A stretch of 64,000 nucleotides of DNA from contig CAVNZM010000004.1 in the NCBI GenBank assembly GCA_963693365.1, forward strand, positions 11,312,468 through 11,376,467, in the 5' to 3' direction. The position numbers and the translations under genes were made by a program. Origin of the DNA: Amoebidium appalachense. Its lineage: Eukaryota; Protista; Ichthyosporea. This document shows, in pieces, positions 1-64,000 of this stretch; the first letter of the stretch is position 1; each line of letters starts with the position of its first letter. The notes beneath the pieces were generated by a model. The model was not told where the DNA came from and made no database searches. It saw nothing but the letters and a program-made list of their open reading frames with translations.

Positions 1-289
1 CTTGTGATGGCTGGGAAACATTTTTTCGAGATGTTCTAACATATAGTGAGTAGGTTGACCTGATGCGTTGTCTCGAAACCCCCCGTCCCCTTCCCACCCC
101 CCTCCTTTCTCCAAAACTCCCCCTCGCCCCCTTCTTCAACCCTTTTAGGGGCACTCCCCACCTCTTTCAACCTTCGTCCAGCACCACTGAAGCTAAGAGC
201 CACCTCGTTTTCATCATGTAAACCTCCCATTTCCCACGCGCGCGCACACACACACACACGCACGCACACGCACACGCACACGCACACGC

Positions 290-329
<40 letters not shown>

Positions 330-456
330 CAGACACGCACACACACACGCACACACACACACATCCCCCCCTCCACCCCCACCCCCACTCCCCCCCCTCC
401 CCCCCTCCCCCCCTCCCCCTCCCCCCCCCCCCCCCCCCCCCCACACACACACACAG

Positions 457-20309
<19,853 letters not shown>

Positions 20310-20576
20310 GCACTGGTATATGCACCATGGAATGTGGAGCGCAGTGTGCCAGAACGGCCACACTGGGCAACGTTGACGAAGGATTATTTGTCTGTGTGCG
20401 CCTGCCTGCTCTGTGTGGTTCACGGCAAATTTTTTTTTCGTTTAAACAACTGCTGCACTTTGAAATAACCCTCAAGGAAGGACGACTGATTTATTCACAA
20501 GCTTGTTTTTCTTTTTTCAACTGACGCTCCTTTTGTTCAAAGCAATTGTGTGTTTCTCATTTAAAATCCCTCCCCT

Positions 20577-20610
<34 letters not shown>

Positions 20611-22150
20611 TGGCCCCTCGTCGTTCGTTGTGGCATCCAGGGTTTGATGGGTTGAAAGAAAGAATATTGAAGTTCATAAATATGTTTGTAATGGGTGGTA
20701 TACATACCGGGCCCCATAATGTATGACTGTAGTGCACGGCACTGTTTAAATCTGCTCTGCAGCCCCATGTACATACGATATGCCTTATATGGAAACAAGA
20801 TCCGCCTTAAAATGTTCATCTATAACAATGCCTTTTAAATGTTGTTTTGTGTATGTACGAATACAAGCGCAGTACATATTGCGTTATAGCTAAGCAAACT
20901 GGATCGCTCCTTTGCATGATCATACATTAGAACTGATGATGGGTTTCCTTAGGGTGAAAGCTGAATCAACATCTAGAGCATACTTAAACCTATAAAATAT
21001 GCACGAAACGTTGAGAACGTAATACTTCATTTTAAAGCATTCCTTGATCATGTCCAAAGAGCACCCTGCCATTTATAATGCGACTGCTGAAGATTGAATA
21101 AACCGGATTGATGCACTGATTTTGTGTACGTTATGTAGGCTGGCAGAAGCAGCTTAATATGGCAGAATGATTTTGGATGATTCAGACTCATGCTGCAGAA
21201 GACGGTCTGCAACAACTTAGTATTGTGTTGAGTAGATGCTCTTCTGATGTGGTTAGGCACCCCTTTTTTTTCGCCGAAAATTTGCGAGTACAATCGTGCC
21301 TTCTTTCAGTGGATGACTGGTGTTTCCGAATATATCATGCAAACCGATATTATTAACCGCTCCTAGTTTCCTCCGAGTCATGACTGCCTAGGTACATATT
21401 ACAAGGATGTTCCGTGACCCTTGAAAGTTCATAATTTGACCGATTATGTCTTTGCCCATTTCTCGTGTGCATGGTCGACTACATACATTGATTTCCACTG
21501 CAATCCGGAGGACGGAACAATTCAGAACAATCTATCAGATCTGATACCTACCTAAGTGCCATTCAGAGACTTGCAACATCCAAAATATTGAATTTCCGCA
21601 CAACATACATCACTCCAGAAGTATCTCCACAAGTTCATTTTTCAGAGTGTGCTGAGTTTCACTTTCAACAAGATTAGTTTTCACTTATTGTTCTAGCAAT
21701 AAGGGCTCCTTCTCATGATATTTATTATGCAGACATGCGTGGTTGAAACATAATCAATGTTTTCATAAGTGGAGACATGTTTGCAGATGTGTGCTTAGCG
21801 GATCCCACTTTTAACCCCGAATGGGCTGTACTATTTAACATATTAAGTTAGGGGGGCTTGTTCTGTTTTACTACGGGTTCGGTATTGAGATATTCCCTGT
21901 AGGATGATAACAGCATGGTGGTGCTGTGCCCGGGTTTATTTGTGGTGGGATTTTTGTATCGTGTGCACATTTAGTTTGGTGGCCACGGTGGCTGCTGTGT
22001 ATATGTTGTGGGTTGCACTCTGCTTTGTGGTGCGTGTGTCTGCATTAACGTGGGGTACAATATACGCACAAGCCCGGAAGGTGTTGGTGAGTAGGTGTAC
22101 ATGTGCAGCGCGCGCGCGCGCGCGTGTGTATGTGTGCGTGTGTGTGTGTG

Positions 22151-22206
<56 letters not shown>

Positions 22207-22523
22207 CCAGGTGTTGTGTTTGGTTCTTTCTGTGCCACAAGTACTTGTGACAGTACTGGGTGGCTGTACAGTAAAATTTGGTATCTAGCTCTTTGCTGGT
22301 CTTAAACTCGGAGGAAACCTCGGAAGCATGGCTTGGCCCTAGTAGGCAGGCCTGGGGGGATTCCGAACGAGCGAGTGTTTGGGGGGAGGGGGGGCCCGGG
22401 GCCCGGGGGGGGGGGGGGGGGAGGGGGGAGGGGGGGGGAGGGGGGGGGGAGGGGGGGGGGAGAGGGGGGCGGAGGGGGACAAAGAAGTTGATGGTCCAGG
22501 AGCGCTCCAAAACCATTTCAAGT

Positions 22524-22554
<31 letters not shown>

Positions 22555-22562
22555 TTTTTTGT

Positions 22563-22598
<36 letters not shown>

Positions 22599-23112
22599 GG
22601 GGGGGGGGGAGGCAAGCGGGGGGAGGAGGGGGGAGGGTGGCGAGGGATGAGATGGTGGGGAGAGGGGGGGAGGGGGGGGGGGGGGGGGGAGAGGAGAGGA
22701 AGGAAGGGCCACGGGAGGTTAGGCTGAGTGGGTTTAAAAATTACTTGTCACACCTCTGGTGCTGGAGCCTTATTGTAGTGTCGATCGCGAGACTGGGGGT
22801 GCGGCATGCCAGGAGCTACTACTAGAGAGAAGGCGGGAGTATGATTGGAGGGGGGGTGTTCAGCTAACCTTATATGGATAAAGCAAAGTTACAAGGATTC
22901 AAGCCATTGGTTGGGCAAGACCCCTTTTGCCGAATATGGATAACAGATCATACACTGCTGTAGGCGGCGGTCAGGAATTGGCGCGCTCTTTACTGGTCAC
23001 AACCAGTCCGGGAAGGCCATGAGCAGCATTGCCGAGCACACTGGAATACGGGAATGTTTGCGGTAACGTAGTCGCACTAGGGGGGCAGGGGGCCAGGCCC
23101 CAAGTGTTTAAA

Positions 23113-24628
23113 ATGAAGCCAGGCTGCCCTAAGGGCACAACACAGCGCCCTGGGCATAAAACAGGCGGAGCTAGGGAGGGAGCTGGGCGCAAAAAAAAAG
23201 ATGCTGCATTTGTTCAGCCTTTAGCGAACTTTGCAGGTTTTGGGACGGCAAACAAAGCTGTTTTGCAGGAACTAAACGTAAACGTACAACCCGAACAGCC
23301 CCCTCTATCTAAGGCCGCCGACATAAGGGCCCGTGTAGTTGAGGCAGGTAGCGTCCATTCGTTACCAAGAGAAATGGATCGGGCCCCTGCTCCACACCCA
23401 CCAGACATACAGGTGCAACCCGACGAGGAACCTTTGCTAAATGCAGCAGCAGATGCGTACCGGGTAGACGAGGATGAAGGGGAGGAAGAGGGAGAAGATA
23501 ATACGGACGGGGATGACGGTGGAGAGGAGTTTTCTGACGCGGCGGGCGAAACAATCAAGTCGCACCTGCACACAGTGAAAGAGAGTCTCAAAGATGAGAA
23601 GACGCCTGTGGGGTGGCATCTTCCACCTCCCATTATAGGCTTTAAATTTGGGGGCGATCCAGCGCCTTTCTACAAACCCAGATGTTTTGCCTGGCTTCCG
23701 GAAAGGTTGTCTCCCGGTTTCATGGTGCCGTGCCCCTTCGATGATCACTACGTGGACCCCCACAACCACCCCAACCCACACCGTACTTCTCGCAATGGGT
23801 TCATGAGCAACCCCGTAGGACGGCGTGTTATCGACTTTGACAGCTGCTACTACATTATCACGGCCCGGTACTTTTGTGACACATGCAAAAAAAACTTTGC
23901 CGGCACAAACCCCCAGACAATTAAACGCCTTCCACTCTTCATGCGTGATCAGTTTCCGGCCTACCTTAGCCACCGCAGTGGGCTCGACCTAAAGGTGGTA
24001 ACATTGTTGCGTGCACTGGCAGACAAAGGTGTGGGCCCAAACGCCTTTGCCACCCTCCTCTCGGAGCTCCACAAGCAGCGATACGACGAGCAGCGGCTCC
24101 TGTATTACTCGAGGGCGCTGCATTGGACCAAGTATGAACTCAAAAAGCGTAACGATTTCCGCCCCCACGACCAGCGCCTGACAGAACTTCCCCCAGAGGA
24201 GCAGGCGGCTAAGTTCTCGGCGTTTGGTGACAAAAATGGTTACGCTGGACATGTGCCTTCAGGCAAGTGTGCACTGCATTTTGGGTGTGTAAATGGTCCC
24301 CATTGTTTTGTATGCACGTGCTTGGGCATTTTTTGGGTTGGCTTGGTAGGGTTTTGTTTTATTATTTTTTATTTTTTTTTTAGGGGGGGGGGGGGGACTT
24401 GGAAATGGGTTTTGGAAGTGTGGTCAATAAGTTTCTATTATGGTGGTGGTGGATGTGTGGTGGTGGATGTGCGCCTGTGAGTGTGCGTGTACTTGTGGGT
24501 CCGTGTGTGTGTGTGTGTGTGGGTGGGGGGGGGGGGGGGGGGGGGGGAGGGGGAGGGGGGACATGGTGATGGATTAGGTGGTGGTGGTGGCAATCAGTCA
24601 TGGTGGTGGTGGTGGTGGTGGTGGTGGT

Positions 24629-24659
<31 letters not shown>

Positions 24660-24816
24660 GGGCAGAGGGATCATCAGAGGGGTGAAAGCATAACGGTCCA
24701 TGTACCAGTGAGTGTGCTTGGGAAATCGTGGAGAACTGTTATGCCTGAAATTAGATGGTGGGTGTGCGCATGTGTGTCTGTGTGTGTTGGGGGAAAGGAG
24801 GTGGAGAGGGGGGGGG

Positions 24817-24850
<34 letters not shown>

Positions 24851-25497
24851 GGGCACATGGTGGTAGACTGGATCTTGGTGGCGGTACTTAATGGTTATTA
24901 TAGTAGTGGCAGGAGGGTGTGGGGGGAAGGGCAAACGGACGTGCAGGGGACAAACTGCAGATGGGGCACAAAGGGGAAAGAAGGTGAAAGTTGGTGCAAT
25001 GACTTGGAGGGTTTGCGCGCGCCGGGAGGCGGGGGGAGGGGGGGGGGGGGGGGGGAGGGGGGGGGGGGGCAAACGGCCGGAGATGGGTGTGTAGCGTTTT
25101 TGAGATGGGAAAAGCCATACAGACTTACGAAAATACAGAGAGGTGAGATGAACACGAGGGACTAGAGGGAATGGGGGGGATGGTCCTGATGGGAGGGTGG
25201 TGGAGTTCTAACAGTACTTGGGGTTCAGGCAAATACCTGAGTGCCGTGTATACTGAGTTCAGCGACCGCACGGCAAAGTACCAGAGCCTGGACACGCAGC
25301 TCAAGCCCGTAAACAACGTGCTCAAGGCCGACCACACCTTCCAAATTGGGAAGCTCACCGGCATCAATGGGGAGCCTCTGTACCGAGGCCTATGGACTTG
25401 TGTAAACGAGCTTGGCGGTGTGTGGTCCCTCCTCTTCTCCCCCCCTCCCCCCACTCTCCCCCAGGCCCCCTCTCCCCTCCCCCCCCCCCCCACACAC

Positions 25498-25528
<31 letters not shown>

Positions 25529-25782
25529 ACACGCCCCCTCCCCCCCCTCCCCCCCCTCCCCCCTCTAGGGCCTTTAAATCTCTTAGGCTCCACATTTAAT
25601 GAGGTGGCACACTGTGAGTAGAGGTTTGTAGTATGTGGGTTTTGGGGACAATTCTTGCCCTGTCGAGCAAAAACTAGGAAGCTCCAGATATGTGTGTATG
25701 TGTTTTTGCTGGGTAGAGATTGGGGTGGGCTGGGGTGGAGCTTTCTTTTGGCGGGGAATCGGGGGGGGGGGGGGGGGGGGGG

Positions 25783-25826
<44 letters not shown>

Positions 25827-27323
25827 AGCTTCTGCCAAGCAGAATGGGAGTAGGGGCCAGTGATTGCAAGGGATGCAGGGGGGGGGGGGGGGGGGGGGGA
25901 GAGACACCACCGTCGGGGTTGAAGGTAGAGAGGGCAAGAGGCCCGGGGTGGGGTGGGGGGGGGGGGGGGGGGACAGTAGGTGCCATATGGAGGGCTGTCC
26001 CATGGTTTGGGGGGAGGGGGAGTGGGGAAGGATCGTGGGCACATGGGTTTGGGGGGAAGGCAGAGAGGGGGAAAGGATTGTGATCACAAGGGTTTAGGGG
26101 GAGGAAGGGGGAAGGATTGTAGGTACATGGGTTTAGGGGGGAGGGGGGGGGGGAAGATTTTGGGGGAAAGGGAGGCCTGGGGAAAGTATGTGGGCACATG
26201 GGTTTGGGGGGAAGGAGGGGGAAGGGTTTTGGGGGAGAGGGAGGGGAAAGTATGTGGGCACATGGGTTTGGGGGGAGGGAGGGGGAAAGGATTGTGTGGG
26301 CACTGAAGTCTCGTGAAGGGCCATGTGGTAAGGGAAGCTAGAACATGCATGGCCGCTCGGAGATGCCCTCTCACACAGTGCGGCACCCCAGAGATCCGGG
26401 CGCAGGTATTTACACGGGACTGCAGCCACCAGGAGATTGAGCCCGTGATCCAGCGCATCTCTGCCACCACGGCGGCGCTCAACAGCAAGGGCCCGGCCTT
26501 CTTCTACACAGATCGGTGCTGCCAAGACCGGGCGTTTGTTGAGCGCATGTTTCCAACCCTAGCCCGGCCAAAATGCCCCGTCCGTCTGAACGAGGCTGCG
26601 CTGGTAAGCGTGACGGACGGTCTGCCTGGGCTGGAGCTGCCGGCCAACTACCCTAAGCCGGTGTACACCGACTGCCAGGGGGCGGTGGTGGCTACAGCGG
26701 CCATTCGTGCCGACCTGGAGGGGCAGCAGCACCGCGTGGTGGGGCTGGACTGCGAGTGGGTCTATCGGGTGGGCCAGGCGCGGTCCAAGGTTTGCACGCT
26801 GCAGATTGCCACCGCACGGGCCGTGTACATCTTCCACTTGGCACGCATGGGCCCCAACCACAGCCCGCCCGCGCGGCTGGTGGACGAGCTGATTGCGCTG
26901 CTTAGGGACCCCAGCATCATCAAGGTGGGCAAGCAGATCGGCACGGACTCGGCCCACCTCAACAAGGACTACGGCACCCCTGTGGCCAGCTATCTGGAGC
27001 TGGGCCGGTTCTGCTATGCCCGTGCAGCTATCACCTCTGCGGCCCGGGGCTTGGCCGACATCACTGCCCAGGTCATAGGCAAGAAGCTGCCCAAGCCGGC
27101 ACTTGTTCGATGCTCCAACTGGCACGAGCCGCTATCAGAGGTGCAGGCCACCTACGCTGCCCTTGATGCATATGCGTCCCTGCAGGTCTACTCGGCCGTG
27201 GTCGATAGGCCAAACCTGTCAGGTGTGTATCCCACCTGCTTTTTGCCCCAGTGCTTATGTGCTTATGCCAGATATAGAAAGATTGTGGGCCCCCCAGAGG
27301 AGAGGGGGAGGGGGGGGGAGGGG

Positions 27324-27355
<32 letters not shown>

Positions 27356-27447
27356 TGGCTGACCACATGGGCCAGTGTTCCAGTTGTGTTATGCTGGGTG
27401 TCGGGTGGCTATCAAAGGAGGGGGTGATTGGTGGTGGTGGTGGTGGT

Positions 27448-27481
<34 letters not shown>

Positions 27482-28520
27482 CTATAGCACTGTTAACACG
27501 TGCAAGTGCCACACAAGCTGGGCACTGGGAGAGGGGGGGGGGGGAGGGAGAAGGGGGGGGGGGGGGGGAAGGGGGTTGCTAAGGAATATGCATTTGATTT
27601 TTGTGGAGCGAAGAGAAAAACGTTGGTGCTGTGGCTTTTTGGCTGAGTTTTTTGCTTCCCTCTATGACATGCAGCGCGGCTTCATGCAAAGGCACTCGGT
27701 GAAGGGGTTGAGATTGTGCCCCGGCGGGGCCCACATGCTGCAGCAGCCACCGGGGTGGTGCTGGCTGTGCAGCCGGAGCGCTGGGGGGGCATGAAGGTGG
27801 GCAAGAAGCATGCAGTGGTGCGGGTGGATCAGGTGCTGTCGCCGGCCATGCAGGTGCCCTTTGGCCCCGACAAGGGCAAGACCCTGGGAGAGCTGGGCCC
27901 GCCGCCCTTTGAGCTGATGGTGCACCTGCAGTGGCTACGGCCCATTCAGCCCCCACCGGACCCAGGTGCCGAGGTGCCGGTGGTCCCTGACCCAGCCCCT
28001 CCCCCTGCCAGTCCTCCCCCTGCCGAGCAGCAGCAACCCCTTGCCGGCCCACAGGCACCCCCCCAGGACCCCCAGGCAGCCCCGGGGGGCCTTGAGGCAG
28101 CCCCAGGGGGACCCGAGGCAGCTCCCAGAGAGGGCATGTTGGGCCAGGCACCGCCTGGGGAGGTGGTGTGGCAGACTGTGCTGAATGACGCCTTCCACTC
28201 CATTGCAAACACGGCGGACGGCACGTACAAGTCACACCCCCGCAGGGCTGAGTACGCACGCGCACTCAGCGAGGCAATATTTGTGTGGAATGAAGAGGAT
28301 TACGGACATGTGAAGGTGCCCCCCCCCCCCCCCCCCCCCCCCAAAATAAAAAATAAAAAATAAAAATAAAAAAAACGGCAACAACAACATGCGTGACTGA
28401 CGCGCACACACACATACACTCGTTAGCACACACTCACCATTCCACCCACAACCATGCACACCTTCGACAAAACTTCTGAGGGAAGAGAGAGAGCCTGAGC
28501 CTCAGAGAGAGGGGGGGGAA

Positions 28521-28558
<38 letters not shown>

Positions 28559-29157
28559 GGGGGGGGGGGAGGGGGGAGGAGAGTGGGGGTTATTCATATG
28601 CCTAGAGAGAAATAATGTAGGGTTGTGGGGGGAAATAGCCACATGCATTTTTTACTTGTGTTGGGGGAGAAGATGGGGGGGGTGGAGGGGAGGGGTCCTA
28701 CAATAACGGCAGGTATCAAAGTCTACCAAACCCAAATTGCAGTGTGCGTAGTAAATTAATATTGGCATCCTGCCTCACAGGGGGTGCTGGAGCAGAAGGG
28801 CATCGACATTGAAACCGAGCTCAAGGGCGGCGACCTGAGCTACTTCATGGAGCGCATCCGGCGGGTTATTCCCGACCCATACACGCTGGTCTCGCGGCTG
28901 GTGGAGTTCAAAAACACCTACAAGGATGTGCCGCCCGGACCGGATGGCAAGCCTCTGTTCAAGAAGGATGGCTTTGAAAGACTCGAGGCAACATCCCCCC
29001 CCCCCCCCCCCCCCCTCCCCTGCAGGCGCCCAACAACTCCACCACCACAGAAAAGATTCTTCGCTTATTTGTCATCCTTGGTTCATCTGCACACACACGC
29101 ACACCCTAGCCTCCCCCCCCCCCCCCCCCCCCCCCCCCCCAAACATACACACACACA

Positions 29158-29211
<54 letters not shown>

Positions 29212-29295
29212 CCCGCACGGCCCTTGCTGCCTAGCCAGTTGTTTTTTGCCTTTCCCTGCTCGTTTTTTTCCTTAGCAACCCCATCCCCCCCCCCC

Positions 29296-29326
<31 letters not shown>

Positions 29327-30998
29327 ACACACACATACACACACACTACCACCACCACCACCCACCCATCTCTCTGATGTTTGCTTGTGCCCCCACAGTC
29401 GCTGCTCGAACACGCCCAAAATGGCTGTCTGTCGGACCCCCCCGGCCTGCCCCTCTACTACGAGACCACTGCCGACGCAGATGGGCTCATGCGCTACCGC
29501 TGCATCCGGGGCACCAACGAGGTGGAGGGGGCAGTGCACAACCCCCTGGCCACCCACTTTGGGGCCACACGCATGTCGCTGCGCCTGCTGGACGCCACCA
29601 TGTCCAATAGGCGCCACCGCCACAACCTGCGTGCACACTACCGCAACCGCCTGGGCCAGGCATCGGGGCCCCCCCACTACAGCCCCTGGATTGTTGACGA
29701 CATGGAGGCACTGGCGCTGATGCTGTACGGCCATCACCTCGACCCCCAGTGGGTACCCGTAGGCTGCTACAAGCTACCGGAGGAGTACTTCAACTTTGCC
29801 CCGCTCTCCTGTGTGGCCAATGCCCCGGCGCAGGAGCCAGTTGCGGTGCCCGCACCCCCACCTCCGTCTGATAACATCGAGCCTGCAGCCAATGGCGTGA
29901 TGGGCGGGCCAGAGGACTGTGAGGTCGAGGAGGGTGACGGTGCTGCCATGGGGGGGGGGCAACCAGGTGGCGCGTGGTGCACCACAGCCGGACCCTGCAC
30001 TGAGGGGCGACTACAAGTTCCTGGCGCAGAAGCAACATGTGGCCATCCCCTTCCTTCCGGTGCTTACCCCTCAGGAGCGCAAGCTATTCAGCACGCTGCT
30101 CCTGGGCACCTACAAGGCACATGCAAAGCCCAACGGCCAGCTGTTCGAGGCTTTGGCCCAAGACTTCAACAAGGCTGCCTCTGTGGCTGGGGGAATCTAC
30201 ATGAAGGATGCGGCCTACATCAAGAAGCATTTCGACAAGTGGAAGACCTGGCAGACGGCACATGCACAGCGCTCCACACACGAGGGCCTGGCAGATCACC
30301 GCAAGCGTATGCGCGAGGAGAGGGCAGACGCTGTGCCAGCAACCATACGGCCTGCCCCCTTGCCACCCCTCCCTGTTCCAGACGGTGTCGATGCAGGGGC
30401 GCAGCGTGAGCGGCCCTTGCCCATGCTAGTGGGCAAAAAGCATCGCAACATTGGCCCTGAGGGGCCCCTGCAGATGGATTTGCCGGTGCCCCCTCCTATG
30501 CAGCCACCCCAGAGAGCCCCCAAGACCTGCAAGACGTGTGGCCGCCAGGGCAAGGGCTGCCCCGGCTCCAATCGGGCCAAGAGCTGCCCACGTTGGGTTG
30601 CAGCCAATCAGGATGCCATGCCACCAGCACCCGCGCTTGACATGCAGCAGGGCCATGTGCCGCACATGCCCCCTGCACCCCATCCAGGCCCGCACCACCC
30701 ACATGGCTGGCCCCCACCGTGGGGCATCATGCCGCCTCAGCCCGGCCCTGCCTTCCCCATGCCTGGGCTACTGCCGCAGCACGGTCCCCATCCTTACTTG
30801 GGCCATGTGGGCCAGCCCTCGGCTGGTGGGCAGTTCCCACCCCCTTCTCGTGCATCTGCTGTGCTGGGCCTGGCGTTGCCACCTGCTGGAGAGACGCAGC
30901 TGCAATGGCACGATCGAAAGCAAAGTAATCGTGGCCGCAAGTCTGCAGGCAGCCAATCAGGATCTCAGAGTAGTCAGAGTAGCCAAACTAGTGTCTAA
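23113..30998 (+). CDS. Transposase-like protein (~1,530 aa): DUF6729-like N-terminal region, DDE core with DxxH, embedded DEDDy 3'-5' exonuclease, C-terminal Cys cluster
   Basis: Exons 23113-24262, 25229-25417, 26392-27222, 27675-28315, 28781-28987, 29399-30998, with one frame change near 29950. N-terminal: GGAREGAGRKKK; RRVIDFDSCYYIITARYFCDTC...FPAYLSHRSGLD...GP..F..LLSELH (DUF6729-like). Transposase core: LKADHTF, VNELGEIR, FYTDRCCQD, VLNDAFH, YRCIRGTNEVEGAVH. Exonuclease: VGLDCEW / IKVG.QIGTD / SNW..PLS..Q..YAALDA. C-terminal: TCKTC...CPG....SC. Confidence 0.85.
26010..26305. repeat. Degenerate G-rich minisatellite (GGGAARGATTGT/GTATGT-GGGCACATGGGTTTGGGGG) in intron 2 of the transposase-like gene
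   Basis: GCACATGGGTTT(G/A)GGGG-type units recur at about 26039, 26123, 26194 and 26257. Confidence 0.75.
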
Positions 30999-31431
30999 TA
31001 TTGGAATGTACACCAATGTAACGGATCTCATATGTGTTGTAGTGCTTCAAGTTATACCTGTTCTTCGTACAGTCATGTTAGGGGGGAGGGGGGGGGGGGG
31101 GGGGGCTAGCTTTCATTCCGAAGTTTACTGTAAAGAATTAAAATTTAGAATCTGAGTAATAGTACAGAGCCTTTGCACTTTTCTCTGTTTGTTAGGAATT
31201 CTTTGTGATCGAGAGTATGGTGTGTTAGACTATTGGTGTTAATGTGTCCTGGAAGGTGTATAATGTCTGCTGGCCGTAGTCAGTATCTATTTTTAGGTAT
31301 ATAGTATATTTTTAAATGTTGGCCGCTGGCCAATAAATAGCAAATAATAAACACACGATAAAGTCAACAGCGTGCCAAAAAACTAATCCCCAGCGAGCGC
31401 ACCCAGTGATGTGTGTGTGTGTGTGTGTGTC

Positions 31432-31495
<64 letters not shown>

Positions 31496-32824
31496 CGCGC
31501 GCGCGTGCGTGCGTGTGTGTGTGTGTGTGTGCGTGCGTGCGTGCGTGTGTGCGTGTGTGCGTGTGTGCGTGTGTGCGTGTGTGTGTGTGAGTGTGTGTGT
31601 GTGTGTGTGTATGTGTGGTGTGGTGTGTGCGCGGCTTGTACATATGTACGTGTTCATGTGCACCTGTGTCGGACCTACGAAGTACATGAAAGTAAATTTT
31701 GACAGCATCGATCTGCCGGTGTGTATGTGTATGTGTGCCAGTGCAGCAGGTGTGCCTTGTAACTGATAGCTTCGCATTTTACGTGTGTGTATATATAGTA
31801 GTACGCATAGACACTTGCTGATCATTCGGATCGACATTAATATTTAATCTGTCGGTCCTCGGTTTTTTGAGTGAATGATGATCAAGTGTAAGAGCATTCA
31901 CTTGGCAAGTATTAATGTTGCAGAGGCTAGCTGCAGCTGCAAGCGTCGGATGCACACTGACAATTGTCTTTTCAGCGAGTCTAACCTGCAGGCAGCAGCT
32001 GCACACATATAGGGTTGTTATCTTGCGGCACATGCACGGTGATCATTTCAGAGTAATAGAGTTCAGAGCAATGAAAATAATGAAAATAACTAAACTTTGT
32101 GACTACTTTAAAGTTGCTGAGATCATACGTGGTGCAAGCTGCACTATGAACACATGTATAGTGCTAGTAATTAATACATTTTTGTTGCCTTCTGCAGGGT
32201 TATCGTAGCTACGTCACGGCCTGCACTCAGGGGGGGGGGAGGGGGGGGGGAGAGGGGGATGATTCGAAGGGGGTATAAATAAGAACATGCACCTAAAGGT
32301 CTTTCCCGTGGATCCTCCCCCCCCTCCCCCCCCCACCTCTCCCTCCCCCCGGGGCCCCATACTATGATATCTAGGCCCAATATTATATGCCCCTTCCCCC
32401 CCCCCCCCCCCCCTCCTCTCCGGATCCCCGGACCCCACTTCCCTACCCGGAGGCTCAAGAGCTCCCCCCTTCCCCCTCCCCCCCCTCCCCCCCCCCCCCC
32501 CCCCCAAGGCTTACGGGGGCCCTTCTTCATCGAGGGGGAGGGGGTGGGGGTGGGGGGTGGGGGGGAGGGGGTGGGGGGAGGGAAGTGGAAGGCGGGGGTG
32601 GATGCATGTCAGCCTAGGTGAATTCAATTGTTTAACTCCAGTGTGCAGGACTGGTCTGAAGGCTTAAGAAAACAACGAGGAAATGGGGTCCAGTGGAGGT
32701 GGTGGTGGTGTTCTGTGTGTGTGTGTACACGTGCACGTATGTGTGTGGTTTTTTTAAGGGGTGAGTGGTGGTGGTGGTGGTGGTGGTGGTCACCGTGGTG
32801 GTGGTGTGTGTGTCTGGTGTGTGT

Positions 32825-32872
<48 letters not shown>

Positions 32873-34162
32873 TAGAAAGAAAAACTGCTCGTGGGTCACT
32901 GTTTTTCGTCACTGTATTTGTAACGGGCCGCTCATATTTATATAACTACTTTAATTTAAGTACACGTGTTCATTATCATATACGATGGCCAAATATAGAA
33001 ATTTTGGCGTCGAAGTTCTTGGAGCTAAAAAAACGTTTAAAAGGGGGAAATAATAGCTTGGCCCCAAATTTACCTTGCCGTTTTTAGCGAATGTATTTTT
33101 TATTCATGAGTTCTAGTGATTCAGTGAGTGCACGTGCCTGCCTCAGGCTGATCATGACAACTGCAACACACCATTCCTACATGGATATCAACCAAAAGAA
33201 AATAGTATATACTGTGGTGGTCTCCTAAACCTTGTGCGGCATGCGCATACATGATATTACAGTGACGCATGTGCATATTATTGTTCTGTACACCGGAGTG
33301 TGCCGGTGCACGTGGCTGTTTTGTGCACATGTTACAATAGCAGCACGATCTCCCTAAACTCCATGTTTACACATCCCTCACCCTGGCTCTGCCTTGTCGG
33401 TGCTCCAAAACACACATACAAATCCCCCTAGACTCAGTGCCTGCACATGGTCGCATTCACGTGCAGGTCACGTGACACATGCGATGCCATACTGCCGTCT
33501 ACAGCAACAACCACGGCAGCATGTATACCGGCCCAGCACGAAATATACTTATCGGCAGCCCACTGAACTCGCCCATTTTCTCTTTTTCATGTATGTCCCT
33601 CCTTTTTTGTAAAATCACCCTTTTTGGCCTCCCGGTAGTGGATTTTGCAGGATTTGACTTCTTTGAGGTCCAAAAACCTCAAATTTTCCCCGGCGGGGCC
33701 GGGGAGGGAGAATTCAAAAATTGCCCGCTCCTGATATGGTACCCGGGCCGCGAGACTCAATTTGCAACTGACCAGCCTTCAGCTCATGAGCCAGTTCGTG
33801 AGCCTAGCCTATACAGCGTATGCTCACTCCAAATGAATATTCAATATAGTGCGGGCTTGCAAACACCATTAATGACGTCACGCACGGAAGACTACACAGT
33901 CGAGTTCCGCGGCTTAGAGGCTCTGAGCCTCTGAGGTGTTTCTAGATGGCCGTGCCTCTGACCTGCTCCCTTTCCAACGTTGACTCTTTCCAACCATAGA
34001 CGCGGCATGCACCCGACCCTAACCCTCTCCTTTCTGCGTGGGCTCTGCCTTGTTGTACCTCTGTGCCAAGCTTCTACATGCCCCTCTCTCCTCCCGCTTT
34101 TTGGTCTACACACAGTGACATACAACCAACCATCACTCGAGCACAGGCACATGCACACCAAC

Positions 34163-34552
34163 ATGGCGTTTGTCACACACGCGGGTGTGTCCATGCCGAG
34201 GTTGGTCTACGGCACCGCCTGGAAGAAAGAGCGCACTACACAACTCGTGCTACAGGTGGGCAAGATTGCGGAAGGGCTTTTGTTTGCGAAGATTTTTTTG
34301 GGGTTGTGACGTGTGCGTATGGGCTTGTCTCGGGCATTGCTACAAGTCAAGTTGATGAAAAAAAGGGATTTTTTTTTTTCTCGGCAAGGATTTTGGTCTC
34401 CTGCTTCTCTTCACAGTCTCAACTGCTCCATTAACGCCCCTTTTTTGCCATGGAAAGAACAAGCCACAAGAATAGAGCCCGTAGTTGACCTCTTTTCCTC
34501 TCTCTCTCTCTCTCCCCCCCCCGCTCCCCCTCCCCCCCCCCAATCCCTCCTC

Positions 34553-34589
<37 letters not shown>

Positions 34590-35421
34590 CCCTCCCTCTC
34601 TCCTCTACCCTCTTGTCCTTTAATCATAACGCTTCGCTTGTTTACAGGCTCTGGAGGCTGGATTTCGAGGCATCGACACGGCCTGCCAACCCAAACACTA
34701 TCGTGAGGATCTAGTAGGGGAGGCGCTGGCACAGATTCTTTCACCTACTGGCCCACTCAAGCGCGAAGAGGTGTTTGTGCAGACGAAGTACACACCGATA
34801 GGCGGTCAGGACACAACACAGCGTGCAGGCCCCCTTCCCTACGACCCAAACGCCCCTCTTGCCCAGCAAGTCGAGCAATCCGTGCAGACATCCCTTCGCA
34901 ATTTACACGTTACATACATAGACTCCCTTGTGCTTCATTCGCCCCTCCCCACACACGCACAGACTATGACGGCATGGCGTGCAATGGAGCAGGCACACGC
35001 AAACGGACACGTACGGCAACTGGGAATTAGCAACATATTCGACTCCCAGGCACTGGTTAAGCTGTGGAATGATGCAACGATTAAGCCGGCGATTGTTCAG
35101 AACAGGTTCTATCAAGAAAGTGGCTACGACACAGAAATCCGTGCGTTTTGCGCAAAAAACGTCATCGCGTACCAATCCTTCTGGACACTCACAGCAAACC
35201 CCCACCTGCTCGAGTCTAAACTGATAGGGCAGGTGGCAAAGAGGGCAGGAAAAACACGCGCACAGACGTTGTTCCGGTTTCTGATGGAAATGGGTGTGGT
35301 TCCTTTGACAGGGACGACCAGCACGGAGCACATGAAGCAAGATCTGGAGGTGGTTGGATGGGTGGACGGACCAACACAGGCAGAGGTGACTGAGTTTAGG
35401 GCACTTGTAGGCGAGGTTTAG
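34163..35421 (+). CDS. Aldo-keto reductase family protein (2 exons)
   Basis: Exon 34163-34255 (MPRLVYGTAWK) joined by a GT-AG intron to 34648-35421 (ALEAGFRGIDTACQPKHY...EVFVQTK...YIDSLVLHSP...LGISN...VQNRF). The catalytic D/Y/K/H tetrad is present. In-frame upstream ATGs at 34007 and 34151 could extend the N-terminus. Confidence 0.93.
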
Positions 35422-35760
35422 GTAGATGAAATAAAACGGTTGGTTTCTGCTTAACATTCTATCAGCATAATATACAGTAGTCGTTTACTTTTGGGGTGCA
35501 AAATAAAATTGTTCGTTCCTGTTTCATAGTCGTTTGTTGTTGGGGTGCTCTAGTGGAAGAGTTTTTAAGTCTGGGCCGGGTGTATGGTTGGTTGCCCCAT
35601 TCCCCCTCCGCACAGTTAGTCATTTAGTTAGGTTGTACGTGTGTGTGGTTGTGGTTTGTCAAGAGATCACGGCAGGGGACGTTTTGAAAAAAAGGAATAT
35701 AATTCGTATGAATTATTCGATGTGCACACGTTCAAACAGAGACGGTCACATGGCCGCCCC

Positions 35761-35799
<39 letters not shown>

Positions 35800-35821
35800 C
35801 CAAAAAAAAAAAATTTGCAGG

Positions 35822-35828
35822 AAAAAAA
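35822..35828 (-). terminator. RNA polymerase III terminator (T7) for tRNA-Ala
   Basis: A7 on the + strand immediately after the tRNA discriminator base. Confidence 0.8.
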
Positions 35829-35901
35829 TGGAGGTGCGGGGTATCGATCCCCGTGCCTCTCGCATGCTAAGCGAGCGCTCTACCATCTGAGCTACACCCC
35901 C
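35829..35901 (-). tRNA. tRNA-Ala (anticodon AGC)
   Basis: Reverse complement GGGGGTGTAGCTCAGATGGTAGAGCGCTCGCTTAGCATGCGAGAGGCACGGGGATCGATACCCCGCACCTCCA folds as a cloverleaf with a G3:U70 pair and AGC anticodon. Confidence 0.97.
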
Positions 35902-36277
35902 GACATGAGGATGAGGTCATCAAATGTACATTGTCGGATTTTTCCTCTTGTGCGTATTCCTCAGGAGAACTTGAACACCAAGCTGCCAAGTAACCATACT
36001 TGCTGAAAGTTATCAGGAACTACTCCAGCATTAGTTTTATGCTAGCTCTATCAATAGACTAAAGAAGTGCCTCTAACTTCTACAAACTTAAAGGTACCTA
36101 CCAACCGTGGTTGGGTTCTTCAAGTTATAATTTCTTAACTGTATGATCTTTTGTCCTCGTGAGTACATACTCACTCAAATAAGATAAAAATTTCTTGACA
36201 CGAAAGAGAAAGGATTTACGGTGCATATGTAAGACCATTATTACTTGACCAAAGATTGTAAATAGTGTACTTGTGGA

Positions 36278-36913
36278 TCAATGGTGCTTTTTAAACCTTT
36301 CATAAGCCGCCGGTATCAAGTCCCTCTCTCTTCTCACCTCTCCATCCGAGTACTTATCCAGAAGGATCCCGATGTAGTCCGTCAGACAGCTCAGATCATC
36401 ACTTGTGAACTTAACACCATCCTTTCTTGCCAAAGTGACCGTCCCGACATTCACTTGCCAATCCGGTGGGGCAAAACCTGTTGTTGGGTCTATCATCGAC
36501 CACGTAGCAAACTGGTTGTCAAGCGCTGCAGAACGAGGAATGGAGCTGGGTTTTTCTTTCATGTGACGTTGTATAAGGAGAGGAATGCCCAGTAGAGCAG
36601 GAACAGGGCATGCATGAGTCTGTGGAGAGCTGAAAAACGGGTCAGTTGGAGCCAGTTGAATACTTTCCAGAACTTGCGGTTCCCCCCTGCAATAGAGAAT
36701 AAGCCCTTCGGTTGGACTTGACAGTTTTGTGGTAGTAGTAGGAGGGCGCGAGGAAAACGTGGTGCTAGTTCCTTGTGCCGTGGTCAGCTTGGGTGCTGCA
36801 GTTGTCGATGTTGCCTTGGTGTTTGCAGGTTGCTTGGTGCATGGAGGCTTTGTGTCATCATCCGAATCAGTGTCAATGTTGTCCCATTTGCTGTAATCAA
36901 TTGGCCGTGCCAT
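36278..36913 (-). CDS. Intronless 211-aa hypothetical protein with a Cdc37-N-terminus-like motif
   Basis: Clean ATG-TGA ORF without repeats. It starts MARPIDYSKWDNIDTDSDDD, has a Thr/Ser/Pro linker, then a globular region containing DNQFATWSMIDPTTGFAPPDWQ.NVGTVTLARKDG. Confidence 0.85.
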   Translation of the reverse strand: MARPIDYSKWDNIDTDSDDDTKPPCTKQPANTKATSTTAAPKLTTAQGTSTTFSSRPPTTTTKLSSPTEGLILYCRGEPQVLESIQLAPTDPFFSSPQTHACPVPALLGIPLLIQRHMKEKPSSIPRSAALDNQFATWSMIDPTTGFAPPDWQVNVGTVTLARKDGVKFTSDDLSCLTDYIGILLDKYSDGEVRRERDLIPAAYERFKKHH

Positions 36914-37841
36914 GTTGGTCTGAAAAAAACCAAATGAAAATTCAAAAGAAGGATATGAGGAAGGACGCTCCGTCAGCGCGCTCTGTCACGAAAACGTTGC
37001 ATCAGAGTGGGCAAGAAAAAAACAAGGGAACAAAAAAGTTTCTTAATATTAGCTATACATCGGACAGATGGCGATCGTCATTTGCTTACGTAAGATGATG
37101 CTCTCAAAGCTAATTGTGTCTTACCTGGGTGCTTCTTCACCCAATGAGAAGATCGTACGTTGACTCGCATCTTCACAGGTGGCATCGATATCATGCAGGC
37201 GCACGGCGCACCAAGAGCTACATATACCCTGCAGTAATGCCTGGTAAGCATTAGCAGGTATTCAGTAATAACTGACAAAGCACCAGCAGGAATTATTGGC
37301 AAGCATCAGCGGGTTTGTGCTAGACCAATATTCGTGCACTTCTACTTGCATCTACAGCACCAGCATGGTTCCGCGGTTTGTATAAATTTTGTATGGTCAT
37401 CATGGGATGGTGCCATCGTATATGGAGGCCAATCGTCGTGAATTTGAGTGCCAGCAGTACACAAGGGCGAGTATAAAGACGGCATATAACGGGATTTTCA
37501 TGTCTCTACCCCCGTCCAACATCTCAATTCCTTTGGCCATGCATATGGTAATTAGTATTGGTTTGTACGTTTAAACGTTCGGTTTGCAGCGGGCCTCCAG
37601 CTGTTTGTGTGTGAGTCATGTTTTGTGCATTCATCTGTATTACGGCACTGCAAGTATTGGTACCTGCAGCTATGTGTGTGTAATAGGAGTGTGCATGTGC
37701 AAGAACGATGTAAGCTTCGACCCTGCCTGCCATGCCTTCCCCCCCCCCCCCCTTCCCCCCCGTCCCCTCCTCCCCCCTGGGGCCCCCCCCTTCCCCCCCC
37801 CCCCCCACACACACACACCCACACACACACACGCGTGCGCG

Positions 37842-37971
<130 letters not shown>

Positions 37972-38065
37972 AAAATAACAGTCAACAACTCTAACCCGGC
38001 AAGCCTCAGGGTTGATTTTACGTGTGTGCACACTTGATTATGTCATTTTCTGGCCGGACTGATCC

Positions 38066-38703
38066 AGGGCCCAACCATATCGGCAGAGTCAGCTTGCAAA
38101 AAGCAGAATTGTTCTGCAAAGGCAGAATTATTCTGCAAAAAAGCAAAATTATTCTGCAAAAAGTGGAATTTATTCTGCAAAAGCAGAATCACTCTCCTCT
38201 TAGCAGAATCATTCTGCTTTTAGCAGAATTATTCCGCAAACACAGAATCACCCTGCTTTTAGCAGAATTATTTCGCTAAAAGCAGAGTTATTCCGCAAAA
38301 AGCAGAATTGTTCTGCTTTCGACAGCAGAATAATTCTGCTCTTAACAAAAAGAAAGTCATTCTGCTTTTAGCGGAATAATTAATCCAAAAGGCAGAATTA
38401 TTCTGCTTTCGACAGCAGTATAATCTGCCTTTAGCAGAATAAATTTACTTTTAGTGGAATGGTTATTTCCAAAAAGCAGAATTATTCTGCTTTTAGCGGA
38501 ATTATTCTGCGAAAAGCAGATTAATACGGTTTTCAGAATAATGGTTCTGCTTTTAGTAATCGATTCTGCTTTTGCAGAATAGTTCTGCTTTTGCTGAAAA
38601 ATTCTGCTTTTAGCAGATGATTCTGCTTTTTACAGAATAATTCTGCTTTTTGCAGCATAATTCTGGTCGGAGCAAGTTGACTCAGCCGATGTGGTTGGGC
38701 CCT
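38066..38703. mobile_element. Non-autonomous fold-back DNA element (MITE), 638 bp, ~32-bp TIRs, 6-bp TSD TGATCC
   Basis: Left end AGGGCCCAACCATATCGGCAGAGTCAGCTTGC; reverse complement of right end AGGGCCCAACCACATCGGCTGAGTCAACTTGC. TGATCC at 38060-38065 and 38704-38709. The interior is an array of GCAGAATWATTCTGC palindromes. Confidence 0.9.
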
Positions 38704-38899
38704 TGATCCGAATCTCCTTCCTGAGTCCTGCTATGTAGGTAACCTTAGAACTCACGGCCAGGCCCCACTGATTTACACTGCTACAACCCTCAGTCTATAA
38801 ATAGAAGTCACGTCGATTCAGTGGTGATCTTCACAGTGAACTGGAGGCATTGTTTATTCAACCAAGAAAGGTTCGACGCGTATCAATGGATTGGTGTCA

Positions 38900-39788
38900 T
38901 TCTGCTCGGCAGAGAAAAGTTCTACTTCTTCCAGAAAGATTCTGACATGCCGGGTACTTCTGCGACAAGCAGAATGATTTTGCCTGAAGCAGAATTCTTC
39001 TGAAAAGCGATGTACAAGCAAAACAAAGCTGCAAAAAGCGGTGTATAAGCAGAATCAGCTGAAAACATATTCGGTTACTAGTTTATAAGCAGAGAAGTTC
39101 TAGTAAAAATAGTGTACAAGCAAAAAATCTGCTTAAAGCAGAGTACATGAGCAGAAAGATTTGCTCCCTGTGGCAGGAAGCAGTGTAAAAGCAGCATATT
39201 TCTGCTAAAAGCAGTGTGCCAGCAAAATAATTCTACTAAAAGTGGTACACACAATAATTATGCTAAAACGGCGCCGCACTAGGAAAGAACAGAATCATTC
39301 TGATAGAAGCAGTGTCTCGATATACTGAACAGAGGCTGCTAAAGCATCTGCCAAATGATTCTTGCAACTTGCCTAAATCTGCTACAAGCAAAAGTGGCTC
39401 TGCTGAAGACAGTGTAGGACAAGCTGAATAATTCTGCTGAAAGCTAATTAGTAGCAGAAATATACTAGGCTGATACTGTATAAGGAGTCTACAAGCAGAA
39501 ACCCTTTCTGGTAAAAGCGTTGTACAAGCAGAATGTTTTGCTGAAAGCAAAAAAATTCTGCTGAAAGCAGTGTACAAGCAGAATAAATTTGCTCAAAGCC
39601 AAAAGCCAAAACCCCAAATCAGAATAACCATGTTAAACACGGTCTGACTCACTGCGGCGCAAGCAGGATAAATTTGGTATGAAAGCCAAAAGCAAAATAT
39701 TCTGCTGTCAATATTAGTTGGGTAAATCTGCAGACAGGCACGCACGCAAGCACCGCGCCAGCGCATGTACACGTGTACATGTACACAC

Positions 39789-39846
<58 letters not shown>

Positions 39847-40075
39847 TTGTACACACACGCACACACACGCACACACACACATTTGTACACACACTGGGCA
39901 CACGTGTGTTTTAGTCGAATCGATGAATTGCTTCTGCTTTTCCATGCAGAATAACGTCGCTTGAAATTAGCTGGGTATTCCAACTATAACGGGGGAATCG
40001 AGTGAGTCTGCTTTCAACTTGAAGGTTTGCCCTAAAACAAAATCACTGCTTTTTTTTTTGCAGAAAAAGTGCTGT
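38900..40075. repeat. Degenerate ~30-bp minisatellite (AAAGCAGTGTACAAGCAGAATAATTCTGCT-like) sharing the MITE core motif
   Basis: GTACAAGCAGAA/TATAAGCAGAA-like units at about 39010, 39042, 39112, 39490, 39521 and 39570, with many TTCTGC half-sites. Confidence 0.7.
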
Positions 40076-40738
40076 TCGCAATACAGTCGGCTCATGTGAT
40101 TATGCCCTTCATATATAAAGCTATGCATGTGCGCACGCGTGCACACCGGCCGATGTAACAGTCATTTATCTAGACTGGAATCATTGGCCAATCTGAACTA
40201 CTCACTTTAAGGAATTGTACACGTGCACGAATTACGTAGCATGCATTGGCCGGCACGAGGCCCTAATTAGGCGGGGCCGGGTAGAAGGGAGGTTGGGGGG
40301 GGGGGGGGGGAGGGGGGGGGAAGGGGAGGGGGGAAGGGAACGTTACAGTACGGGGGTAGGTCAGACTATATGGAGACTACCATTTATACTGACGTTGAAA
40401 GCACCAACTTTATTGCATTTGCTGCCATGCCTTGCAGTCATGTTGGGCCTATTATGGTACTCGTTTGACTCCCCACACATGTTTATATTTCGGATTACCG
40501 GTCAGATACGTACAGCGAAAATGTGTCCACTGCATTCGATTAGTACTAAACACCTATATGGTATTGCTATAATTATTGCCTGTATGGTATATAATGATTA
40601 TGTATATTATATATATGCTAGCCTAACCCCCGTGCACGGGTGCTATCCTTCGACTAAAATGACTACCAAGCCCACAGGGAGTATATGTCATGTGTATAGC
40701 ATTATAATAAATAATATCTAAGCGGTAGGGAGAGAGAG

Positions 40739-40788
<50 letters not shown>

Positions 40789-41410
40789 TGTGTGCGTGTG
40801 TGTGTGTGCGCGTGTGGGTGAGTTGGGGGAAGAGAGGGGGGTGGGGGGGGTTGGTAGATAAAAAAAAGAAGACGCGTGCTGATTCTAAACCTTCTCCCTT
40901 GACCTCCCCCCCTCCCCCTCCCCAAATAAAAAGTAAAAAATAAAAATAAAATAAAAATAAAAATAAAAATAAAATACAAGGCCCTTCCATACCTGGCATG
41001 CACACTAAACCCTGCCAGGGCTTTAATTGAAATATCAGGCTATACTGCCCCTACATAATACACAACCAATCACACCCTACGGCATATGTTAGCAATAAAG
41101 CACCGACCACCTTAAACACACCAGCTAGCTGGGGAAAGAGTCTGCCTTTTCATCCCTACTCTACAAGGTCTTCAATGGTTCATTCCACCATCGTATTAAT
41201 ATATAATATTGCTTTTATCCCAGTTACCCTTAAACTTTATGTCGACATTTCGCGGCATAACTTAACAGACATCACGTCCATACGTTGTTAGTAATATAGT
41301 TTCGGCCTTACGTTACAGATTACAACCACTACCTGATCTTTCACTCCCCATACGTTAACCTCCCTTTTCCGGCCTTCCCATGCCGGATTATGCTTGTTTA
41401 GTCCAAGCCA

Positions 41411-56480
<15,070 letters not shown>

Positions 56481-56486
56481 TGGAAA

Positions 56487-56625
56487 CACACATGCCCTGG
56501 TTAGAAAACGAATAGTGCAATAAACATATAAATATACACACATGCCCTGGTTAGAAAAGGAATAGTGGAATAAATATATAAATATATACACATGCCCTGG
56601 TTAGAAAATGAATAGTTCAATAAAT
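56487..56625. repeat. Three tandem ~50-bp units at an intron 3' end of the minus-strand gene
   Basis: CACATGCCCTGGTTAGAAAA-GAATAGT--AATAAA occurs at ~56489, ~56539 and ~56589. Confidence 0.9.
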
Positions 56626-56699
56626 AAATAAACAAATAAACAAATAAACAAACCAATAAATAAACAAATAAATAAAAAAATAAGTAAACAAATACACAC

Positions 56700-59805
<3,106 letters not shown>

Positions 59806-61270
59806 GGCGTGGGGAGAGTGTCAATGGCGTGCAATCAATTCTCAAAAACTTTCATTTTTTTTTTCTTTCAGGAGGATATAATGTACCCAAAATATCGTGC
59901 AGTATCCGTGCCTTTTGCCCAGGAAAAAACAGCTTTCATGGCTGTTCAATGTCGAAGTTTCTATCTGCTTCGTGAACGTTTTAATAATTCATACGAGAGA
60001 GCAAGGGGGAAAGAGAGAGAGGAGAAAAAAGGACTAAAAAGGTGAAGAGCAATCCCGTCAGCTTATACACATGCCTAATAATATGACAGCCTGCGACATC
60101 CAAAGGCAGATTGGAGGGGTCCTCTGCTGGTGATTTGTGGCGCAAACTGCCGTGTAGTGCACTAGTTTCCGACCACCGAAACAGCTTGCTCGTGCCAACC
60201 CCTTTATAAAATCATAGGTGGTCGATGTGATGAACTAATACGCTTCGCAAGCGTTAGCAAACCGAAATACAACAGAAGGATGGGGCTACAAACACCTGCT
60301 AAGCACATACAAAAACATGCCTAATGCATCCCCTACACTGGCAGATGCCTCGATTTGTGGCACGCACATGCATCTGGCGAAACAACAGAAGCTCCCACCA
60401 CTTATAAATTAGAATTACTTCACCATGTGCAACAAAATCTGTAACGTATTATTGTACTAATATTAGCTCATAGTATCATCAACGTATGGAAACAAATGAA
60501 ACATGTAACGTCCTTTTGACTCAGAACCTCCTCCCTTACAGTATCGGATACGTTTTGTGCCGACTCGGACAGAGACGGATAAGCAACACTCGGAATATGA
60601 TGAACCCGATAATAGTCTCCGTAAACCACCTACTTTTCCTGTGGCTACCCCAGGGCCGCCGCAGACAAATACGCTTTTATATTTGTGATCCACAAATCAT
60701 GCATTAAATTTACATTGCATAACAATAATGAATTCCCCCTTTCAATTCTTCTGCTTCTTTACCTTGACTGTTTACTTCTTTGCTATATTGCAAAATTTGC
60801 AATACCAAGAGTTTATTCCTATGAAGGTAAGTTTTGACCGCGGGGTTTTGTTGGGGGTTTAGTTGAACGTTTGGAATGCAATTGTTTAAACCCGCCAAAA
60901 AAGCCCCGAAGGATTAACTTAGGTCAGCATCATCGGTCACGGACGTGGTCATTTTGTAGTCGGTCAGCTGACTCAGTTCCGACAAGATCTGAGGAGCCTC
61001 AGGCAACGGGATTTGAATGATTGCTTCAGAGGACTCGGGTTCTCCAAAAATGAACCCATATCATAATTTGAGCGCACAGACTGGTCGTGTTGGTGCTTAT
61101 ACTACAGTACACATATAGGTCGATGTCATACAAAAGTCAACGTCACGGAGAGGATTTTTTTTCAGCTGGGAGGCTGGGAAGACTCAATGCCCCCCCTTCC
61201 CCCACCTCCTCACCACCACCACCACCACCATCATAACCACCCCTGTGACTCCACTACTTTCCCACCAATA

Positions 61271-61310
<40 letters not shown>

Positions 61311-62326
61311 CCCTACACACACTAAGTCACACACACACACACACACACACACCCTGCCCAACCCCTCCACACACACACACACACTCACACACACGCACGC
61401 ACACGCACACACATACACGAACACGCACACGCACGCATGCACGAACAAGCACGCTCGCGCAACACAACAAGTGCACGGTGTCACACAACGAAAAAGGCAT
61501 GCACGAGAGAGATGACTTAGAAGGTTAACGTTGGCATCTGATTCGCCATGCTCGACACGTTCAAATATTTTCATGGTTCTGGATTTATTTTCCCAAGCTT
61601 ACTTGATTCTGGGTTTCACACACAGGTGCCCGGGCCGCGGCTGGTCAATTTCAACGCGTTATCACCACGTCAAGTACACGTATTTGTCTATATAATGACC
61701 TCCATATCATCACATTATGGATTTATTACGATTATATCATAGCAGGGGCAAGCAGATGTTGGAGTGCTGGAGTGTCTTGTGCATGACGATCGATACACCC
61801 AAATCTTGATTAACACGAGCGAAAGAGGCAAAAGAAATATCGCATGGGGTCGATATCAGTACCCATCCTAGCCCAAAGACTGTGGTGTGATGTTAATTTT
61901 TTATTGGTTAATGAAACGGTAAAAACACAAAAAATACCAAAATCTTAACATGCACATTGTTATTCCAGTGCCACGCTGTCCCATGAGAGTAGTGGCCATA
62001 CAACTGTGGCATATTAGTATACTAGCTTTCGTCTCCATAAGTAATTCAGGTTGTATCATTCACACGGACTGTGAGTATAGGACGACGATTTTTCATCACA
62101 GCCCTAATCTGGTGGTGTCTATGTTCTCAGACCCCCCCCCCCCCCCCCCCATCCTCCCCCCTCCCTCCCTCCCCCCCCTCCTCCCCAGGGGGGGGGGCGG
62201 GCCACCCGTCACAATTTTTAGCGCGTACGATACTCAACCCACTCCGCACGCATTCTGTGAGTATATGGGTGCTCCTGAATAAGTGCAAGTCTTAGACCTA
62301 CGGGATTATGCCGCTGTAGCCCATGA

Positions 62327-62365
<39 letters not shown>

Positions 62366-62614
62366 CCACCACACACACACACACATACACCCACTCACAC
62401 AAAACACACACACCGGCGCTAATTAGAAGACGATTACATTAACAATATCCTAGAAGAGCTAGCAGGGTAAGTAAACAAGACAGTCGAACGGAGAATGAAA
62501 AGGACAGCCATGCTGGTCAAAAATAAGCACATGTGTTGATGCTGTGCCATCAACATGGGAAGCAAAGCGCAAAACTGCACCCAATTCTCACCCTCAGACC
62601 GCTTGTTTGGGAAG

Positions 62615-64000
62615 CTACCAGGAGTACGTCTTCTTGTTGCCTTCAGGCAGCCGTGGGGGGGAAGAAGTCTCCCACATTCTGCAACATTTTTTCCAAAAGA
62701 ACAGCGGCCCTCCGTGCGTTTCCAAGCTGTGCGATATGTGGTAGTCAGCACATGGCACTGTGGTAACTTAACTGCCCCTCCCCCCCCCCCCTCCCCCCCC
62801 CTCCCCCCTCCCCCCCCCCCCCCCCCCCCCCCCCCCAACGCCTGCCCGCCCCCGACCTGCCCCGCTCCTCCCCTCCCCTACCACCACCCACCCACCCACC
62901 ATATGCAAAACATCACACACAGGCACCTATGTACCACCTTTTCCTTCTTCATCAAACACAAACGTGCATGCACCCCCCTTCCCCACAGACTTTTCAACGT
63001 AATCAAGCATCCCTACAGAAAGTTGAAACATAATTACACAGTGCCTTATAAAAAGAGAGGTGGCCACATGCGAGTGTAGATGAATGTGTTTAACCAGCAG
63101 ATACATGAACTGAAAAGGATGGGCAGTGGTGGTGGTTGCACTGAGGAACACTCACCGCTTCGACCGGTGTCTCGTGCTCCGGCCGCATAAGGGTGGGGCC
63201 AAAAACAACGGCCAGGTTGCTGATGCCCATCTTGTTCTCCTCCTCGTTCTTGGTCACCCTTTATTAAAAAAAAAAAAAAAAAAAAAAAAAACCGTTAGTT
63301 GGAAACTCCATAACTATGCAGGGGCTAGTTCAGGGTGGATGAAGTTTGAAACCGAGGAAACGAGAAACTTTGAAAGAAGAGAGACAGAGGGGAAGGGAAA
63401 GCGAGAGAGGGGGAGGAGAGGGGGAAGAGGGGGGAAAAGGGGGGGAGGGGGGAGGGGAGGGGGGAGGGGAGGAAGAGAGGGAGAGATGGGGGGAAAGGGG
63501 GGAAGGGGGGAGGGGGGAGGGAGGGGCAGAAAAAGAGTGTGTGCGTGTGTGTGTATGTGCATTGATACGTACACAAAGAAGTACCTCAGGCTCACAAATG
63601 CAAATGCAGCCTTGCCTGCAAGCTTGTTCATTATCAGAATTATGACCATGTGTCTGATGCAAAAAAAACTCACAAGAACATGTCGAGGTTCACAATTTCG
63701 CTCTGCTTCTCCCCTTCAAAACTCTCTCTCACCCTTCCTGATTACCCCCTCCCCCGCTCTCCCTACACCTCTCATTATGTCTTGTGTGTACGTGTGTATA
63801 CATGTGCGCATGGGTGCGTACATCGGTGGGTCGGTCAGTGAGTGCATGCATGTAATGTGAACGCTTGTAGGACTGCCGGATTTGTATGAGCCTACCTGTC
63901 CAGGTGCAGCATGAGAGTGCGGATGGTGGCCAGGTGGCCTGGTGGCAGCTGGGCAAGAATCCGCTTCAGCCGGGGCAGCGTCTTTGCCAAAGTTGCCCCA
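62615..64000 (-). CDS. RhoGAP-domain protein, 3' end (gene continues beyond the window)
   Basis: Exons 63896->64000 (…LKRILAQLPPGHLATIRTLMLHLDR), 63156-63258 (VTKNEEENKMGISNLAVVFGPTLMRP…) and 62615-62726 (…LLEKMLQNVGDFFP…YSW*). NKM..NLAVVFGPTL is the RhoGAP C-terminal signature; GT-AG junctions are in phase. Confidence 0.93.

Follow-up and report, generated by a model that had tools for sequence, protein, structure and literature searches.

Among Dada transposons, an exonuclease has been reported only for families of Laccaria and Ectocarpus (PMC3706591, PMC8869645). Kojima and Jurka (2013; PMC3706591) found that Dada-1_LB and Dada-2_LB of Laccaria bicolor and Dada-1_ES of Ectocarpus carry a DEDDy exonuclease, its DEDD residues intact, between D2 and DxxH; they classed these families within Dada and proposed that the exonuclease serves in 3'-end processing. 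The exonuclease-transposase architecture has therefore been published since 2013, and the same layout is noted for Dada-1_Ec32 in the supplement of PMC12477816, which lists that family as incomplete, with its target site duplication given as '?'. The text of PMC3706591 states neither ends nor target for the Laccaria and Ectocarpus families. In a literature search that excluded Repbase Reports and subscription journals, we found no published tests of Dada exonuclease activity and no literature on DUF6729.

The target-specific Dada families (Dada-U6, -U1, -tA, -tL, 5S and others; PMC3706591, PMC8869645) are 4.7-11 kb long and insert into small-RNA genes with 6-7-bp duplications. Apparent 8-bp repeats were also seen in Dada and left as possible (PMC3706591).

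More distant systems share parts of this design. As far as the available part of PMC7780238 goes, the transposase of ISCth4 (IS256/Mutator family; PDB 6xg8) has an RNase H core with a helical insertion domain (residues 261-325) that begins at CxxH 262-265 and encloses spacer DNA, and its products are spacer junctions of 6-8 bp and duplications of 8 bp. KolobokD, in the portion of PMC9587614 available, is a C/DxxH-type DNA transposon whose DnaQ-like 3'-5' exonuclease has been proposed to break down DNA intermediates; it differs from Dada in its DEDDh type, its Kolobok superfamily and its 4-bp TTAA duplication. The DEDDy fold and residues are common to the WRN exonuclease (PDB 2e6l, 2fbt), EXD2 and MUT-7/Nibbler. 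Here, we describe an exonuclease-bearing Dada-type element in a 64,000-nucleotide stretch (the window) of the genome of the ichthyosporean Amoebidium appalachense.

Gene structure and expression

An initial annotation had proposed that a DDE transposase gene at 23113..30998 carries an intact WRN-type exonuclease within its catalytic core. The gene has six exons on the forward strand. Exon 1 (23113..24262) encodes an acidic low-complexity N terminus, DUF6729 and the putative zinc-finger ligands C207/H212/C255/C258, and exon 2 (25229..25417) encodes RNase H strands 1-2, D1 (D418, codon 25330) and an NExG motif. Exon 3 (26392..27222) contains D2 (D487, 26511) and the complete set of exonuclease residues, namely D566/E568 (26748/26754), D632 (26946) and Y701/D705 (27153/27165). 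A predicted SH3-like beta-barrel (~27677-27961), a Pro-rich linker and DxxH (D895-x2-H898, 28187-28198) follow in exon 4 (27675..28315), the helical insertion region 3' of DxxH in exon 5 (28781..28987), and E1049 (29525, RGTNxxE), a helical domain, a C-x2-C-x6-C-x8-C knuckle (from 30528) and the stop in exon 6 (29399..30998). The phases agree across all six exons, with GC-AG boundaries at introns 1 and 5, and the spliced product is 1538 aa. A codon check on this model placed all nine catalytic and signature residues where the annotation had put them.

P0009, a 1538-aa protein from the Amoebidium parasiticum transcriptome, is identical to the six-exon model in 1538/1539 columns; the remaining column is a placeholder where a G10 run lies near 29950. 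Because the two agree residue for residue, the exonuclease exon is spliced in; transcripts in which it was not joined to the flanking exons had been named in the annotation as one of two refuting outcomes. Transcripts are full-length and at high depth. Joints skipping introns 1 and 3 are present in run X9, which is RNA-like, and absent from the three DNA-like runs; X9 was taken as RNA by guess, no run being labelled RNA on record, and the evidence for expression comes mainly from the EukProt proteins. At the G10 run, the window is one G longer than the transcript, and the extra G is missing from contigs of three of four sequencing runs. The window copy thus has an apparent 1-base frameshift downstream of the catalytic core, which is either real or an assembly error.

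Predicted fold and domain conservation

In the predicted structure (pLDDT mostly >85 across the core), D1 and D2 from exons 2-3 and the DxxH...E region from exons 4-6 are predicted to come together as a single RNase H core, from which the exonuclease and the adjoining SH3-like barrel would be looped out between D2 and DxxH. The core resembles ISCth4 (Z 13.8, rmsd 4.0, 249 residues, model 9-723), and the model supports a Mutator/hAT/P/Kolobok-type D-D-DxxH-E transposase. Judged by fold, the enzyme is predicted to work like a MULE transposase. Membership of MuDR/Mutator itself was rejected, given that the element has no terminal inverted repeat and P0009 no match to PF10551 (MULE) at E<=0.01. 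Of the Pfam models that the annotation had listed for checking, DUF6729 (E 2.7e-17) and the exonuclease (PF01612, E 5.9e-14) matched and MULE did not. Pfam also includes KDZ transposase and CxC domain models. In 36 aligned proteins, the Pfam matches at E<=0.1 comprised 16 families, none of them KDZ (Kyakuja-Dileera-Zisupton), and that assignment was likewise dropped.

The insert is closest to the mouse WRN exonuclease (Z 27.5, rmsd 1.7, 32% identity), ahead of RNase D (Z 20.2), Nibbler (Z 19.7) and EXD2 (Z 14.3), and WRN is the best match by sequence as well. Among the Foldseek matches listed for the whole model, all are exonucleases. WRN has a helicase, whereas the Amoebidium exonuclease is embedded in a transposase and has none. 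The insert of ~390 aa precedes DxxH, and the helical region comes after it, as usual. The annotation had located the exonuclease at the canonical insertion-domain site, which this order contradicts, as the ISCth4 insertion domain begins at its CxxH in the part of PMC7780238 available. ISCth4 has 21 residues between D2 and C/DxxH, compared with 408 in the Amoebidium protein, and also differs in being bacterial, ~400 aa long, equipped with real terminal inverted repeats and devoid of an exonuclease.

The barrel resembles KOW/Tudor folds, although no match exceeds Z 6.7 and such weak scores indicate no function; it has no significant match by sequence and none by Foldseek at E<=0.001. Both zinc fingers differ by a C/H swap from the published Dada motifs (CCCC N-terminal, CCHC C-terminal). 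In the N-terminal finger, C207, C255 and C258 are conserved in 47/60, 73/76 and 65/76 aligned homologs, and the second ligand is probably H212, at a position occupied by C in many homologs. The C-terminal knuckle (1383-1402) agrees with the published CCHC in place and final spacing, with Cys replacing His, and this all-Cys form is the commonest in the 41 knuckle-bearing homologs.

The Pfam E-values and 1211 homolog clusters at E<=1e-10 indicate that the domains are not chance matches. Ninety of 152 homologs aligned at all nine sites; 78 of these keep DDE+DxxH, 79 keep DEDD, 70 keep both, and 89 have the order D1<D2<exo<DxxH<E. Across aligned homologs, retention is 99/102 for D1, 120/121 for D2, 140/143 and 139/143 for DxxH and 143/148 for E. 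These counts are biased, because the query included the exonuclease. Together with P0009 and the fold matches, the homologs bear out the central claim of a single spliced polypeptide that combines a D-D-DxxH-E core with an intact WRN-type DEDDy exonuclease.

Ends, target site and copy number

The transposon extends beyond the interval first noted and spans 22795..33749 on the forward strand (10,955 bp), as run X11 shows by a step in depth and by joints, and run X14 by contigs that again end at 22795 and 33749. Its terminal bases are GG...CC. It is flanked by an 8-bp target site duplication, GCGAGACT, at 22787..22794 and 33750..33757 (forward strand), which placing the right end one base earlier would lengthen to 9 bp; the 8-mer has just two occurrences on both strands of the window. 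The annotation had suggested looking for terminal inverted repeats and a duplication, and only the latter was found at this site. In the outermost 66 bp at the two ends, the sole inverted match is the 7-bp CAGGAGC (offsets 16/17), a candidate sub-terminal inverted motif. The 3' non-coding arm (31000..33749) has no credible ORF and is at repeated depth.

In run X11, single contigs within the element reach depths of 2811-4556 compared with 29-38 for the flanks, or ~75-125x single-copy, contig depth being a rough copy measure. The coding part has few variant sites. The window holds no second copy of either element end, and the right-end pattern had 0 matches in metagenome contigs. The repeat-finder output for the window is dominated by simple repeats. 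The element is a many-copy, transcribed DNA transposon that was likely active recently.

This copy sits between two protein genes. At this one site, no tRNA, snRNA or 5S rRNA gene family was detected on either flank (Rfam, E<=10), and ARAGORN finds no small-RNA gene in the rejoined empty site. A tRNA-Ala(AGC) gene at 35829-35901 was rejected as a target of the Dada-tA kind, being intact and 2 kb beyond the right end; all other Rfam matches at E<=10 are sub-threshold and mostly lie in poly-G/C tracts. Because the insertion lies outside a small-RNA gene, target choice in the Amoebidium family is, as judged from one site, likely looser than in the fish Dada families.

Relationship to Dada

The link by sequence to a named Dada transposase is indirect. 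It runs through the homolog P0085, which matches P0009 (E 5e-79, 255/970 columns, ~900 residues aligned) and, compared by eye, shares long runs with the printed Dada-1_LB exonuclease (Fig. S1 of PMC3706591). The ExoI motif is of the Dada-1_LB type in one of the 152 homologs, of the Dada-2_LB type in two and of the Dada-1_ES type in none. The Laccaria and Ectocarpus families share with the Amoebidium protein the DDE+DxxH core, the DEDDy/WRN-like exonuclease with its four acids, introns, and putative zinc-finger motifs at both ends. The target-specific families likewise lack terminal inverted repeats and have a short sub-terminal inverted motif, a duplication starting GCG and tandem copies, and the element's length falls inside their range. 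Their duplications are shorter, and they occupy small-RNA genes, whereas the Amoebidium copy does not.

What is new is an exonuclease-bearing Dada copy with defined ends, outside a small-RNA gene and in a new host group; the longer duplication, the SH3-like barrel, the short-spacer end-to-end joints and the ~100-fold depth, compared with 15 copies listed for the Ectocarpus family, are further additions. The layout and the 3'-end processing proposal were already in print, contrary to the annotation's view of an uncharacterised system with no functional description. The name Dada is absent from the main text of the Amoebidium genome paper.

Proposed mechanism and alternative explanations

We consider it fairly probable that this is an exonuclease-bearing Dada-type transposon in which a Mutator/IS256-like DDE site cuts and joins DNA and the WRN-type exonuclease trims 3' ends. 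The zinc-finger/DUF6729 region would bind the ends via the short sub-terminal motif, and the transposase would nick the element's 3' ends and insert them with an 8-bp stagger. The exonuclease would most likely trim 3' DNA ends arising in transposition. Since the element's own 3'-OH is needed for strand transfer, the likely substrate is the flanking donor 3' end or, at the element end, an overhang derived from the flank.

The exonuclease might instead degrade RNA (small RNAs or RNA-DNA hybrids) as an anti-silencing or clean-up enzyme dispensable for cut-and-join, an unlikely reading that we nonetheless place ahead of the other alternatives. RNase D, Nibbler/MUT-7 and EXD2 have the same fold, and the neighbouring barrel is KOW/Tudor-like. 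Many KOW/Tudor folds bind RNA or RNA-associated proteins. Transposons are methylated in Amoebidium, according to the available part of PMC11244446. However, WRN, a DNA exonuclease, is clearly the nearest match, the barrel matches are too weak to indicate function, and the exonuclease lies inside the catalytic core rather than at a terminus in 89/90 full homologs; the annotation's suggestion of small-RNA degradation found no support in these analyses. Next in our ranking, and also unlikely, the same Dada element may move by IS256-like copy-out/paste-in, one end attacking the other end's flank to give a right-end/short-spacer/left-end junction, or may insert beside its own ends, with the exonuclease trimming the junction or flap. 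At least three joints in DNA run X11 connect 33749/33750 to 22795 (two) or 22811 (one), with 9, 23 and 29 letters between. ISCth4, the nearest solved transposase, also produces spacer junctions, and 8-bp duplications (PMC7780238, available part), and copy-out would fit published Dada oddities such as carried-along flank sequence, one-ended events and tandems. Against this, joint depths of 37-66 are near the single-locus level and so fit copies arrayed in ordinary tandems on the chromosome, such arrays have already been published for Dada (PMC3706591), two of the three listed spacers exceed the ISCth4 length, and the joints come from short-read contigs of one run, which cannot show circles. The broader version, that exonuclease-bearing Dada form a non-target-specific branch using such end-to-end junctions, in which the spacer or flap from the flank would be trimmed by the exonuclease, ranks lower still and is improbable.

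Lower again, we doubt that exonuclease-bearing elements are a separate Mutator-like lineage loosely lumped with RNA-gene-targeting Dada. The 8-bp duplication, the lack of an RNA-gene target at the site, the variant zinc fingers and a weak MULE match in 1/36 homologs (E 0.077) point that way; however, the defining paper places these families in Dada (PMC3706591), the D1-D2 spacing is 69 compared with 68 in Dada-U6_DR, and the GCG-initial duplication and sub-terminal inverted motif are like those of Dada-U6/U1. The DxxH-E region also matches a mostly-chordate Atlas cluster at 0.95, which is a lead only. Introns and abundant full-length transcripts could suggest a transposase-derived domesticated host gene, and a domesticated Dada is known in fish, but this reading is largely refuted by the element's depth and clear-cut ends, by the duplication of its target, and by a coding part with few variants and an intact DDE triad; we regard it as very improbable.

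Implications

The published exonuclease-bearing families that could be checked are without defined ends. The Amoebidium family has defined ends and a duplication, its full-length protein is backed by transcripts, and many young copies are apparently present; with public genome and RNA data for its protist host, it lends itself readily to a mini-element assay that uses an exonuclease-dead mutant. If the end-junction route is true, the Amoebidium family, with ~100 near-identical copies that are transcribed and joined end to end by short spacers, would to our knowledge be the first DDE element of a eukaryote for which a copy-out/paste-in junction route is shown. The site described here suggests that small-RNA-gene targeting is not shared by all Dada, a point relevant to the origin of such specificity.

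Gene structure and expression

The transposase gene lies on the forward strand in six exons of consistent phase (23113-24262, 25229-25417, 26392-27222, 27675-28315, 28781-28987 and 29399-30998), and two of its five introns, the first and the fifth (window 24263 and 28988), are GC-AG. Poly-G/poly-C and CA tracts are common to the transposon introns and nearby host introns. The catalytic and signature residues named in the initial annotation were all found intact at their codons.

The gene is expressed. Exon 3, used as a query, has a 100% identical match in EukProt, a protein whose name is in Trinity style and whose cluster of 18 is labelled Amoebidium parasiticum (among the 15 members listed). 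The six-exon model is the same as the transcriptome protein P0009 (1538 aa) at 1538 of 1539 columns, while a second transcriptome protein, P0006, carries a further 5-residue deletion relative to P0009. Their agreement with the model supports all five splice junctions, and the exonuclease exon is joined to its flanking exons, as had been proposed. Other transcript isoforms retain introns. A 15-bp (5-residue) length variant also occurs among isoforms in a Pro-rich linker (window ~27995-28015), and exon 4 contigs of sequencing runs X14 and X16 likewise show 15-base gaps.

At a G10 run near 29950, the window has one more G than the transcript. The extra G is absent from contigs making up all of the depth there in X9 and X14 and 8425 of 13722 in the DNA run X11; thus, the element family is in frame, and the window copy is either frameshifted downstream of the catalytic core or mis-assembled.

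Element ends and insertion site

Four runs were compared with window 20000-35600. The element is repeated: single-contig depth in X11 steps sharply from 29-38 on the flanks to 2811-4556 inside, ~75-125 times the flanks, contig depth being a rough copy measure from which summed depths were left out. X11 joints and X14 contig ends place the element ends at 22795 and 33749 (10,955 bp). Directly outside both lies GCGAGACT, which is absent elsewhere in the window and would occur at two fixed positions by chance with a probability of ~2e-5; placing the right end one base earlier would extend the duplication to 9 bp. No terminal inverted repeat was found beyond GG...CC at the element ends, and a 7-bp inverted motif lies at offsets 16/17 from them. 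The copies appear to be young, with few variant sites listed in their coding part, although contigs drop rare variants. Summed X11 depth is high near the right end, within a 2.7-kb non-coding arm (31000-33749), possibly reflecting non-autonomous derivatives; positions 32896-33445 of this arm are also spanned by RNA-like contigs.

To the left are the 3' exons of a carboxyl-transferase gene (about 14000-20310, +), probably acetyl-CoA carboxylase. To the right, an aldo/keto reductase gene (about 34163-35422, +) starts ~410 bp from the element, which may have inserted in its promoter region. Searches of both flanks and of the reconstructed empty site found no tRNA, snRNA or 5S fragments. A tRNA-Ala(AGC) gene (35829-35901, -) was rejected as the target, being intact and 2 kb outside the element. 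Further right, a degenerate tandem repeat of AAAAGCAGAAT-like units runs from 38090 to at least 38500.

Homologs and predicted structure

Pfam places DUF6729 at residues 155-342 and DNA_pol_A_exo1 at 557-715. In the library searched, 3819 clusters matched at E<=0.001; named examples among the 150 listed include hypothetical proteins of fungi and aphelids. All nine key sites aligned in 90 of 152 homologs, a set biased towards exonuclease by the exonuclease-containing query. These 90 keep DDE and DxxH in 78 cases, the four exonuclease acids in 79 and both in 70, with the motif order preserved in 89. The top-scoring homolog among the matches listed, P0019 from Podochytrium (3352 aa), is more than twice as long and matches in six stretches, possibly as fused or tandem copies.

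An AlphaFold model of protein P0001 (36 sequences, mean pLDDT 71.7, pTM 0.62, core mostly >85) places D1 on the first strand and D2 just past the fourth, followed by the predicted exonuclease, a beta-barrel and a disordered linker; DxxH closes the next strand, and a helical region leads to the E-bearing helix. Among 48,161 chains, WRN exonuclease gives the best fold match to it (Z 27.5, rmsd 1.7, 184 residues). ISCth4 (Z 13.8, rmsd 4.0, 249 residues), the one transposase in the best 50, matches across model range 9-723; the separated halves are therefore predicted to come together in a single IS256/Mutator-type RNase H core, with the exonuclease looped out. In the ISCth4 description (excerpt of PMC7780238), the helical insertion domain begins at CxxH, 21 residues past D2, whereas 408 residues separate D2 from DxxH here. 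The exonuclease therefore sits before, and outside, the canonical insertion domain in which it had been placed.

The predicted barrel (95 residues, window 27677-27961, pLDDT 91.5) lies 3' of the exonuclease and was found in 33 of 36 aligned proteins; two of the three without it are from Amoeboaphelidium. Its neighbours are KOW/Tudor/SH3-type barrels (Z 5-6.7), a likeness indicating fold class only. The text of Kojima & Jurka 2013 (PMC3706591) does not mention a barrel.

Relation to published Dada elements

The feature is real and was correctly described, but it is not the uncharacterised system initially suggested, as this exonuclease-in-transposase design was already described for Dada elements of Laccaria and Ectocarpus (Kojima & Jurka 2013). 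A supplement entry of PMC12477816 notes it again for Dada-1_Ec32, listed there as incomplete with its duplication not known. By eye, the homolog P0085 is similar to the printed Dada-1_LB domain over the full length of the domain, and it aligned to P0009 over residues 183-1092 (E 5e-79). Dada is recorded in four fungal phyla (abstracted from PMC5751038), and KolobokD is another transposon with a 3'-5' exonuclease (excerpt of PMC9587614). According to a passage of PMC8869645, 'many' Dada families have RNA-gene targets and 6-7-bp duplications. We confidently file the element with exonuclease-bearing Dada, a confidence that concerns family assignment alone, and apart from target-specific Dada, of which both features fail at the Amoebidium site.

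Mechanism

By analogy with Mutator/IS256-type enzymes, the transposase would bind the element ends, nick and insert in a staggered manner, while the exonuclease may act on 3' DNA ends, trimming either those of the donor flank or an overhang derived from flanking DNA. We moderately favour this whole reading of a Dada-type DDE transposase with a DNA-end-trimming exonuclease; action of the exonuclease on RNA is rated less likely, and improbable. A copy-out/paste-in route is more doubtful still. At least three X11 joints link the right end (33749/33750) to the left (22795/22811) with 9, 23 and 29 letters between, resembling IS256-type junctions, but their depth of 37-66 is about that of a single locus, and they are most simply chromosomal tandems of head-to-tail copies, as published for Dada-U1.

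What is new is the host group for exonuclease-bearing Dada, the definition of both ends, flanked by an 8-bp duplication that lies in no small-RNA gene (at one site), and the predicted conserved SH3-like barrel. The Amoebidium family is suited to probing the role of the Dada exonuclease, which appears never to have been tested before in the literature searched.
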